Assembly (NCBI GenBank): GCA_963662265.2
Contig: CAXXHA010000008.1
Coordinates: 90,004-154,003, forward strand
Length of the DNA stretch: 64,000 nt
From: Spirochaetia bacterium
GTDB lineage: Bacteria > Spirochaetota > Spirochaetia > CADAEX01
Reading direction: 5' to 3'
The notes under the pieces are model-generated. The model worked only from the letters and a program-made list of their open reading frames with translations, had not been told where the DNA came from and searched no databases. The translations under genes were made by a program, and so were the position numbers. Position 1 is the stretch's first letter, and every line of letters starts with the position of its first letter. This document shows, one piece after another, positions 1 through 64,000 of the stretch.

Positions 1-817
1 TCAGGTGAACCTCGGGAGATGATCCGAAAATCTGGAAATCACCGAAATCAAGGTAAACCATGTACGGGGATGGGCTTTCCATCCTGAGTTTCTTGTATGC
101 CTTGAACGGGGGAAGATCTGTCTTTATCATTATTTTTCTTGAAAGAACTACCTGAAGGAGGTTTCCTTCTGCAATTTCCCTCTTCCCCTCTTTTACCATC
201 TCTATAAACTCATCATACGGAGTCTCATAAACAACTTCAGATTCATAACCGTTTCTGTCCTGCACAAGGTAGTTGAAGTTAAGATCGTTGATTTTATTTT
301 CAATTCCTATCACTGCTTTTTCGAGGTCTGTTTCAGCTCCGTTGTAATTCACGCCGACAATATAGATCTGTTCTGTATAGTGGTCATATACAACAAAAGT
401 ATGCCCGAAAATAAACAGAGCCTCAGGAACACCTGTATCATCTTTATTCTCTGAAAAATATATCTTGTCGCAGCAGGATGCAAATTCAAATGAAAAATAC
501 CCTATTCCCCCTGCAGGGAACGGAAATTCGAGCGCCCTGTGCTGTGATGCGACCGCATTGATCACATCTGTGAAGTTGTCATTAAACTCATCAATATCAA
601 AGTCTGCATTTTCCCCTTCCACATACACTTTTCCATTTTCCTGAATAATCCTGAATGCCTCATCAATCATCAGGAGAGAATGGCGGGCCTTCCCCAGGTT
701 GTAGCTTGATGATTCAAGAACTACTTTTGCTCCCAGTTTCTCTGCCAGTGCGCATGGTGTAAAATTATCTCCAGGGATTATCCTGATGACAAGATCATCC
801 CTTTTTTCTGTAATCAT
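1..817 (-). CDS. trpE: Anthranilate synthase component I (5' part; runs off window edge)
   Basis: Manual translation from ATG at 817 with AGGAGAG SD: MITEKRDD...LESSS...GGIGYFSFE...EIAEGNLLQVVLSR...AYKKLRMESPSPYM...GSSPE, which are chorismate-binding enzyme motifs. PabB is not fully excluded. Confidence 0.85.
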   Translation of the reverse strand, partial: MITEKRDDLVIRIIPGDNFTPCALAEKLGAKVVLESSSYNLGKARHSLLMIDEAFRIIQENGKVYVEGENADFDIDEFNDNFTDVINAVASQHRALEFPFPAGGIGYFSFEFASCCDKIYFSENKDDTGVPEALFIFGHTFVVYDHYTEQIYIVGVNYNGAETDLEKAVIGIENKINDLNFNYLVQDRNGYESEVVYETPYDEFIEMVKEGKREIAEGNLLQVVLSRKIMIKTDLPPFKAYKKLRMESPSPYMVYLDFGDFQIFGSSPEVHL

Positions 818-860
818 AATCTCTCCTGTTTCTATACACAGTATCGTTTCTTTAGGTAGA

Positions 861-889
861 AACTTAACGCGGTACTTGATTTTTGTCAA
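861..889 (-). promoter_or_regulatory. sigma70-type promoter for trpE
   Basis: TTGACA-17 bp-TAAGTT on the minus strand, about 45 nt upstream of the ATG. Confidence 0.55.
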
Positions 890-1073
890 TATTTTTTCGG
901 AAAATTATTTAAAACCTGACAAAAGAGTTAAAAAACTGATAATTTTATTACATCAAATGCTGTATTCTGATAGAATTCTGATAGGTTTCTGCTAACCAGG
1001 CAGTCTCTGTCTGCCTGTCAGCTTACTGATCAGGTATCAAATTCAAGTCTTAAGAACTGGTACAGGAGGGAAA

Positions 1074-2075
1074 ATGAACAAAATCACAATAAGAAAACCT
1101 GATGACATGCATATACACCTGAGGCAGGGTGAAAATATGAAAAGCTATGCACAGGCTGCTGAATCTTATTATGCCAGAGCTCTTATAATGCCAAACACTG
1201 TTCCCCCTGTAAATTCTGCCTCTTCTCTGATTTCATACAGAAATAAAGTCCAGGAAGCAGCTCCTTCTCTCATCCCCCTGATGGCTTTCAAGCTCTACAG
1301 GGGGATGGGAAAAGAGGATGTTTACAAACTGAAGGAAGCAGGAGCTGTTGCAGGGAAGCTCTACCCTGCAGGAGCCACAACCAATTCAGAGGACGGAGTT
1401 CGAAACTGGAAAGAAATCAGAGATGCGCTTTCGGCCATGAGTGAAGCAGGAATAATGCTTTCTGTACACGGGGAAAAACCTGAATCTTTTTCACTCGACA
1501 GGGAAAAGGATTATCTCTCAGAGCTTTATGAAATCATGAATAACTTCCCGGATCTTAAAATTGTGTTTGAACATGTATCATCAAGAGAGGGGGTTAAAGC
1601 TGTTCTTGAGGGGGGGGAGAACCTTTCGGCAACAGTCACACCACACCACCTCCTTTACACACTGGATGATCTCCTGGGGGGAATGCTTAATCCGCATTTT
1701 TTCTGCAAGCCTGTGGTAAAAACCCCTTCAGACAGGGCTGCTGTTCAGGAGGCAGTATTATCAGGAAACAGTAAATTCTTCTTCGGTTCTGACAGCGCTC
1801 CCCATCCTGAAAATGCAAAATTCGGAAAATCAGGAAGCGCAGGTATTTATATAACACATGCATCTCTTCCGCTTCTTGCATCTTTTTTCGAAAAATCAGG
1901 CTGTATGGATATGCTTGAGAATTTCACTTCCCGGTTCGGAGCGGAATTCTACGGTCTTGAGCTTAACAGGGGAACAATAACGCTTGAGATGTCTCCCTGG
2001 AGTGTACCTGAAATTTCAGGGGGATCTGTACCTTTCATGGCAGGTGAAAATCTTGACTGGAAAATTATAAAATAA
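1074..2075 (+). CDS. pyrC: Dihydroorotase (E. coli-like class II)
   Basis: DDMHIHLRQG, IMPNT, KLYPAGATTNS, FFGSDSAPH motifs; AGGAGG SD. Confidence 0.93.
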   Translation: MNKITIRKPDDMHIHLRQGENMKSYAQAAESYYARALIMPNTVPPVNSASSLISYRNKVQEAAPSLIPLMAFKLYRGMGKEDVYKLKEAGAVAGKLYPAGATTNSEDGVRNWKEIRDALSAMSEAGIMLSVHGEKPESFSLDREKDYLSELYEIMNNFPDLKIVFEHVSSREGVKAVLEGGENLSATVTPHHLLYTLDDLLGGMLNPHFFCKPVVKTPSDRAAVQEAVLSGNSKFFFGSDSAPHPENAKFGKSGSAGIYITHASLPLLASFFEKSGCMDMLENFTSRFGAEFYGLELNRGTITLEMSPWSVPEISGGSVPFMAGENLDWKIIK

Positions 2076-2206
2076 CAGTGGTGAGTATTTTCAGAAAATA
2101 AAGATTGAATGCCCGGAAATTCCTTAATTCTTATAATTGTTTGCAGTACTTAAACATAATCAGGCATCAGCATGGCATGAATTATCAGGAATATACGGAG
2201 AAAATA

Positions 2207-2716
2207 ATGAAAAAATATCTGGTTTTAATGATAATGATACGGACAGTATCCCTCCTCTATTCGGAAGAGACTGAACTTCTGAAAACAGAGGGGAAAAGCG
2301 ATAAAAATGTGAGCCTTGATTCAATTGATAAGAAACTTGAAGGGAAAGCTAAACTGGGTCTTTCTCTGGGCACGGTAACAGGAATCACATTCGGTTTTCA
2401 GGCCACAAGAATTATGGAACTGAATGCAGTTGTCGATATTTTCGACCTGGGCGATTTCGCAGGGGGAATGAGCGTACTTTTTGCATTACTGGACCTTGAA
2501 GCAGGCGATGCAGTATTTCCGGTTACAGCAGGGCCGGCTGTAGTTTTTAAAGCAGGAAACAATGAAAAAACAGATATCCTCGGAATAATCAGAATTGAAT
2601 ATGATTTTACAGATATTCCCTTGAACCTTTACCTTGAGGGGGGGATTGGGCTTAAGATAATACCTGATATAAAGACTGCCGGAGAAGGTGCACTTGGAGT
2701 CAGGTATATATTCTGA
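2207..2716 (+). CDS. Putative small outer-membrane beta-barrel protein (spirochaetal DUF3996-like)
   Basis: Start reassigned to ATG 2207 (GGAG SD). Signal-peptide-like N-terminus, alternating beta-strand pattern, and C-terminal ALGVRYIF with terminal Phe. Confidence 0.55.
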   Translation: MKKYLVLMIMIRTVSLLYSEETELLKTEGKSDKNVSLDSIDKKLEGKAKLGLSLGTVTGITFGFQATRIMELNAVVDIFDLGDFAGGMSVLFALLDLEAGDAVFPVTAGPAVVFKAGNNEKTDILGIIRIEYDFTDIPLNLYLEGGIGLKIIPDIKTAGEGALGVRYIF

Positions 2717-3007
2717 CTCCAGGAATTAAAAAACATAAATCTGCTTGAAATAAGAAGGATTATTTCTAAAAGCGGCAACATGACAGGTTGGGATCTCTAC
2801 CTGCCTCTTTCAGTGTTGATAGAATACAGCTGAAAATTAAAGAAAAACACCCTGAAGATCTGCTCTGTAGGGTGTTAATCTAGAAATATCATCTGTCAGA
2901 TTCTTTGCCAGACCGCTTATACTGCAAGTAATGACAGGGAATCTGAAGATAACAAATGCGGCCATCTGTCTGTCATGACTGGATGCAGCATTTTTTATAT
3001 ATGTATT

Positions 3008-3916
3008 CTAAAGAATTCCCAGTGATTTCTTCAGGGAATTGAGAGTATTTTTCATCAGCATTGTGATTGTCATCGGCCCGACCCCGCCCGGTACAGGGGT
3101 AATGGAACCTGCAATCCCGCTTATTTCATCAAAATCAACATCACCCTTGAGAACAGCAATATTTTTACCTGTTTTTTTACTTATTTTTTCACCAATCCTG
3201 TTGACCCCGACATCTATGACACATGCCCCGGGCTTTACCCATTCAGGCTTTACAAGTCCCGGAACACCGGCAGCAACTATAAGTATATCAGCCCTTCTGC
3301 AGTGAACATCCATCTCTTTTGTTCCTGTGTGAACTACAGTTACTGTTGCATTAGCCCTCTCGCCTTTCTGGAGAAGCATGTTTGCAACCGGTTTGCCCAC
3401 AACATTTGACCTGCCGACAACAACAACTTCCGCCCCGTTTGTCTCAACACCTGATCTCTTTATCAGCTCGATAATTCCTGCAGGTGTGCAGGGGGGGAAT
3501 ATAGCTTCTTTACCGCCTACAATGAGCCTCCCCACATTTACCGGGTGAAATCCGTCAACATCCTTTTCAGGATCAATAGCATAGATGATTTTTTTCTCAT
3601 CAATATGCTTCGGCAGGGGAAGCTGGACAAGTACTCCGTTGATTGAATCATCATTGTTATACTTATCAATTTCTGCAAGAAGATCTTTCTCTGAAACAGT
3701 ATCCGGAAGGTTAACCTGAACCTCATGAAACCCGAGACTTTCCGCCGTCTTTATTTTAAGTGTCACATAGGAAACTGATGCGGGATTCTCCCCCACGAGA
3801 ATAGTCACAAGTCCGGGGATTTTCCCGTATTTCTCTTTTATTGAATCAGTCTCCTCTTTGATTTCCCTGAGGATTTCTTTTCTGATCTCTGTACCACTGA
3901 TTATTTTAGCTGCCAA
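3008..3916 (-). CDS. folD: Methylenetetrahydrofolate dehydrogenase/cyclohydrolase
   Basis: VQLPLPKH, KDVDGFHP, PCTPAG, GRSNVVGKP, TPVPGGVGPMT motifs; TTG start. Confidence 0.96.
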   Translation of the reverse strand: MAAKIISGTEIRKEILREIKEETDSIKEKYGKIPGLVTILVGENPASVSYVTLKIKTAESLGFHEVQVNLPDTVSEKDLLAEIDKYNNDDSINGVLVQLPLPKHIDEKKIIYAIDPEKDVDGFHPVNVGRLIVGGKEAIFPPCTPAGIIELIKRSGVETNGAEVVVVGRSNVVGKPVANMLLQKGERANATVTVVHTGTKEMDVHCRRADILIVAAGVPGLVKPEWVKPGACVIDVGVNRIGEKISKKTGKNIAVLKGDVDFDEISGIAGSITPVPGGVGPMTITMLMKNTLNSLKKSLGIL

Positions 3917-3994
3917 ATCATCTCCCTGTTTTCATTTCTTTTTATATATTAAAAAAAGCGCCGGATTATATCACGGCGCTATTATAACATGTTT

Positions 3995-4846
3995 TCAACC
4001 CAGAAGCGCTTTAAGCTCTTCAAGTGTTTCCTTTTTTATGCTGAATGAGTGTTCAGGTCCCGGAAAACTTCCCTCCTTGACCTCTCTGCTGTACATGGAA
4101 AGCGCCTTGACAGATTCTGAATAAATATCTGCATAAACCTTCACAAACTTTGGTGTAAACTTCCTGTACATTCCAAGCATGTCATGATAGACAAGTACCT
4201 GCCCGTCACACCCTGCGCCTGCTCCTATTCCTATAGTAGGGACAGAAATCTTTTCCGTGATAATTTGTGCAAGCCCTGAAGGAATTGCTTCAAGCACTAT
4301 TGCATATGCACCTGCCTCATCAAGGGCTACAGCATCATCCACCATTTTCTTTGCAGCATCAAGCTTCTTACCCTGTACCTTGTGTCCCCCGAGAAGTGCT
4401 GCTGTCTGGGGAGTTAGCCCTATGTGGCCGCATACCGGGATACCTGCCTTGAATACAGCGCTAACTGTATCGGCATAGTCTGTCCCCCCTTCAAGCTTGA
4501 CAGAATCGGCCCTTCCTTTCTGGTAGAGTATGCCTGCATTTTCTATTGCCTGTTCTTTTGAAATATTGTAGCTCATGAAAGGCATATCGCCAATAACATG
4601 GGTATCCGGTGCTCCCCTCGTAACAGCCCTGATATGGATAAGCATATCATCCATTGTAACCGGGACTGTATCGCTGTATCCCAGTTCCACCATACCGAGA
4701 GAATCCCCGACAAGAATCATATCTACCCCGGCTTCCTCTGCTATCTGGGCCTGCGGATAGGAATAGGCAGTTACAACAGATATTTTATCTCCCTCTTTTT
4801 TCATGTCTTTAAGATTATTAAGAAGCAGTTTGCTGTTTCCTGACAT
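3995..4846 (-). CDS. panB: 3-methyl-2-oxobutanoate hydroxymethyltransferase
   Basis: LVGDSLGM, GDMPFMSY, VKLEGG, GHIGLTPQ, IGIGAG, GQVLV motifs. Confidence 0.96.
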   Translation of the reverse strand: MSGNSKLLLNNLKDMKKEGDKISVVTAYSYPQAQIAEEAGVDMILVGDSLGMVELGYSDTVPVTMDDMLIHIRAVTRGAPDTHVIGDMPFMSYNISKEQAIENAGILYQKGRADSVKLEGGTDYADTVSAVFKAGIPVCGHIGLTPQTAALLGGHKVQGKKLDAAKKMVDDAVALDEAGAYAIVLEAIPSGLAQIITEKISVPTIGIGAGAGCDGQVLVYHDMLGMYRKFTPKFVKVYADIYSESVKALSMYSREVKEGSFPGPEHSFSIKKETLEELKALLG

Positions 4847-5058
4847 AATTACATCTCCTCATTATTTCAGTCATTCAATTTTCAGGCATTTTACCCATCT
4901 GATCCATATAACGGAAACCATATCAGATATTACCTGATACATCCGGCAGATCAGACAGCTGAAATATTTCTTCCATATCACACATATATTTAATGCATGA
5001 CAGATTATTCACAGAAATCTTTGTAAATTATTCACTTTTTCTGTAAAATCCAAAAATA

Positions 5059-6315
5059 TTAAAGTATATCGGAAATCACCTTGATTATTTTCTCCGCAAC
5101 TTCCTGCTTTGTAGCCATGGGTATCTTTATGTTCAGTCCCTCCCTGGAGAGCAGAATCATCTCGTTTGTGTCTGATTCAAACCCGGCACCGGATTTTGAA
5201 ACATCATTGACTGCAATCATATCAGCTGCCGCCTTGTTCATTCTCCAGGATGCATTTTCAACAAGGTCTTTTTCCTCCATATCATGAAGAGCCCTGAATG
5301 CAAGGAGAAATATATCAGGATACTTTTCCCTGATACTGTCTATAATCTTCGGTGTGGGTTTCAGTTCTATTGTAAGTCTGTCCCTGTTATGGGTTGAAAC
5401 CTTCTCAGATGAAGGATTAAGAGCCTGCCAGTCTCCGACAGCTGCAGCCGATGCAAAGAGGTCATATTTTTCCCCTGAAAGCTCGCTGTGGACTGCCCTG
5501 AACATTTTTTCCGCTGTTTCACCGTCAACAACTTTTATTCTTGATGATGGCTTAACTGTTATCTTACCAGCCACAAGCGTGACATCCGCCCCTGCCCTTA
5601 GTGCGGCTTCCGCAATTGCTACCCCCATCTTGCCTGATGAGTTGTTTGATATCACCCTGACAGGATCAAGGTATTCTACAGTCCTTCCCGCTGTCACAAG
5701 CACCCTCTTGCCTTTAAGCGGCTTGTTTTCAGTCTCGCTGTCCAGTATTTCTATGACTTTTTCAAGTATATCGCTGTTTTCAGGTATTTTAGCCTTACCC
5801 TCTTCGACACGGGGCATCATGACAGTAATACTGTTTTCTTCAAGCTTTCTGATGTTTTCCTTTACAAAAGGATGCCTGTACATAGGCTCATGCATTGCAG
5901 GGACCACGATAAGAGGTATCCCCTCGCCGAGGCCTGTAGTGACAAATGTTGTCACAGGTGTATCATCTATTCCGCATGCAATTTTTCCCACAGTGTTGGC
6001 TGTTGCAGGAGCTACAAGGATAAGATCTGCCTTTCCCTTGACATTTCCTGCCAGTGAAACATGTTCAACTTTGCCAGTTATTTCAGTTACTGCCTCATTT
6101 CCTGTCGCCCAGTGCATGAGGTCCGGGTGAATTATACCGCAGGCAGCCCTGCTCATAACAGGATAAACATCTGCCCCGTATCTCATGAGAAGCCTTGCAA
6201 TTTCAGATGCTCTCACTGCAGCAACACTCCCGCTTATGCAAAGCACTATTTTCTTTCCGCAAAGATCATCTGACAGAGTGCCTTTTATATCAAGGGAGGG
6301 ATGTTTTTCAGTCAT
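5059..6315 (-). CDS. coaBC: Bifunctional phosphopantothenoylcysteine decarboxylase/synthetase, archaeal-type
   Basis: Flavoprotein domain (SGSVAA, EHVSLA, APATAN, PAMH) plus synthetase domain (TAGRTVEYLDPVRVISNNSSGKMG, AAVGD, LKPTPKII). HPSLDI N-terminal extension and PRVEEGKAK clamp. Confidence 0.93.
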   Translation of the reverse strand: MTEKHPSLDIKGTLSDDLCGKKIVLCISGSVAAVRASEIARLLMRYGADVYPVMSRAACGIIHPDLMHWATGNEAVTEITGKVEHVSLAGNVKGKADLILVAPATANTVGKIACGIDDTPVTTFVTTGLGEGIPLIVVPAMHEPMYRHPFVKENIRKLEENSITVMMPRVEEGKAKIPENSDILEKVIEILDSETENKPLKGKRVLVTAGRTVEYLDPVRVISNNSSGKMGVAIAEAALRAGADVTLVAGKITVKPSSRIKVVDGETAEKMFRAVHSELSGEKYDLFASAAAVGDWQALNPSSEKVSTHNRDRLTIELKPTPKIIDSIREKYPDIFLLAFRALHDMEEKDLVENASWRMNKAAADMIAVNDVSKSGAGFESDTNEMILLSREGLNIKIPMATKQEVAEKIIKVISDIL

Positions 6316-6380
6316 ATTTCACTCCTATAACATGATAAAACAGTTTTTTATCATTACTTTCCTGACGCTATTATAATACT

Positions 6381-6639
6381 GCTTTCGAGCACTTTCTCTT
6401 CGAGAAAGTCTCTGTCGCTTATTGCAAAACAGGGTTTTGCAATTTTTCGAGCACTTCCTTTCAGGGAGTCTCTGTCGCTGATGATAAAAACTTATCATTT
6501 CTTTCTTAAACGCTTTCGAGCACTTCCTTCCAGGGAGTCTCTGTCGCTGATGATAAAAACTTATCATTTCTTTCTTAAACGCTTTCGAGCACTTCCTTTC
6601 AGGAAGTCTCTGTCGCTAATGATAAAAACTTATCATTTC
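6381..6639. repeat. Four-copy tandem structured repeat (period 62, 69, 69 bp)
   Basis: TTTCGAGCACT...AGTCTCTGTCGCT core starts at 6383, 6445, 6514 and 6583, each followed by a palindrome (ATGATAAAAACTTATCAT or ATTGCAAAACAGGGTTTTGCAAT). Confidence 0.95.
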
Positions 6640-6688
6640 CTGTTTTATTATATATTCAGGTTTGTTTTATTCCTTTGCAGCATCAGCC

Positions 6689-7468
6689 TCACACAGTGTC
6701 TGCAAGTTCTTTCACATGTTCAGAAATATGTATAAGCGATGCTTTGAGTACTGCCCGGTTATCATACTGTTTAAGAAGACTCTGGAGTTCTTCCCTGCTT
6801 TTATCTTTCATCTTTCCAATATAGTTGCAGATACATGGCAGAGCACGTGTAATATTGTCAATAATTGAAATATCTGCTTTTCGGGGAGTCCTCGAAATGG
6901 GATTAAGATCAACAGTTACAACTTTCTTTCCCATTGCAACAAGTGCATCTGTCCTGTCTCCGTCTTCAAGAGGAACAAAGACAAGGTCGGCTTTTAGTAT
7001 CCCGTCAGGGTCCACTATTCTCCTGTCACTTGAGAGTTCGGGGATTGTTGCACCCATTTTAAGTCTCTCCTCGGTACCGAGGACCTCATCAGCGCCTGCC
7101 TTCTCAAGGACTTCAAGTATTGCAGCTTCCCGTCCATTTTCCCTGTAAAAAAGGTTTATCTCGAGTTTTGCACCTGAGATTTTTGAAAGCTCAACAAGTT
7201 CTTCGGGGACCAGCTGTGCGACATTGCCGTTAACAGAAATTACAGGACGTTCTGCCAGAAGAAAAGCTGCTGCTGCTGCCTCGCATGCCCTGTCTGCAAA
7301 AGGGGCTGTCTTTTCCCCTATCAGGTAATCAAAAGCCTCGCCCCTTCCCTGGGCAATAAGACCTGCCGGAGCCACAATTTTCTTTTCGCATCCCTTTATC
7401 AGGTTATGCCTTATCATCATCGCCTTGTAGCGGGGATGATCTTCCGGTATATTAATCTTCACTGACAA
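6689..7468 (-). CDS. 4'-phosphopantoate--beta-alanine ligase (phosphopantothenate synthetase, PPS; archaeal COG1701 family)
   Basis: IPEDHPRY, GLIAQGRGEAFDYLIGEKT, PVISVNGN, EINLFYR, VPLEDGDRT, VDLNPISRT and IIDNITRA are diagnostic of the archaeal PPS family. Confidence 0.93.
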   Translation of the reverse strand: MSVKINIPEDHPRYKAMMIRHNLIKGCEKKIVAPAGLIAQGRGEAFDYLIGEKTAPFADRACEAAAAAFLLAERPVISVNGNVAQLVPEELVELSKISGAKLEINLFYRENGREAAILEVLEKAGADEVLGTEERLKMGATIPELSSDRRIVDPDGILKADLVFVPLEDGDRTDALVAMGKKVVTVDLNPISRTPRKADISIIDNITRALPCICNYIGKMKDKSREELQSLLKQYDNRAVLKASLIHISEHVKELADTV

Positions 7469-8384
7469 TTCTTACTCCCCCTTTTGCAATATTTGAATAA
7501 AAAAGCTGAGGTTTAACATCTGAATCAATCTTTTTTATTATTTCAGTATATATTTTCTGCATTTTTCCAAGCTCATCCTTGTCTATAATTGAGAAAGTAC
7601 CCTCGCCGAACATAAGCATACTGCTTTTTATTCCCCTGAGGTCAAGTTCATCAAGTATCATTCTGACACTGGATGGAATAATTCCCGTACTTTCAGCAAA
7701 TGCTCTCGAGTATTCCATGAATCTCTCAAATTCCGGAGTCTCCTGTATCATGCTGTGGTATTTTTCACCGCTTTTCATAATACTTTCACGGACTTCAGGG
7801 TTGCTTAAAGCCTCGCTTGTGGAATAGGGACCGAAAACTATGAATGCGGCATAAAGCCCTTTCGGATACTTTATTGAAATAGTCTTCCCTATTCCGGGGG
7901 CTCCCGGTTCAACAAGGACTTTGAATCCCCCCATGGTCTCTCCCATGACTGTACCGAGACCTGTCTTGCAGAGGACTTCAGCGACATGCGCTATCTGGGA
8001 TACCTTGATTGCGCTCAGCGGATCATTGTAGAGGCGGTTCAGAGCAAATGCAAGGCTCAAGGCGCCTGAACCGCTTGATCCGAAACCTGCGCCCTGGGGC
8101 GTCTCAATATGATGCCTGATATCGACCTGCCTGTACGGGATATCTGCCCAATCATGAAAAAGTTCAACAACTTTCCTGCTGACAGGAGCATCACAGTTCT
8201 TATCACGGTTAATGGAAACAGCAGTCTCTGATATTTTGCTGTTAAACGAAACTGAAGTAAAAGCTCCCTTTTTCAGGGAAAACCCGGATCCCAGAGATCC
8301 CCTGTAGAGGGGGTCTTCAATCAGATCCTTCATATAAAACAATCCGGTAACGTGACCGGGAGAAAACGCAATAACCTTGTTCAT
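7452..8384 (-). CDS. Pantoate kinase (PoK; GHMP superfamily, archaeal COG1829 family)
   Basis: AFSPGHVTGLF, GSLGSGF, PQGAGFGSSGSGAL (GHMP ATP loop), AHVAEV..KTGLGTV, PGAPG. Overlaps the PPS gene. Confidence 0.9.
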   Translation of the reverse strand: MNKVIAFSPGHVTGLFYMKDLIEDPLYRGSLGSGFSLKKGAFTSVSFNSKISETAVSINRDKNCDAPVSRKVVELFHDWADIPYRQVDIRHHIETPQGAGFGSSGSGALSLAFALNRLYNDPLSAIKVSQIAHVAEVLCKTGLGTVMGETMGGFKVLVEPGAPGIGKTISIKYPKGLYAAFIVFGPYSTSEALSNPEVRESIMKSGEKYHSMIQETPEFERFMEYSRAFAESTGIIPSSVRMILDELDLRGIKSSMLMFGEGTFSIIDKDELGKMQKIYTEIIKKIDSDVKPQLFYSNIAKGGVRIVSED

Positions 8385-8481
8385 AACACTGAGTATCTAA
8401 CATAAGCGTTTTTTTTTCAACACTATACATAAAGGTTATCAACTACTTACAAAAGAATGAGTTTCTGTTATGCTTGGAATA

Positions 8482-9411
8482 ATGAAAACAGCAATAATCG
8501 GTGCAGGTGCTATAGGAAGTCTTTTCGGATCACTTTTGAAAATAAACAATATTGATGCAGTTTTATTTGACAGGGACCAGGATAAAATAAACTATATTAA
8601 AAACAACGGGCTTAAGCTGATCTATCCGGGTAACGGAGAAAGCTTCAGGATTTATCCGGAAGCAGAATCTGATATCATGAAAATAAAAGATTTTGACTAT
8701 TATCTCATGTGCGTGAAATCATATTCAACAGAAGCTGCTGCAGCTGAAATCAGTGCAGTATGCAGCAGTAAATCTGTTATTGTTACTTTTCAGAACGGCA
8801 TGGGAAATGTAGATATACTGAAAAAATATTTCCCGGAAAGCAGAATTGCTGCAGGTACAACATCGGAGGGGGCATCGTTCAAGTCACCCGGTACTGTTAT
8901 ATACGGAGGTAAAGGAAAGACCTCTTTTTCAATTATAGATGCAGGTAATGACAATAAAAAGCTCGGGCAGCTCATAACAATGCTGAATAACGGAGGCATT
9001 GATACCTCCCGGGCAGACAACTACAGGAGGGATATATGGAAAAAGCTTATTGTCAACGCTGCAATAAATCCCTTAACTGCAGTTCTCAGGGTCAAAAATA
9101 TTTCTGTCTCAGAATCCCCCTGTCTCAGGAACCTTGCTGAAATGATAATTTCAGAATCTGTAAAAGCGGCAGAAGCTGACGGGATATTTTTCGATTATGA
9201 AGAGATAAGAGAAAATGTATTTAATATTGCGGAAAAAACTGCTGAAAACAGGTCTTCGATGCTCCAGGATATAGAAAACAAAAGGAAAACAGAGATTGAC
9301 TATATATCGGGAACTGCGGCAGACAGGGCGGAAAAAGCAGGAATAGAAAAATCTGTAAACAGGATAATGCAGAATATAATCAAAGTACTTGAAAACAGGT
9401 ACTTCACTTAA
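8482..9411 (+). CDS. panE: 2-dehydropantoate 2-reductase
   Basis: GAGAIG Rossmann motif, [39 protein letters not shown]. Start set to MKTAII at 8482. Confidence 0.93.
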
Positions 9412-9437
9412 AAAAATATAATTGTTACAATTCCACC

Positions 9438-10010
9438 ATGAATGAACAACGAGTACAGGAACTTATTAAAGAACTTCTCATCGAAATAGGCGAAGATCCT
9501 GAAAGGGAAGGACTCCTGACAACACCGGACAGATTTGCAAAAGCATTTTCATTCCTGACTAAGGGATACAACGAAAATATAGAAGATGTCATCAATGGAG
9601 CTGTTTTTACGACAGAAAGCAACAACATGGTGATCCTCAGGGATATTGAGGTTTACAGCCTGTGTGAACATCACATGCTTCCCTTCTACGGGAAATGCCA
9701 TATCGGATACATACCTAAAAACAAGCTGCTTGGAGTAAGCAAGCTTGCAAGAATTGTGGAAGTTTATGCAAGAAGGCTCCAGATACAGGAGAGGCTCACT
9801 GCACAGATCGCAGATGCCATAAAAAATGCCATTGATGTTGAGGGAGTCGGCGTTGTAATGGAATGCAAACACCTCTGCATGATGATGAGGGGTGTTGAAA
9901 AGCAGAATTCCTTCATGACAACATCAACAGTACTCGGAAGTTTTCACAACCAGCTGGCAACAAGGCAGGAATTCATGAATCTTATAGGGATAGGAAGAAC
10001 ACAGCTCTGA
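9438..10010 (+). CDS. folE: GTP cyclohydrolase I
   Basis: [44 protein letters not shown] motifs. Confidence 0.97.
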
Positions 10011-10212
10011 CAGATATAAATAGCCCTGCAGGCAGACAATCTTAAGCACTGTTCCATGTTCTGATCGGGGAAAAAAAGCAGAAAGATGGTTTTAAAGAAG
10101 TACCTGTAAAACCTCTTTCAAAGGCAGTCTGAATCAAGTAACAAGTCAGATAAATTTAAAACAGCTTTCCTGAAAAGGAAAGCCGTAATATTCCTGAAAA
10201 ATATCTGAACTG

Positions 10213-11787
10213 TTATTTCCCCAGCATCAGTTTTGTAAGCTGGAGGAAAAAATATATTTTTCTGTATATTTTCTTTATCTCTTCAGGGAGGTTACCGGGA
10301 TATTCCCCCTTCACTACTGAAGGATTGATAATAATCGACATTTTTGTTGTATCTTCAAGATCCGGAAGAAGATCCTTGAGACTGTTTGCTACTTTAACAA
10401 GATTCCTGTAAGTATCCTGCCCCAGCACAACAGCTCGGTTATTGACATCCATAAGGCATTTCTTTACATCAACCTTGTACTTGGGCTCTGCAGTCATTCT
10501 CTTCATGAAAGTATTCAGCTTTATCCCCACTTCCTCGTCCGAAGCAAGCGACTGGTCAAAATCAGTGATTTTTTCTGAAAGGGAAACAAGTTCATCCATT
10601 GTATCGGAGAGTTCCTTGCTGTAATTATTTGACTTCCATTCGACCTTTACTACGAAAAAATTCACGAGTTTCAGGATATCGCTTTTAACAACATCAAGCA
10701 TAAATGCCTTGAGATAATTCATGAAATCAACATGGAGATAACCTCCAAGAAGCTTTGTCTTGAATGCTGTGTTGTTGCTTTCAGTGTAATACTTCATCCT
10801 GCTTATTGCAGTGGTGCCGAATATTTCCTTGAGAAGATTATCCCTCCTGCTGTTCTTTGTTTCTTTTATAACTTTCTGTATAACAAGCTCGGTAGATGTT
10901 TTCAGTTTATTGAAATACTCCTCAAATATTTCCCCGTCAGGATCGGAAACAACCGGCTTGTAAAAAGGGTCCTTGTTAAGAAGCTTTACAATATAAAGAA
11001 GAACCTGGGATTTTTCTATCGCAGAAACTGCACCAAGGACTTTACCCCACTGCTGTCTGGGAATGAGTTCCTGCTGCTTGAATAACTCGAGAACTGCGAA
11101 GAGTTTTTCCCAGTCAGGATATTTAAGTATCACAGGAAACATTGATATTGTATCAACAATATCCTCTGTGATATATTCACAGGTTATAGGTGTAAAAGAA
11201 GGTTTATACTTGAAATCCATTTCACCGAAATTTGAATCAAATTTCCTGAGTAGAAAGTAATAATCAAATTTTATAAACTGGAGAAATGCAAGATACTGTC
11301 TGTAGAGAAGATGAACATTCTGTTTCTGCTCATCAGTTATGGATTTCAAGAGAACATCAAGCTCTTTTTTTACAACTTTTATAACAGCAGGATTTTCCTT
11401 TATCCTTTTTTCCACATTATCCTTATGAAGCCTGTTAATAAGTTCTTTCTGTTTCTCGCTCAGCTGGCTGTCGATAAAGAGGTATTTGAGAGCAGGGGAT
11501 TCTTCCTGGTTTGCCAGAAAACTTGCAGGAACTGCCACAGTCTTGTAGATCTGGTAATAGAACTGTGCAAGCTGGGGAAGCGCCTCTTCTGTCTTTACAT
11601 TGAGAAATTTATATTTCTGTTTTCTGAGTATTTTCTGAATATCCTTCAGAAGTCTCCGCTTTTTTGCTTCCGGAGAATTATTAACAAAAAAACTGAGTAT
11701 TTTTTCTATAAATGAAAGCGGCTGCTGCTCCTCTGTGCTGAGCTGACTTTCATCAGAATATTCATCCTGCAGCAAATCATTATCCAT
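10213..11787 (-). CDS. Conserved spirochaetal hypothetical protein (DUF5312-like)
   Basis: Long helical ORF with EAKKRRLLKDI and FDYYFLLRKFD motifs typical of this spirochaete family. Start moved to ATG 11787 because the TTG at 11823 is part of a -35 box. Confidence 0.6.
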   Translation of the reverse strand: MDNDLLQDEYSDESQLSTEEQQPLSFIEKILSFFVNNSPEAKKRRLLKDIQKILRKQKYKFLNVKTEEALPQLAQFYYQIYKTVAVPASFLANQEESPALKYLFIDSQLSEKQKELINRLHKDNVEKRIKENPAVIKVVKKELDVLLKSITDEQKQNVHLLYRQYLAFLQFIKFDYYFLLRKFDSNFGEMDFKYKPSFTPITCEYITEDIVDTISMFPVILKYPDWEKLFAVLELFKQQELIPRQQWGKVLGAVSAIEKSQVLLYIVKLLNKDPFYKPVVSDPDGEIFEEYFNKLKTSTELVIQKVIKETKNSRRDNLLKEIFGTTAISRMKYYTESNNTAFKTKLLGGYLHVDFMNYLKAFMLDVVKSDILKLVNFFVVKVEWKSNNYSKELSDTMDELVSLSEKITDFDQSLASDEEVGIKLNTFMKRMTAEPKYKVDVKKCLMDVNNRAVVLGQDTYRNLVKVANSLKDLLPDLEDTTKMSIIINPSVVKGEYPGNLPEEIKKIYRKIYFFLQLTKLMLGK

Positions 11788-11908
11788 AGAATTATAATAG
11801 TGATAAAACCGCCTCACTGTCAATCTTATTAATTAAGTCTGTGACAGCATGACACAAAACACCATGTTTTTCGAATAAAATGTTTCAAGGCAAGTATTTT
11901 TAGCTTTC

Positions 11909-12832
11909 TCAGTCTTTATAGAGCCGTCCCTGTCTTGCTCCCTGCCTTATCATCTCTTTTGCAAGAATCGTGTATATCTCCCCTTTCCTTAAGTCCCGCC
12001 TCGGAGCAGCTCTTCTCTTATCAGGAGTATCGCAGGTCACTCTCATGATTACCATATCCTCTGGCAGAAGTTCTATCGCCTTTACAAGATATGTTATATG
12101 CCTCATCCCGCACGGAACACTTAACTCCCCTTTCAAATACTCATCAAACAGAGGAGTAGAAAGTGGAACATGGAGGTTATGAAGCTTAATCCCTTCAGGC
12201 TTCTGACTTGCAAGATATTTTACACTCATCATCATATCATCAAATGATTCATCCGGGAGTCCGAAAATAAGGTGGGTAATTAGCTTTATCCCCCTTTCCC
12301 TGAGCATATGAAAGGCTTTTTCAAAATCCGCTACAGTATGTCCCCTGTTTATTCTTACAAGTGTCCTGTCATGGCTGCTCTGGAGACCAAGCTCCACCCA
12401 GACCTCAAGTCCTTTTTCCCTGTATGAGGCGAGAAGATCTGCCTTCTCTTCATCAATACAGTCAGGCCTTGTTGAGACAATTATTTCCCTGAAATCCCCG
12501 AGAGAAAGACAGTAGTCATATATTTCCTTCAGTTCATCTGTTTCGCCGTATGTTCCGGAAAAAGCCTGGATATAGAGGAGAAATATTTCTGCATTATATC
12601 TTTTTTTAAGAAACCTCACCCCCCGTTCAACCTGCTCCCTGATTTCAACCGATTTATCAAGATAGGTGGCCCTGGCCCCGTTTCCGTCACAGTATGTACA
12701 GCCGGGTCTGCTTCTGTCTTCTCCCCTGTTCGGGCATGAAAGTCCGATATCGACAGAGACGCGGAATGCTTTTTTCCCGTATTTATTTATGAGGTAATTC
12801 GAATAGTTGTTAAAAGGTAATTTTATATCCAT
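11909..12832 (-). CDS. TIGR01212/YhcC-family radical SAM protein
   Basis: CPNR...GCTYC, STRPDC, VELGLQS, INRGH, IKLHNLH motifs. Confidence 0.9.
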   Translation of the reverse strand: MDIKLPFNNYSNYLINKYGKKAFRVSVDIGLSCPNRGEDRSRPGCTYCDGNGARATYLDKSVEIREQVERGVRFLKKRYNAEIFLLYIQAFSGTYGETDELKEIYDYCLSLGDFREIIVSTRPDCIDEEKADLLASYREKGLEVWVELGLQSSHDRTLVRINRGHTVADFEKAFHMLRERGIKLITHLIFGLPDESFDDMMMSVKYLASQKPEGIKLHNLHVPLSTPLFDEYLKGELSVPCGMRHITYLVKAIELLPEDMVIMRVTCDTPDKRRAAPRRDLRKGEIYTILAKEMIRQGARQGRLYKD

Positions 12833-12838
12833 ATCTGA

Positions 12839-12867
12839 TTGACATTCTAATCACTGTAACATAAAAT
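12839..12867 (+). promoter_or_regulatory. sigma70 promoter, probably driving a leaderless mRNA
   Basis: TTGACA-17 bp-TAAAAT, with the ATG 8 nt downstream and no SD. Confidence 0.65.
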
Positions 12868-12875
12868 TTCCACCT

Positions 12876-14114
12876 ATGAAAATCAATATAAAAACAGCTG
12901 CTGTACTGCTTTCAGCATTAATAATTTTAAACGGATGTAGTCTTTTCACAAAAAAGACTTTTGTAATATGGACGGATCAGCCTGCAATAATTTCTTATAT
13001 AGAAAATTTCAACACAGCCCAGAAATCTGTGAAAGCGGAACTTGTTTACAAGAAAAACCCGGCTTATGAAATCAGAAAGACCAAAGTTTATCCCGACCTC
13101 GTCATAAGCAGCAGTCTTAATTCAGCAAGAGTTATTGACAACTTCACAAAAACAGATTCGCTGTTTAAAAAAAACAAAATAGACAGAAATACATTTTACA
13201 GGAAACTCCTCGACAAGGGGATGTCTGACAACAGGCAGATACTGATCCCTGTATCATTCAATCTCCCGGCACTCATGTTCAGAAAAGGGGAAGTAAGTTA
13301 CAACATAAGCAACTTTGTACTGAACGAACAGAACCTGATCGATATAAGCTCAGATTTCAACAGCAAGAACAGTTCACTTCTTGCCTTCTCACCGAGATGG
13401 AACAGGGAATTCCTTGTACATATCGCAGACCTGTATGGAGCATCTTTCCAGGAAAAGGGATCGGGACGTCTTTCCTACAACATGGAAAATATAGAAAATT
13501 CTCTTTCCTTTGTCAGGAAATTTATCGAGGAAACAAACAAGGGAATTGAAAACGACATAGCTTTTGAGGATAAATACCTTTACAAACCTGCCGAAAACCT
13601 CCTTGATGAGGGTAAAATTTTCTTTTCATTCACAAACCTGAGAAAATTCTATGCCATAAGCCAGAAGGAACGGGTAAACCTCAACTTCAGGTGGACTGCC
13701 AAGGATAACTATATAATGGCTGATGAAGATATTGTCTACGCAGGAATACCAAAACACGCAGAGAACAAGCGGGGAGCATTTGATTTTCTCGAATGGTTTT
13801 TTACACATGAGACACAGCACAAACTTATGGAATCTGCAAAAAAGAAAAGAACAAGATCTTTCGGCATCTGCATGGGCTTTTCATCGATAAAATCTGTAAA
13901 TGAACAGACCTTTCCCAGGCATTACCCTCTTCTTGTCGGGCATATTCCGCCCGAGGATATCCTTGAATTTCCAAAGCCCCATCCGCTTGAATGGAGAAAA
14001 ATCAAGAAAGAGGCAGTTCTTGACTGGCTTTACATGGAATCTGCCAACAAAAAAACAGAAACAAGTTTTGACGATGCTGTAAATAACTGGTATAAACTGA
14101 ATCCCGAATTCTGA
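12876..14114 (+). CDS. Extracellular solute-binding lipoprotein (ABC-type)
   Basis: Lipobox LNGC; LIPVSFNLP and AFDFLEWF...ETQ motifs of family-1 SBPs. Confidence 0.7.
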   Translation: MKINIKTAAVLLSALIILNGCSLFTKKTFVIWTDQPAIISYIENFNTAQKSVKAELVYKKNPAYEIRKTKVYPDLVISSSLNSARVIDNFTKTDSLFKKNKIDRNTFYRKLLDKGMSDNRQILIPVSFNLPALMFRKGEVSYNISNFVLNEQNLIDISSDFNSKNSSLLAFSPRWNREFLVHIADLYGASFQEKGSGRLSYNMENIENSLSFVRKFIEETNKGIENDIAFEDKYLYKPAENLLDEGKIFFSFTNLRKFYAISQKERVNLNFRWTAKDNYIMADEDIVYAGIPKHAENKRGAFDFLEWFFTHETQHKLMESAKKKRTRSFGICMGFSSIKSVNEQTFPRHYPLLVGHIPPEDILEFPKPHPLEWRKIKKEAVLDWLYMESANKKTETSFDDAVNNWYKLNPEF

Positions 14115-14297
14115 TTGTTTTAAGCTTCTGTTGAAGATTGTTTATGATAAATCACTGCATCAGCATTACTGCCAGATAAGACACACTGAAAGCCCTGAAA
14201 ACAATTTTATCCGGGAGCAGTGCTGCTGCTCCTGAGCAGTTCTGATACTGCAGAGCCAAGCTGCAGAGCCGGATCTCAGCAGAATAAATCTCAGCAG

Positions 14298-15395
14298 TTA
14301 AGAAAACTGCTTCTTCACTCCCCGCACATTCCTGAAAATCCACTTAAGGTCATCAGTTTCCCCCGGGACTTTTCCAAACGCCTTTTTCCACACAGTGCTA
14401 CTCTCCATGCACATGTAGACAGGCGCTCCTGTAGCCTTTTTAAGCTTTTCATGCATTTTCCTGTAGACTTCCTTTCTTTCCGTCTGAAGATACCTGAACT
14501 TACCGTCATGGCAGGGAACAAATTCATTGTAGAGATACGGCCTGTCCTGCATCCTGTCCTTAAGAGAAGGTGTATACCTGAATGTTCCCAGGCTTATCCA
14601 CTTGATTTTTCCCTTCGGAAAGACAGAAAGCTTTTCAGCAACTTCCAGATACCTCGGCTCCCAGTTGTTCTCGCATATTATAGGGTCAAAATGGAATGCA
14701 AGGTTATAGCCTGCATTCACAGCCTTTTCAGCAGCCTTCAGCCTGCTTGAAAGGGGAAACGCATCAGGTTCTTCAGCGCATACAGTATCTTCAGGGTTGA
14801 GGGAAAAACTTATAATAGCGTTGCCCTTCCTGTCTATATCTAGAAGGTGGTCGACAAAATCAGTCTTTGTCTTTGCCTCGAAATATACATTGTCATATGA
14901 TGAAAGCTCTCTTACAAAATCCTCAGTCATTTCAAAGAGGGGATCAAACTGAAGCGAATCGCCCACTTCCCCGGTACCGACTCGTATGAAGCGGTCTGAA
15001 TTAAGCTCTGCAAGCTGTTTGATTCTTTCTATTGCTGGGGCTGAATCACCGTAAACCGTAATAGGAGCAAAATTAAGATAGCTTTTCATAATGCAGTAGC
15101 TGCAGCCTAGAGTGCAGCCTTCATAGAGGTCCACGGTAAGATAATTGCAGCAGATATGGCCGTTTGTGCCGGGGCAGCGGCCGACAGTCTCCCCTATTCT
15201 CTTCTTTATGAAGAGAGTGCTGCTGTTGAGGTCTTTTTCAGGGATCTGGTCCTTGTTGTCAATAACTGTCACAGGAAGCCTGTCAAGCCTGTCAAGAGCC
15301 CTCCTGACAGGTTTTTCATCAAGTACATCCCCGATAACATAAATCCGTTTGAAAATAGAGTAATAGTAATCCTTATAGTAATCTGAAAATATCAT
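14298..15395 (-). CDS. Spore photoproduct lyase-like radical SAM protein
   Basis: CPGT..HICC.Y, GCTLGCSYC, GTGEVGDS, KTKT, FSLNP, FHFDP, DGKFRY, YMCMES. Start taken at MIFSD. Confidence 0.8.
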   Translation of the reverse strand: MIFSDYYKDYYYSIFKRIYVIGDVLDEKPVRRALDRLDRLPVTVIDNKDQIPEKDLNSSTLFIKKRIGETVGRCPGTNGHICCNYLTVDLYEGCTLGCSYCIMKSYLNFAPITVYGDSAPAIERIKQLAELNSDRFIRVGTGEVGDSLQFDPLFEMTEDFVRELSSYDNVYFEAKTKTDFVDHLLDIDRKGNAIISFSLNPEDTVCAEEPDAFPLSSRLKAAEKAVNAGYNLAFHFDPIICENNWEPRYLEVAEKLSVFPKGKIKWISLGTFRYTPSLKDRMQDRPYLYNEFVPCHDGKFRYLQTERKEVYRKMHEKLKKATGAPVYMCMESSTVWKKAFGKVPGETDDLKWIFRNVRGVKKQFS

Positions 15396-16233
15396 CTGAT
15401 GTTTCCCTGACTTTCTCAAGCCTCTCAATTATTCTGGAAAGCTGTTTCTTTGATTTAAAGCTGAACTGTACTGAATAGCCACCTCCCTCGAAATAAGGTG
15501 GAGATTTCAGCTGTATGCCTGACCCTTTGAGATATTTATCTGTATAATCACTGAAATCTTTTTCAAGGCTTTTAAGAGAGGGATACCTGCATGCTGCTAT
15601 ATACCCGAAGGGGTCATCTGCTTCAGCTGCATTATTGAGAAGAGATGCAATATCGCCCCTGTCCCTGTCTCCCTTTTTGAATAGCTCAACAATATAGTTT
15701 ATGAAAAGACGTTTTCTGCTAAAGGAAAAGTCCCTGATTATTTCAACAATTTTAGAAATAATTTCATTATCAAAAAGACTGAGCCGCACTGCTGTTTTCA
15801 AGTCAATAATATTGTCATTGACAATCTCTTTAAGATAAGAATCAAGTGAGGAGAATTTATCTGTATTGGGGATGAATGATCCGACTTCCTGTATAAGCTT
15901 AAGTACTTCAGTTTTTTCCTCATCAATACTGTTTTTACGGATAAATTCAAGTATTTGTTCCTTCTCAAACCATGTGTAGGAATCTTTTCTGTTTTCAGCC
16001 TTCAGAGCTGTTACAAGGCATTCTTCAGGAGAAGCAGCAATATACCTGCAGAAAATATCTTTTCTGTTTCCTGATATAGCACAGCGCACAATATTATGCC
16101 CCCAGACAAGGTCGCTGCCTGATATTACCGGGAGTTCATATAAATCTTCATCAACAGCATCATTATTCACAAAAAAATCATATTCAGAAGTGTTTAATGC
16201 TATTTCGCGGACAGTAGTATTTTTAATAATCAT
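15373..16233 (-). CDS. Hypothetical protein, degenerate ParB/Srx-like partner of the SPL-like gene
   Basis: LVWGH..V, KAENR and C-terminal RYPSL...PPYFEG..YSVQFSFKS resemble ParB-like proteins found upstream of SPL-like genes. Overlaps the downstream gene. Confidence 0.45.
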   Translation of the reverse strand: MIIKNTTVREIALNTSEYDFFVNNDAVDEDLYELPVISGSDLVWGHNIVRCAISGNRKDIFCRYIAASPEECLVTALKAENRKDSYTWFEKEQILEFIRKNSIDEEKTEVLKLIQEVGSFIPNTDKFSSLDSYLKEIVNDNIIDLKTAVRLSLFDNEIISKIVEIIRDFSFSRKRLFINYIVELFKKGDRDRGDIASLLNNAAEADDPFGYIAACRYPSLKSLEKDFSDYTDKYLKGSGIQLKSPPYFEGGGYSVQFSFKSKKQLSRIIERLEKVRETSDDIFRLL

Positions 16234-16364
16234 TTAAGAATAGTATCAAAATCAGCTGATTATTCCAAGATATTAACTACAGATGATTATTGACAATTTC
16301 AATCCTCATCAATAGGATAAATGTTGATTAAATATCTCATAGCGATCAGCAAGGAGCATTAAAT

Positions 16365-17693
16365 TTGGACATTTCAGAAAAAAAAGCAGTAGCAATTCTG
16401 GGATGCGGTGTTGTCGGCGGGGCAACTGCATCAATCTTAACCAAAGATATTGATTATCTTAGAAAAAGAACAGGTATCAATTTTTATCTTAAATATATCG
16501 TTGATATTGACTTCACGTATGCAGAATCACTTTCTCTTGATAATAATCTCTACACGAAAGATCTGGATACAGTTCTTGCTGATCCGGAAGTAAGCATAGT
16601 TGTTGAACTCATGGGAGGAACAACAATTGCAAGGGATTTCTCAAAGAAAATCCTGAAAGCGGGAAAACATATTGTAACAGCAAACAAGGCACTCCTGGCT
16701 CATTATGGTGTTGAACTTTTCACACTTGCAAGGGAAAACAATGTTTCCATCTCTTTCGAGGCAAGCTGCGGAGGCGGAATACCTGTAATAAGAGCACTTT
16801 ATGACGGCCTTATTGCAAATAAAAACGAAGCTCTCTACGGTATTGTCAACGGTACCTGTAACTACATTCTCACAGAAATGACTGCTAACGGCGTCAGTTA
16901 CGATGAAGCCTTGATCGGGGCAAAGGAAAAAGGGCTTGCAGAAGCAGATCCGTCACTTGATGTTTCAGGCATGGATTCGGCACACAAACTTGCTATTTTA
17001 AGCTCAATTGCATTCGGCAAGCAGGTTTCTCTTGATTCCATCCCTGTTACCGGGATTGATAATCTTGAACTTTTTGATGTTGCATCAGGTAAAGAGCTCG
17101 GCTATATTGTCAAACTCATTGCAATGGCAAAAATTGTAGATGACAAGGTTTCCCTCAGGGTAAGCCCGTCATTCATCAGCACAGAACATCCGCTCGCATG
17201 GATTTCAGGCCCTTTCAACGCAATAAGCGTATACAGCCATGCAGTTGGACATACAATGTACTACGGAAGAGGGGCAGGAGGATCTCCTACAGCATCAGCA
17301 GTAATTTCAGATATTATCTCGGTACTTCTCGGAACAACAGAAAATACTTTCAACAAGCTTCCTATATGGCCTGATATTTCAGAAGCTGCGGATATTCTTC
17401 CGGCAGAGGAAATCAAGGGCAGATATTACATACGTATAACTGTGAAGGATCAGCCCGGCGTACTTTCAAAAATTTCTACAGCATTCCTGGAACACAATAT
17501 AAGCATTTCAAGTGTTCTCCAGAAAGGAAACGGGGAAGATACAATTGACAACTATGTTCCAATTGTAATAACAACACATGAAGCAAAGGAAGGAAGCATT
17601 GTAAAAGCCCTGAAAGAGGTTGATAACTTCAGTTTCAGCAAGGGAAACAGTGTATATCTGAATATCATCGATGAACATGAGGAATCTCTGTAG
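16365..17693 (+). CDS. hom: Homoserine dehydrogenase with C-terminal ACT domain
   Basis: GCGVVG, VTANKALLA, FEASCGGGIP, NGTCNYIL, AEADPSLDV, GRGAG..PTASAV, DQPGVL. Confidence 0.95.
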   Translation: MDISEKKAVAILGCGVVGGATASILTKDIDYLRKRTGINFYLKYIVDIDFTYAESLSLDNNLYTKDLDTVLADPEVSIVVELMGGTTIARDFSKKILKAGKHIVTANKALLAHYGVELFTLARENNVSISFEASCGGGIPVIRALYDGLIANKNEALYGIVNGTCNYILTEMTANGVSYDEALIGAKEKGLAEADPSLDVSGMDSAHKLAILSSIAFGKQVSLDSIPVTGIDNLELFDVASGKELGYIVKLIAMAKIVDDKVSLRVSPSFISTEHPLAWISGPFNAISVYSHAVGHTMYYGRGAGGSPTASAVISDIISVLLGTTENTFNKLPIWPDISEAADILPAEEIKGRYYIRITVKDQPGVLSKISTAFLEHNISISSVLQKGNGEDTIDNYVPIVITTHEAKEGSIVKALKEVDNFSFSKGNSVYLNIIDEHEESL

Positions 17694-17728
17694 ATATAAT
17701 CAGTTTCCGTTTAAAACTTTTACATAAT

Positions 17729-17762
17729 AAGCTGCAGATACCAGTTATCTGCAGCTTTTTTT
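17729..17762 (+). terminator. Rho-independent terminator after hom
   Basis: AAGCTGCAGATA-loop-TATCTGCAGCTT followed by a T-run. Confidence 0.8.
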
Positions 17763-17950
17763 AGCCTCTCATCTCAATCCGTAATTAAAACGTGGAAATC
17801 AGCTGTAAATAATCCGTATTTCTTCTTTAGCCGGTTTTTAAACTGGAATTCATACGTTCAACTAAATAATTGTTTATTTGCCCCTAAAAACTAAACTCTT
17901 GACTGCAAAAAGTCGATCATGATATTATCTCAATAATTAAGGAGGTACTG

Positions 17951-18259
17951 ATGGAAGGTAATAATGCTTCCAGTCAGGATTCTGTACATCCAGCTGAAAA
18001 AGTATATTGTGCCAACTGTATTCATTGCAAAATGGTTAGAGAAAAAGACGGAAACGGTTCCCAGTACTATCTTCGTGTAAGATGTGCTGCAGGAAAATGG
18101 AAGAAAAAACTCGGTGGTGAAAAAGTATATAAATACTTTACAGTAGCCAGGAGAAGTCTTGATGAATGTGACTGCTATATTCCAATGGGAGATCCAAAGG
18201 AATTTCTAAAAGACCTTAAAAAGACTCTTCCGATAAAAGATGAATTATATCAGCAGTAA
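17951..18259 (+). CDS. Small Cys-rich conserved hypothetical protein
   Basis: AGGAGG SD; CANCIHC, RC and ECDC cysteine pattern; upstream TTGACT/TGnTATTAT promoter. Confidence 0.7.
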   Translation: MEGNNASSQDSVHPAEKVYCANCIHCKMVREKDGNGSQYYLRVRCAAGKWKKKLGGEKVYKYFTVARRSLDECDCYIPMGDPKEFLKDLKKTLPIKDELYQQ

Positions 18260-18262
18260 TCA

Positions 18263-18670
18263 GTGAGTATAAATACAATGAAAAGAGTTCTACCCTTTAT
18301 TTTGACATCATTTTTTCTATTTTTAATTTCATGTAACAGCGTACCCAAAGAAATACCTGAAGATATGCAGCCTGAGGAATTTTTCAAGAATGCCCAGTCA
18401 GCAGTAGTGGACTGGGGAAACTACAGAAGGGCTCTGTTTTATTATAATGAATTCATAAAACGGTATCCCGACATGAAAGGAAAAATCCTTGAAGCTGAAT
18501 ATGAAATAGCATTAATTTATTATAAAAAAGAAAATTATTATGAATCTGAAAAACGGTTCAGGGCAATCCTTGATAAATATCAGACAGATGATGCTGTTTA
18601 TTATCCTGAATGGCCAAAAATACTTTCAGAAAAAATACTTAAACAGATTGAAGAAGAAAAGAAGTACTGA
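18263..18670 (+). CDS. TPR lipoprotein (BamD-like)
   Basis: Lipobox LISC; TPR-like helices (ALFYYNEFIKRYP, AEYEIALIYY). True start may be MKRVL. Confidence 0.6.
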   Translation: MSINTMKRVLPFILTSFFLFLISCNSVPKEIPEDMQPEEFFKNAQSAVVDWGNYRRALFYYNEFIKRYPDMKGKILEAEYEIALIYYKKENYYESEKRFRAILDKYQTDDAVYYPEWPKILSEKILKQIEEEKKY

Positions 18671-18687
18671 TTCTTTTTAATTATATA

Positions 18688-18717
18688 AAGGATGCCTTAA
18701 ACAGCATCCTTTTTTTT
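18688..18717 (+). terminator. Rho-independent terminator
   Basis: AAGGATGC-loop-GCATCCTT followed by a T-run. Confidence 0.75.
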
Positions 18718-19102
18718 ATCTGTTCTAGGTAATCATTATTGTGAAAATAATATGACCAGCTGCCAGATCCCATGATTGAAACTCCTGTGATTTTATTTCA
18801 GAATACCGGTAATTTGTTCTTCATTTTAAGAACACTGAATTTAAAAAAGCAACATTCCTTACACAATAATTTTTATAAAATACAATATTTCGATAATTCA
18901 TTCAGAGAAATACAGGATATTTAATCATAATTTCACATATCAACAAAAGCTTTTAAAGGACAATATCCTTTCTGCGACCCGTTAAATATCGAACGGCCCA
19001 CAAAAAGAGAACACCTTCTATTAGTTTAAAGGGAATATTAAAATGGCAGGAATAAAGAAAGAAAAGAGATATAAACAGCCAACACTATGAAAAGTAAAAT
19101 AT

Positions 19103-19129
19103 CAGGCGGTTTTAGAACCGCCTGTTTTT
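19103..19129. terminator. Probable bidirectional terminator
   Basis: CAGGCGGTT-TTAG-AACCGCCTG with T-rich flanks on both strands. Confidence 0.65.
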
Positions 19130-20280
19130 ATTGAGGAAGTATTATAGGGTAAATTCGTATATTGCGTTCAGAGGCTTTTTTGAAAACATCTTCCCGTTTT
19201 ATTGTTCCTTTAGGTTTGGGATGGGGGGGGCGCATCACCGATCAGAATAATTATCCGTTCATCGGCTGTCCATACATATCCGGTAACAGCGCTGTCAAGC
19301 GCTTCGTAAACCGCCTCGGGCCGATCTTTGCCGCCCCAGACTCTTATCCTGTTGACTGCCTTTCTTACCTGCTCCATATCATGGGTAAAGGGAACATTTT
19401 TTGTTATATATGTTTCACCGTAATCCTTATAATAAACAAGGCCGACGCTGACATCGGAAAATCCCTCTGTCTCCTCTTCAAGAAGCTCAACAAGTTTCTC
19501 CTTGAGGAAAGGCACATCATTTTTCATGCTTTCAGTTGTATCTATTGCAAAAACAAGATTAAGACTTTCCCCTTCCGCATGCATCAGGACAGCCTTGATA
19601 TCATCTAGAAGACCAGCCTCCCCGTCTGAATAGATTATTTCTCCGCTTCCTTTTTCCGCAATCTCCCTGAAACTGTCCACAGCTTCATTCATGTAATTAT
19701 CAGGAGGTATTACTTTCAGCGGCACCTGAACTATATCAATCATAAAAGGGTTATCCTTAAAGCTTCCTGTATAATCACAGTACTCTTTCTCAAATGTCCT
19801 TATATTGATAAATGTTCCTGCAGAAAGGTAAATTTCCCCTCTCCTGCTCCACGGATAACCGTATTCTGTGACATAGGGAATAAATATATGAAATGCTTCA
19901 ACAGGATCAGCAGCCCCAGATTCGTCACCGGAAAGGCTGGACGGAAAACCGGTTGTTTTCATCTCGGGAGTTGAATCTGCAAGAAAATAGAGATTTTTAT
20001 CCCGGCTTATAAACTCTCCGTTTAGGATCCTCTTTTCATCACCGTTTACAGGATTATACTCGCTGGCACGTAATGAAAATACAGCTTTTTTTTTCTCCGG
20101 ATCTGCAGTTGATTCAGTAATCATTACAGATTTGATATTTCCCTTTTTCTTTATCCAGAGATGGTATCCACCGTCTGCTTCCTCTTCAAGCACAATATCA
20201 TCAGCACTGACTGCAAGATCCTGCGGATGGGCAATAAACAGAGGAATCAAAAACAGAATAACATAGATTATTATTTTCAT
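19128..20280 (-). CDS. Secreted von Willebrand factor A domain protein, frameshifted near 3' end at a G8 tract
   Basis: MIDAS DTTESM, YKDY, GGKDRPEAVYEAL, ILIGDAPP. Removing one C at 19223-19230 restores ...GDAPPHPKPKG...IRIYPIILPQ* ending at 19128. Confidence 0.8.
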
Positions 20281-20306
20281 GATATTCTGATTATCGGCTT
20301 AAAAAA

Positions 20307-20759
20307 TTATCTTTTAATATTAATGATTGCAGGAAACGATGAGACTTTGAAAAACTCTTCAGTTTTTGCAAAAAACAGCATACTCTTAACAAGTTCATCA
20401 GCAACTGAATAAACAGAATCATCTTCAGTTTCATATGAGATAAAGAGGCTCCACTTATCTTTGTTTACATAGCAGAGGACATTGTCAGAGACCCTGTAAA
20501 AGCTGTATTTAACCCCTGAAAGTTTTTTCCACCCTGTAAAAACAGGAATATCTTCTGTAGAATAGAAAACTTCTATTTTCTTATCATCCAGCTGATAAAT
20601 CCCCTTGTAACAGGGTATAACATTTTCACCTATTCCCGGAACACCTTCAGTCAGGAGGGGCCCTTCGAGAAGATATGCGAAACTGTTACTATCCTGAGAA
20701 AAAGAAAGGGTCATACCTGATAACAGTAAAATTATCAGGCATGTAATATATTTATTCAA
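20307..20759 (-). CDS. Hypothetical exported protein
   Basis: Probable TTG start overlapping the glmS stop; signal peptide NKYITCLIILLLSGMTLSFS. Confidence 0.55.
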   Translation of the reverse strand: MNKYITCLIILLLSGMTLSFSQDSNSFAYLLEGPLLTEGVPGIGENVIPCYKGIYQLDDKKIEVFYSTEDIPVFTGWKKLSGVKYSFYRVSDNVLCYVNKDKWSLFISYETEDDSVYSVADELVKSMLFFAKTEEFFKVSSFPAIINIKR

Positions 20760-22576
20760 CTGTGACACTCTTGGCAAGGTTCCTGGGCTGATCTACATCC
20801 CGGCTCAGGTTCAGGGCGCAGTAATATGAAAACAGCTGCAGAGGTATACTCATGAGGAAAGGATATATATATTCGGATGCATGCGGTACACAGAAAACAT
20901 CATCTGCAATTTCAGCAACATCTTTATCATTATCAACGCAGAAAGCAATAACCTTCCCTTTTCTTGCCTTGACCTCTTTCATATTTGATATGACTTTTTC
21001 CCTGAGCCTGTCATCCGGCACAAGAAACAGTGAAGGTGTCTCTTCATTAATCAGCGCAATAGGCCCGTGCTTGATCTCAGCTGCACTGAAACCCTCTGCA
21101 TGGATATAGGAGATCTCTTTGAGTTTAAGTGCCCCCTCAAGAGCAACTGGATAGTTTATACCCCTTCCCAGGAATATAAAATTCTCCGCTTTACAGTATT
21201 TATCAGCAAGTTTCCTGACTTCATCCTTCCTGTCAAGAATCATGCCGATAAGATCAGGTATTGAATGCAGCTGACTGACAAACTCGCTGCCTGATTCGAA
21301 TGACATATCTTTCATTCTTGCCATCATCAGGGTAAATATATAAAGTGCTGTCAGCTGTGAAGTAAAGGCTTTTGTCGAGGCAACAGCAATTTCAGGACCT
21401 GAGTGGATATAAACCCCGCCGTCTGTTTCTCTTGCAATAGTTGAACCTACAACATTGCATATCCCCAGCACCTTTGCCCCCTTCCTCTGGAGTTCCCTCA
21501 TTGCATAGAGAGTATCTGCAGTCTCCCCTGACTGGGAAACTACAAAGTAGAGTGCATTTTTTTTCAATAATCGGATTTCTGTACCTGAGCTCGGATGCAA
21601 GCTCTGTAGTTGCCGGAATTCTGGCTACAGATTCCATAAGGTATGCAGCAACCATACCTGCATGGTATGAAGTCCCTGCAGCAACAATAACCACCCTCTC
21701 AATATTTAGAAGTTCAGAACTGGTCATGTTGAGACCGCCGAGGTGACCTGTTGCCATTTCCTTTCTTAGCCGTCCAAGCAGTCCCCTGGTGATTGATTCT
21801 TTCTGCTCAAATATTTCCTTGAGCATGAAATGGTCGAATTCACCCTTATCAAAAGCTTCACATTCCCAGTCAACTTCATCAACTTTCTTGCTTATCTTCT
21901 TCGCATCAAGACCTGAAGTCCTGAAAGAATCCGGTGTTACTGTTATAATCTCGCCGTCTTCGATATATACTACCTGTTTTGTATATGAAATCATTGCTGT
22001 AACATCAGAAGCAAGAAACATCTCGTTTTCGCCGATACCGAGGATCAGAGGAGATCCGTTTCTTGCACCTACAAGAGTTTCTGGATGTTCCTTGTGCATG
22101 ACAACAAGCCCGTATGTCCCCTTGAGCCTTACAGCAGCATCCCTTACTGCCTTGGTAAGGTCTCCCTCATAGAGATCTTCAATAAGGTGTGCAATTACTT
22201 CTGAATCTGTTTCAGATCTGAATTTATGACCTTTCTCAACAAGTATGCTTTTAAGCTGCATGTAGTTTTCAATTATTCCGTTATGGACAATTGTGATCTT
22301 CCCGGTACAGTCTGAATGGGGATGCGCGTTTTCATCAGTTACGCCTCCATGTGTCGCCCACCTTGTATGGCCTATACCGTTTTTGCCGAAAGGTTCATCA
22401 GGCACTATTTCCCTGAGTTCTTTTATCTTGCCTTTCCGTTTTAATATCCTGAATCCATCCTCAGTACCGACAGAAATACCGGCTGAATCATATCCCCGGT
22501 ATTCAAGACGTCTGAGCCCTTCAAGAAGTATTTCTGAAGCAGGTTTTATCCCGCAGTATCCGACTATTCCGCACAT
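20752..22576 (-). CDS. glmS: Glutamine--fructose-6-phosphate aminotransferase (split by +1 insertion at 21557-21564)
   Basis: MCGIVG start, LEYRGYDSAG, GHTRWATHG and HNGIIEN in one frame; SQSGETADT, ASTKAFT, EGALKLKEISY and PRNLAKSVTVE in the next. They join if A8 is read as A7 (IIEKNALYF). Confidence 0.95.
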
Positions 22577-22734
22577 ATAATAATTCTCCCTAATCTGAAT
22601 CGAAGTACATTTTTTACATTGATTCTGCATATTTTTACCAGTTACCAGTCAGGTCTCTGAAGAACACACAAAACCTGGAAACAACTATCTGCTGTTCAGT
22701 ATACCGGCATATTTAATGAAAATGTTTATTTTTT

Positions 22735-23340
22735 TCAGCTGTATTCTTTAAGCCTGTCAATATCCTTGATTATAATCCTGTTCCCGCTGATTTCTATAAT
22801 CTCTTTTTTCTGAAATATTTCAATTTTCTCCTGGATTATATCAATCGGCAGTTCCATATTCTTCGAAATAGTATCTGAAACTTTATCATAATATAGGTTA
22901 TCATATTCCTCTTTGCTCTGGCAGAGATAATAAAGATTCATAGCAATAAGACTCTTAATATCTTTTTTAACAAGCATCTTGATCTGCTGATTCGCGCTTT
23001 CAATTCTTCTGCACAGCTTATCTATGATATTTAGACCGATTTTTGCATTCTTCTCTATCATTGTAATAAACCCGTCCCTGTTGAAAGCAAGCAGCTGTAC
23101 TTCACCTACAGCAGTAGCTGTTGCAGATCTTTTAAGCCTGCTCACAATAGCCATTTCACCGAAAAAATCACCCTTATTCAGTATTGCAAGAATATGCTCC
23201 TTTCCAGCAATCATCTTGCTTATTTTCACGGAACCTTCCTGTATGATATACATCTGTTCCCCGTCTTCATTTTCCTTGAATATTATCTGCCCGTTTGGAA
23301 CATGGCGTCCAAATTTATTAAACAATGAACTGTCAGACAT
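22735..23340 (-). CDS. Crp/Fnr-family cyclic-nucleotide-binding protein
   Basis: IFKENEDG..MYIIQEGSV, GDFFGEMA, RSATATA cNMP-binding motifs; C-terminal wHTH-like region. Confidence 0.85.
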   Translation of the reverse strand: MSDSSLFNKFGRHVPNGQIIFKENEDGEQMYIIQEGSVKISKMIAGKEHILAILNKGDFFGEMAIVSRLKRSATATAVGEVQLLAFNRDGFITMIEKNAKIGLNIIDKLCRRIESANQQIKMLVKKDIKSLIAMNLYYLCQSKEEYDNLYYDKVSDTISKNMELPIDIIQEKIEIFQKKEIIEISGNRIIIKDIDRLKEYS

Positions 23341-23413
23341 ACAACCCCCGATGAATATTTTGAATCACTATTTACAAATTATATGTTAATACAAATATCG
23401 ACAGGAGAAAAGC

Positions 23414-24439
23414 ATGTTAAAAACCTTTTTTAAGTTCTTTTTACCGGTCTTTATACTGATCTGCCTATCATGCACTGAAATCAGTATGAAAGAGGATGAA
23501 AACAGTATCAATGTAATCCCCCCAAAAATTACAGATCTCAGAATAATCAATTCCGATTCTGTTGAATTTGATTTCTCAGGCAATATACAGCCTCTTGAAA
23601 AAGTTTTCAATATATCACCTGACCTCGGAATTGAATCAATGGAACTAATCAAATCAACCCTGAAAATAACATTTTCCGCCAGCCAGAACCCTGGCGAAGA
23701 ATATTTTATAAAAGGAGCAGTTAGGGATAAACAGGGCAATTCCCTTACATTCTGCGCAGAATTTTACGGGTTCAATCCTTTTATTCCCGATCTCCTCTTG
23801 AATGAAGTCACAACCCAGGGCTCTTCTTCTCACCCCGATTTAGTTGAACTTTATATCTTAGAGAATGGAAACATGGCCGGGGTAACATTTTTCGAAGGGA
23901 CAAAAGAAGACTATGAGGATAAATACATATTCCCCCCGATTGAGGTACTATCAGGTGATTATATTCTGATCCATACAAAACCGGAAGGAATCCCTGATGA
24001 AATAAATGAAACAGATGACAAGTCAGCATCAGGAGGTATAGATGCATCAGATTCAGCATATGATATATGGCCGGGAGGGTTTACAGGACTATCAGGCAAC
24101 AACGGAGTTCTTTCTGTTTATTCAGGTCCCGGAGGCAGCCTTATTGATGCATTTCTCTACAGCAACAGGACATCGCTATCGGATGAGAAATACCGTGGAT
24201 TCGGAAGCCTTTCAGTCATGAAGAGAATGGATTATATGGCAGCTGAAGAGGGATGGATTTTTTCAGGAGATCAGATCTCACCGGAAGACTGCGTAAACCC
24301 TGATCCATCTACAGCTACCAGGTCGATATGCAGAAGCTCATCTTCATCTGACAGTAATTCAAAATCCGACTGGCATACTGTGCCTACATCAATGTATTCT
24401 TTCGGATCTGTTAATACTGATGATATTTATACACCTTAG
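23414..24439 (+). CDS. Lipoprotein with Ig-like and lamin-tail-like domains
   Basis: Lipobox CLSC; LLLNEV...DLVELY...GNMAG pattern typical of lamin-tail domains. Confidence 0.55.
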   Translation: MLKTFFKFFLPVFILICLSCTEISMKEDENSINVIPPKITDLRIINSDSVEFDFSGNIQPLEKVFNISPDLGIESMELIKSTLKITFSASQNPGEEYFIKGAVRDKQGNSLTFCAEFYGFNPFIPDLLLNEVTTQGSSSHPDLVELYILENGNMAGVTFFEGTKEDYEDKYIFPPIEVLSGDYILIHTKPEGIPDEINETDDKSASGGIDASDSAYDIWPGGFTGLSGNNGVLSVYSGPGGSLIDAFLYSNRTSLSDEKYRGFGSLSVMKRMDYMAAEEGWIFSGDQISPEDCVNPDPSTATRSICRSSSSSDSNSKSDWHTVPTSMYSFGSVNTDDIYTP

Positions 24440-24775
24440 ACAGTCATCAGCATGTTTCATTCAAATAAATACATAGGATTTTTTGAAAATATTATTTTTA
24501 TTCATAACAATATTTTTGAAATTATTGTTTTTACACTTTCCTTAGAAAGGATAATATAATGGTATCTTTAAAAACTATTTTTTTTATTTTGCATCCGTTT
24601 ATTATAAATTTGACTATAGACTCTTGTATGATAGTAATTTGTTTCATACAAAAAAAAATAGTTTTTTCTTATAGATTCCCTTTTGGGCAAACTTCTAAGG
24701 CACTTGTCCCGGCTTGCCGGGTAAAAAACTTGCATTTGTAGAGGTGTCCATTATAAATTTCCGGAGGTCAAAACA

Positions 24776-24868
24776 ATGGAAACTGATTCAATATTTTATC
24801 TTCTTCAGTATCTTATCTATCTGCTTATGCAATTCTATATTTTAAGTTTAATCCTGCTTAATCCATAA
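24776..24868 (+). CDS. Putative 30-aa single-pass membrane peptide (not in ORF track)
   Basis: GGAGG SD 8 nt upstream; METDSIFYLLQYLIYLLMQFYILSLILLNP*. Confidence 0.45.
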   Translation: METDSIFYLLQYLIYLLMQFYILSLILLNP

Positions 24869-25113
24869 AAGACTGTGAAATCAACTGCCCGGTATATCTG
24901 CAGATATTTTCAATGCTAAAAAAATGAACTCTCAATTTTTATTTCAGGTTTCAGCTCTTTTCCGGAGCATGTGTAAAAAATTATGATCATCACTCCTCGA
25001 TCGATAATTTCAATTATCTGGAAAAACCAATACATTTAACTTGATTAAAGTAATCAGTATTATCAACTGCAAAGAAGTCAAAGTCAAAAATAATCATTGT
25101 TAAAAACTGACAG

Positions 25114-25908
25114 CTAATATTTCGTGAATTCCATCAGATCATTCAGACGGAAATCATTTTTCACATTCTCGAGATAATCCTTCATATCTGAAATATCATG
25201 AAAATCTTCTGTAGTCATATGTTCTGTATCATCAATTTCAGAAAGAGCCTTTTTCAGGTTATTGATAAGAACAGCTGATTCCAGTATGACCATTTTTTCC
25301 TCTTTTTCGATATCTTTTGTTCTTGAAAATGGGGAAGACAGCATTGTCTTGTACCTTATCAGCCTGGTGGGTACATCATCCTTGTAAATACGGGAGAAAT
25401 CGTTGAGCTGGTTTTCCAGCTGGATATATGAAAGATTATATTTCAGAGCCCTGTATTTCTTTGATATTCTGTCATAATTCTTCCAGTGCTTGCTGTCAAA
25501 ATCAATGAGGGTACCGAAAAGTTTTCTGATTTCCGGATTTGCATGATCATGGATAAATATTTCAGGGTATTTCTCAATTTTCTGCATCATCTTTTCTATC
25601 ATCCTGTCTGCAAAATCCTGCTTGACAGTATTTATATTCTGCTTTTTACGGGCTTCGATTTTTCTTTTTTCGGCTGCCTCTTTATTGAGTTTTTCTCTTT
25701 CCCTTGTTTCTATATTCTTTATATTAAGGATTTCATCATGGAAAAAACGTTCAGGGTTTACCCCTGCCCTTTTCACCTGATACAGGCGTTCTTCAAAATG
25801 ATTTTTTATCCTTGGAGAAAGCATATATGTTACAATAAGATCATTATACCTGTTTCTGATTTTGTTGATGATCTGTTCGATTTCCTGCTCATTCAACTTT
25901 TTTTTCAT
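25114..25908 (-). CDS. Hypothetical spirochaetal protein
   Basis: Long, Lys/Glu-rich ORF; TATAAT lies 7 nt upstream of ATG 25908. Confidence 0.6.
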   Translation of the reverse strand: MKKKLNEQEIEQIINKIRNRYNDLIVTYMLSPRIKNHFEERLYQVKRAGVNPERFFHDEILNIKNIETREREKLNKEAAEKRKIEARKKQNINTVKQDFADRMIEKMMQKIEKYPEIFIHDHANPEIRKLFGTLIDFDSKHWKNYDRISKKYRALKYNLSYIQLENQLNDFSRIYKDDVPTRLIRYKTMLSSPFSRTKDIEKEEKMVILESAVLINNLKKALSEIDDTEHMTTEDFHDISDMKDYLENVKNDFRLNDLMEFTKY

Positions 25909-26124
25909 CACCACTATTATATTTTAAATAAAAAAAAACTCCAGTACCTTAATGGTGCCGGAGCATTATTTTTAATTTTTTAAAGCAGCTTTTAAAAATA
26001 TTTCAGGTTATTTTCTTACTCCTCGACTGCTGCAGCTTCATTCTCATGCTCATAAAATCTTTTATAAGCAGATATAACTTATTCATTCACTGCTTTTCCG
26101 CTTTTAAGTGACTTCAGTTTCCCC

Positions 26125-26571
26125 TTATACTGTCTGCTCCTCCAAAGCTGCATTCTTTTCTGAAGGATCTTCGACTTTTTCACCAGCATCAGGATTATTT
26201 TCTGTTACACAAGGCTTTTCCCCCTTATCTGTTTCTTCATGATTAGTTACAGGTTTAAACTCTACATGTTCTGCCACAATCTTTATCCTGCTTTTTGCCT
26301 TACCTTCACTGTCGCTCCACCGGTCCTGCTTCAGCCGCCCCACTACTCTTACCCCCCGTCCCTTTGCAAGGTGATCGCTGCACACTTCTGCAAGCCGCGC
26401 CCATGTTTCAATGTCGAAGTATGAAACTTCGCTCTGGATTTCATCATCCTGTTTATAGTACCTGTTTGTTGCAATAGTAAATTTGGATACAGGAGTTCCT
26501 TTGGGTGTTTCATTGAACACCGGATCTTTTGTCAGATTTCCTTCGATCAGAATTGAATTAAGGTTATTCAT
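26125..26571 (-). CDS. ssb: Single-stranded DNA-binding protein
   Basis: MNNLNSILIEGNLTKDP, FTIATNR, FDIETW, KGRGVRVVGRLKQDRW OB-fold motifs; GGAGG SD before ATG 26571. Confidence 0.9.
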   Translation of the reverse strand: MNNLNSILIEGNLTKDPVFNETPKGTPVSKFTIATNRYYKQDDEIQSEVSYFDIETWARLAEVCSDHLAKGRGVRVVGRLKQDRWSDSEGKAKSRIKIVAEHVEFKPVTNHEETDKGEKPCVTENNPDAGEKVEDPSEKNAALEEQTV

Positions 26572-26878
26572 CACTTTCCTCCGCATTTTTTACCTTTCTC
26601 AGGTTTTTAATTTTATATACTCATAAGTACTCTTCTTTTATATCCAATGCTTCAAAATTCAATTATTATTTTGTTTTATTTCCCTGATAGCTATAATTTT
26701 TATTATTAATAAAAATTACCCAGGACATCAGACAATTGTTCTTAAAACGATATCTTAAAATGAAAGATCATATTTATAAATCTTTTGTTATAATAGACTT
26801 AATTAATTTAATAACACTTTGACAAAAAAAAATATAGAATGTACTCTTTCTTTATATTTAATATTAATTGAGGTTAAA

Positions 26879-27478
26879 ATGAAAAATAAATTACTGCTTT
26901 TTTCAATTGTTCTGTTTAATATTTTTGCATTAAACAGCTGTATGATAACACCAAAATATCATATTACTGATAGTTACAAAGTTCAAGAAAATGAAAACGA
27001 TGGTATCAGAATAAAATGTACATATCTTAATCGTGAAGACATTATTAAACGTCATGGAACAAAACATAATCCATTTCTGGCTCCTTACCGAGTAATGACA
27101 CCTCAACCTGTTATTATTTTCGAGCTTGAAATTACAAATCTTGAAGAAGGGGTTATAAAACTAGACCAGAGAAAAATAGATTTTTTTTATAATGACAAAA
27201 ATTATACTCCTATGAGCAGATTAAAAATGAGAATGAAAATTGAAGACGAAGTAACAAAAGGATCTGAGAGGTTACGACAGGAAAGAATAGTAAAACAATA
27301 TATGTTTAATGATATAGAAAAAATCAAGGGAAATCAAACCGTAACTAAATATATAATTTATATGAGAAATCTTAAAGACCGGGGAGAAAGTGAATTAGTA
27401 ATTCCAATTTATACAATCGATGGTTTAGAAGCAGCTGATTTCAGTTTTTTTTATAACTTTACAACAAAAAATAGGTAA
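26879..27478 (+). CDS. Hypothetical lipoprotein (AT-rich)
   Basis: GAGG SD; MKNKLLLFSIVLFNIFALNSC lipoprotein signal. Confidence 0.6.
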   Translation: MKNKLLLFSIVLFNIFALNSCMITPKYHITDSYKVQENENDGIRIKCTYLNREDIIKRHGTKHNPFLAPYRVMTPQPVIIFELEITNLEEGVIKLDQRKIDFFYNDKNYTPMSRLKMRMKIEDEVTKGSERLRQERIVKQYMFNDIEKIKGNQTVTKYIIYMRNLKDRGESELVIPIYTIDGLEAADFSFFYNFTTKNR

Positions 27479-27484
27479 TTCGTC

Positions 27485-27535
27485 TATTCTGGATAAAGCA
27501 AATTATATTCAATGATTTCTGCTTTATCCAGAATA
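27485..27535. terminator. 16-bp perfect inverted repeat, terminator-like
   Basis: TATTCTGGATAAAGCA...TGCTTTATCCAGAATA. Confidence 0.6.
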
Positions 27536-27942
27536 TTTCAAAAATAGTTATTATAAATATTCAGACCTTTCATGCTCTCAGATGACTTCTAATAATCCAT
27601 CTTTTTTATCTCTCAATCAAAATAGCGTATTCAGACTAATCATTAAATCCCCTAAAAATAATCTCACCTTCATACTTATTCTTGTTTTATTTTCTTAACA
27701 TTTTTAGTTGAGAAATCTACTTTAAATATTTTTCTCGATCCATACAGTTTTTCAATGTTTTAAATGCTGTTTCTGTTCATCAATTCACGCTCAGGATAAA
27801 AAGGCGCTACCATTTTTATCATTTTAAATATATTTCTCTACTAAATGAATGAAATTATGACAGGTAGGGTGTAAAATACAAAAAAGGGGATTATCTTATT
27901 TAAGACAATCCCCCACGATTTTATATAAGAATTAAATTATTC

Positions 27943-29055
27943 TTAGTATTCAAGGTCAACAGCGAAGTAGATTCCGCCGTTAGCAGGTGCATCATAAGCT
28001 GTGTATGAATCATAAACAGCACCTTTTTCAACACCAAGCATATCGATGTCAGCAGGATAAACTGCATCTTCAGATGTCACGATGTAACCAAGTGAATATT
28101 TTACAGCACCTGGAGAAACAGAGATACCGAATTCAGCTCCGATAAAAGTTTCATCATTTGTAACATTTTCTGCATAATCACCCATAGCCATCATTAAACC
28201 ACCGTTAACTCCAAGCCATTCGAGGATATCGTATGATGCATCAAAAGTAAGATTAGAAAGAGCTAAACTAAGATCCTGTGGATTAAGATCGTCTGGAAGG
28301 AAATAACCGTTAAGAGCAACATTAGCAACAGCACCATAAGCTTCTACACCTGCAGCTACAGAATATTTCTTTGCCCAGTTATCTTTATCAGCTTTAGACA
28401 TACCGAAAGTAGCACCAGCATTAGCAACAACACCGTCAGCAACTTCAGCACTATACATAGCACCAAGACCAAAAACTGATCCAACTGCATCTTCTGCACC
28501 AGCACCTTTGTAGTATACTTCAGCAGCAACTGGAGCAAATTCTACATCAGTACCGATAAGGAAATCAGATCCAGCTTCGCTTCCGTCAGGATATGATCGA
28601 AAGTTCATTGCAGCATATGGTTTAACCATTCCCATGATATCCATATTGATCTGCCAGCTAGCTCTATCAGCAATATCAGGATTCTGTGATTCGATTTCAT
28701 AAGCTGTGAAACATACAAGATCTGATGTTTCTGGATCCCAGTGACCTACTTTAGTAGTAAGACCGAAACCTGATTCAGCAAAACCAAAGTATTTACCCCA
28801 GTCTGTTGTTACCATGTAGTCAAGAAGTTCAAGTTTTTCATCATCAGCACCATCTGTTTTGAGTACGAAAGAGTTGTAGTCATCAAGAGCTGTTTTGAAA
28901 TCAAGACTAAGATCATCAACTGCATCAGCAAATTCTGAATCGCCTGTGTTCCAAGCTGCTGAGTAGTCATAAGCTCCTGAAATAGCTACATCAGCCATAA
29001 CTGGAGCAACTGCGAATGCCATAAGAGCAAGTGCAAGAACGAAATATTTTTTCAT
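27943..29055 (-). CDS. Putative major outer-membrane porin / outer-sheath protein
   Basis: Classic signal peptide (MKKYFVLALALMAFAVAPVMA), Gly/Ala/aromatic alternating strands, C-terminal YFAVDLEY, strong AGGAG SD, GCT/GGT/GTT-biased codons. Confidence 0.65.
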   Translation of the reverse strand: MKKYFVLALALMAFAVAPVMADVAISGAYDYSAAWNTGDSEFADAVDDLSLDFKTALDDYNSFVLKTDGADDEKLELLDYMVTTDWGKYFGFAESGFGLTTKVGHWDPETSDLVCFTAYEIESQNPDIADRASWQINMDIMGMVKPYAAMNFRSYPDGSEAGSDFLIGTDVEFAPVAAEVYYKGAGAEDAVGSVFGLGAMYSAEVADGVVANAGATFGMSKADKDNWAKKYSVAAGVEAYGAVANVALNGYFLPDDLNPQDLSLALSNLTFDASYDILEWLGVNGGLMMAMGDYAENVTNDETFIGAEFGISVSPGAVKYSLGYIVTSEDAVYPADIDMLGVEKGAVYDSYTAYDAPANGGIYFAVDLEY

Positions 29056-29227
29056 TTCATTTCTCCTTTTAGTAATTGGGATTCAAGCCAACAGCCTGAA
29101 TAACTTCCCTTTTTGAATATCTATCGAAAAAAATTATACCAATTGTGATTTTTACTGTCAAGAAAAATTATTATTTTGTTTAATATACTGATTGCAGTAT
29201 CTTCTATTAAATGCTTTAATCTTTTCC

Positions 29228-29869
29228 ATGATAAATTACATACTTTTCGACGTTGATAACACTCTTTATCCTGCATCCTGCGGTATCGGGACGGAAATGA
29301 TCAGGCGAATGAACATATTTGTATCTGAATTACTGGGTATAACTGTCGAAAAAGCGGCTGAACTTAGGCGGGACCGGGAACCTGGCATGTATGATTCAAC
29401 GCTTGACTGGCTTCAGAGGAAATATTCACTCAAAAACCCTGAAGATTTCTTCAGATTCATACATCCCGAGGATCTTGAAAACTTTTTTCCGGTTAATAAC
29501 GACCTAAAAACAATGATGGAAAGGCTAACACTCCCCTCCTCTGTCCTTACAAATTCTTCAATCGAACATGCGAAGAATGTTACAGACTACCTGGGCATTA
29601 AAGATCATTTTGAGAATATATTTGACCTCAAATTCAATAATTTCAAGGGGAAACCCAATAAATTCGCATATGAAAATGTATTATCAGCATTGGGAAAAAA
29701 AGCTAATGATGTGCTTTTTGTCGATGATGTACCATCATATCTTGAGACTTTCAGGAAAATAGGGGGTAATATACTACTTGTTGATGAAAAATCTGATTAC
29801 AGTGAGCTTGATATCCCATCTATAGGTAAAATCACAGATCTTGAGAATTATTTAAGGAGTATTCAGTAA
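29228..29869 (+). CDS. HAD hydrolase, pyrimidine 5'-nucleotidase-like
   Basis: FDVDNTLY (motif I), LTNS, GKP, FVDD. Confidence 0.82.
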   Translation: MINYILFDVDNTLYPASCGIGTEMIRRMNIFVSELLGITVEKAAELRRDREPGMYDSTLDWLQRKYSLKNPEDFFRFIHPEDLENFFPVNNDLKTMMERLTLPSSVLTNSSIEHAKNVTDYLGIKDHFENIFDLKFNNFKGKPNKFAYENVLSALGKKANDVLFVDDVPSYLETFRKIGGNILLVDEKSDYSELDIPSIGKITDLENYLRSIQ

Positions 29870-30050
29870 TTTATCAGTATGAATATAATATAATTCTAAG
29901 CTGATTGAGCGTAATTTTTTTGTCTATAAATAATGATTTACATCTGATAATCACAAATATTCCATAATATGAGTCATGGTCTTGACACTGAAAGTTATAA
30001 TGTAGATAACTATTAGATGTAGAAAATATTAATAAAAGAAGGAGCATTAA

Positions 30051-31346
<1,296 letters not shown>

Positions 31347-31392
31347 TTTTACTATTTTACTGCAATACGCAGTAAATCATGGTATTTATATT

Positions 31393-31426
31393 AAAAGCCC
31401 TGTACAGATTCTGAAACAGGGCTTTT
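31393..31426. terminator. Terminator after eno
   Basis: AAAAGCCCTGT...ACAGGGCTTTT. Confidence 0.7.
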
Positions 31427-31595
31427 ATTATCTGCTGAGACAGTCAATGAAATATCACAAAATGGATTATTTTATAAATATATCCAATATTTTATTTTTA
31501 TAGATAATTTTTAATAAATATGATATTTATTCCACAAATAATATGGTTTATAATTTTCTGCCTTAAAAATAAAAAATTCATTATCTTCTTAATTA

Positions 31596-32831
31596 TCAGT
31601 CCTCGAGAATAATAATCTCAACACGCCTGTTCAAAGCTCTTCCCTCTTCTGTATCATTCGTTGCAGCAGGCTCACTTCCCCCTTTACCCTGAAAAATAAG
31701 CCTGTCGCCTGCAATACCTGCATTTTTAAGCATGTTTGCGATAGTCTCTGCCCTTTTTACAGATAATTCAACCTGGCTCTCTGCAGAACCGATATCAGCA
31801 GTGTGACCTGTTACAAGAAAACTTCTTTCCGGTATTTTTTTAAGTATATCCGCGATAATCCTAACCTTGCTCTCTTCGCCAGGTAAAAGCACTGCCTGAT
31901 CAGGCCTGAAATGAAGCTTGTTGATAGTAAGGGATAAACCTTCTTCTCTTTTTTCTATTATAATGTTTTCTTCCAGTTCTTTATTTCCGCTTCCTGATAC
32001 CGCTTTTTCAATATCCTCTTTCAGTGCAGTCCTGTCCATGCGGGGAACAGGCTTGTACCAGGTATGTGAAAATCCCTTGAAAGAGATATCAGTCCCAGTG
32101 TATGTATAAACTTCATCAATATTATCCTGAATAAAAAAAGGTCCCGCATCAGGATCATCAATATAAATCATGACCTTGTGAGATCCTGAAATATTTTTCA
32201 GGTCAAAATCCCCAGCCGGGTCATCGCCGGATCTGTATCTGACAGCATACTGTGCATATACTGCATGAACTTTTCTTCCGTTAAAGTCCTTTATACCGTC
32301 ATACCTGTACTCGCATATAAAATGAACTCTTGTGTAAATACCTTTTTTAAGGGGGTCCACATAAAAATCACCGAAATCCTGCCATTTTTCACCCGGTATA
32401 AATTTCTTTCCGGCAGGAAAAACAGGAAAATCCCTTAGAAGAGGGTAAAGACTGTTTTCTTCAGGTTTTATTTTACCTGTATAGTAAAAAGTGAAATCTG
32501 TATCAGCAACCTTATCAATTTTTTTCGCATTCAGCCGCCCTTCCCTTTTCAGCTCCTCAAAAACAAATGTTTTGCCTGAATATTCAGCTTTTCCGTTTCC
32601 ATTATCTGACATCCTGCACAGCTGTCTGTATTCACGAAATACAGATCCTGCATATCGCCCCTCTTTCTTCACCCTCAGGTTGAATTTCTTTATTATCTTG
32701 AAATCCTCTCCTGGATAAAATGAGAAAACTGTACCTTGTGCCGGATTATCTGCAACATTCTGGGAAATAACAAAATACGGGAAAAGCAAAAATAAAAAAA
32801 TGATTAATGATGATTTTCTGAATATACTCAT
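31596..32831 (-). CDS. OmpA-family peptidoglycan-binding protein (spirochaetal)
   Basis: Signal peptide; C-terminal HFRPDQA, VTGHTAD, LSVKRA, GRALNRRVEI. Confidence 0.88.
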   Translation of the reverse strand: MSIFRKSSLIIFLFLLFPYFVISQNVADNPAQGTVFSFYPGEDFKIIKKFNLRVKKEGRYAGSVFREYRQLCRMSDNGNGKAEYSGKTFVFEELKREGRLNAKKIDKVADTDFTFYYTGKIKPEENSLYPLLRDFPVFPAGKKFIPGEKWQDFGDFYVDPLKKGIYTRVHFICEYRYDGIKDFNGRKVHAVYAQYAVRYRSGDDPAGDFDLKNISGSHKVMIYIDDPDAGPFFIQDNIDEVYTYTGTDISFKGFSHTWYKPVPRMDRTALKEDIEKAVSGSGNKELEENIIIEKREEGLSLTINKLHFRPDQAVLLPGEESKVRIIADILKKIPERSFLVTGHTADIGSAESQVELSVKRAETIANMLKNAGIAGDRLIFQGKGGSEPAATNDTEEGRALNRRVEIIILED

Positions 32832-32931
32832 TTACATACCTTTATATTATTTTTCTGATTTACATTAATATAAGGGAGAAGTGCTTATTTCAGTGACCGG
32901 ATCTTGATAATATTATTAAAAGCGGCTGTTT

Positions 32932-33312
32932 TTACTGCTGGTTATATTGATCTTCAATATAACTGCCTGTATTTTCAAGACCTTTCCTGTTTATAGTACA
33001 TTTACCTTCCAGCACTACACCATCCTGAATAATGAGCTCAGGTGTTTTAATATTACCAAGCACCCGTGCAGTGGAAAGGAGAAGTATACGGATAGTAGCT
33101 GATATATTGCCTATTACAACCCCTTCAACTACAACACTTGATGCATTTATGTCTGATTTAACACGCCCTTCAGGTCCGATCTGAAGCTGATCAACCTGGA
33201 GCATTTTCCCTTCAAATTTGCCGTCAATCCTCAGATTCCCTTTTACAGCAAATCGTCCTTCGAAAGATGATTTTCCTCCGATTACAGTATTAGCTCCAAT
33301 ATCTATCTGCAC
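32932..33312 (-). CDS. Bactofilin (polymer-forming cytoskeletal protein)
   Basis: TVIG...FEG, LRIDGKFEG, VVVEGVVIGNI, LIIQDGVVLEGKC beta-helix repeats. Confidence 0.88.
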   Translation of the reverse strand: MQIDIGANTVIGGKSSFEGRFAVKGNLRIDGKFEGKMLQVDQLQIGPEGRVKSDINASSVVVEGVVIGNISATIRILLLSTARVLGNIKTPELIIQDGVVLEGKCTINRKGLENTGSYIEDQYNQQ

Positions 33313-33709
33313 ATTAATTCTCCATAAATCTATCTGTCATATTGTTACAAAGTTCCACTTATAAAATTAATAATATACCATCATTAAAGACTATTAATTA
33401 TTAACGTAAAATTTGTCTATATACTTTTATACAATATATCAGTTAAAAATATTCCTTACCAGATATTTCGTTAGAATATTTTTAAATAATCCCTGCCATC
33501 ATTTAAACAGTAATATTCAATATCTGAAAATGCCGCTCATGTTATAGTTGATTTCTTTTAATATTGACAGTGCTTTGATCAGCAACTTCCTTTATATTCA
33601 AACTTTCCGACTTACACATATACCCGATCGCAAAAAAAAACTTCCTTCGCAGGAAATAATAAAGACAGCTGACTCAATAAATGCCGACACCTACCGGTTA
33701 AGCTCACAA

Positions 33710-33739
33710 AAAAACCCTGCAGCATCTATACTGCAGGGT
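33710..33739 (-). terminator. Terminator after flaA genes
   Basis: ACCCTGCAG-loop-CTGCAGGGT followed by a T-run on the minus strand. Confidence 0.7.
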
Positions 33740-33761
33740 CTATATCTACAAAAGGTAATTT

Positions 33762-34493
33762 TTACCAGCCGTCAGCCATGTCATCGACATCTCTGCTTTC
33801 TTCAGTGAAGAGGTCTGAAACAGCTCTCAGATCATCAAAGTAAACATAATATGTACCGAATGTATCTTCAGGATCACAATCAACCCTGAATCCTGCAAAC
33901 TTGATACCGTTGATATTGGTGTAATGGTAATCTTTCTGAGTTATACTTGGAGGAACAGCTACTGTAAGCTTTTTCCAGCCGGAAAAATTAAGCTTTCCAA
34001 TTGTCAGCTCCATCGGATTTCCGAAATAATCAAGTATCATCATGCTGAGCATATGGTTGTTGTTTCTTCCTGCTACCCATACAGACATTGTCTTGGTGAT
34101 ACCTGCTATTGGAAGAGGTTTTACCGGCATTACTGCAAATGAGTTAACTCCTCTTTTTTCATAATGCACTTTTACCCCAAGAACATACTTGTCATCTTCT
34201 TCAAGTCCAATAGCTTCTTCATCAGCTATAGGTTCTTTGTCGATAGGAGAGCCAACCAGTCTTCTTGTCAGTACGAAACCCTGGTCTCTTGGCATTGCTG
34301 TATAGAAAAAAGCAGGATCTTCGAATTTTACTACAGATATTTCCTTCAGACTCTGCTGAGCCTTATCAACACCGATATTGTTAGGATCAGGATCGCCGGG
34401 GCTTCCACCCTCGCCTACCTGCTGAGCAAAACAAACTCCGGTAATTAGTAATATAAGCAGAAGTAATGCTGCAGATCTTTTAAGCATATACAT
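33762..34493 (-). CDS. flaA: Flagellar filament sheath protein FlaA
   Basis: Signal peptide; VLGVKV, SVWVAGRN, GKLNFSGWKKL, YFDDLRAV. Confidence 0.88.
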   Translation of the reverse strand: MYMLKRSAALLLLILLITGVCFAQQVGEGGSPGDPDPNNIGVDKAQQSLKEISVVKFEDPAFFYTAMPRDQGFVLTRRLVGSPIDKEPIADEEAIGLEEDDKYVLGVKVHYEKRGVNSFAVMPVKPLPIAGITKTMSVWVAGRNNNHMLSMMILDYFGNPMELTIGKLNFSGWKKLTVAVPPSITQKDYHYTNINGIKFAGFRVDCDPEDTFGTYYVYFDDLRAVSDLFTEESRDVDDMADGW

Positions 34494-35233
34494 TAGTTAC
34501 CCCCTCCTGATTCTGGTGCAGTCCAGTCCATATTATTGATACTATCTTTTTCTGCCAGATTATCACCATCAAATCTAGTGATAAAGATATCTGTAAGAAC
34601 TTTAATCTGGTCAAAGAAAATAAAGAAATTATCAACTTTTTCTTCAGGTCTTGTCCAGACAACTATTTTCGCAAGACTTAACTGCTTTATTTTCGGAATA
34701 TAACTTCTTCCCTGGGGAATATAATTTGGAATTCTCACCTTCAGATTTTTCCAGCCTTCATATTTCAGGCTGCCGAGAGGAAGAACATGTGTAATGCCCC
34801 TGTAATCAGTAACATGAATCTCGGCATAATAGTCATAATTTGACCCCCATGCCCAGAGATCTATCATTTTACATCTTCCCGGAATTGGAATACCGGTAAA
34901 TTCCCCTTCTTCATTTTTTATATCTGGAATAAGTTCAATAAAATTATAACCATGTCGGTCAAACTGACCATTTACACCAAGTACCTTATAATCTTCACCT
35001 TCAGAATTTGAACCATAAAGAGCTGCCGGCCACGCCTTGGGAAATGCTTTCTTAGGAAATCCTTCATGAGAAAATTTACTTCCTTTGACTATCCACCCGT
35101 TCTCTTCAGGATTATCAAAGTTATCAAGTATTCTTGATACCAGGTTTTCTGTTCTTTCGTCAGCATAAACCGGTAAAGTGAGTAGCACAGACATCAATAT
35201 GAAAAAGCCGAATACCAGGCCTGCTCGTCTCAT
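34493..35233 (-). CDS. flaA: Flagellar filament sheath protein FlaA (paralog)
   Basis: Signal peptide; WIVKGSKF, DLWAWGSN, LGSLKYEGWKNL, FFDQIK. Start MRRAG follows an AAGGAG SD. Confidence 0.88.
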   Translation of the reverse strand: MRRAGLVFGFFILMSVLLTLPVYADERTENLVSRILDNFDNPEENGWIVKGSKFSHEGFPKKAFPKAWPAALYGSNSEGEDYKVLGVNGQFDRHGYNFIELIPDIKNEEGEFTGIPIPGRCKMIDLWAWGSNYDYYAEIHVTDYRGITHVLPLGSLKYEGWKNLKVRIPNYIPQGRSYIPKIKQLSLAKIVVWTRPEEKVDNFFIFFDQIKVLTDIFITRFDGDNLAEKDSINNMDWTAPESGGGN

Positions 35234-35315
35234 TACCTTCTCCTTTTGCGTCATTATCCGCTTTAATTCTTATTAATTTGAATTATATTTCTTACAAGAT
35301 TCTTTGTCAAATATT

Positions 35316-36125
35316 TTATTTTTTTTCGAAACTGCAGCTGTAGATTATCTGCCTACCTTTTTCACCATTTTCATATGACAAAATACTGTCAAATGAACCA
35401 ATATAATCATATTTCATGACTGTAACAGGGGCCGGCAGTGATAAAAACTGTTCTGTATCGGAAAAATTAATAAAATCAAACAAAATATAGCTGTTTTTTA
35501 ACCTTGAAAGTGCTTCTATCAGGCTTTCAGGGTAGGATTCCGGAATATAAACAGAAAGATTATCTGAATTTTGAATATTCGAAGCAGAATCTGTATCTGC
35601 AATATTGTTGAAACTATACATTATCCCGCTTCTGTTTAAATCGGCAGCCTTAATAATTCCGGAAGATATCCAGTATTCCGGAAAACTGTCTTTATTGTCA
35701 TCAATAAAAAATGATATTGAAGCAGTTCCTCTAAGCAATTCAATATTTTCAAAATTCTCTTTTATATTTCCGATAACTTCAGTATTTTTAATGTTAAAAT
35801 CAAAATATGGACCTATAATAAATAATTTGTCGTCAGTATCAGTATTATAATTATTAAGATAGGTAAAAGCAGATAAAACTATTTTATCATCATTTCCGTT
35901 ATTCATGCTTTCAAACAGAGAAGCTGTTTCTTCTGCAGAACCTGTATATAATATGGATAAATCATACCGGTTTTTTTCAGCTTTTTTCCGGAATTCTTCT
36001 ATTATAATATCGCTGATCAATTCTGAAGAATATGTATCTTTAATAAAATATACAGTTTTATCTTTTGAGCATGATATAATAATCAGGGTAAGCAGAAATA
36101 AAATTATCTTTTTAGTCATATTCAT
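35316..36125 (-). CDS. Hypothetical lipoprotein
   Basis: Lipobox IISC after a basic/hydrophobic signal. Confidence 0.55.
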   Translation of the reverse strand: MNMTKKIILFLLTLIIISCSKDKTVYFIKDTYSSELISDIIIEEFRKKAEKNRYDLSILYTGSAEETASLFESMNNGNDDKIVLSAFTYLNNYNTDTDDKLFIIGPYFDFNIKNTEVIGNIKENFENIELLRGTASISFFIDDNKDSFPEYWISSGIIKAADLNRSGIMYSFNNIADTDSASNIQNSDNLSVYIPESYPESLIEALSRLKNSYILFDFINFSDTEQFLSLPAPVTVMKYDYIGSFDSILSYENGEKGRQIIYSCSFEKK

Positions 36126-36207
36126 TTTTTAAACCTGATAAAATCCCCTGCTCTGCTTACAGAGACAGGGTATATATGAATTATGAAATTCCTTTCATAT
36201 TCTGTTA

Positions 36208-37493
36208 TCAGTCGTCAAAATTTCCTTCTTCGCCTTTATCCACATCAAGCTGTGAAGCTTTTTTCACGATAAGTTCATCAGTCCACTCGGAAGGATCTTC
36301 AATTCTCTTTCCTTTTGCTCCGGGATCAAATGAACCTGCTTTCAATATTGCATCAACAGCAAGAGGAGCTGTATCGCCTGCATTAAAAACATTAATAAGC
36401 ATGTTATAGACAAAATCTTCCACTCTTTTCACCATTCTGTCCCTGATTTCAGCAGACTGGCCGCAGAACTTGTTTTCAAAAGCAAGATTTATCTTCTTGT
36501 AATCACCTTTCTTCCAGCCTTTTTCATCAGCAAATGCTTTAACCTCTTTCCAGAGCTCATCATCAACACCTTCGCCTTCAACTTTTATAAAATCTTCATT
36601 TTCATCAAGAATAGCATTTCCGTAATCATTTACTTTAAGTCCCCAGGAAACCATCTGGAGTGCTGTTGCAACATTTGCTTTTGTTGTATGTGTCTGTGAT
36701 GCTATTTCCCTGAGCCTGTCTGAACTGTTGCCTGAAGTTCCATGCTGTGCACCTGAAATACCGTATTTTTCAAGCCCCTTGTGAATACCTGCAGTGAGAT
36801 CAACCTGAATTCCGGCGGAACTTGCTTCAATTCCATGAGTAGTTCCGTTATTGAGCGCAATCCAGTCAGGGAATATATCATGTGCATTGAGACCTGCTAT
36901 TAAAAATTCTGCTTCCGAGAGCGAAGAAAGCCCTGTGCTTCCCTTGATCTCCCCTACTTCTGTTTCAAGACCTGCCCAGTCAGGAATATACTGGTTAAGT
37001 TCCTTATTCACCAGGAGGTTTTTATCATCAGGAAGATGGGATGCATCTACAGCTATTGATGTTATTCCGGCATCAAACATGCTCTTTATTTCTGTCCTCG
37101 CCTGTTCAACATCCTTATCATTTTTTATCCCGTAATGATCAGCATGTACCGCAACAGGAACTGTAATTCCAAGCTCATTGCAGAATTTATCGACATACAT
37201 TGCCATATTCCAGTAGCTTACCGGACAGTAGGATGAAGCACCCCCCTCAGACTTTGCTATTTCAATAATTATCGCAGCATTAGCCCTCTGTGCAGCCTGA
37301 AGAGCACCTTTAATTACAAAACTGCTCCTGCCGTTTGCAGCAATTGTCATTGCCTTTCCTTTTGCAATCATTGCCCTGTCTATCACTTTGCCGCTGACAA
37401 TCAGAGCTTTTGAATTGGGAAAAAAGTTTTTTTATGTTTAGGCGGTCTCCCTATTTCAACCGCTTTTTCAAAATCCTTTTTATAATCACCCAT
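36208..37493 (-). CDS. fba: Class II fructose-bisphosphate aldolase (5' end disrupted by 2 extra bases at about 37420-37439)
   Basis: HADH, DASH, ETEVGEI, NGTTHG, AQHGTSG, KANVAT. Upstream ATG 37493 with GGGG SD gives MGDYKKDFEKAVEIGRPP(NIKKLFPNSKALIVSGK) after removing two bases. Confidence 0.9.
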
Positions 37494-37680
37494 TACTTCC
37501 CCCTTAATATTTTTGTTTCCAATACAAAAATAGTAAATACGGGATCATATGTTGTCAACCTAAATTATGTTAAATGAAATCCAATTAAACATATGTTTAT
37601 TAAAAGAAAGACTTTTTCACCGGAAAATTATACTTCTTATTTCCGGTGACTTGATTAAAACTGAAAAGTATACGGAATTT

Positions 37681-38323
37681 TCACTTACGTATAACGGGTG
37701 AATAGTAGTAGAAAAGCCATGCTGTAAATATCACAAAAACAGCAAGGATAATTCCCGACAGCAGAATATTGTTAACAAAATAGAAAAAAGAGACAAAAGC
37801 AACTGCAAACGGCAGGAGGAACAAAGATATTATATATAAGAATTTCAAAAAACCGGTTGATTCACTTATTAATGGAGGAAGAATGGAAAACAAAAGTACC
37901 ATAACAACCCTGCTTAACGGAAGAAAATACAGGATATAGGGGCTTTCCCATCTGTAAATATATAATCCGTCAAAAACAGCAAGGGCTGCAAAAAAACCGC
38001 AGGTATATGTCAGTATTTCAGATATCCGCTCCCTTAATTTATAAATCATGCTGTTTCTGAACAGGAAAGAATACCCCGAAGTTGACAACTGCATAAAAAA
38101 AGGCGAAATCATAAATAAAATGGTAAAGATATATATTGGAGTATGAATTTGTCCGTGTAATAAACCCTGATACAGTAATAACAACAGGTATTGCCGGAAT
38201 AAGTGTCAAAATACCTTTTATAAAGGTATTCCGGTAAAAACTGAAACTCTTATATTCTGTATTAAGAATAGTATTTACAAAAATGCACAATATAGGAAAA
38301 ATAGTCAGGCTGAATATAATCAT
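37681..38323 (-). CDS. Polytopic membrane protein, split by a +1 frameshift at about 38074-38101
   Basis: Two overlapping hydrophobic ORFs (38039-38329 and 37681-38184) join into one multi-TM protein if one base is removed from the T7 or G4 run. Confidence 0.55.
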
Positions 38324-38444
38324 AATCACTGATAATATTATTAAATAAATGTTTTTTCAACACCCTTCCAAACGAACCCTTTGACTCTTTTTATTTTCAA
38401 TGATATATTTCTTTGAAACTTTATATAACGAGAAGGTAGGTGTA

Positions 38445-38963
38445 TTGGCTGCAAAAGAATTAAGAATTAATGAAGCTATCCGTGTCAGAGAAATCAGGCT
38501 TCTGGATGAAGAAGGTGAACAGAAAGGTGTAGTAAACACTGCAGAAGCCCTTGAAATGGCTAAAAACGCAGGACTTGACCTTGTTGAAGTAGCACCACAG
38601 GCAAATCCTCCGGTCTGCAAAATACTTGATTACGGTAAGTATAAATTTGATCAGGAAAAAAGGATCAAAGAATCCAGAAAAAAACAGAAACTTATTAAAC
38701 TTAAAGAAGTCAGAATGCAGCCATTAATTGAAACACATGACTTGCAATTTAAAACAAAGCATGTTAAACAATTTCTGGATGAAGGAAATAAGGTAAAAGT
38801 AACTGTCAGATTCAGGGGAAGACAGCTTGCCCACACGGAACTTGGAAAAGTTGTACTTGAAAAAGTTCTTGAACTTCTTGACGGTGATTACATACTGGAT
38901 AGAGCGCCCATGATGGAAGGACGCTTTATGTCAATGATACTAAATCCGAAAGGTAAAAAATAG
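38445..38963 (+). CDS. infC: Translation initiation factor IF-3
   Basis: [38 protein letters not shown]; TTG start at 38445 behind AGGT. Confidence 0.96.
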
Positions 38964-38975
38964 AGGAGAGGCAGT

Positions 38976-39173
38976 ATGCCAAAGATTAAAACACGAAAGA
39001 GTGCTGCTAAAAGATATTCTTTTACAGGTACAGGTAAGGTTAAATACAAAAAACAGGGTCTAAGACACATCCTTACCAAGAAAAACACAAAGAGAAAAAG
39101 AAACCTCAGACATGCTGGTATTTTAAGCAAAGCTGAAACTGCAAAAGCTAAAGTTTTAATGCCTTACAGCTAA
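38976..39173 (+). CDS. rpmI: 50S ribosomal protein L35
   Basis: [14 protein letters not shown]...HILTKK; position in infC-rpmI-rplT. Confidence 0.97.
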
Positions 39174-39194
39174 TTGAAGTAGAAGGAGAATAAG

Positions 39195-39554
39195 ATGCCA
39201 AGAGCGGTTGCCGGAACAAAAAGGCACGACAGAAGAAAAAAAATATTAAAACATGCAAAAGGTTTTAGAGGAAGAAGAAGTCTTCTTTTCAGAACTGCCA
39301 AAGATGCAGTTGCTAAAGCGCTTCAGAACTCTTATGACCACAGAAAACAGAGAAGAAGAAATTTCAGATCTCTATGGATCACAAGAATTTCTGCTGAATG
39401 CAGAAATCAGGGAATTACCTATTCAAGATTTATCAATGGCCTTAACAAAGCTGGTATTGAAATCAACAGAAAAGCGCTTTCAAACATGGCTATTGAAGAT
39501 AAAGCTGCATTCACTTCACTTGTTGCAAAAGCAAAAGAAGTACTTGGAGCATAA
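39195..39554 (+). CDS. rplT: 50S ribosomal protein L20
   Basis: AKGFRG, FRSLWITRI, YSRFINGL, INRKALSNMA. Confidence 0.97.
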   Translation: MPRAVAGTKRHDRRKKILKHAKGFRGRRSLLFRTAKDAVAKALQNSYDHRKQRRRNFRSLWITRISAECRNQGITYSRFINGLNKAGIEINRKALSNMAIEDKAAFTSLVAKAKEVLGA

Positions 39555-39556
39555 GC

Positions 39557-40063
39557 ATGTTGTCTCTGGAACAGATAAAAAGACTTGAAAACAGGGTATA
39601 TAAAGCGGTTGAATTACTTAAAGCGATGAAAGAGGATAACAATATCCTTAAATCAGAGCTTAAATCTGCAAATGAAAGAGTTGAAGAACTTGAACAGATT
39701 ATATCTGACTACAGAAACAATCAGCTTGAAATTGAACAGGGAATAGTCAAAGCAATTCAGCAGCTTGATGATCTTGACTCAATTGATGACACAACCTCAT
39801 CAGATATGAGTGATAATCCTGAAAGTTCTGCTACTATCTCTACAGAGACAGTTCAGGAGATAGAATCCTCAGAGGTAGCTGAGCTCCCTCAGAGGACTGA
39901 TTCTCCTGAAATCAAAGAGGAACCTGCTGAAGAAGAATCAGCAATTCCTGTAACAGCTGATGTAATTTCTGATTCTGCAGCAGAATCCGCCTTCACAGAA
40001 GCAGAGTCAACTGACAGAGAAACAGAAACTGAAGAGAGTTCACAGCAGCTGGATATATTCTAA
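39557..40063 (+). CDS. zapB: ZapB-like coiled-coil cell-division protein with acidic tail
   Basis: N-terminal coiled coil (LENRVYKAVELL), position before zapA, acidic disordered C-terminus ending QLDIF. Confidence 0.6.
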   Translation: MLSLEQIKRLENRVYKAVELLKAMKEDNNILKSELKSANERVEELEQIISDYRNNQLEIEQGIVKAIQQLDDLDSIDDTTSSDMSDNPESSATISTETVQEIESSEVAELPQRTDSPEIKEEPAEEESAIPVTADVISDSAAESAFTEAESTDRETETEESSQQLDIF

Positions 40064-40068
40064 TCATT

Positions 40069-40363
40069 ATGAGTTAATAACCTTGTTGATATACAGGTTC
40101 TTGGCACTTCATTCAGAATTCAGGTAAATGAAGACCAGGAATATATGCAGAAGATACTCAAGTATCTTGAAACTGTAATTGACAAGGTTGAACTTACAAC
40201 ATCGATCAAAGATCCATTAAAAACAGCAATTCTTTCATCTGTATTTGTTATTGATGAATTATTCAAACTTAAAAACAACAGTCCGGATTCCTCTGTAGAA
40301 AAAGAGGTTTCTGAATTGACTGAAAAGATAATTTCCTGTATAGATAATGTCTTAGAAGATTAG
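40069..40363 (+). CDS. zapA: Cell division protein ZapA (extra T at 40074-40075 gives a premature stop)
   Basis: ATG AGT TAA; deleting one T gives MSNNLVDIQVLGTSFRIQVNEDQEYMQKIL...DPLKTAILS...DELFK. Confidence 0.8.
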
Positions 40364-40566
40364 TTTCCTGCGGGGTTCGGGCGGGGTATATAAATCTCTT
40401 GGGTCAAACCATAAATCGGGGATTCCATATTACAGGATTGAATTGATAGCAGGCCTTGATTAAGCATGCTTAATTTTGTGCAGTGAATCAGGATATCCTG
40501 GAGGTTGAAACCCACTTGAGCTTATGAGTTCAAGAGATTTTCTCCAAGCGGCTCCGCGGGGTTTTT
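40364..40566 (+). ncRNA. ssrS: 6S RNA
   Basis: About 200-nt non-coding rod directly after zapA (typical synteny). CCTGCGGGGTT pairs with GGCTCCGCGGG and AAATCTCTTGGG with TTCAAGAGATTT, around an unpaired central region; ends in a T-run. Confidence 0.8.
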
Positions 40567-40665
40567 TATTTATTCAGCCATGTTTACCCCAATCTCCCGA
40601 ATCTTATTTTTGACTATGAAATCAATTTCATATATAATATCCCCATCTAATTTAAGGAGTTTATT

Positions 40666-41541
40666 GTGAAATACATATTATTGCTGCTTTTTACAATATC
40701 AATTCTTGCAGGTTGCGGGACTACACAGAATTCAGTTCAGGAACCTGTACCTGAGGAAAAACCTGAGCAGCTGGAAAATACAGTTGAGAAGCCGGAATTT
40801 ATTGTAATAAAATACAACTACCCTGTTGTAGTCAGGGAAACAAGAAAATATCATACAGGTGATATTGATGTATACAAAAAATATGAATATGAGAAAAATA
40901 CAGATATTCTTGTTTCATGCACAACCTATGATTCAGGTGATGAAATACTTGAGTATATTAAGACTGAAAAAACAGAAAATTCTGAAAAACATCTTTACTT
41001 CAACAGCAGTAATGAATTATTAAAAACAAAACTGATTGAAAAAGACAATTCAGGCAATATTACTGAAGTTTCCATGCTTGACAGCAGCAATAATCAGATT
41101 TCAAGATCTGAATATGAATATTCAGGAAGCCTCAAGACAAAATGGAATATCTTCGATTCAAACAATGCGCTTCTGGCTTATAACACTTATTCATACGATA
41201 AAGAAGGAAATAATACTGAAATCAGAAGCTTTTCACCGACAGGAAGTCTTGAAGAATATTTTATCCATGAGATTGACAATGATGGAAACATAACATCGGT
41301 TAAGCATTATGACAGCAAAGACAACCTTATTACATCATCCAGGCATATTTTTGAAAACAGTTTAATAAAAGAAGAACTTTTCTATAAAGGAGCTAAAGCC
41401 CTTCAAAGAAAAAAAGCTTATTCATACAGCAATGACAATACAGTTCAGACCTGTGAAGTATCTGTAACAGGCGGACAGATTGTTGAAATAATTGAAAAAG
41501 AATTTTACTTTATAGAAAAAGAAAAAACAATCAAGCAATAG
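40666..41541 (+). CDS. Lipoprotein with YD/RHS-like beta repeats
   Basis: Lipobox LAGC; repeated YSYDKEGN/DNSGN/YDSKDN units. Confidence 0.65.
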   Translation: MKYILLLLFTISILAGCGTTQNSVQEPVPEEKPEQLENTVEKPEFIVIKYNYPVVVRETRKYHTGDIDVYKKYEYEKNTDILVSCTTYDSGDEILEYIKTEKTENSEKHLYFNSSNELLKTKLIEKDNSGNITEVSMLDSSNNQISRSEYEYSGSLKTKWNIFDSNNALLAYNTYSYDKEGNNTEIRSFSPTGSLEEYFIHEIDNDGNITSVKHYDSKDNLITSSRHIFENSLIKEELFYKGAKALQRKKAYSYSNDNTVQTCEVSVTGGQIVEIIEKEFYFIEKEKTIKQ

Positions 41542-41553
41542 GAGCAGGAATCA

Positions 41554-42750
41554 ATGCTTAATAAAAGAATTTTACTTACATTTTACATTATAATGATGCT
41601 TATCCCCTCTTTTGCTTTTTCTTCTGAAACATCATCAATGTGGATAAGACTTTATAAGAGATTTGATACTCTGGAATATAAACTCAACATAATGCAGAAT
41701 ATTGTTGAAGAGGACAGCAGAGATATTATACCGCTTCTGTCTGATGCTCTTATTGAAACTAATCAGATGAGAGGCAATATAGCAAATGAGACAGAAAAAA
41801 AGATTTATAATGATCTTCAGTTTCTGGCTGTAAAAAAACTTGGAGAACTGAAAGCTGTCGAAGCCCAGGATATTATTTACCGGATTATAAACGAGACAGA
41901 CAATATCATTCTCAAGGGTGAAGCTATTATTGCCCTTGGAAGAATGGGTTCTACCAAATATGTTGAACAATTCAATCTCATGCTGAGAAATATCAACATG
42001 AGACTTACCGGCACAAAAAACCAGAGAGAGGATGAAATAATTGCCTATTCTCTTATACTTATGTTTGAAGATCTTAAAGTAATTGAAACATATGAATCTG
42101 TATTTAATGCGTCAGCAGGCTGGTATTCATCAAAATCAAATGTCAAAAACAGAGCCAGAATCGCACTGAAAAAAATTGTTAAAGACCCGACAGATATTCT
42201 CATAAAAATAATGAAAAGCGACTCAAAATTTAAAAATAAATATGCGGCACTCACAGCTGAATATGAATCAGAAGCACCGGATGAAAACAGGTCTTTATTT
42301 GCTGTAGCAGCGCTTGAACAGGGGTTACTGCATGTAAGCAACGATATTACAGAGCAGACACAACTGAGCAGAATCAGAACCCTGTCCTGTGAAATGATAA
42401 CTGAATCTTCTTCAAAACCTTCTAATGCAATCCCCTACCTCGAAGAAATTCTTTTCAGCAGGTATGATGTCAATGAAAAACTGACTTGTATTGAAACCCT
42501 GGGAACATATACCTCAGATGAAGCTGCTCTTACCTTGAGTAAATTCCTCAAGCAGCAGAATGAATGGAAATCTGACGGAATGACAAAGCTTATTGACAGA
42601 AGATCTGTTCTTGCGGTTATCAATGCAATGGGAAACACAGGAAGCAAGGCTGCCATGGAAGAGCTCATGATTGTTGATACAGCTGAATGGACAGGAACAG
42701 TTAAAAGAGCGGCAAAAGAAGCAATTAATAAAATAAACGGTTCAAATTAA
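41554..42750 (+). CDS. Exported HEAT-repeat protein
   Basis: Signal peptide; LGELKA, AIIALGRMG, CIETLG, AMGNTG HEAT-like repeats. Confidence 0.7.
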   Translation: MLNKRILLTFYIIMMLIPSFAFSSETSSMWIRLYKRFDTLEYKLNIMQNIVEEDSRDIIPLLSDALIETNQMRGNIANETEKKIYNDLQFLAVKKLGELKAVEAQDIIYRIINETDNIILKGEAIIALGRMGSTKYVEQFNLMLRNINMRLTGTKNQREDEIIAYSLILMFEDLKVIETYESVFNASAGWYSSKSNVKNRARIALKKIVKDPTDILIKIMKSDSKFKNKYAALTAEYESEAPDENRSLFAVAALEQGLLHVSNDITEQTQLSRIRTLSCEMITESSSKPSNAIPYLEEILFSRYDVNEKLTCIETLGTYTSDEAALTLSKFLKQQNEWKSDGMTKLIDRRSVLAVINAMGNTGSKAAMEELMIVDTAEWTGTVKRAAKEAINKINGSN

Positions 42751-42784
42751 TATAAACAGGGCGGCAAAACAGCCTTTACTGCAG

Positions 42785-42815
42785 AGGGGAGAAGATAACG
42801 CTTCTCCCCTTTTTT
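42785..42815 (+). terminator. Rho-independent terminator
   Basis: AGGGGAGAAG-loop-CTTCTCCCCT followed by a T-run. Confidence 0.75.
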
Positions 42816-42855
42816 ATTGACATCACTTATTAATAATAATATCATACATGTAAAT

Positions 42856-43659
42856 ATGGCAATTCTAACAAATACACAGATTACAAATTTATATAATGCA
42901 TATAAAGATATAGATATAACCTTAAATAAAGATATAATTAAGGCTACAGGCCTGAAAACAAACGAAATTTATATTAAAGCTGCAGGAATGCAGAGGCCCT
43001 GTATTGTCTATTCAACATCCTTCACAAAAGCCCGGCTGATTGCCAATACGGAAAATAACTTCATCAACAAGACAAGGGAAGCAGGTGATCTGATTACACT
43101 CAGGATGGCATTTATGGATCCTGAAAAAAATGATGTTATTTCCTTTTTTATAAATGCAAAAGTTACAGGATACGGTGTATATGATGCTCCGAATTCATCG
43201 CTGAACTATATAAACATTGTTTTCACACAGCGTCCCCCGGATGATCTTATCATTATCATGGGGAAGCTTCTTCAGGCCAATATAAATTTCAACAAGAGAG
43301 TGGATGAAAGGATAATTGTAAACCAGAGCAATTACAGCCAGCTGGGCCTTTCATCAAGAGAAATACAGATAATTCTGCAGGAAATACCGAGAAAATCAAT
43401 TCTTCTTGATATTTCAAGCTCAGGAATAAAAATAATCGGGGTAAAAGCTTTTAAATTTCACCTCAACAAGGATATAATTATTAAATTTTTCCTTAAAAAC
43501 AACTCTTTCGTGGAAATTCCGGGAACTATTTTACGTTTTGATGCCCTTCCCAATAGAAATGATCTCGGTATTTTTGGTATAAAGTTCAAGGAAGACAGAA
43601 TACCCTTGAGTTTTAAACTTCAGATAGAACAGTATTTTGATTCTGTCAAAAAAAAATAA
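42856..43659 (+). CDS. PlzA-like c-di-GMP receptor (PilZN + PilZ)
   Basis: RVDER (RxxxR) and DISSSG (DxSxxG) motifs; QRPPDDLI linker. TTGACA-17-TATCAT promoter just upstream. Confidence 0.8.
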   Translation: MAILTNTQITNLYNAYKDIDITLNKDIIKATGLKTNEIYIKAAGMQRPCIVYSTSFTKARLIANTENNFINKTREAGDLITLRMAFMDPEKNDVISFFINAKVTGYGVYDAPNSSLNYINIVFTQRPPDDLIIIMGKLLQANINFNKRVDERIIVNQSNYSQLGLSSREIQIILQEIPRKSILLDISSSGIKIIGVKAFKFHLNKDIIIKFFLKNNSFVEIPGTILRFDALPNRNDLGIFGIKFKEDRIPLSFKLQIEQYFDSVKKK

Positions 43660-43792
43660 CTAAACGGTAATATGCTGTTTCTCGTCAGACATGTACATAC
43701 GCAAGATGTTTCTACCTCTTTCATAAACATGGTAATTACTTCATGGCTGAATAAACAGAATCCGGCATAAAAACCAGTATCAGGATTGCATT

Positions 43793-44908
43793 TTGGAAAA
43801 CAATATTATTTTTATCAAAATCCCGGAACATCTCGGGACTGAAATTAATGGATTTTTTATTAATCCGGAAATACCTCTGCCTGTTGAAAAATCAGATAAA
43901 ATGGATGAAGGCTCACTGGAAGACCTTTCCTGGGAAATGATTGTTTCAGCAATGCTGAAAATTCTTGCCCATAACAGGGATTTTGAACATATAGATTACT
44001 ACAGGGAATTTATACATGCTGTAAAACCTGATCTGATTTACCAGCTCACAGATGCGGGAATTGTCAAGGCAAGGCAGAATGAATTTACAACAGCTGAGGA
44101 AATATTCCTTGCGATAGAAGGGCTTGAATCAGATAATATCATAAACCTTATAAACCTTGCCCTTATCTATGAACAGCAAGGGGAAAAGATCAGGGAAAAT
44201 GAACCTGTTAAAGCTGATGATTTTTTTGACAGGGCATTTGATTATTACAAGAAAGCCCTCCTTATTGACCCGGGTAACGCTGATCTCCACTACAGTGCAG
44301 CATGTTTTTTCATGGGGCAGAACAATTATGATAAAGCAAAGCATCATTTTTCAACATACGCAGTACTTGCGGAGCCTGAGACAGATGAAGAACGGGAAAA
44401 AGTCGGAAAGGCTCAGAGAATTGCTGACAGTATTAATACAAACACAACCCTGGATACCCTGTTTAAAGAATCATATGACCTGATCAAACTCGGAAATGAA
44501 GACGAGGGAATAACAAAAATAAAGGAATTCCTGAAAACCTATCCCGATGTATGGAATGCATGGTTTCTTCTCGGCTGGGGATTAAGGAAAAAAGGCAGTT
44601 ACAGAGAAGCGCTTTCAGCTTTCAACAAAGTATCAGATCTCGGTGAAAGATCTGTAGATACCCTGAATGAACTTGCAATATGCAACCTGGAACTTGAAGA
44701 CTTGAAAGAATCAGAATCACTTCTTAAAGAAGCTCTGTCAATGGAGCATGAAAACACAAAAATCATATCCAATCTGGGAATCGTTGCAATGAAAAAAGGA
44801 AATCTTGAAGAAGCTGAAGGTTTCTTTCTCACAGTTCTTGAATATGACAGCAATGATCCTGCTGCACAGCAGTATATTGACCAGATCAGAGATTTAAAAA
44901 ACAAGTAA
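43793..44908 (+). CDS. Tetratricopeptide repeat protein
   Basis: Multiple TPRs (VWNAWFLLGWG, TLNELAIC, IISNLG). Confidence 0.8.
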   Translation: MENNIIFIKIPEHLGTEINGFFINPEIPLPVEKSDKMDEGSLEDLSWEMIVSAMLKILAHNRDFEHIDYYREFIHAVKPDLIYQLTDAGIVKARQNEFTTAEEIFLAIEGLESDNIINLINLALIYEQQGEKIRENEPVKADDFFDRAFDYYKKALLIDPGNADLHYSAACFFMGQNNYDKAKHHFSTYAVLAEPETDEEREKVGKAQRIADSINTNTTLDTLFKESYDLIKLGNEDEGITKIKEFLKTYPDVWNAWFLLGWGLRKKGSYREALSAFNKVSDLGERSVDTLNELAICNLELEDLKESESLLKEALSMEHENTKIISNLGIVAMKKGNLEEAEGFFLTVLEYDSNDPAAQQYIDQIRDLKNK

Positions 44909-45081
44909 TTCCATAAGCAGTACATAAATTCAGTAAGGATTTGGCTGTATGCAGCATCTGCACATTCAGAATCAGCATACTGACAGAACCTTACTGATTT
45001 TTAATTTAAGCAGAAACTTCGTATTATCGGTCCCGCCAGAAAAAATTTAATCTTTTTTTTTATTTTTTTATCTTCCTGAGT

Positions 45082-45109
45082 TAAAGATTATAAACACTGA
45101 TGCCGAATT
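45082..45109 (+). promoter_or_regulatory. sigma28 (FliA) promoter of first flaB
   Basis: TAAA-16 bp-GCCGAATT. Confidence 0.75.
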
Positions 45110-45217
45110 AAATAAATGAGGGTTTGAGTCTGCTCATCCTAATAAGGCAGATTTCCCCCTTATCATTATTATTATCGGTAATAAATTAGGGTCTTTAACA
45201 TTTTTTTTAAAAAAAAT

Positions 45218-45233
45218 CAGGCAAGGATGCCTG
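45218..45233 (+). promoter_or_regulatory. CsrA-binding hairpin in flaB leader
   Basis: CAGGCA-AGGA-TGCCTG with GGA in the loop, just upstream of a GGAGG SD. Confidence 0.7.
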
Positions 45234-45255
45234 TGATAATATCAGGGAGGAAGAA

Positions 45256-46116
45256 ATGATAATTAATCACAACATGAGCGCAATGTTTGCTCAGAGAACA
45301 CTTGGAAATACCAACAGAGCTTCTGAATCAAACATGGCTAAGCTCTCATCAGGTATGAGAATTACAAAAGCAGGCGATGATGCTTCAGGACTTGCTGTAT
45401 CTGAAAAAATGAGAGCTCAGATAAGAGGTTTGAAACAGGCTTCAAGAAATGCTGCTGACGGTATCTCTTTTATTCAGACAAGTGAAGGTTACCTTCAGGA
45501 AACAGAAGATATTCTCCACAGAATAAGAGAACTGGCTGTACAGTCTTCAAACGGTATATACACAGCTGAAGACAGAATGCAGATCCAGGTTGAAGTTTCA
45601 CAGCTTGTTGATGAAATTGACAGGATTGCTTCACACGCACAGTTTAACGGGCTCAACATGCTGACAGGACGTTTTGCAAGAGAAGATGGCCAGAATACTG
45701 TAACTGCTTCAATGTGGCTCCATATCGGTGCTAACATGGACCAGAGAGAACAGGTATTTATTGGTACAATGACAGCAAAAGGCCTGGGCGTCAGAAATGT
45801 CGGCGATGACTCTATCTTAACACTCTCAACACCTGATAATGCTAACATGTCAATCGGTATCGTTGACGGAGCTCTCAAAAAAGTTAATAAACAGAGAGCT
45901 GACCTCGGTGCTTACCAGAACAGACTTGACACAGCTATAAAAGGAATTGATGTAGGTGCAGAAAACCTTCAGGCTGCTGAATCAAGAATCAGAGACCTTG
46001 ATATGGCTAATGAAATGGTTGACTACACCAAGAACCAGATCCTTACTCAGGCTGGAACAGCAATGCTTGCACAGGCAAATACTAAATCACAGTCAGTATT
46101 GCAATTACTGGGATAG
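45256..46116 (+). CDS. flaB: Flagellin, filament core protein
   Basis: [49 protein letters not shown]. Confidence 0.97.
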
Positions 46117-46554
46117 AGTATTATTATTATTAAGTGACTTTATGCATTCGCATAGGGTTTTAATCAGGGCAGCATTCGGCTGCCCTGCACTGCTTTGCAG
46201 GTTAAATTAATTTGTATTTTTAAAATGTACAGTTTACAATGATCTGGACATTTTTAAAAACAATGTAATTTTAACTGTTATACATTTTTAACTTATAATT
46301 TTTACCGGAAAGACAGTTAAAGACATTGAAAATCCGTCAATAGAGCCTATGATAATATTCTGCGGCGTTATACAAATGACGGAACACGTTGTTCTTTGAA
46401 ATATATACCCTCCTTCATTGGTATAACATGAAGTAGTATATCTCTCATTCGAGAGACATATTTCTTTATTTTGGGTTAAGAACAATACAAGGGCGGCGCT
46501 GAAAGGCTTTTGTATTACTTGATTCTATATACCTTAATAAAGGTTATATTAAAA

Positions 46555-46576
46555 ACAAGGGCAGGGATGCCTTTGT
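46555..46576 (+). promoter_or_regulatory. CsrA-binding hairpin in second flaB leader
   Basis: ACAAGGGCA-GGGA-TGCCTTTGT with GGA in the loop, upstream of AGGAGG. Confidence 0.7.
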
Positions 46577-46596
46577 ATCAATTTCAAGGAGGGGCT

Positions 46597-47448
46597 ATGA
46601 TAATTAATCACAACATGAGTGCCATGTATGCAAACAGACAGCTCGGGGTTTCAGGTTCAGAAATGAGCAGAAATCTTGAAAAGCTCAGCTCAGGTATGAG
46701 AATCAATAAAGCTGGTGATGATGCATCTGGTCTTGCAGTTTCTGAAAAAATGAGAAGCCAGATAAGAGGTCTTAATCAGGCTGAAAGAAATATTGAAAAC
46801 GGTGTTTCCTTCATCCAGACTGCAGAAGGCTATCTTCAGGAAACTCAGGACATTCTTCACAGGGTAAGAGAACTTTCAGTTCAGGCTGCAAACGGTATCT
46901 ATACTGCTGAAGACAGAATGCAGATCCAGGTTGAAGTTTCACAGCTGGTTGATGAAGTCAACAGAATTGCTTCACATGCCCAGTTCAACGGCATGAATAT
47001 GCTCACAGGTGCTTTTGCGAAAGACAACAGTACCGGAAACATTCTTCAGCTGCAGGTAGGGGCCAATATGGATCAGTCTGAAACTATGTTTATTCAGACA
47101 ATGACTGCAGAGGCTCTCGGGCTTACAGATGGTCAGAATGCAAACGGAATTGTCTCAATTTCAACACCTGACGCAGCTAACATGACAATAGGAAAACTTG
47201 ACAATGCCCTTAAAGCTGTCAACAAGCAGAGAGCTGACCTTGGTGCATATCAGAACAGATTTGAAATGGCATCTAAAGGTGTAGCAATTGCTGCTGAAAA
47301 CATGCAGGCTGCTGAATCAAGAATCAGAGACGTGGATATGGCTGGAGAAATGGTCAACTACGTTAAAAACATGATTCTCACTCAGTCTGGCACCGCAATG
47401 CTGGCTCAGGCCAATACTAAATCACAGTCAGTGCTTCAGCTTCTGTAA
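46597..47448 (+). CDS. flaB: Flagellin, filament core protein (paralog)
   Basis: MIINHNMSA start at 46597; conserved flagellin N- and C-terminal motifs. Confidence 0.97.
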
Positions 47449-47571
47449 GCTCTAATTGTGGATAACACGTGTTATTTTTTTAAAACTTTTGAAGAGATAT
47501 CTGGACGTCATCTCTTCATTTAACAATCAGGGGAGATGAGCGCCTCTCCCCTCTTTTAAAGAGGTAAAGCA

Positions 47572-47955
47572 ATGGAACTGGAAATTCAGGGACGAATTGC
47601 CGGAAGGCTGCCAGTTCAGATTTCAAAGCCGAAAATAGAAGCGGCGGAACAGCAGGCTCAGCAAAATGAAAAACAGAAAGAAGTTGTTGAGCTGGCAGAA
47701 AAACAGATACATGATACACAGAAAAATGTATCCAGGGATGAAATTGAAAAGTTCCTGAAAAAAGCATTAAATAATGCTTCAATATTAAACAGGGATCTCA
47801 AGTACACAATAAACCGGGACACCAACCGCATTATCGTTAAAGTGGTCGATAAAACCACCGATAAGGTGATTAAGGAGATACCCCCTGAAGCTATCCAGAG
47901 ATTACAGGACAGTATCCGGGAAGCAATCGGTCTGCTTGTTGACGAACAAATTTAA
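47572..47955 (+). CDS. flaG: Flagellar protein FlaG
   Basis: IIVKVVDKTTDKVIKEIPPE, GLLVDEQI; located between flaB and fliD. Confidence 0.9.
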   Translation: MELEIQGRIAGRLPVQISKPKIEAAEQQAQQNEKQKEVVELAEKQIHDTQKNVSRDEIEKFLKKALNNASILNRDLKYTINRDTNRIIVKVVDKTTDKVIKEIPPEAIQRLQDSIREAIGLLVDEQI

Positions 47956-47979
47956 CATTTCAGGGGTAATAATTTTCCA

Positions 47980-49989
47980 ATGTCAGATATTACTATCCCC
48001 GGTGTTACAAGCAAATTCAACTCAGACAAGATTATTGAGGGACTGATGAAAGTTGAGCGAATTCCGCTTGAAAGGCTTGAAAAGCGGAATGAGCTTAACA
48101 ATACAACGAAAAAAGTCTGGCAGGACCTGAACAGGAAAATATCAACTTTCAGAGATTCAGCAAAAGACCTGTACAGTTTTCAGAATCCGTTCGAAGATAA
48201 AAATGCAAACTCATCAGATACAGCAGTTCTGACAGCAACCGCAACACGGGATGCTGTTGTCGAGAAAAGAAATATAAAAGTAATTAAAACCGCAAAATCT
48301 GATAAATTCATATCACGGTCCATTGACAGGAATTTCAAACTCAAAGGGGGAATCTACACATTCAGTGTGGGGGACAAGGATATTTCTGTTAATTTCAGAG
48401 GTGGTTCATTAAAAAGCTTTTCAGATATAATAAACCGGGAGGGAGGTGAATATTTAAAATCCTCCATAATCCGTGTTGACAGGGATAATGTTTTTTTTGT
48501 ACTTGAGTCAAAAAAGACAGGCTCTGAAAACAAGCTTGATTTCAAAAAAGAAGCTCTTTCATTTGCAGAAGATGCCGGAATAGTCGAAAAAAAAAATACA
48601 TCACTAAGAAACATAATCCCGGATAAATCTGTTATCAAGCAGTGGACAGCTCCTCTCAGTGAAACAGGATATCATATTGAAAATAATTCTCTTTCACTGA
48701 ACCCGGGAAATGAACTACAAATACCACTTTCCCCTTCAGTTAAAACTGATGATAAACTTGTGCTTGAAATGACTGTTAAAATTACAAATATACCTGAAAC
48801 AGAATACATCCCTCCCCAGCCTCCTCCGGGGCCTCAAATACCTGAATCAGGCGACCTTACCTACAGCGGAATCACTGTAAAAAATGAGTCATTCAACATA
48901 GATCTTCCTGAGTGGAAAGAGCCGCCACCTCCTGAGAAAATTGATGATTTTTCATTTATATTTTTAAAAGCTGACGGATCTGTAAAAAATCTTCAGGAAC
49001 TATCAAACACGGAAGATGAACAGAAAATAAGCATAGCTCTTAAAGATTACGGTGCAACTGTAGAATCCCTTAACTTCAGAAACAGGAACACATCAAGGAA
49101 AATAACTGTATCTGATATAAAAATCTACAACCCGGAAGAGAGAGGGGACTATATCCCTGTAAACCCGGTCACATCTGCATCAGATGCGGAACTTGAAATT
49201 GACGGTATAAAAGTGACAAGGACATCGAATGAAGTTGATGATCTTATACCTGGAGTCACACTTAATCTGAAGTCTGAAAGCAGCAGAAACATTGAAATTG
49301 ATGTAAAACCTGACAGTGAGAATATAAAAAATACAATAATCAACTTTGTGGGAAGCTACAACAATCTCCTGACAGAAGTTCAGATACTGACACGGAATAA
49401 CCAGGAGATAATTGATGAAATAGAATATTTCTCAGATGAGGAGAGGGAAAAAGCTCAAGGCCGGCTGGGACTCCTTCAGGGGGAAATATCTCTTACACAG
49501 CTGAAAAGCAGCCTTCAGAGAATAATGATGAACAGCTATCCATGGAACGAAGACAACACGCTGTCGATTCTTGCGGAAATAGGAATATCCACTAATTCCA
49601 CAGGCGGAGTCAATGCTGCAAAACTCAGGGGATATATGGAAATCAACGAGGAAAAGCTTGACAGTGTAATTGAATCTCATGGCGAAGATCTTAAAAACCT
49701 TTTCGGAAATGACACAGACAATGATCTTGTAGTTGACTCGGGACTAGCATATACGGCAGACAGCTATACAAAGGCATATAATGAAACCGGCGGGATTATC
49801 GCTCTTAAGATAAGCACAATTGACAGAAATATCAAAAGAAATGATACAGACATAGAAAACTACAACCGGAAACTGGAGCAGAAAGAGCAGGAACTCAGGC
49901 GTAAATACGGAATGATGGAAGGGGCTCTGCAGGAGATGGAAAAATCATCAAAATCGCTTCAGAACCTGAACAACAATAACTCGCGTTAG
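47980..49989 (+). CDS. fliD: Flagellar filament cap protein
   Basis: IPGVTS..IIEGLMKVERIP, NEVDDLIPGVTLNL, FVGSYN, C-terminal coiled coil; long spirochaetal form. Confidence 0.93.
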   Translation: MSDITIPGVTSKFNSDKIIEGLMKVERIPLERLEKRNELNNTTKKVWQDLNRKISTFRDSAKDLYSFQNPFEDKNANSSDTAVLTATATRDAVVEKRNIKVIKTAKSDKFISRSIDRNFKLKGGIYTFSVGDKDISVNFRGGSLKSFSDIINREGGEYLKSSIIRVDRDNVFFVLESKKTGSENKLDFKKEALSFAEDAGIVEKKNTSLRNIIPDKSVIKQWTAPLSETGYHIENNSLSLNPGNELQIPLSPSVKTDDKLVLEMTVKITNIPETEYIPPQPPPGPQIPESGDLTYSGITVKNESFNIDLPEWKEPPPPEKIDDFSFIFLKADGSVKNLQELSNTEDEQKISIALKDYGATVESLNFRNRNTSRKITVSDIKIYNPEERGDYIPVNPVTSASDAELEIDGIKVTRTSNEVDDLIPGVTLNLKSESSRNIEIDVKPDSENIKNTIINFVGSYNNLLTEVQILTRNNQEIIDEIEYFSDEEREKAQGRLGLLQGEISLTQLKSSLQRIMMNSYPWNEDNTLSILAEIGISTNSTGGVNAAKLRGYMEINEEKLDSVIESHGEDLKNLFGNDTDNDLVVDSGLAYTADSYTKAYNETGGIIALKISTIDRNIKRNDTDIENYNRKLEQKEQELRRKYGMMEGALQEMEKSSKSLQNLNNNNSR

Positions 49990-50040
49990 TTTTTAAAACA
50001 AAAATTACCATTCCCTTCCCTGCTTATGCAAAGAATCTCT

Positions 50041-50068
50041 TAAATCTTTGTTTTTTGTATGCCGATTT
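50041..50068 (+). promoter_or_regulatory. sigma28 promoter
   Basis: TAAA-16 bp-GCCGATTT. Confidence 0.65.
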
Positions 50069-50119
50069 ATATAATATACAGTGTAAGATAGTTGAATATA
50101 CAAAATACGAGGTTTAAAT

Positions 50120-50965
50120 TTGCAGATTTATATAGATAATGAAAAACTGGATTTCCAGCTTGAAACAGAGAAAACACTGGATGAAATACTGGATGCTCTT
50201 AGCAGATGGCTATCTTCGGAAAATTACTATATTTCAGAACTGGCTGTTGATGATAACATAATTGACCACACAGATACAGATAAAATATCATCTCTTAAAA
50301 TTGATCATATATCAAAAATCAATATTTCAACATATTCTTTTCTCGAACTGAAAATATCACAGCTGGATGCAATCCAGCAGTACTTTATACTTGTGCTTAA
50401 AAATATTGACGAGGGAAACAGGGAAAGCCTTATCAATGTTCTCAAAGACTACAGCAACATTAAACCGCTTCTGAAAATAAATATTGATAAAGTCTACGAG
50501 AATAATTCAGGTTTTATTGAAACTTTTCTTTCCAATGAATCTGATATAGAAAGTCATAAAGATGAGATAAAAGTTTTTTCAGAAAATATTATAATAATTG
50601 CGGAAAGCAGGAAGAGTGAGATTCTGTCCCCTGAAAAGGAACTGGATCAGCTTAAAAACCAGTTTGAGAAAACAGCCGAAGAGGCTGGAAATGTTTCCAT
50701 ACTGCTGCAGACAGGCAGGGACAAAGAGGCTATGGACAGGGTTATTGAATTCATAGAATTCCTGAAGAAATTTTCACGAATACTCAGCATCCTTGATATG
50801 AAGAAAAGCATTCCCCTGAATAAAAGTGATATACAGGATTTCAATTCAATGTTGTCTGAACTTTGCAATGCAATTGAAAACTCTGATTCTGTACTTGTCG
50901 GAGACCTTCTGGAATATGAAATTGTTCCTGTAGTTGAAAATATTTTATCAGATTACAATAATTAA
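50120..50965 (+). CDS. Conserved hypothetical protein, flagellar-cluster associated
   Basis: TTG start with GAGG SD; LLQTGRDKEAM and VGDLLEYEI motifs. Confidence 0.65.
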   Translation: MQIYIDNEKLDFQLETEKTLDEILDALSRWLSSENYYISELAVDDNIIDHTDTDKISSLKIDHISKINISTYSFLELKISQLDAIQQYFILVLKNIDEGNRESLINVLKDYSNIKPLLKINIDKVYENNSGFIETFLSNESDIESHKDEIKVFSENIIIIAESRKSEILSPEKELDQLKNQFEKTAEEAGNVSILLQTGRDKEAMDRVIEFIEFLKKFSRILSILDMKKSIPLNKSDIQDFNSMLSELCNAIENSDSVLVGDLLEYEIVPVVENILSDYNN

Positions 50966-51009
50966 AACAGTTTATATCTGCTTGAAAAATCAATGATACG
51001 GAGAAGAAA

Positions 51010-52137
51010 ATGTTAAACCATTTGCCACTGCTGCAAACCACAATTATCCAGACTGCTGATAAAACAACAATGTATATAACTGGCGGTATTGTTGCTGTAT
51101 TCATTATTTTTCTCATAATCGGTGCAAATGCCAACAAGGGGAGCAGCAGTTCAGGCAGCAGCACATCATCAAAACCTGTTTCACCGAGGGCGGGCAGGAA
51201 AAAATTCCGAAAACATGCAAAGAAGCTGAATCTTAGCCCGCTTCAGGTAAAACTTCTCGAAGATATAGCAAAGAGATACAAGGTTCCCTCCCCCATCAAT
51301 TTTTTTACAAACCCTAAAGTATTCAATACAACCATGAAAAAAGCTATCACAGATTATGAAAACGGCTCCTATGCGCCCCAGGTCAGGGAAAGTTATAAAA
51401 CAGCTTTATTCAGCGTGAAGCAGAAACTTGACAGATATTCCGGCACAAAGAAATCTTTCAATACAACAAGGCAGCTTAAATCAGGACTGAATATAACACT
51501 GGTTTCAGATTCTAATATCAGGTATCAGACACATATCGTAGCAAATCTTAAAGATGCAGTCTGTGTAAGCATACCACTGCAGTCAGACGGAAGTTATATA
51601 AGATGGAAAAAATGGCAGCAGCTTGAAGCTTCTTTCTTTGAAAGAGGCGATAAGGGTTTTTCATTCAAGACCAAGGTCATGGGCTACAGCAAGATTAAAA
51701 ATGAAACCTGCATAATGCTTCAGCATTCCAATTCACTCATACAGTCACAGCAGAGAAAATATCCCAGAAAAGCACTGGGACAGCACTGCTACTTCTTCAA
51801 GATTAATATAATGACAATAGGAAGAGGCAAAAACAGGCAGAAAAAAGCAGTTATGGCTGACAACAAAGGCAGACTCGGAAATATTCTTGAAATTTCTGCA
51901 GGGGGATGCAGTATAAAATCATCAAACAGCCTTCAGAAAGGGGAACTGATAAAAATAAATCTTGATATGGGTCAGAAAAAAATGGGAATTCTGGGTAAAA
52001 TTGTGAATACCAGAAGAGAAGGACTCGGTGCCACAATAATGCATATACAGTTCACAACTATATCAAGAACCAACCTTAATTCAATAAATACATATGTGTA
52101 CGGTATAGATGAAAGAGGAAGCATACTTGATTATTAA
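51010..52137 (+). CDS. Membrane-anchored PilZ-domain protein (flagellar brake-like)
   Basis: N-terminal TM helix; QRKYPR and EISAGG PilZ motifs. Confidence 0.78.
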   Translation: MLNHLPLLQTTIIQTADKTTMYITGGIVAVFIIFLIIGANANKGSSSSGSSTSSKPVSPRAGRKKFRKHAKKLNLSPLQVKLLEDIAKRYKVPSPINFFTNPKVFNTTMKKAITDYENGSYAPQVRESYKTALFSVKQKLDRYSGTKKSFNTTRQLKSGLNITLVSDSNIRYQTHIVANLKDAVCVSIPLQSDGSYIRWKKWQQLEASFFERGDKGFSFKTKVMGYSKIKNETCIMLQHSNSLIQSQQRKYPRKALGQHCYFFKINIMTIGRGKNRQKKAVMADNKGRLGNILEISAGGCSIKSSNSLQKGELIKINLDMGQKKMGILGKIVNTRREGLGATIMHIQFTTISRTNLNSINTYVYGIDERGSILDY

Positions 52138-52234
52138 CAGATGATAGATAAATTTCATCTGTTGATAATCATATATCAACTTTCTTTTGATTTTTAATTT
52201 TTTCAAATAATGATGTTTATTTTTATCCCGATAT

Positions 52235-52543
52235 TTGAAAAATTATTTTTTATTGTGTATATTCTTATTCAGTATTATGGAAATTATATCTTTACAAAAT
52301 ATCGTAAAAAAAGAATCATTTCTCTTTTACAGAAATGAATACAATGCAGATGCTGTTTTTGTCTATGGAAGCAGCAAAACAGAAGAAACTGTGCCGGTCT
52401 ATTTCTCGGTGGAAAGAACAGCGGCTGGTATTCCTGTTATTACATCAAAATTTATACGGCATCTTAATTATCCGATGCTGGGAGCATCTGCACAGCTGAA
52501 AAAACTGATAACAGAACTGGAAAAAAAGGGGGAGCTGCCCTGA
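52235..52543 (+). CDS. Conserved hypothetical protein
   Basis: Short ORF with FYRNEY, FSVE, LNYP; lies immediately before tsaE. Start uncertain (MEII at 52277 is likely). Confidence 0.55.
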   Translation: MKNYFLLCIFLFSIMEIISLQNIVKKESFLFYRNEYNADAVFVYGSSKTEETVPVYFSVERTAAGIPVITSKFIRHLNYPMLGASAQLKKLITELEKKGELP

Positions 52544-52959
52544 AAAAGATAACTTCGTTTTCAACAGAAGATACAGAGAAAGCAGGGGTAAAACTCTCCA
52601 GGCAGCTGAAGCCGGGTTCAGTTATTTCAATGACAGGCCCAATAGGCAGCGGTAAATCTGTTATGACAAGGGGAATAGCCAGAGGTCTTGGAATTGAAGA
52701 CAATATAACAAGCCCCACTTTTACACTTATCTGTGAATATATGGGAAAACTGCCTCTGTATCACATGGATCTTTACAGAATTTCCGATTCAGATGAATTC
52801 GAGATGATAGGCGGTAGAGACCTGATATATTCAAACGGCATATCTGTTATAGAATGGGCTGAAAAAATAGAAGAATATCTGCCGGAGAAGATGATTCATG
52901 TCAATATCGACATAAACAGTGACGGAAGCAGAAATATTAGAATAACAGGAACAGAATAA
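52540..52959 (+). CDS. tsaE: tRNA threonylcarbamoyladenosine biosynthesis ATPase
   Basis: GPIGSGKS, ITSPTFTL, YHMDLYRI, VIEWAE. TsaE-like sequence extends upstream to a CTG at 52540. Confidence 0.92.
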   Translation: MKKITSFSTEDTEKAGVKLSRQLKPGSVISMTGPIGSGKSVMTRGIARGLGIEDNITSPTFTLICEYMGKLPLYHMDLYRISDSDEFEMIGGRDLIYSNGISVIEWAEKIEEYLPEKMIHVNIDINSDGSRNIRITGTE

Positions 52960-53627
52960 TGAGTATACTTGTTTTTGATACAGCAACAGAAAAACTTTCT
53001 GCAGCACTGAAGGCAGGGGGAGATATTTTTTCAATATCTGTAGAACAGGGTTTTAAACACTCGGAAAAACTGCTTCCTTCAATTGAAAAACTATTTGAAC
53101 TGTCAGGGACAACTGTGGATGAACTGGAGTTTGTAGGCTGTACAAGGGGTCCCGGATCATTTACAGGCCTGAGGATAGGGATGGCTACTGCCAAGGGACT
53201 TGCTTTCGGGAAAAAAATCCCTGTCATATCAGTACCCACTCTTGATTTTTTAAGCCGGGGGTATGAAGGATTTGACGGTGCCGTGCTGCCTGTCATAGAT
53301 GCAAGGAAAAACAGGTTTTATACTGCTGTATATTCAAAAGGCAAAAGAATTACTGACTATATTGATGCAACACCTCTTGAGATAGCTGAATCAGTCGGCA
53401 GTTACAGCAAAGTTCTCCTGACCGGCCCACATTGCGGAATGCTGATGGAAAAACTTGATGATAAAGGGAAATTTACTCTGGATCCTTTCTTCGGGATCAG
53501 TAAAATAAATTTTTTAATAGATATTTGTGAAAATCTGTATAATAATGGAGTAACTGATTCAGATTCGCAGGGTCCGGTTTATATACGGAAAAGCGATGCT
53601 GAAGAAGCCCTTTCCACGAGGAAATAA
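52959..53627 (+). CDS. tsaB: t6A biosynthesis protein TsaB
   Basis: DTAT, HSEKLLP, GPGSFTGLRIG, IDARK, PVYIRKS. Confidence 0.94.
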   Translation: MSILVFDTATEKLSAALKAGGDIFSISVEQGFKHSEKLLPSIEKLFELSGTTVDELEFVGCTRGPGSFTGLRIGMATAKGLAFGKKIPVISVPTLDFLSRGYEGFDGAVLPVIDARKNRFYTAVYSKGKRITDYIDATPLEIAESVGSYSKVLLTGPHCGMLMEKLDDKGKFTLDPFFGISKINFLIDICENLYNNGVTDSDSQGPVYIRKSDAEEALSTRK

Positions 53628-54796
53628 TGAAATATTCAGAAAATTCTGAACTTTTGGATAGTAAAATTATGCATGATAATGAAACAGTATCTATAGATGA
53701 AGATTTTTCAGAACTTGCGGAAATACCTGAAGAAATAGAAGAGCTCGGAGTTCTTGATGAGAGTGAAGAAGAATTAACTGATACAGCATCTTCGGCAGGG
53801 CTTTACTACGAGGCGCTTTTCTCATCTGAAAAAAACAAGTTCAACAAGGCATCAGTACCTGTATTATTCCTCACAAACAACCTTAAAATCCACTGGATAA
53901 ATGAGACAGGAATTTCTTTTATCAATTTAGAGACACCAGTTGAGAATAAATATATCCACAGTGTTTTTTCACCCTATCTTAATGAAGAAAGGATGAAAAA
54001 CATATATAAATCTATTTTAACCGATAAAACAGGTTTTACATGGAAAGGCAAGGTTGAACTTTCAGGACGCGACAGAATAACATCTACAGCAAATATGATA
54101 ATTTTCCCCTATTTCGACTGCAAAACAGATTCAGAAAAACCAGAAGCATATATCGCATATATAGATGATCTTACAGAAGAACATAACAGTCTTCTTCGGA
54201 ATACATTCAAGAGCCTTCTCGATGCATCAAAACTCAAGGATGATGATACAGGAAATCATGTAGAAAGGGTAAATCAGTACTCGCACAGAATTGCCAGAGC
54301 ACTTTACAACAGACCTGGATATGAGGAAGTTGACATGGATTTTGTTATGAATATCAGCTTTCTTGCAGCAATGCATGATGTAGGTAAAATAGGGACACCT
54401 GATGATATACTCAATAAACCCGGCCCGCTTACCGATATGGAATGGGACATAATGAGGGAACATACAATCAACGGGGCCTTCATCCTGAGTTCCTATCCCA
54501 ACAGGATGGCAGTTGAAATAGCAAGGTCCCACCATGAAAAATGGGACGGTTCCGGCTACCCTTATAACCTGTCAGGCACTGATATACCACTGTCCGCCCG
54601 GATTGTTGCTATTGCAGATGTCTATGACGCCCTCAGAATGAAAAGAGTATACAAAGAGGGTTTTTCACATGAAAAAACATATTCAATAATTCTTGAAGGG
54701 AGAGGCAAACATTTTGATCCCGACCTCATAGATATCACTAATGAGTTTGAGAATGAACTAGATGTTCTTTTCTCAAAACTCTCAGATACTGAATAA
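53627..54796 (+). CDS. HD-GYP c-di-GMP phosphodiesterase with N-terminal PAS-like region
   Basis: TGNHVERV, MHDVGKIG, HHEKWDGSGYP, IADVYDAL, HFDP. Confidence 0.88.
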   Translation: MKYSENSELLDSKIMHDNETVSIDEDFSELAEIPEEIEELGVLDESEEELTDTASSAGLYYEALFSSEKNKFNKASVPVLFLTNNLKIHWINETGISFINLETPVENKYIHSVFSPYLNEERMKNIYKSILTDKTGFTWKGKVELSGRDRITSTANMIIFPYFDCKTDSEKPEAYIAYIDDLTEEHNSLLRNTFKSLLDASKLKDDDTGNHVERVNQYSHRIARALYNRPGYEEVDMDFVMNISFLAAMHDVGKIGTPDDILNKPGPLTDMEWDIMREHTINGAFILSSYPNRMAVEIARSHHEKWDGSGYPYNLSGTDIPLSARIVAIADVYDALRMKRVYKEGFSHEKTYSIILEGRGKHFDPDLIDITNEFENELDVLFSKLSDTE

Positions 54797-54878
54797 AATA
54801 TTGTCTACTGATTTGATTTGAAATCCGACTGATAATTTCATTTCACAAAACCATATTTCCGGCTTTATAAATATATAA

Positions 54879-55106
54879 TCAGTTATTAAACATGTCATTG
54901 AGTGAAGGAATTGTATCTGCAGAAGAACGGGCTGCTGCCCTGTTTTCCTCCTGTATCGCGTCATAAACCTCTTTTCTGAACACTTTCACGTTTTTGGGAG
55001 CATTTATACCGATTTTAACCTGATCGCCTTTTATATCTACCACAGAGAGTTCAATATCATCGCCTATAATAATACTTTCATTTAGTTTCCTTGACAGTAT
55101 AAGCAT
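54879..55106 (-). CDS. csrA: Carbon storage regulator CsrA
   Basis: [16 protein letters not shown]...KIGINAP...FRKEVY. Confidence 0.96.
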
Positions 55107-55556
55107 CTAGCGGCCGCCTTTTGCTGCAAGTTCATCAAGGATATAATGACGGGTCTTCCATTCCGGATTTGTGGAGATAAACTGCTTGCCCAGTCTTTTT
55201 TCCCTGTTTATTATAACAGGCCCCTGAAGATTAGCACTCATCTTCTTCTGATCTTCCGGTATGGTTACAATTGCAAATATAAGCATGTTTTCAGATTCCG
55301 CAGAATCGGGGAATATTTCGCTGTAATCATTCCTGTCAACATCGGCAGTATAATCAGGTTTGATTATTTTCGGATCAATAAGAATAAATGCAAGATCCGG
55401 AACTTCAATCGACTGAAGCCAGTAGAAAGGCCACTGTTTGGCATTTAAAAGTGCATATTCAGTTATATGTTCAAATCCAAGTATTCCGGCCGGAAAATTT
55501 ATCCTCTGCCTTTCATTAATCTCGATTTCTCCGAAAGGTTTTGTTTCAAGCTTCAT
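55107..55556 (-). CDS. fliW: Flagellar assembly factor FliW
   Basis: FPAGILGFE, FYWLQS, ANLQGPVIIN; adjacent to csrA. Confidence 0.94.
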   Translation of the reverse strand: MKLETKPFGEIEINERQRINFPAGILGFEHITEYALLNAKQWPFYWLQSIEVPDLAFILIDPKIIKPDYTADVDRNDYSEIFPDSAESENMLIFAIVTIPEDQKKMSANLQGPVIINREKRLGKQFISTNPEWKTRHYILDELAAKGGR

Positions 55557-55560
55557 TAAA

Positions 55561-56808
55561 TTACCTCAAAAAGTCAAGTAGTGTCGGTTTCAGTATCCTT
55601 GCAGCTGTCTGAAGGGATGCAGTACGTGTATGCTCAAGCATCTTAAGTTCTGTAATAGCCTCTGCCATATCAATATCTGTTTCCCTCGAATCCATTGCAG
55701 TAATTTCAGGAATTTCATAGGCAATCCTGTTTTTCACAAGCTCAAGCCTTTCATCCGCAGCCCCGAGTTTCGCAGTTCTCGATACAAGGTTGTTAAGAGA
55801 CTGCTGTATTCCCTTCATGGCCCCGCTTCCGATATCAAGCGTATTTCCCGTATAAAGAGTATCCCTGAGTTTAATAACCATATCAAAGACTGATCCGCCC
55901 GATATTCTCGCTTCGGTGTTTATATTGTGCGGAGGCCGGGAGCTGAAAGAGCTTATAACACCCAGGTCTTTGAGAACTGTCCCTTCTTTCGCATCTTCAA
56001 GCCATATCTGGTGAGGTTCTGTTGTTGTAAGCATGAGGGAATTCTTAACCGGATCCACAGATGCTTTTACAGGGACTCCTGAATCATTTATCTTTGCAAT
56101 GACAGCGTGGATATTGTCGCCCTCTTTGAGTTTAATCTCAGTGCTGTCAATAAGTATGGATGAATCCTCCCTTACAATAAAATCGTCAGAATTTACCGAA
56201 GATATGATAATCTGGTCCTCAGCCCAGAAAATATTGTTGCCCGGGAAATTTGATTCAATATATGAACCTTCAGATATTTCCGCATTGTTTCTCTTTACAG
56301 TGCCTGTATATTCAACAGAGGTGATAATTTCCTTCCCTCCTCCGTCAACATATCCGGAAAAAGTCCTGAACGCATTGCTCAAAGACCTGTCGCCTGCAAA
56401 AACAGATGTTCCCTCGCCTGATCTTGCATTTGCTATATTTACAAGTTCATCAAGGAGCTGGTTAACCTCATCGCCCATGATGGCAGTGTCTTCTTTCCGG
56501 TAAACACCGTTTGCCCCCTGCACAGCAATTTCATTAACCCTGTTCATGATTCCTATGGCTTCCTGTAGATACCCTTCCGCAATTCTGCTCCTGCTCTGAA
56601 TAACTCCTATATTATCGCTGAACTGGTTGAGCCTTGTGATATGGGATTTATACCTGACAGAATGTGATGCCGCAATCGGATCATCACGGAGATCCTTTAT
56701 CCTTGTCTGGTCAGCTATCTTGTTCTGTATATCGTTAAGCTGTTTCTCCCTGGCCCTCAGGTAGAAATTCATATCATTGCTGGACATATCAGTACTGATT
56801 CTTTTCAT
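55561..56808 (-). CDS. flgL: Hook-associated protein 3
   Basis: RISTD, DDPIAA, LVNIAN, DIDMAEAI...TLLDFLR. Confidence 0.93.
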   Translation of the reverse strand: MKRISTDMSSNDMNFYLRAREKQLNDIQNKIADQTRIKDLRDDPIAASHSVRYKSHITRLNQFSDNIGVIQSRSRIAEGYLQEAIGIMNRVNEIAVQGANGVYRKEDTAIMGDEVNQLLDELVNIANARSGEGTSVFAGDRSLSNAFRTFSGYVDGGGKEIITSVEYTGTVKRNNAEISEGSYIESNFPGNNIFWAEDQIIISSVNSDDFIVREDSSILIDSTEIKLKEGDNIHAVIAKINDSGVPVKASVDPVKNSLMLTTTEPHQIWLEDAKEGTVLKDLGVISSFSSRPPHNINTEARISGGSVFDMVIKLRDTLYTGNTLDIGSGAMKGIQQSLNNLVSRTAKLGAADERLELVKNRIAYEIPEITAMDSRETDIDMAEAITELKMLEHTRTASLQTAARILKPTLLDFLR

Positions 56809-56818
56809 CTTTTAACCT

Positions 56819-58702
56819 CTACACACCCATTCTGTTGATTATTGTATCAAGCATTGTGTTCATCTCCGAGATAAACCTCGCAGCAGCAGCATATCCGTGC
56901 TGGTACTTGATCATCTGGGAAAGCTCCTCATCAATATTCACCCCTGATATTGACTGCTTCATATCTTCGAGATCCTTCATAATAAGTTCCTGTGTCTCGA
57001 GAGATCCTTCAGCCTCCTCACCCTTAAGTGCAATATCAGCAACTGTTTTCGAGAAATACTCATCAAAGCTGTTGAGCTTTCCCACCATCAGCGGCTTGTT
57101 ACGGAGCGATGCAATTGCAAGAGCTGCTGAGCCGTCTCCAGGATTTGCAGGCCGCCCGTTTTCTCCGAAACCTGCAGCTATAGACATAGGGTCGCTTTTA
57201 ATAGCCCTGTTTATCTCTATCCAGCCTGAGGGGTGGCTTAAAGGTGCTACTGCATATTCAGCATCCTTCTCTCCCGCTGCAAGAACTGAAACAGAGCCGG
57301 CCTCTTCCCAGTCAAATGCTCCTTCAGCGCCCGAGAGCTGAAGAATGCCTGAATATCCTGCAAGGAATTCTCCCGAATCCTCGATATGCCTTATGGCGAA
57401 ATCAGGATTATTTATATCGCTTGCAGTAACAGCCCTCAGTGTGAGTCTGTTTTCATCATCAAGAACAGCATTTACTTCTGCCTGTGAATTATTTATTCTG
57501 TCCATGACATCTGCAACTGTATCTGTCGGATAATAATCAATATCTATGTTCCCGTCAGGTCCGGGAAGAGTCATCTGCCCCCTGAGGCCTACAAGAGCTT
57601 CCGGTTCCAGCTGATTGGTCCCCGATACCCTGAATATATATGTGGAATCAAATTCCCCGTCGCCGTTTCTGTCATAATTACCCTCAACAGAAGTGACAAA
57701 CGGGTATTCACGAAAGAAATCAAGGCCGGTTGTGCCGTTTTTGCCCCATCCCTTCCTGTGAAGATTGTTCACATTATCAATAAAATTGACTGTCATGAGG
57801 TCAAGCTTCTGAATTTCCTCTCTCAGGTCGTTGTCCCTCAGTTCAATAAGGGATGCAAGGCTTCCCCCCTTGAAAAAGGCCTGCTGCCCTGATTTTTCCC
57901 AGACAACCCTGGAATACCCTTCATTTACAGGATCAATATCTGTTGAAAGATAGTTTACAGCCCTTCCCTGGATAAGATGAAGACCTGCCGTATGTACCTG
58001 GAACTCATCAGGGTCCCTGTTGTCGACAGTAATATCTATCTTTGAGGAAAGTTCGTTGACAAGCAGGTCCCGCCTGTCAAGAAGATCATTCGGATTGTCT
58101 CCCATAGCCTTGACTTTCACTATTTTCTCATTGAGTCCTGCTATATCTGAAAGAATTGAATTTATCTGATAGACAGTTGCTGATATATCGCTGTCTGCCA
58201 TGTCTCTTGTTTCCTTGAGCGACTTGTATCTCTGATGAATCCCCGAGATCAGCGCTTCACCTCTCTGGAGAACAGCCTGACGGGTTGCAGATTCATTCGG
58301 GTTCAGGGAAAGGTCCTGCCATGATTCCCAGAATTTATCCATCATTGATCTGACAGAATATTCACCAGGCTCATTATAAATCTGCTCTGTCATCAGAATA
58401 TACTTGTCCCTGTTTTCCCAGTACCCTTTCAGATTATTCTGGGCTACAATCCGCCCCTCAAGTAGTTCATCCTTGATCCTTTCAACACTTACAGCAGTCA
58501 CCCCCTGCCCTATCTGGCCCGGAGTATTTTCCCTGTTGAGATGGGGAGCGTAAAGAGGATCAAAAGGCTGCATTTTCACTCTCTGTCTGCTGTACCCTTC
58601 TGTTGATGCGTTTGTTATGTTATGTCCTACAGTTGTCAGTCCCTTGTTATGAGCAATAAGGCTTCTTTTTCCAATCTCAAGTCCTGTAAAAGTTGACTGC
58701 AT
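56819..58702 (-). CDS. flgK: Hook-associated protein 1
   Basis: GHNITNASTEGYSRQRV, NDLLDRRD, SGVNIDEE...YQHGY. Confidence 0.96.
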   Translation of the reverse strand: MQSTFTGLEIGKRSLIAHNKGLTTVGHNITNASTEGYSRQRVKMQPFDPLYAPHLNRENTPGQIGQGVTAVSVERIKDELLEGRIVAQNNLKGYWENRDKYILMTEQIYNEPGEYSVRSMMDKFWESWQDLSLNPNESATRQAVLQRGEALISGIHQRYKSLKETRDMADSDISATVYQINSILSDIAGLNEKIVKVKAMGDNPNDLLDRRDLLVNELSSKIDITVDNRDPDEFQVHTAGLHLIQGRAVNYLSTDIDPVNEGYSRVVWEKSGQQAFFKGGSLASLIELRDNDLREEIQKLDLMTVNFIDNVNNLHRKGWGKNGTTGLDFFREYPFVTSVEGNYDRNGDGEFDSTYIFRVSGTNQLEPEALVGLRGQMTLPGPDGNIDIDYYPTDTVADVMDRINNSQAEVNAVLDDENRLTLRAVTASDINNPDFAIRHIEDSGEFLAGYSGILQLSGAEGAFDWEEAGSVSVLAAGEKDAEYAVAPLSHPSGWIEINRAIKSDPMSIAAGFGENGRPANPGDGSAALAIASLRNKPLMVGKLNSFDEYFSKTVADIALKGEEAEGSLETQELIMKDLEDMKQSISGVNIDEELSQMIKYQHGYAAAARFISEMNTMLDTIINRMGV

Positions 58703-58715
58703 ACTTCTCTCCTCT

Positions 58716-59225
58716 CTAAAGTTCCCTGTCCAGCACCATGGGCTGGTGGATTACCTGGCTTCTGCATCCGGAAACATCATAAATTGTCCCTTTTCTGTGC
58801 GGGTAGACTTCATCAAGAACCTTATCAACAGTAGAAACAACTGTATTGACATATGTTTCTATCCGGGATGTGATGTTTTTAACCTTCATTACACCTACCT
58901 TAAGTTCCCTGTAAAGGGAAATCAGGATCTCCTTCCTGTCATGGCAGAACATCGAAGCAAAAAGATAGAAGCTCTTTACATCATCATCCCTGCAGTAAAG
59001 CCTCATGGCCTGATACACGGAATTCCGCTCCTCTTCTATTTCACTTATCCGGGAAGCAAGCTTATTCATTTCCCTGATCTTTTTTTCAAGCGATGGCCAG
59101 TCTTTCCTGATGAGAATTTCCTTGATTTTCTCTTCAACAGAGGAAAATCTGTTTACAAGAGCTATTTCCTTTCTCATCAGGTTCTCAAGATTTTCAGTGT
59201 AGGTTTCAAAAGTCAAAAATATCAC
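58716..59225 (-). CDS. flgN: Flagellar export chaperone FlgN
   Basis: Helical protein immediately upstream of flgK; KGTIY..G C-terminal motif. Confidence 0.65.
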   Translation of the reverse strand: MIFLTFETYTENLENLMRKEIALVNRFSSVEEKIKEILIRKDWPSLEKKIREMNKLASRISEIEEERNSVYQAMRLYCRDDDVKSFYLFASMFCHDRKEILISLYRELKVGVMKVKNITSRIETYVNTVVSTVDKVLDEVYPHRKGTIYDVSGCRSQVIHQPMVLDREL

Positions 59226-59388
59226 CTCTTAAAATCAGTCCAGTTAGCCAATTCCAGAACTCCTGAGTTTTGGAATTGCAAAGGCTTTCAGACAGGTAAA
59301 AACCTTACATTGCAGGATTTTTTACCTGTCGGCCCTACAGGACTTTTCTGAAAAACTGTTGTTTTACGGAAAAGTCCTATGTACTTGA

Positions 59389-59416
59389 TTATCGGTATTT
59401 AAAAAAAAGTAATGAG
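59389..59416 (-). promoter_or_regulatory. Possible sigma28 promoter of the flgN-flgK-flgL-fliW-csrA operon
   Basis: ACCGATAA -10 element; weak -35 (TCAT/CTCA). Confidence 0.45.
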
Positions 59417-59551
59417 GTATTTTATTTCCAGGCAGGGGGGCATGTGATGTATTGAACAGGAAGATTGATTTAAACCTCTTTGCTGAAAAAGCGACTGAGA
59501 GGGGCAATGAGAAAATACTTGAAAAATACCCCTGCAGCTGGGGAAATACAG

Positions 59552-60988
59552 CTATTTAAGATTATTCAGAGTTTTCAGATCGTTCAGAAGCTTCCTGTCA
59601 TCAGGAACTATTTCAAGCCCCTCCTCGACAGTAATACGGGCTTCTTCATAATCCTGGTTATTGAAATAATCTGCAAACCTGTTGTGATAAATTACACCTA
59701 TATTATAGATAACTGCCTTTTCAAGCTGAAGCAGTCTCTCATCATCAGATTTTTCAAGAGCCCTGTTTACAAGATCAAGGGAGGCGACCCAGCCTTCGGA
59801 ATTTGCGGTGCGCTCAATTTCAGAGGAATATATATAGACATAATACTCATAGTATATTTTATCAGGGATCTCCCTTTTCGCCCTCTTTTCTTCCAGAAGA
59901 GAAAGAGAATTACTGAAATTTCCATTCTGTATTTCAATATAGAGCTCTTTCTCATTTATTTCATAAAATACATCTTTTTTTATATTCCCTGGAAGAAGGG
60001 GGAAACTGACATACTTATCATATAGAGCTTTTGCAGACACTGTATCATCAGAAGACAGATTATCAATAACCATATTCTGGTACAGGGTAACAGCTGTATC
60101 TGAAATAATTTCAGAAAATCCGTACTCGGAATAGATGCATTCGAGAAAATAAAGAGCATCTGAATACTTCTTCCTGTTATTCAGGACAACACAGTAGTTT
60201 TTGAATTCATTAAGCATATCACGGTATGATTCTGTGCTGTTCAGAATAAAACACCTGTCAACAGCAGGGGCGACAGTATCCTTGAAATTACCCTTCTTCT
60301 GAAGCTGTGCAATTCTGTTCTGAAGAATCAGGGCTAAAAAATCTTTTTTCCCTATCTTTGTTCTTTTCATGTAATTTCCCGGAGGAGTATAGACAAATCC
60401 TGTCTTGCCGAAAGAATCTGCAAATTCCTTTTTCACCCCCGGATCAAAGCCGTACACTGTCGTGGTTTCAACATCTATCTCCCCGCCAGCTGTAATCACC
60501 CTGCAGAAAGCATGGTCTGATGTAAGAACCCCCTCAACTTCAAGACCTGTCGCTTCGGCAGCCGCATAATACAGAATTCCCGATGAGACGCAGTTGTAAA
60601 GCCCCTCATCAAACAGCCTGTCAAGATCTGTTATATATTCTTCATATTTATTGAAAACCCGGCTGTGAAGAAATTCGAGAAGAAGTTCCCCTTTTTCCCG
60701 CTCAGATCCTTCCAGCACACCCTTCTCAGCCGCATATGATTTAAACTGCCTGATAATGCTCATATACCTGTCCAGGTAAGAGGGGATTCTGTCTCTTTGA
60801 ACTCCTGAGAAATAAAGAGCAGCTTCAATGAATTCATGATTTTCAAGGCTTCTCTTTAATCCTATTTTCACAGCATATATTTCAGGTTCAATTCTAAGAT
60901 CCCACTCCTGAAATGAATAAAGGGGAGCTACAGATATAATGAGTAAAAACAGAAGCATTAATTTTTTTCTAAAATAAAATATTTCCAT
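59552..60988 (-). CDS. Exported transglutaminase-like/TPR protein
   Basis: Signal peptide; YNCVSS, DHAFC, DVETT (Cys-His-Asp order); C-terminal TPR-like helices. Confidence 0.6.
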   Translation of the reverse strand: MEIFYFRKKLMLLFLLIISVAPLYSFQEWDLRIEPEIYAVKIGLKRSLENHEFIEAALYFSGVQRDRIPSYLDRYMSIIRQFKSYAAEKGVLEGSEREKGELLLEFLHSRVFNKYEEYITDLDRLFDEGLYNCVSSGILYYAAAEATGLEVEGVLTSDHAFCRVITAGGEIDVETTTVYGFDPGVKKEFADSFGKTGFVYTPPGNYMKRTKIGKKDFLALILQNRIAQLQKKGNFKDTVAPAVDRCFILNSTESYRDMLNEFKNYCVVLNNRKKYSDALYFLECIYSEYGFSEIISDTAVTLYQNMVIDNLSSDDTVSAKALYDKYVSFPLLPGNIKKDVFYEINEKELYIEIQNGNFSNSLSLLEEKRAKREIPDKIYYEYYVYIYSSEIERTANSEGWVASLDLVNRALEKSDDERLLQLEKAVIYNIGVIYHNRFADYFNNQDYEEARITVEEGLEIVPDDRKLLNDLKTLNNLK

Positions 60989-61205
60989 ATTTTCAGTTTA
61001 ATTAGTATCATATATTATGAAGTATTGCTCAATCAAGCTGAAAGAGCAGTTTCGGAAAATCAAAGATATTATTATATGTTTACTGCCTATAAACTCAGTA
61101 TGGAAAAAAAGTATCTGAACAGCAGAAAACATGTTTTAAAACTGCCGAGGATAATCCCGGCATACCGGATCACAATCCGGAATAAATATAAAACAGGAGA
61201 GAATA

Positions 61206-62141
61206 ATGACACCGGATAAAGATGTTGTAATTATAGGCGGAGGCCCTGCAGGCCTTACAGCTGCGCAGTACAGTTCAAGATCAAACCTGAGAACACTGAT
61301 GATAGAGGAAATGGCTCCTGGCGGACAGGTTATACTTATAAGTGATCTGGAAAATTATCCAGGATTTCCGGAGCCTGTCAACGGAATGGAACTTTCACAG
61401 AAAATGGAAGAGCAGGCAAGAAAATTCGGAAGTGAAATTATAAACGGTACAGTGAAAAAACTGGAAAAGAAAGACAATATTTTCTATATAGAAGCAGACG
61501 GCAAAACAATAACCTCATATGCTGTAATAATAGCAACTGGCGCAAAACACAAGGAACTCGGAGTTCCGGGTGAAGAGGAATTCAAAGGAAGGGGTGTATC
61601 ATACTGTGCGACATGTGACGGCCCCTTTTTCAGAAACAAGAAAATACTTGTCATCGGCGGGGGAGACGCAGCCTGTGATGAAGCAACATATCTTTCAAAG
61701 CTGACAGATAAAGTTGTGATGATACACAGAAGAGACAGGTTCAGGGCGCAGAAATCACTGGCAGACAGGGTTATTCACAATAAGAACATCGAAGTAAGAT
61801 TCAATACTGTCTGCAAGGAAATAAAAGGCTCAATGAAGGTGGAAAATGTTGTTCTGGAGAAAACAGATGATAAAACATCATATGAAGAGGAATTTGATGC
61901 TGTTTTTGTATTTATAGGGTCAGTTCCCCAGACACAGGCTGTCGATGATCTTCCAAAGGATGATGGGGGATACCTTCTTGCAGACTGCAATATGGAAACA
62001 TCTATAAAAGGGCTTTATGCTATCGGCGATGTACGGGCGACCCCTTTCAGACAGATAATAACAGCATGCGGCGACGGGGCTATTGCAGCACACTCGGCAG
62101 TTCTCCATATTGATGACCTCATGGGAGAGGCTTACGTTTAA
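61206..62141 (+). CDS. trxB: Thioredoxin-disulfide reductase
   Basis: GGGPAG, ENYPGF, GVSYCATCDG, GGGDAA, HRRD, GDGAIAA. Confidence 0.97.
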   Translation: MTPDKDVVIIGGGPAGLTAAQYSSRSNLRTLMIEEMAPGGQVILISDLENYPGFPEPVNGMELSQKMEEQARKFGSEIINGTVKKLEKKDNIFYIEADGKTITSYAVIIATGAKHKELGVPGEEEFKGRGVSYCATCDGPFFRNKKILVIGGGDAACDEATYLSKLTDKVVMIHRRDRFRAQKSLADRVIHNKNIEVRFNTVCKEIKGSMKVENVVLEKTDDKTSYEEEFDAVFVFIGSVPQTQAVDDLPKDDGGYLLADCNMETSIKGLYAIGDVRATPFRQIITACGDGAIAAHSAVLHIDDLMGEAYV

Positions 62142-62144
62142 TAT

Positions 62145-63824
62145 ATGTTGATTAAAAGGCTGCTGCTTATACTCTTTACATTACTGCTGCCTGCCATGCT
62201 GTATTCTGAAAATCTGAATTTTTATTCAGATGAAACTGATGAAAAAATAATTAGAAATATAACAGACAGCATGAGCAGCAGCCAGCTTGCTGGACAAATA
62301 CTGATGTTCGGATACTGGGGTGAGAAACCGTCAAAAGAAATTCTGGACTGGATATCGGAAAGAAACATCGGAGGTGTAAAGATATTCGGATGGAATGCAA
62401 AAAACCTCTACACTCTCCAGAAATCGATTAAAAAAATGCAGAAAACTGCTGCAGATACTGAATTTTCAATTCCCCTTTTTATCGCTTCCGACCAGGAGGG
62501 GGGATGGGTCAGGCATGTCAAGGGAACAACTTCCATAACACCCGGAAATATGGCTCTTGGAGCAAACAGGTATATCAAGGATTCATATGATACAGGAAGG
62601 CATATAGGCGATCAGCTTGCATATCTAGGTATAAACATGAATTTTGCACCTACTGTCGATATACTTATAAACCACGATGCCCATGTCATAGGACCGCGTG
62701 CATTCTCCGATGACCCGCTTGATACAGCTGTTCTTGCAACCTCCTACATGAACGGGATGAGAGAAGCAGGGATAATCCCGACAGCAAAGCATTTCCCCGG
62801 CCACGGGAGATCAGCCGATGATTCACACGGAAAACTGCCTCTGATAGATGTTTCACTTGAAGAGATGGAAAAGACTGACCTTCTCCCCTATGATTTTCTC
62901 ATACGGGAAAACATTCCTGCAATAATGAGCGGACACATTGCTTTTCCCTCAATAACCGGGAAAGAAATACCAGCGTCCCTCTCCCCTTTCTTCCTCAAAA
63001 AACTTCTCAGGGAAAAAATGGATTTCAAAGGGCTGATAATAACAGATGATATGAGAATGTCCGGCTCCTACTATGTCAGCGGGGACATTGCAGACAACTG
63101 TCTTGAAGCTGTGAGGGGAGGAAATGATATAGTCGAAGTGTCCCATGGAGTTGATGATTACGAAAGAATATACAGACTGATCCTGAATGAAATAGAGACA
63201 AACACGGAATTTAAAAAGCAGGTTAAGAGGAGTGTCGAAAGAATTATCAGAATAAAGCTTGAGTATCTGAAAGATGATAATGGAAGATACCGTTTCGCAA
63301 GTATAAATTCAGATGATATAGAAAAACACATCCCTTCAGCCGAGGCTGAGGAATTCTTTTTCCAGAATGCTTTCAGAAGCATCTCCTATGCAGGAAGTGA
63401 AAAAACTCTGCCGAAAATCGATAAAAATGAGCGTATCCTCCTTGCAGGCCAGTTCAAACTCTTCTTTGACGAGGGGAAAAAAAGATTTCCGGAAGCAGAT
63501 ACCTATTATTTCCCGTATGCACCATTCTTCAAGGCACAGGAAAAGGATTTAAGGAATCTGCCGGCATCGGCAGCCGGTTACGACAGAATAATCTACTGCA
63601 TGGCAAATCCGGGCAGCATGGAACTTTTAAAGAAACTTGAAAAAATGGATGACAGGATTATAGTGCTTTCAACCCTGTCTCCTGTTTATATAAGCCAGCT
63701 TGACTGGATCAGGTACGGCGTTGCTGTATACGGAACAGGGAGAGAATCTTTTACAGCAGGATTTGCCGCAATTGCCGGCGATATAAAGCCTGAAGGAATT
63801 CTCCCGTTTAAAGAGGATAATTAG
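62145..63824 (+). CDS. Glycoside hydrolase family 3, beta-N-acetylhexosaminidase (NagZ-like), exported
   Basis: DQEGG, NFAPTVD, KHFPGHG...DSH, IMSGH, ITDDM. Confidence 0.88.
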   Translation: MLIKRLLLILFTLLLPAMLYSENLNFYSDETDEKIIRNITDSMSSSQLAGQILMFGYWGEKPSKEILDWISERNIGGVKIFGWNAKNLYTLQKSIKKMQKTAADTEFSIPLFIASDQEGGWVRHVKGTTSITPGNMALGANRYIKDSYDTGRHIGDQLAYLGINMNFAPTVDILINHDAHVIGPRAFSDDPLDTAVLATSYMNGMREAGIIPTAKHFPGHGRSADDSHGKLPLIDVSLEEMEKTDLLPYDFLIRENIPAIMSGHIAFPSITGKEIPASLSPFFLKKLLREKMDFKGLIITDDMRMSGSYYVSGDIADNCLEAVRGGNDIVEVSHGVDDYERIYRLILNEIETNTEFKKQVKRSVERIIRIKLEYLKDDNGRYRFASINSDDIEKHIPSAEAEEFFFQNAFRSISYAGSEKTLPKIDKNERILLAGQFKLFFDEGKKRFPEADTYYFPYAPFFKAQEKDLRNLPASAAGYDRIIYCMANPGSMELLKKLEKMDDRIIVLSTLSPVYISQLDWIRYGVAVYGTGRESFTAGFAAIAGDIKPEGILPFKEDN

Positions 63825-63833
63825 GAACTGATT

Positions 63834-64000
63834 TTGGGCTGGAAAAAATACAACAGCAGATACAGAGACAAAATGCTCAAACTCCTTACACTGAAGGAGT
63901 TTGAGGCGATATCCTTTACAACAAGGTTCATAAACAGATCAAAGCTTGGCCTTTATGAAAAAAAGGAAACCATACTCATTCACACAGATTCTGATGATAA
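63834..64000 (+). CDS. 5' end of a CDS running off the window; product not determinable
   Basis: TTG start after AGGA; open frame MGWKKYNSRYRDKMLKLL... to the window end. Confidence 0.5.
   Translation, partial: MGWKKYNSRYRDKMLKLLTLKEFEAISFTTRFINRSKLGLYEKKETILIHTDSDD

Follow-up and report, generated by a model that had tools for sequence, protein, structure and literature searches.

Archaeal-type CoaBC in a spirochete and the probable block acquisition of its coenzyme A genes

The order of the two steps between pantoate and 4'-phosphopantothenate is used as a trait that divides archaea from bacteria. Here we ask how a spirochete came to carry, one after another, genes for a pantoate kinase (PoK), a phosphopantothenate synthetase (PPS), and a bifunctional CoaBC with active-site signatures of an archaeal kind, and whether these genes arrived together. 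The contig is spirochetal: the window, by which we mean the whole 64-kb stretch of DNA that was analyzed, carries two FlaA sheath genes along with genes for flagellins, FliD, FlgK, IF-3, SSB, and OmpA, and the best relative, with 90% identity, is a Spirochaetia chromosome.

The coaBC gene (positions 5059..6315, minus strand) starts with ATG and is predicted to encode a 418-residue bifunctional phosphopantothenoylcysteine decarboxylase/phosphopantothenate-cysteine ligase of the short-clamp (archaeal-type) class. Its product matches TIGR00521 (coaBC_dfp) over residues 20 to 414 with 372.1 bits (cut-off, 219.7) and contains a PF02441 flavoprotein domain at residues 21 to 190 (1.2e-28) followed by a PF04127 DFP domain at residues 200 to 388 (9.9e-55). 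The CoaC (FMN decarboxylase) half comprises residues 1 to 195 (5731..6315, minus strand) and the CoaB (ligase) half comprises residues 196 to 418 (5062..5730, minus strand). The predicted structural model matches Mycobacterium smegmatis CoaBC (6tgv) over its full length, with 412 aligned columns and a Foldseek E value of 8e-27, and gives TM(target) values of 0.83 to 0.86 against Escherichia coli CoaB and 0.78 to 0.90 against AtHAL3a/EpiD. The gene is under strong purifying selection, with a pairwise dN/dS of 0.028 relative to the closest related locus (L001); the values for coaBC, PPS, and PoK against this locus range from 0.03 to 0.09.

A sequence-only reading of the locus had pointed to PAMH, a short PRVEEGKAK clamp without Cys, and an N-terminal HPSLDI extension as archaeal signatures, and we found all three in the protein. 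PAMH occupies residues 139 to 142 (5890..5901, minus strand), and when the protein is aligned with E. coli Dfp by MAFFT, His142 replaces the Asn of the PXMNXXMW motif (Asn125 in E. coli, Asn142 in AtHAL3a), while the Met of that motif is retained as Met145, aligned with E. coli Met128. In the same alignment, His85 (6061..6063, minus strand) falls on the family's catalytic His, which is His75 in E. coli and His90 in AtHAL3a. The PRVEEGKAK substrate clamp, residues 168 to 176 (5788..5814, minus strand), is predicted to be a beta-hairpin, with strands at residues 169 to 171 and 174 to 176 in the model. Measured between the same anchor columns, the clamp is 19 residues long in the window protein and 25 to 26 residues long in all nine labeled bacterial CoaBC proteins, making it 6 residues shorter, and there is no Cys in residues 164 to 182, whereas the AtHAL3a Cys175-type clamp Cys is present in seven of the nine. 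Thus, the window protein shares its fold, catalytic His, and PXMNXXMW Met with E. coli Dfp/CoaBC and AtHAL3a but differs from both in the Asn position, in the clamp Cys, and in clamp length. HPSLDI, residues 5 to 10 (6286..6303, minus strand), contains a predicted short helix at residues 6 to 10, and the nine bacterial references have only 1 to 11 residues before the first strand. We also found a signature in the CoaB half that was absent from the earlier list, K-V-S-T-H (5389..5403, minus strand), at the place where bacterial CoaB has K-X-K-K. Only the first Lys, K305, is retained there, compared to K-x-[KR]-[KR] in nine of nine bacterial references and K-I-K-K in E. coli CoaB (31% identity); the K-X-K-K motif is described as having a role in CTP binding (PMC7794376). 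In an alignment of 17 sequences whose members are 55 to 90% identical to window CoaBC, H5, P6, S7, D9, I10, P139, A140, M141, H142, E172, K174, A175, and K176 are invariant, so the motifs in the window protein are not due to chance.

How diagnostic these motifs are depends on the comparison. The CoaBC proteins of Methanocaldococcus jannaschii and Thermococcus kodakarensis carry PAMH and an EEGKAK-type clamp. The window protein has PAMH, E-E-G-K-A-K in its 19-residue clamp, and no G-x-G-R loop. Among 149 scorable representatives, which were drawn from the best 150 matches to a His-type query so that the proportions are biased, His is found at the His85 column in 142 and at the His142 column in 132, and 128 combine the His with a clamp that lacks both the G-x-G-R loop and Cys. 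The two sites covary in this same set, with a clamp Cys in none of the 132 His-type but in 8 of the 10 Asn-type representatives, and an HP[STA] N-terminal motif occurs in 55 of the 132 and none of the 10, respectively. We also retrieved 80 related loci using VPAMHE[PS]M and GRTVEY[IL]DP as patterns, and since PAMH is part of the first pattern, the uniform PAMH of these loci is partly by construction and proportions among them are biased. The proposal that His-for-Asn and loss of the clamp Cys mark archaeal CoaC did not survive as an archaea-only rule, as bacterial M. smegmatis CoaBC has both PAMH and a Cys-less clamp, but the two features keep their value as part of a larger pattern. The M. 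smegmatis enzyme, although it is the best match among solved structures (127 bits), differs from the window protein in its long clamp with a G-x-G-R loop, in its identity of about 26%, and in having no HPSxDI N terminus, and P0241 and P0260, representatives with a similar pattern, indicate a position for it among the bacterial sequences in the tree described below. The clamp Cys is also missing from the Bacteroides and Sinorhizobium references. The diagnostic pattern is PAMH together with an EEGKAK hairpin shortened by 6 residues, HPSxDI at the N terminus, and a changed K-x-K-K in CoaB.

We placed the window protein in a maximum-likelihood CoaBC tree of 96 rows under the site-heterogeneous LG+C20+F+G4 PMSF model. 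This tree contains 82 short-clamp rows, 41 of which are unlabeled metagenome representatives, and nine labeled bacteria, and its labeled archaea are 12 Bathyarchaeia only. Bacterial outgroups came from a plasmid collection, which yielded 79 records, every one from bacteria, whose identity to the window protein does not exceed 37%. The 28 spirochete rows, including the window protein, are monophyletic (100/99), as are the 12 Bathyarchaeia together with one further contig, L066 (100/99); these two clades are sisters (100/97), and a branch of length 0.45 (100/99) divides the 82 short-clamp rows from the nine labeled bacterial proteins. Bathyarchaeia are the closest relatives of window CoaBC outside the spirochetes, with 52 to 56% identity over the full length. 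The CoaC half is 59 to 64% identical to those of Bathyarchaeia and L066 and 32 to 36% identical to the nine bacterial references, compared to 45 to 53% (Bathyarchaeia) and 33 to 42% (bacterial references) for the CoaB half. In addition, the Atlas clusters nearest to the window protein and to P0233 are 72 to 96% Archaea, which gives leads at the level of domain. Membership of window CoaBC in the short-clamp/PAMH class, and not in the class of the nine labeled bacteria, is robust. The expected grouping with archaea was therefore seen with Bathyarchaeia and apart from labeled bacteria, but the spirochetes are sister to the sampled Bathyarchaeia and not nested in them.

The two genes upstream of coaBC encode enzymes described as archaeal (PMC7883664 and PMC6650551). 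The putative PPS gene (6689..7468, minus strand), encoding a 4-phosphopantoate-beta-alanine ligase, is full length (PF02006); its product scores 352 bits with NF010324 (cut-off, 227) and 300.0 bits with NF041123 (cut-off, 300) and matches PDB 3wdk over residues 5 to 257 with 266 bits. A GHMP kinase gene (7452..8384, minus strand) that overlaps PPS by 17 nucleotides is predicted to encode PoK: its best NCBIfam matches are two pantoate kinase models, which at 139 and 136 bits are below their narrow cut-offs of 500 and 380 but outrank other families by a factor of 1e33, and it matches PDB 6jbc ("Pantoate kinase") over residues 5 to 281 with 133 bits. The spacer between PPS and coaBC (6403..6639, minus strand) contains a 69-bp tandem repeat of 2.8 copies plus a partial fourth, while the corresponding gap in L001 is only 28 bp. 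This spacer folds better than shuffled sequences do (z, -3.6), and Rfam at gathering thresholds gave no family in the window; hence, the 69-bp repeats match no known RNA family. On the other side of coaBC lies panB, for a ketopantoate hydroxymethyltransferase of bacterial type (3995..4846, minus strand), and beyond PoK is a divergently transcribed panE, for ketopantoate reductase (8470..9411, plus strand), whose product is only 28 to 33% identical to that of the panE within the Bathyarchaeia cluster. We considered whether window panB was part of a transferred block, but the PanB tree and the identities (58% to an Enterococcus plasmid PanB versus 46 to 51% to Bathyarchaeia PanB) ruled this out; it holds for other spirochetes only. 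We found no second, bacterial-type coaBC and no PanC or PanD in the 64-kb window or in any of the 80 fetched loci.

Gene order links the spirochete and archaeal loci. The order PoK-PPS-panE-panB-mfnA-coaBC-PPAT is found in 6 of 12 Bathyarchaeia loci (L069, L071, L074 to L076, and L080), and its PPAT belongs to the archaeal family NF001985; the Bathyarchaeia contigs bear archaeal genes (FlaI/ArlJ-like, CdvA-like, Mer, and CofE). Thirteen of 66 spirochete loci have PoK-PPS-panB-mfnA-coaBC, and another 10 have the window order, PoK-PPS-coaBC(-panB). The mfnA product scores 493 and 410 bits with TIGR03812, an archaeal family. Bathyarchaeia CoaBC thus resembles the window protein in sequence, in its HPSKDI, PAMH, and EEGKAK motifs, and in the relative order of PoK, PPS, and coaBC, but the Bathyarchaeia cluster has panE, panB, and mfnA between PPS and coaBC and an archaeal PPAT after it, neither of which is seen in the window, and the window host is bacterial. 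The trees of the three proteins agree as well. Of 19 strongly supported CoaBC splits on 33 shared taxa, the PPS tree recovers 18 and the PoK tree all 19, with no strong conflict in any pairing, and the split between spirochetes and Bathyarchaeia has support of 99 to 100 in each, the PPS and PoK trees being made up of these two groups only, without an outside root. The sequence-only reading had proposed that coaBC was the third consecutive CoA gene of archaeal origin and that a pok-pps-coaBC block had moved as a whole, with congruence of the three trees as the check; the Bathyarchaeia sister group, the shared gene order, and the congruent trees all bear this out. L066, a bacterial contig by its TonB receptor, PorZ, and PorV genes, carries panB-mfnA-coaBC, and its CoaBC nests in Bathyarchaeia (98/88), so that by sequence it appears to be a second, independent case of archaea-to-bacteria transfer.

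From these comparisons, we propose that a CoA operon of archaeal origin, PoK-PPS-panB-mfnA-coaBC, passed from an archaeon related to present-day Bathyarchaeia into an ancestor of a broad group of Spirochaetia and that the transferred genes were then inherited together. In the window lineage, PPS and coaBC would have become neighbors by loss of the panB and mfnA that separated them, and the panB that is now downstream of coaBC is of bacterial type; this different panB indicates that the block was remodeled there. Taken jointly, it is likely both that the window gene yields an active bifunctional CoaBC belonging to the sequence class found in archaea and that the archaeal operon was acquired en bloc by a spirochete ancestor and then descended together, the block acquisition being well supported by gene order and tree congruence. 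The direction of transfer, from archaea to spirochetes, is one that we infer from the archaeal genes on the Bathyarchaeia contigs, the nesting of L066, the Atlas leads, and the description of PoK and PPS as archaeal enzymes.

Other accounts of the same data are less probable. Misjoining of archaeal DNA to a spirochete contig, or mis-binning of the contig, comes to mind because many of the relatives are metagenome bins and one of them, a 3.7-kb contig labeled Hyphomonadaceae (L030), nests in the spirochete clade and is probably mis-binned. However, spirochete sheath genes and bacterial housekeeping genes flank the cluster on both sides in the 64-kb window, and the folE, panE, and folD flanks recur in six related loci, of which three lie on chromosome-scale records (3.8 to 3.9 Mb). 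The G+C content of the cluster (0.43 to 0.44) lies inside the range of the window (0.31 to 0.45), and the spirochete sequences form their own clade at no more than the 52 to 56% identity to Bathyarchaeia given above; we regard an artifact as very improbable. An equally remote prospect is convergence, in which a vertically inherited bacterial CoaBC gained PAMH, lost the Cys, and shortened its clamp independently. Long-clamp bacterial proteins with PAMH and no Cys do exist (M. smegmatis CoaBC, P0241, and P0260), as do the Cys-less Bacteroides and Sinorhizobium references, but the likeness to Bathyarchaeia spans both domains and goes beyond the motifs, the branch between the short-clamp clade and the bacterial sequences is strongly supported, and the neighboring genes encode archaeal-type enzymes in archaeal order.

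The rivals that deserve more weight concern the number and the polarity of the events. In a piecemeal history, coaBC and PoK-PPS would have been acquired separately, from archaeal donors of a similar kind, and been joined later, or coaBC would have come first and replaced a bacterial coaBC. In keeping with this, 33 of the 66 spirochete loci have archaeal-type coaBC without PoK, PPS, panB, or mfnA in the fetched DNA (for 10 of these, 8 kb or more was covered on each side), five rumen loci have PoK-coaBC without PPS, gene order varies among spirochete subclades, and the different origin of panB in the window lineage shows that such a cluster is open to rebuilding. Against it, the five-gene order of 13 spirochete loci is that of Bathyarchaeia minus panE, and the three trees share nearly all of their strong splits, including the one between spirochetes and Bathyarchaeia, so that we consider a piecemeal history unlikely. 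Slightly less likely still is a different polarity, with spirochete CoaBC as the deep sister of all archaeal-type sequences, as if the transfer were ancient and its source a stem or unsampled lineage, or with the Bathyarchaeia cluster derived from bacteria. Constraining the spirochetes and the bacterial-type sequences to share the same side of a branch cost 53.5 lnL units under PMSF and was marginally rejected (p-AU, 0.043; KH/SH, 0.056); under LG+G4, the same constraint was not rejected with 40 rows (p-AU, 0.133), and with 96 rows the forced tree was 24.6 lnL units better than a short free search. The forced tree leaves the short-clamp clade whole, on a branch of 0.77, and only re-roots it on the spirochete stem, so that membership in the class is robust but nesting within archaea is not, and the internal rooting of the clade has weak to moderate support. 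In addition, Bathyarchaeota are listed among archaea without PoK/PPS in PMC6650551, in which case the cluster of the donor group might be secondary. However, the site-heterogeneous tree recovers spirochetes and Bathyarchaeia as a derived pair, the branch that parts Bathyarchaeia from the other 41 representatives in the forced tree is merely 0.004, and site-homogeneous models tend to join long stems (treekit notes). The families of the cluster (PoK, PPS, and MfnA, with PPAT in Bathyarchaeia) are described as archaeal, and the bacterial contig L066 nests within Bathyarchaeia, which also argues against this polarity.

With the block acquisition as the preferred reading, family membership and gene order suggest a pathway in which PoK would phosphorylate pantoate and PPS would join beta-alanine to give 4'-phosphopantothenate. 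The CoaB half would then add cysteine through an acyl-nucleotide intermediate, and the FMN-containing CoaC half would oxidize and decarboxylate the cysteine moiety and reduce the product to 4'-phosphopantetheine. The bifunctional PPCS-PPCDC of M. jannaschii, reportedly characterized by Kupke and Schwarz in 2006, and TK0517 of T. kodakarensis likewise act after PoK and PPS. Disruption of TK0517 leads to CoA auxotrophy (PMC6650551). These genetics and the dN/dS of coaBC lend indirect support to conversion of 4'-phosphopantothenate to 4'-phosphopantetheine by window CoaBC. In the plant and E. coli enzymes, the clamp Cys is the proton donor in a two-step flavin chemistry (PMC9604783). In the short-clamp class, another group may supply the proton of the reduction step, with His142 or the conserved Glu or Lys of EEGKAK as candidates.

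A bacterial exception to the archaeal distribution of these enzymes has been published. Sponge-associated Poribacteria have archaeal PoK and PPS and no PanK or PS, which was explained by horizontal transfer; their CoaBC was described only as an E. coli homologue, with no archaeal-type CoaBC or conserved operon reported (Thomes and Lescure, 2020, PMC7883664). The spirochetes differ in belonging to another phylum and in having CoaBC, plus panB and mfnA in relatives of the window, within the transferred set. We found no report linking pantoate kinase or phosphopantothenate synthetase to spirochetes in open-access full text, and a review of CoA metabolism in gut microbes mentions neither pantoate kinase, PoK, archaea, nor spirochetes.

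With Poribacteria as a published and surprising exception (PMC7883664), the spirochete locus represents a second, broader one, in which a free-living and gut-associated radiation has PoK, PPS, and the archaeal CoaBC class. Many of its members also have the archaeal beta-alanine-forming decarboxylase, in the operon order of Bathyarchaeia. The locus cleanly illustrates how the genes of an essential pathway can cross between domains as an operon, it calls for caution when PoK, PPS, and CoaBC type are taken as signs of archaeal origin during metagenome binning and annotation, and it offers culturable bacterial hosts for the study of a Cys-less, His-containing decarboxylase. More tentatively, and with rather less confidence than we place in the block acquisition, we suggest that the operon moved from Bathyarchaeia-like archaea to bacteria at least twice (into the Spirochaetia ancestor and into Hydrothermota), displacing PanC, PanK, and CoaBC in the spirochetes, and that this CoaC is a mechanistic variant with another proton donor. 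If so, neither PoK/PPS nor CoaBC type would remain a marker of domain, and the strict pairing of His142 with a shortened, Cys-less clamp would mean that the proton donor of the reduction half-reaction differs from that of the textbook enzyme.

The coaBC gene (5059-6315, minus strand) is an open reading frame of 418 codons that starts with ATG and has an AGGAG a few bases before it. Its product has a Pfam Flavoprotein domain (residues 21 to 190) followed by a DFP domain (residues 200 to 388), and it scored 372.1 bits against the NCBIfam equivalog for bifunctional CoaBC (TIGR00521; cut-off, 219.7). An AlphaFold2 model made with a 17-sequence alignment as input (mean pLDDT, 86.9) was matched by Foldseek to full-length M. 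smegmatis CoaBC (6tgv), with target TM values of 0.83 to 0.86 for E. coli CoaB against the CoaB half and 0.78 to 0.90 for AtHAL3a and EpiD against the CoaC half.

We found the motifs listed by the sequence-only reading in this protein: HPSLDI at residues 5 to 10, PAMH at residues 139 to 142, and a PRVEEGKAK clamp at residues 168 to 176. In an alignment of the protein with nine labelled bacterial CoaBC sequences, among them E. coli Dfp, and 150 metagenome cluster representatives, His85, His142, and Met145 corresponded to E. coli His75, Asn125, and Met128, respectively. Between fixed anchor columns, the clamp segment is 19 residues long in the window protein versus 25 to 26 in all nine labelled bacteria, and the model draws it as a tight beta-hairpin (strands 169 to 171 and 174 to 176). 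In the CoaB half, the window protein has K-V-S-T-H where 9 of 9 bacterial references have K-x-[KR]-[KR]; a motif of the K-X-K-K type binds the CTP triphosphate, according to PMC7794376. Since the motif residues are invariant across an alignment of 17 relatives 55 to 90% identical to the window protein, they are conserved and not due to chance.

The premise that His-for-Asn replacement and loss of the clamp Cys are archaeal marks was, however, too strong. M. smegmatis CoaBC, the best solved-structure match, likewise has PAMH and a Cys-less clamp, but this clamp is long and has a G-P-G-R loop. Among the nine labelled bacteria, the Bacteroides reference has Asp in place of Asn and a clamp without Cys, and the Sinorhizobium reference keeps Asn, also with a Cys-less clamp. 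His occupies the Asn125 column in 132 of the 149 scorable representatives; none of these 132 has the clamp Cys, and the G-x-G-R loop is absent from 128 and present in 4. Asn is found in 10 representatives, with both loop and Cys in 8 of them. The pairing of His with Cys loss is strict in this sample, which, as the 150 best matches to a His-type query, is biased toward the His type. The feature that tells the window protein apart from bacterial CoaBC is the combination of PAMH, a short EEGKAK hairpin, an HPSxDI N terminus, and the altered CoaB motif. The characterized M. jannaschii and T. kodakarensis CoaBC proteins probably also have PAMH and an EEGKAK-type clamp.

Gene content marks the 64-kb window as bacterial and spirochaetal, with genes for two FlaA flagellar sheath proteins, three flagellins, FliD, FlgK, and FlgN, along with IF-3, SSB, and an OmpA-family protein, and the G+C content of the CoA cluster (0.43 to 0.44) is inside the range of the window. 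Scanning one genome per species for sequence patterns gave at least 596 matching stretches, and the best 80 loci were kept. These comprise 66 loci from Spirochaetota (51 to 90% identity to the window CoaBC), 12 from Bathyarchaeia or Bathyarchaeota (52 to 56%), 1 from Hydrothermota (L066; 54%), and 1 from Hyphomonadaceae (L030, a 3.7-kb contig; 57%). The closest relative among them (90% identity) is encoded on a 3.79-Mb chromosome record with the label Spirochaetia. In an exploratory tree, the L030 protein nests among soda-lake-type spirochaete sequences, and this contig is probably a mis-binned spirochaete. Identity of the CoaC half was 59 to 64% to Bathyarchaeia versus 32 to 36% to the nine bacteria, and that of the CoaB half was 45 to 53% versus 33 to 42%, respectively. 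A tblastn search of a plasmid collection, which contains many mislabelled chromosomes, returned 79 records, all bacterial and none above 37% identity to the window CoaBC.

We built a CoaBC tree with IQ-TREE (LG+C20+F+G4 by PMSF; 422 columns) from 96 rows: the window, 27 spirochaete loci, 12 Bathyarchaeia, L066, 46 unlabelled representatives, and the nine labelled bacteria. The 82 rows of the short-clamp type are set apart from the bacterial rows by a branch of length 0.45 (support, 100/99), and two His-type representatives with a long clamp (P0260 and P0241) branch just outside this short-clamp clade. All 28 spirochaete rows form one clade (100/99), and Bathyarchaeia plus L066 form another (100/99). 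The remaining short-clamp rows, all unlabelled, make up a radiation that is poorly resolved. The protein is thus of the short-clamp class, and its spirochaete clade is sister to the sampled Bathyarchaeia plus L066 (100/97), not nested among those Bathyarchaeia. Labelled archaea in the short-clamp clade are Bathyarchaeia only, the other 41 rows outside the spirochaete clade being unlabelled representatives. Other genes independently mark the Bathyarchaeia contigs as archaeal: L075 encodes a FlaI-like archaellum ATPase and an ArlJ/UpsF-like membrane protein, L071 has CdvA-like and LipS1/LipS2 genes, and L063 has Mer and CofE. As leads only, two of the Atlas clusters nearest to the window protein consist mostly of Archaea (95% and 72%) and one mostly of Bacteria (70%), and those nearest to a deep representative (P0233) are 95 to 96% Archaea.

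The alternative placement, with the spirochaetes and bacterial-type rows forced to share one side of a branch, was 53.5 lnL worse under PMSF with 96 rows (p-AU, 0.043; KH and SH, 0.056) and 33.5 lnL worse under LG+G4 with 40 rows (p-AU, 0.133); under LG+G4 with 96 rows, it was 24.6 lnL better than a short free search (p-AU, 0.663). In the forced tree, the root of the short-clamp clade is moved to the spirochaete stem, and a branch of only 0.004 parts Bathyarchaeia from the other 41 representatives. Because the forced tree still keeps the short-clamp clade whole (branch, 0.77), membership of the window CoaBC in this class is robust in all of the analyses, and the protein does not group with other bacterial CoaBC. 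The reading with the best support, in which the spirochaetes are a derived lineage inside an archaeal radiation, is only moderately secure.

Upstream of coaBC lie genes for phosphopantothenate synthetase (PPS; 6689-7468, minus strand) and pantoate kinase (PoK; 7452-8384, minus strand), which overlap by 17 nt. PPS (PF02006) scored 352 bits against NF010324 and 266 bits against PDB 3wdk. For PoK, two pantoate kinase models are the best families, yet its scores fall under their narrow cut-offs; PDB 6jbc, "Pantoate kinase," matched at 133 bits. We scored gene order over the best 80 loci. Six of the 12 Bathyarchaeia loci have PoK-PPS-panE-panB-mfnA-coaBC-PPAT, four have shorter versions, some cut by contig ends, and two have coaBC alone. 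Among the 66 spirochaete loci, 13 have PoK-PPS-panB-mfnA-coaBC and 1 has PoK-PPS-panB-coaBC. Ten have the window order, PoK-PPS-coaBC, in most cases with panB and folD after it and with panE and folE before it on the opposite strand, and 1 more has PoK-PPS-coaBC; 5 rumen loci have PoK-coaBC-folD without PPS, and contig ends cut the cluster in 3. In the remaining 33, the fetched DNA, which extends at least 8 kb on both sides in 10, contains coaBC and none of the other cluster genes. The product encoded between panB and coaBC belongs to TIGR03812, the archaeal MfnA family, with scores of 493 bits for L071 and 410 bits for spirochaete L034, and the Bathyarchaeia gene 3' of coaBC encodes an archaeal-type PPAT (NF001985). 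In the rumen Spirochaetia (L010 to L014, at approximately 9049-12129 in each), PoK directly precedes coaBC, folD comes next, and flanks of up to 10 kb contain no PPS; the pathway is either incomplete in these bacteria or completed by a PPS encoded elsewhere. In Bathyarchaeota L063 (10001-11838), coaBC has no PoK or PPS in the 10 kb upstream and is followed by a bacterial-type CoaD (TIGR01510; 175 bits) where nine other Bathyarchaeia loci have the archaeal PPAT, which suggests a mosaic in the other direction.

The trees of PPS (34 rows) and PoK (38 rows), neither with an outside root, split spirochaetes from Bathyarchaeia with support of 100 and 99, respectively, and give the same spirochaete sub-clades as CoaBC. 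Thirty-three taxa have CoaBC, PPS, and PoK together; of the 19 CoaBC splits with strong support on these taxa, the PPS tree repeats 18 and the PoK tree all 19, and pairwise comparison of the strong splits revealed no conflicts, in line with the earlier proposal that the three genes moved as one block.

Four results agree in pointing to transfer from archaea to bacteria: PoK, PPS, and MfnA are of families described as archaeal (PMC7883664 and PMC6650551), the Bathyarchaeia version of the cluster is more complete, the site-heterogeneous tree favors this direction, and the CoaBC of L066, a bacterial contig, nests inside Bathyarchaeia (98/88). L066 (1-2893 and flanks to 11498), labelled Hydrothermota, is bacterial by its TonB-dependent receptor, PorZ, and PorV and carries panB-mfnA-coaBC, which suggests that the archaeal block entered bacteria a second time, independently. 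Counting against this direction, PMC6650551 lists Bathyarchaeota among archaea without PoK and PPS homologues, but both genes are present in 8 of the 12 Bathyarchaeia loci (L069, L071, L073 to L076, L078, and L080); the difference reflects either a change in sampling or a patchy occurrence of the cluster among Bathyarchaeia.

The panB gene 3' of coaBC in the window (3995-4846, minus strand) is not that of the archaeal block. Its product is 58% identical to an Enterococcus plasmid PanB, encoded there in a panB-panC-panD operon, and only 46 to 51% identical to Bathyarchaeia PanB. In a quick tree (37 rows), the 10 PanB sequences of the window clade form one group (100) adjoining Enterococcus (87) and other references, and those of 14 other spirochaetes fall on the Bathyarchaeia side of a split (93). 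On the basis of these identities and this tree, the window lineage lost panB-mfnA from between PPS and coaBC, and the panB it uses came from a different source. The 64-kb window contains no mfnA, panD, panC, archaeal PPAT, or second coaBC. The PPS-coaBC spacer (6316-6688) is 373 bp long versus 28 bp in the closest relative, L001, and contains a 69-bp tandem repeat (6403-6639; 2.8 copies with 96% matches, plus a partial fourth copy). Each unit has two hairpins, the repeat stretch folds better than shuffles (z, -3.6), and its core motif occurs four times in the spacer and nowhere else in the window; an Rfam search of the window gave no match to the stretch. Elsewhere in the window (20752-22630, minus strand), two overlapping ORFs in different frames together resemble one glmS, with a glutamine amidotransferase domain and the start of a SIS domain in one (21392-22630) and two SIS domains in the other (20752-21600); this split may be a frameshift or a sequencing error.

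In AtHAL3a, PMC9604783 assigns His90, Asn142, and Met145 to flavin-dependent oxidation and decarboxylation and Cys175 to reduction of the intermediate. The window CoaBC keeps the His and Met, whereas the Asn is replaced by His and the Cys is absent. The Cys-less, His-type class is presumably functional, because dN/dS against L001 is low (coaBC, 0.028; PPS, 0.088; PoK, 0.058; dS is near saturation), the T. kodakarensis homologue is needed for CoA synthesis (PMC6650551), and the Cys-less, His-type M. smegmatis CoaBC is an active drug target (PMC7794376). In such enzymes, the proton for the reduction step would come from a group other than Cys, with His142 and the conserved Glu or Lys of the hairpin as candidate donors. 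We also observed an unlabelled 724-amino-acid representative (P0018) that is 66% identical to the window CoaBC over its full length and has an additional PPS domain (PF02006); this CoaBC-PPS fusion supports a functional link between the two genes.

Inter-domain transfer of CoA genes is already known. The one published precedent found for archaeal PoK and PPS in bacteria is in sponge-associated Poribacteria, where CoaBC was treated as E. coli-like and no conserved operon was reported (PMC7883664), in contrast to the archaeal-class CoaBC of the window; in open full text, we found no paper joining pantoate kinase, phosphopantoate, or phosphopantothenate synthetase with spirochaetes. The present case adds to this an archaeal class of CoaBC, a conserved operon order, and a broad group of recipients.

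Follow-up and report, generated by a model that had tools for sequence, protein, structure and literature searches.

Bacteria normally make 4'-phosphopantothenate with PanC and then CoaA or CoaX, while most archaea use the reversed order, in which pantoate kinase (PoK) is followed by phosphopantothenate synthetase (PPS). The order of phosphorylation and condensation toward this compound is treated as a marker that separates archaea from bacteria. One paper calls PoK and PPS "unique to the archaea" (PMC6650551). Poribacteria were reported as an unexpected exception (Thomes and Lescure 2020, PMC7883664). In that report, Entoporibacteria, which are sponge symbionts, combine archaeal PoK and PPS with CoaD and CoaE of bacterial type; the poribacterial genes were mis-annotated or carried the generic name "GHMP kinase", and a transfer from archaea was proposed. 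The authors report neither PanK nor PS from the symbionts, state that coexistence of both routes was undescribed, and describe the CoaBC of Poribacteria as a homologue of the E. coli enzyme (PMC7883664).

The sponge Poribacteria are the published case that agrees with the rare bacterial exceptions mentioned in the original prediction for the DNA studied here. This prediction also held that such genes had not been described in spirochaetes. Our literature search found no paper linking PoK or PPS to spirochaetes, but in JGI annotation these spirochaete proteins are already listed as pantoate kinase. Because the poribacterial case is published and the JGI names exist, our main finding adds to a phenomenon already known.

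We analysed a window (the whole stretch of DNA under study) of 64,000 nucleotides from a Spirochaetia genome. Two overlapping genes had been predicted in it, and both open reading frames lie exactly where expected on the minus strand (Table 1). All of the motifs quoted in the original prediction were found in the translations: PGHVTGLF, GAGFGSSG and AHVAEVLCKTGLG in the kinase, and HPRY, GRGEAFDYLIGE, EDGDR and DLNPISRT in the ligase. The two genes overlap by 17 nt. A purine-rich, Shine-Dalgarno-like run (GGGGGAG, 7481-7475) is located 6 nt upstream of the TTG of PPS, which suggests that translation of PPS may be coupled to that of PoK. The stop-to-stop frames of relatives, whose start codons are unmapped, are compatible with a similar short overlap. 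The last base of a promoter-like site is 7 nt before the ATG of PoK; the consensus scan gave 19 such sites across the region against 16.3 expected.

Table 1. Features of the PoK/PPS locus (positions are those of the window)
Feature	Position	Strand	Basis
FolD, at the end of the co-directional row	3008..3916	-	family profile matches
PanB, ketopantoate hydroxymethyltransferase	3995..4846	-	PF02548 371 bits, TIGR00222 332 bits
CoaBC, fused phosphopantothenoylcysteine synthetase/decarboxylase, archaeal type	5059..6315	-	TIGR00521, 372 bits
Tandem repeat (69-nt unit, 2.8 copies) within the PPS-coaBC spacer of 373 nt	6445..6639		
PPS homologue, phosphopantothenate synthetase (4-phosphopantoate--beta-alanine ligase)	6689..7468	-	259 aa, TTG start
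PoK/PPS overlap (7452-7468) and Shine-Dalgarno-like run inside the PoK end	7452..7481	-	from sequence
PoK homologue, pantoate-kinase-family GHMP kinase	7452..8384	-	310 aa, ATG start; ORF translation
Promoter-like site, TTGAAA, 17 nt, GATACT	8392..8420	-	consensus scan, 9/12 matches; weak evidence
PanE, ketopantoate reductase, divergent	8470..9411	+	TIGR00745, 254 bits
FolE, GTP cyclohydrolase I, downstream of panE	9438..10010	+	TIGR00063, 248 bits

Judged from their sequences, both genes truly belong to the archaeal families PoK (COG1829, GHMP) and PPS (PF02006). The profile search proposed with the original prediction placed the ligase in the PPS families and gave pantoate kinase as the best families of the kinase, though below the cut-offs. 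The ligase scored 234.9 bits with Pfam PF02006 (cut-off 26.4), 352 bits with NCBIfam PRK13761 (cut-off 227) and 300.0 bits with the archaeal equivalog NF041123 for 4-phosphopantoate--beta-alanine ligase, exactly at its threshold of 300. Its match to the solved Thermococcus kodakarensis enzyme 3wdk (266 bits) covered residues 5-257 of 259. Of the 75 columns with at least 90% conservation among 68 archaeal PPS, 71 have the archaeal consensus residue in the window ligase, and all of the conserved charged residues of archaeal PPS are retained. Its departures from the consensus, at positions 16, 17, 40 and 162, are shared by the whole of the window's family. S16A, L17M and H40Q occur in all 11 PPS of the family, in columns which are 99% conserved in archaea; S16, L17 and H40 are intact in the three PPS examined from another family, f6.

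The kinase has the GHMP N-terminal domain PF00288 (37.3 bits, cut-off 22.3) and the Gly/Ser-rich phosphate-binding GHMP motif PQGAGFGSSGSG. Pantoate kinase ranked first among its NCBIfam families, with two models at 139 and 136 bits, followed by homoserine kinase with 27 bits. It misses both pantoate-kinase equivalog cut-offs by far (139 vs 500 and 136 vs 380); each of these models draws on a narrow group of archaea. The sole PDB match at E<=0.01 was 6jbc, "Pantoate kinase" (133 bits, E 1.6e-37). By these matches the window kinase is closer to pantoate kinase than to other GHMP kinases. In the PoK tree it clusters with PPS-linked archaeal homologues, and PoK and PPS are adjacent in 53 of the 54 PPS-linked homologues with full-length PoK among the loci examined; the one exception (G035) is truncated by the end of its contig. 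NCBI names the kinase homologues mostly just "GHMP kinase". The strand motif GG-x-E-[IV]-R, which includes E153 and R155 of T. kodakarensis PoK, is missing in the window kinase, where K155 and L157 are found instead. We take R155 of the T. kodakarensis enzyme to be a pantoate-recognition residue. All 13 kinases of the window's family have K/R and L at positions 155/157, and E and R are present in 40 of 61 homologues. The same site is also altered in the families f6 and f17 (K155/S157).

The pair belongs to a cluster with the order folD-panB-coaBC-PPS-PoK, which faces panE-folE. The window CoaBC shares 50-62% identity with its counterparts in PoK-bearing spirochaetes and at most 36% with other spirochaete CoaBCs among the matches listed (251 genomes). 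Its identity is 32% to the E. coli enzyme, 51-52% to those of three Bathyarchaeota and 35-54% over the archaeal loci as a whole. In the CoaBC tree it was set apart, with support 100, from 22 typical spirochaete CoaBCs and E. coli, and the PoK-linked spirochaete CoaBC clade (support 99) grouped with Bathyarchaeota and Nitrososphaerota (support 91). The transferred block would be larger than originally predicted, because the adjoining fused CoaBC is archaeal-type too. PoK, PPS and archaeal-type CoaBC make up the core of a mosaic coenzyme A cluster, presumably transcribed as an operon.

PanB was compared with the PanB accompanying PoK/PPS in other spirochaetes, Cloacimonadota and Bathyarchaeota. 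The window PanB forms a clade (support 99) with PanB of spirochaete families without PPS and is outside the Bathyarchaeota/Cloacimonadota-type PanB. Movement of the whole cluster as one piece is ruled out for the window's family, since its PanB belongs to a different clade. The adjacency of PanB and FolD was also found in a spirochaete without PPS (locus L131).

In two genomes of the same genus, the open frames of PPS and CoaBC are just 26 and 3 nt apart. At the 69-nt repeat in the window's spacer, public contigs break and the depth is about 10 times that of the flanks. A large dispersed family of this repeat is ruled out, as the window's genome has 15 mostly partial matches.

The window's genome is 90.6% complete, so gene absences count as "not found". 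In this genome panC, coaA and panD gave no matches, coaX was present (179 bits), and bacterial-type coaD and coaE were encoded away from the cluster. Of the proposed replacement of panC/coaX, the panC part is in line with these results and the coaX part is not. Among the 41 genomes searched, panC was in none of the 13 PPS-bearing genomes, PPS was in none of the five panC-bearing genomes, and the two occurred together in none. Of the family's 19 further genomes, the identical 10 had PPS and panB, and none had panC. A beta-alanine source was not found in the window's genome: besides the lack of a panD match, no group II decarboxylase (PF00282) was detected, and a search for an MfnA-like gene gave only one weak tblastn match (25% identity). 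The peptidase S58 gene, which is panB-linked in other spirochaetes, had no homologue in the genome.

In the PoK tree, 21 of the 23 spirochaete rows, the window kinase included, formed one clade (support 99), which was nested with Cloacimonadota, Bathyarchaeota and Nitrososphaerota in a larger group (support 93). One clade of all 23 spirochaete rows was not rejected (p-AU 0.66). The backbone of the PPS tree showed no resolution. The trees were "quick" searches, and the bacteria in them were Spirochaetota, Cloacimonadota and one E. coli CoaBC; because that CoaBC is the only bacterial sequence sampled outside the two phyla, the donor can be named only as the nearest sampled neighbour. The gene order PoK-PPS-(PanE)-PanB-decarboxylase-CoaBC is common to Cloacimonadota, Bathyarchaeota and Nitrososphaeria. 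Compared with similar-length ORFs, PoK has a codon-usage distance at the 25th percentile and PPS one at the 50th; both genes are within the codon-use range of the genome, which agrees with the predicted similar codon style. Their GC z-scores (+1.1 and +1.4) were similar to those of the flanking folD and panB. We infer that the transfer went from archaea to a spirochaete ancestor. Host-like codon use and family-wide synteny mean that the transfer is old and the locus is not an assembly chimera, as the original prediction of an old, ameliorated transfer expected; its horizontal archaeal acquisition is supported by the trees, the rarity of PPS in the phylum and the absence of panC.

Two other explanations of the origin were weighed. 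An assembly chimera or contamination with archaeal DNA could draw on the public Logan contigs, none of which runs across the 69-nt repeat in the PPS-coaBC spacer, but the contigs of an independent study carry PPS-PoK-panE-folE in one piece (22 differences), and the identical gene order recurs in another genome of the genus, assembled as a single contig, and across four genera; the continuity and synteny checks proposed earlier thus agree. The composition is host-like, as above, and of the three matches to FlaA (PF04620) in the genome, two are on the same 154-kb contig (window 33807-35011); FlaA was in 0 of 14 control genomes, which is consistent with the predicted spirochaetal chromosome. On this evidence a chimeric assembly is ruled out, and we give contamination practically no chance. 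Ancient bacterial inheritance, vertical with repeated loss, would suit the full amelioration of the genes, the presence of the route in at least five families of the class, and a single clade of all 28 bacterial PoK rows (spirochaetes and Cloacimonadota), which was not rejected (p-AU 0.58). However, PPS was found in just 7 of 401 sampled Spirochaetota genomes, the window's genome included, and in 0 of 10 bacterial control genomes (4 of 4 archaeal controls had it), the linked CoaBC clade is nested in archaeal diversity when E. coli and typical spirochaete CoaBCs are used as outgroup, and other spirochaetes of the class have a classical panB-panC-coaC-coaB cluster. So we regard vertical inheritance as quite improbable.

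Our preferred reading builds on what was observed: homology, gene order, which alternative genes are present or absent, the positions in the trees, and amelioration. It holds that an archaeal PoK/PPS/CoaBC block probably came by old transfer into an ancestor within Spirochaetia and acts in the role of PanC in a de novo CoA route. Pantoate would be supplied by PanB and PanE. The PoK-type kinase would convert it to 4-phosphopantoate, and PPS would join this with beta-alanine to form 4'-phosphopantothenate; this order of the kinase and ligase reactions is predicted from sequence. CoaBC would carry 4'-phosphopantothenate onward, and the bacterial-type CoaD and CoaE would complete the pathway. The block would have entered from archaea long ago, with the Bathyarchaeota/Nitrososphaerota and Cloacimonadota clusters as its nearest sampled relatives, and after taking the role of PanC it would have been inherited within the family. 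CoaX of the window's genus may add pantothenate salvage. Counted against this reading were the sub-cut-off kinase score, the family-wide substitutions in kinase and PPS, and the beta-alanine source that was not found.

Sister genus g3 bears on the substrate of the kinase. PPS and panB are missing in 8 of its 9 genomes, and panC and coaX in all 9; coaA was not found in the five g3 genomes tested. Type II PanK gave no match in five g3 genomes, where the control was silent too, so this result has no weight. PoK is present in 9/9 and directly abuts CoaBC in 7 loci. The g3 PoK has a dN/dS of 0.03-0.06, which means strong purifying selection, and all 41 family-conserved columns are intact. Because eight of the nine g3 genomes lack PPS, panB, panC and coaX and all nine retain PoK, the kinase may be a GHMP-type pantothenate kinase. 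For the family as a whole, we hold as a serious though not favoured possibility that its archaeal-derived GHMP kinase is a pantothenate kinase, dual-specific or switched, and that the pair perhaps works in bacterial order. The relatives that lack PPS suggest that pantothenate is also a substrate of the window kinase. The changes E155K/R and R157L could move a positive charge one step along the beta-strand and so bring the carboxylate of pantothenate, which is farther away, within reach; S16A and H40Q of the ligase, taken with the kinase change, may reflect a pair that runs the bacterial order on archaeal scaffolds. If the kinase has this activity, it would be a further, non-homologous kind of PanK, and beside CoaBC it would be the only route from pantothenate to CoA in the small-genome relatives.

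Two functional alternatives to the archaeal-order reading were weighed. That proteins of these folds serve a pathway unrelated to CoA would fit the kinase scores under the equivalog cut-offs and the generic NCBI names, but we consider it highly improbable, as the genes sit amid panB, panE and coaBC, PPS and panB share the same 10 of 19 family genomes, panC is absent, and pantoate kinase is the only solved relative. A full bacterial order, with the ligase as pantothenate synthetase on unphosphorylated pantoate and the kinase as pantothenate kinase, seems unlikely to us, though less so. The conserved kinase near CoaBC in g3 speaks for it, as do the family-wide changes at near-invariant columns of both enzymes and the minor pantothenate kinase activity of T. 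kodakarensis PoK. Against it, none of the conserved charged residues of archaeal PPS is lost from the ligase, the f6/f17 kinases have K155/S157 and yet the three f6 PPS keep S16, L17 and H40, and CoaX of the window's genus would then be redundant. T. kodakarensis PPS is also not known to have pantothenate synthetase activity.

The locus and its relatives add Spirochaetota and Cloacimonadota as second and third bacterial phyla, and CoaBC is seen to travel with the PoK/PPS pair. Metabolic reconstructions that score these spirochaetes as pantothenate/CoA auxotrophs, with panC and coaA/coaX missing, would be wrong. The relatives that deleted the ligase and kept the kinase are a natural experiment, and raise the question of whether pantoate kinase can be the sole pantothenate kinase of a cell.

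Compared with known systems, the window pair has the same predicted role, 4'-phosphopantothenate synthesis, as the characterised archaeal pair of T. kodakarensis, PoK (6jbc/6jbd) and PPS (3wdk/3wdl/3wdm), with full-length homology to both (133 and 266 bits). The residues aligned to Ser104, His131, Glu134 and Thr186 of T. kodakarensis PoK and the GHMP motifs are kept in the window kinase. The differences are K155/L157 against E153/R155 in the kinase and A16, M17 and Q40 against S, L and H in the ligase. The window pair is in a bacterial host, overlaps and lies beside coaBC/panB/panE, whereas the Thermococcus loci examined have no PoK within about 6 kb of PPS. The classical route through PanC and then CoaA/CoaX gives the same product, 4'-phosphopantothenate, and CoaX is also in the window's genome; PanC and CoaA were not found there, the enzymes are non-homologous, and the presumed order is reversed.

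Entoporibacteria have the same archaeal pair with bacterial-type CoaD/CoaE in a bacterium; in contrast, the window's genus has CoaX alongside PoK/PPS, and the window CoaBC is archaeal-type. The PoK-PPS-PanE-PanB-decarboxylase-CoaBC clusters of Cloacimonadota and Bathyarchaeota (L013, L017, L018, L026, L063, L067) differ in the clade of their PanB and in having an MfnA-like PLP decarboxylase for beta-alanine; no such decarboxylase was found in the window's genome. Their gene set is otherwise the same, and in both the PoK and the CoaBC trees they stand closest to the window's genes.

Both genes of the original prediction, a pantoate kinase homologue (PoK; GHMP, COG1829) and a phosphopantothenate synthetase homologue (PPS; COG1701), corresponded exactly to minus-strand open reading frames, with every quoted motif in the translations. 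PPS matched Pfam PF02006 with 235 bits, NCBIfam PRK13761 with 352 bits (cut-off 227) and the archaeal equivalog NF041123 with 300.0 bits (cut-off 300), and was aligned over its full length with the solved Thermococcus kodakarensis enzyme 3wdk (266 bits). The top two NCBIfam families of the kinase were pantoate-kinase models (139 and 136 bits, both well short of the equivalog cut-offs, 500 and 380), the third-ranked family, homoserine kinase, had 27 bits, and the sole PDB match at E<=0.01 was 6jbc, "Pantoate kinase" (E 1.6e-37). Because motifs, family matches and structure matches agree, the two-gene observation is confirmed. The kinase is a divergent member of the pantoate-kinase family.

The transcription order on the minus strand is PoK, PPS, coaBC (fused phosphopantothenoylcysteine synthetase/decarboxylase), panB and folD, and the cluster is predicted to be a complete pantoate-to-phosphopantetheine module. 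The PoK and PPS frames have 17 nt in common, and a GGGGGAG run within the 3' end of PoK lies 6 nt 5' of the PPS start codon. A weak promoter-like site (consensus match only) ends 7 nt 5' of the PoK ATG; the number of such sites in the region was not above chance expectation in the consensus scan. The PoK transcript may be nearly leaderless. The 373-nt PPS-coaBC spacer contains a tandem repeat, and a pair of short hairpin-like inverted repeats occurs in each of its units. Two congeneric genomes have just 26 and 3 nt between the PPS and CoaBC open frames. The assembled genome has just 15 copies of the unit, mostly partial. Sequencing depth in the repeat is about 10x that of the flanks, and all public contigs break inside it.

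Coordinates of features in the window and in fetched loci of relatives (L numbers)
Feature	Coordinates	Strand	Remarks
folD	3008-3916	minus	final gene of the row
panB	3995-4846	minus	3' of coaBC
coaBC	5059-6315	minus	3' of PPS
Tandem repeat	6445-6639		69-nt unit, 2.8 copies, 96% matches; PPS-coaBC spacer
PPS homologue	6689-7468	minus	259 aa, TTG start
PoK homologue, GHMP kinase	7452-8384	minus	310 aa
PoK-panE divergent spacer	8385-8469		85 nt; candidate promoter; no Shine-Dalgarno-like run
panE	8470-9411		divergent from the PoK row
folE	9438-10010		divergent, with panE
Two adjacent FlaA genes	33807-35011	minus	periplasmic flagellar sheath; spirochaete marker
MfnA-like PLP group II decarboxylase	L024 7554-8783		between PanB and CoaBC
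same	L058 7539-8705		same
same	L063 8378-9631		same
same	L126 1968-3152		same
same	L129 4326-5603		same
same	L130 7175-8371		same
Peptidase_S58 (DmpA/BapA-like)	L131 281-1273		adjoins panB (4/4 families)
same	L132 3395-4432		same
same	L135 1205-2293		same
same	L136 3347-4378		same

The window is the final 64 kb of a 154-kb contig, and its spirochaetal nature, noted at the outset, was borne out by the FlaA genes (none in 14 control genomes). A chimeric assembly with archaeal DNA is excluded for practical purposes. The closest public locus among the matches listed, also from a Spirochaetia bacterium, has the identical FolE-PanE-PoK-PPS-CoaBC-PanB-FolD order, and a congeneric genome assembled into one contig has PanE-PoK-PPS-CoaBC-PanB-FolD across the fetched parts; synteny in relatives holds. 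Continuity was found in an independent second study, where one contig spans 6589-9887 (PPS-PoK-panE-folE in one piece, 22 differences) and another covers 3492-6410, the break falling at the 69-nt repeat. The anticipated resemblance to neighbouring genes in codon style was also seen: among ORFs of similar length, the codon-usage distance was at the 25th percentile for PoK and the 50th for PPS, and GC z-scores were +1.1 and +1.4, within the genome range and like those of folD and panB.

No match to panC, coaA or panD was found in the window genome (41 contigs, 90.6% complete), while coaX (179 bits), coaD and coaE were found. The suggestion that the archaeal route replaces panC and coaX thus stands for PanC and fails for CoaX, because no panC was found and coaX is present. 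Among 41 genomes (this one and 40 relatives), PPS was matched in 13, panC in five, both together in none and neither in 23. Of the 19 further family genomes, exactly the same 10 had PPS and panB, and none had panC. Within the family coaX was confined to the window's genus (both relatives and the window genome; 0/17 in the three other genera).

Few Spirochaetota have PPS: of 401 genomes drawn evenly, 7 (this one counted) carried it, and the spirochaete families f6, f26 and f29 were represented besides the window's own. The control genomes with a PPS match were four archaeal and no bacterial ones. In a scan of genome contigs, the best 80 of 499 confirmed loci came from 5 spirochaetes, 7 Cloacimonadota and 68 archaea, and within these the window PPS shared 49-57% identity with the archaeal and Cloacimonadota proteins. 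These groups have gene order in common with the window: it is PoK-PPS-PanE-PanB-x-CoaBC in Cloacimonadota and Bathyarchaeota and PoK-PPS-PanB-CoaBC in Nitrososphaeria. In the PPS tree (86 rows) the family (support 98) and Cloacimonadota (100) were separate clades on a backbone without resolution. The PoK tree (61 rows) placed 21 of 23 spirochaete rows in one clade (99). This clade belongs to a group (93) that also holds Cloacimonadota, Bathyarchaeota/Thermoproteota and Nitrososphaerota; the remaining two spirochaete rows are outliers on long branches. Constraining all 23 spirochaete rows gave a likelihood above that of the free quick search (p-AU 0.66), and one clade of all 28 bacterial rows was not rejected (p-AU 0.58). 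Because the AU tests reject neither constraint, a single entry into bacteria with later spread is possible.

The neighbouring CoaBC was compared across 251 Spirochaetota genomes. It showed 60-62% identity within its family, 50-53% with two other lineages and at most 36% with all other spirochaete CoaBCs among the matches listed, against 51-52% with Bathyarchaeota and up to 54% with some Thorarchaeota. In the CoaBC tree (83 rows), a split with support 100 separated 22 ordinary spirochaete CoaBCs from those of archaea, Cloacimonadota and PoK-linked spirochaetes; the last formed a clade (99), joined with Bathyarchaeota and Nitrososphaerota at 91. E. coli CoaBC, when added, joined the ordinary ones (23 rows, support 100), having 36-44% identity to its ten best ordinary spirochaete matches and 32% to the window protein. 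CoaBC thus appears to have come along in the transfer with PoK and PPS. The best evidence for direction is also here: because the PoK-linked clade nests in archaeal diversity when the tree is rooted with E. coli, transfer from archaea to bacteria is indicated, and the predicted horizontal acquisition is supported by both the PoK and CoaBC trees. We consider it probable that the archaeal-type PoK-PPS-CoaBC module of this spirochaete family is genuine, was acquired long ago and replaces PanC, and we hold homology and transfer with greater confidence than this full statement. Two further spirochaete loci, L141 (genome G248) and L107 (G027), have an archaeal-type fused CoaBC of the PoK-linked clade with no PPS found; in G027, the genome search did not find PoK either.

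PanB is mosaic. The family PanB formed a clade (99) with PanB of PPS-less spirochaete families, and the PoK/PPS-linked PanB of f26, f29 and two named MAGs grouped with Bathyarchaeota and Cloacimonadota (97). The panC-bearing spirochaetes of the class have a classical panB-panC-coaC-coaB cluster with CoaC and CoaB split and coaX often next; it was seen in L118-L122 (G025, G026, G033, G037, G038), with coaX directly after in 3/5. Gene x in f26, f29, the two MAGs and one Bathyarchaeota locus encodes an MfnA-like PLP decarboxylase, an enzyme type which is the archaeal means of producing beta-alanine; it is likely an archaeal-type aspartate decarboxylase. In the window genome we found no panD, PF00282 decarboxylase or MfnA-like gene, and the missing beta-alanine source is a real gap in the pathway reconstruction. 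Four spirochaete families have panB (also panE where covered) without panC, PPS or CoaBC; their panB-adjoining Peptidase_S58 proteins share 51-61% mutual identity, and the window genome has no homologue of this panB-linked type.

A sister genus in the same family (g3; nine genomes, 1.2-1.8 Mb) lacks PPS and panB in 8/9 genomes and panC and coaX in 9/9. No coaA match was found in the five genomes tested; coaD and coaE were found in 4/4. All nine have a PoK homologue (eight full length, one contig-end fragment) with 52-57% identity to the window kinase. In seven loci (L093, L099, L100, L101, L102, L103, L105) PoK, CoaBC and FolD follow one another in that order and PoK abuts CoaBC, which looks like the window cluster after a clean deletion of PPS and PanB. 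The PPS-less kinases form one clade (95), sister to the lone PPS-bearing g3 genome. They retain all 41 columns conserved at >=85% in 54 PPS-linked homologues, except for one G-to-A change in one sequence. Pairwise dN/dS was 0.03-0.06 (six closely related genomes, dS 0.67-1.9), with the adjoining CoaBC above it at 0.06-0.08; purifying selection on the kinase is therefore strong. Because the kinase is retained beside CoaBC without pantoate synthesis, ligase or a recognised pantothenate kinase, it would most simply phosphorylate pantothenate, and can be put forward as a candidate pantothenate kinase of the GHMP type. T. kodakarensis PoK has minor pantothenate kinase activity.

A GG-x-E-[IV]-R strand, aligned with T. 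kodakarensis E153/R155, occurs in 40 of 61 PoK homologues (29/33 archaea, all five Cloacimonadota, six spirochaetes). In 13/13 family kinases position 155 is K or R and position 157 is L; kinases of f6 and another spirochaete family, f17, have K155 and S157. The window PPS retains 71 of 75 columns conserved at >=90% in 68 archaeal sequences. S16A, L17M and H40Q occur in 11/11 family PPS (archaea 99% S, L, H), and position 162 is L or M, not V; in f6, Cloacimonadota and most other spirochaetes these sites are still as in archaea. The substitutions are compatible with a kinase shift towards pantothenate, or, on a bolder reading, with the PoK/PPS pair running in the bacterial order.

The literature searched had nothing tying pantoate kinase or phosphopantothenate synthetase to spirochaetes and nothing under COG1701/COG1829; in PMC12236494, a spirochaete comparative genomics preprint, "pantothen", "pantoate" and "coenzyme A" never occur. 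The expectation that spirochaetes were undescribed agrees with this literature and not with JGI, where many of these proteins are named "pantoate kinase"; NCBI names are mostly "GHMP kinase [Spirochaetaceae/Spirochaetia bacterium]" and in a single case "pantoate kinase [Sediminispirochaetaceae bacterium]". Database naming has run ahead of published work. In the literature searched, there appears to be no account of CoaBC moving with the pair, of CoaX existing beside it or of the ligase-less kinases. The value lies less in the presence of the pair than in the natural experiment of the ligase-less relatives, which makes the idea of a GHMP-type pantothenate kinase directly testable. PMC6650551 treats PoK and PPS as archaeon-specific, and PMC7883664 reports the pair in Entoporibacteria as the unexpected bacterial case, in line with the predicted rare exceptions. 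PMC7883664 also calls coexistence of both routes undescribed, whereas the window's genus has CoaX together with PoK and PPS.
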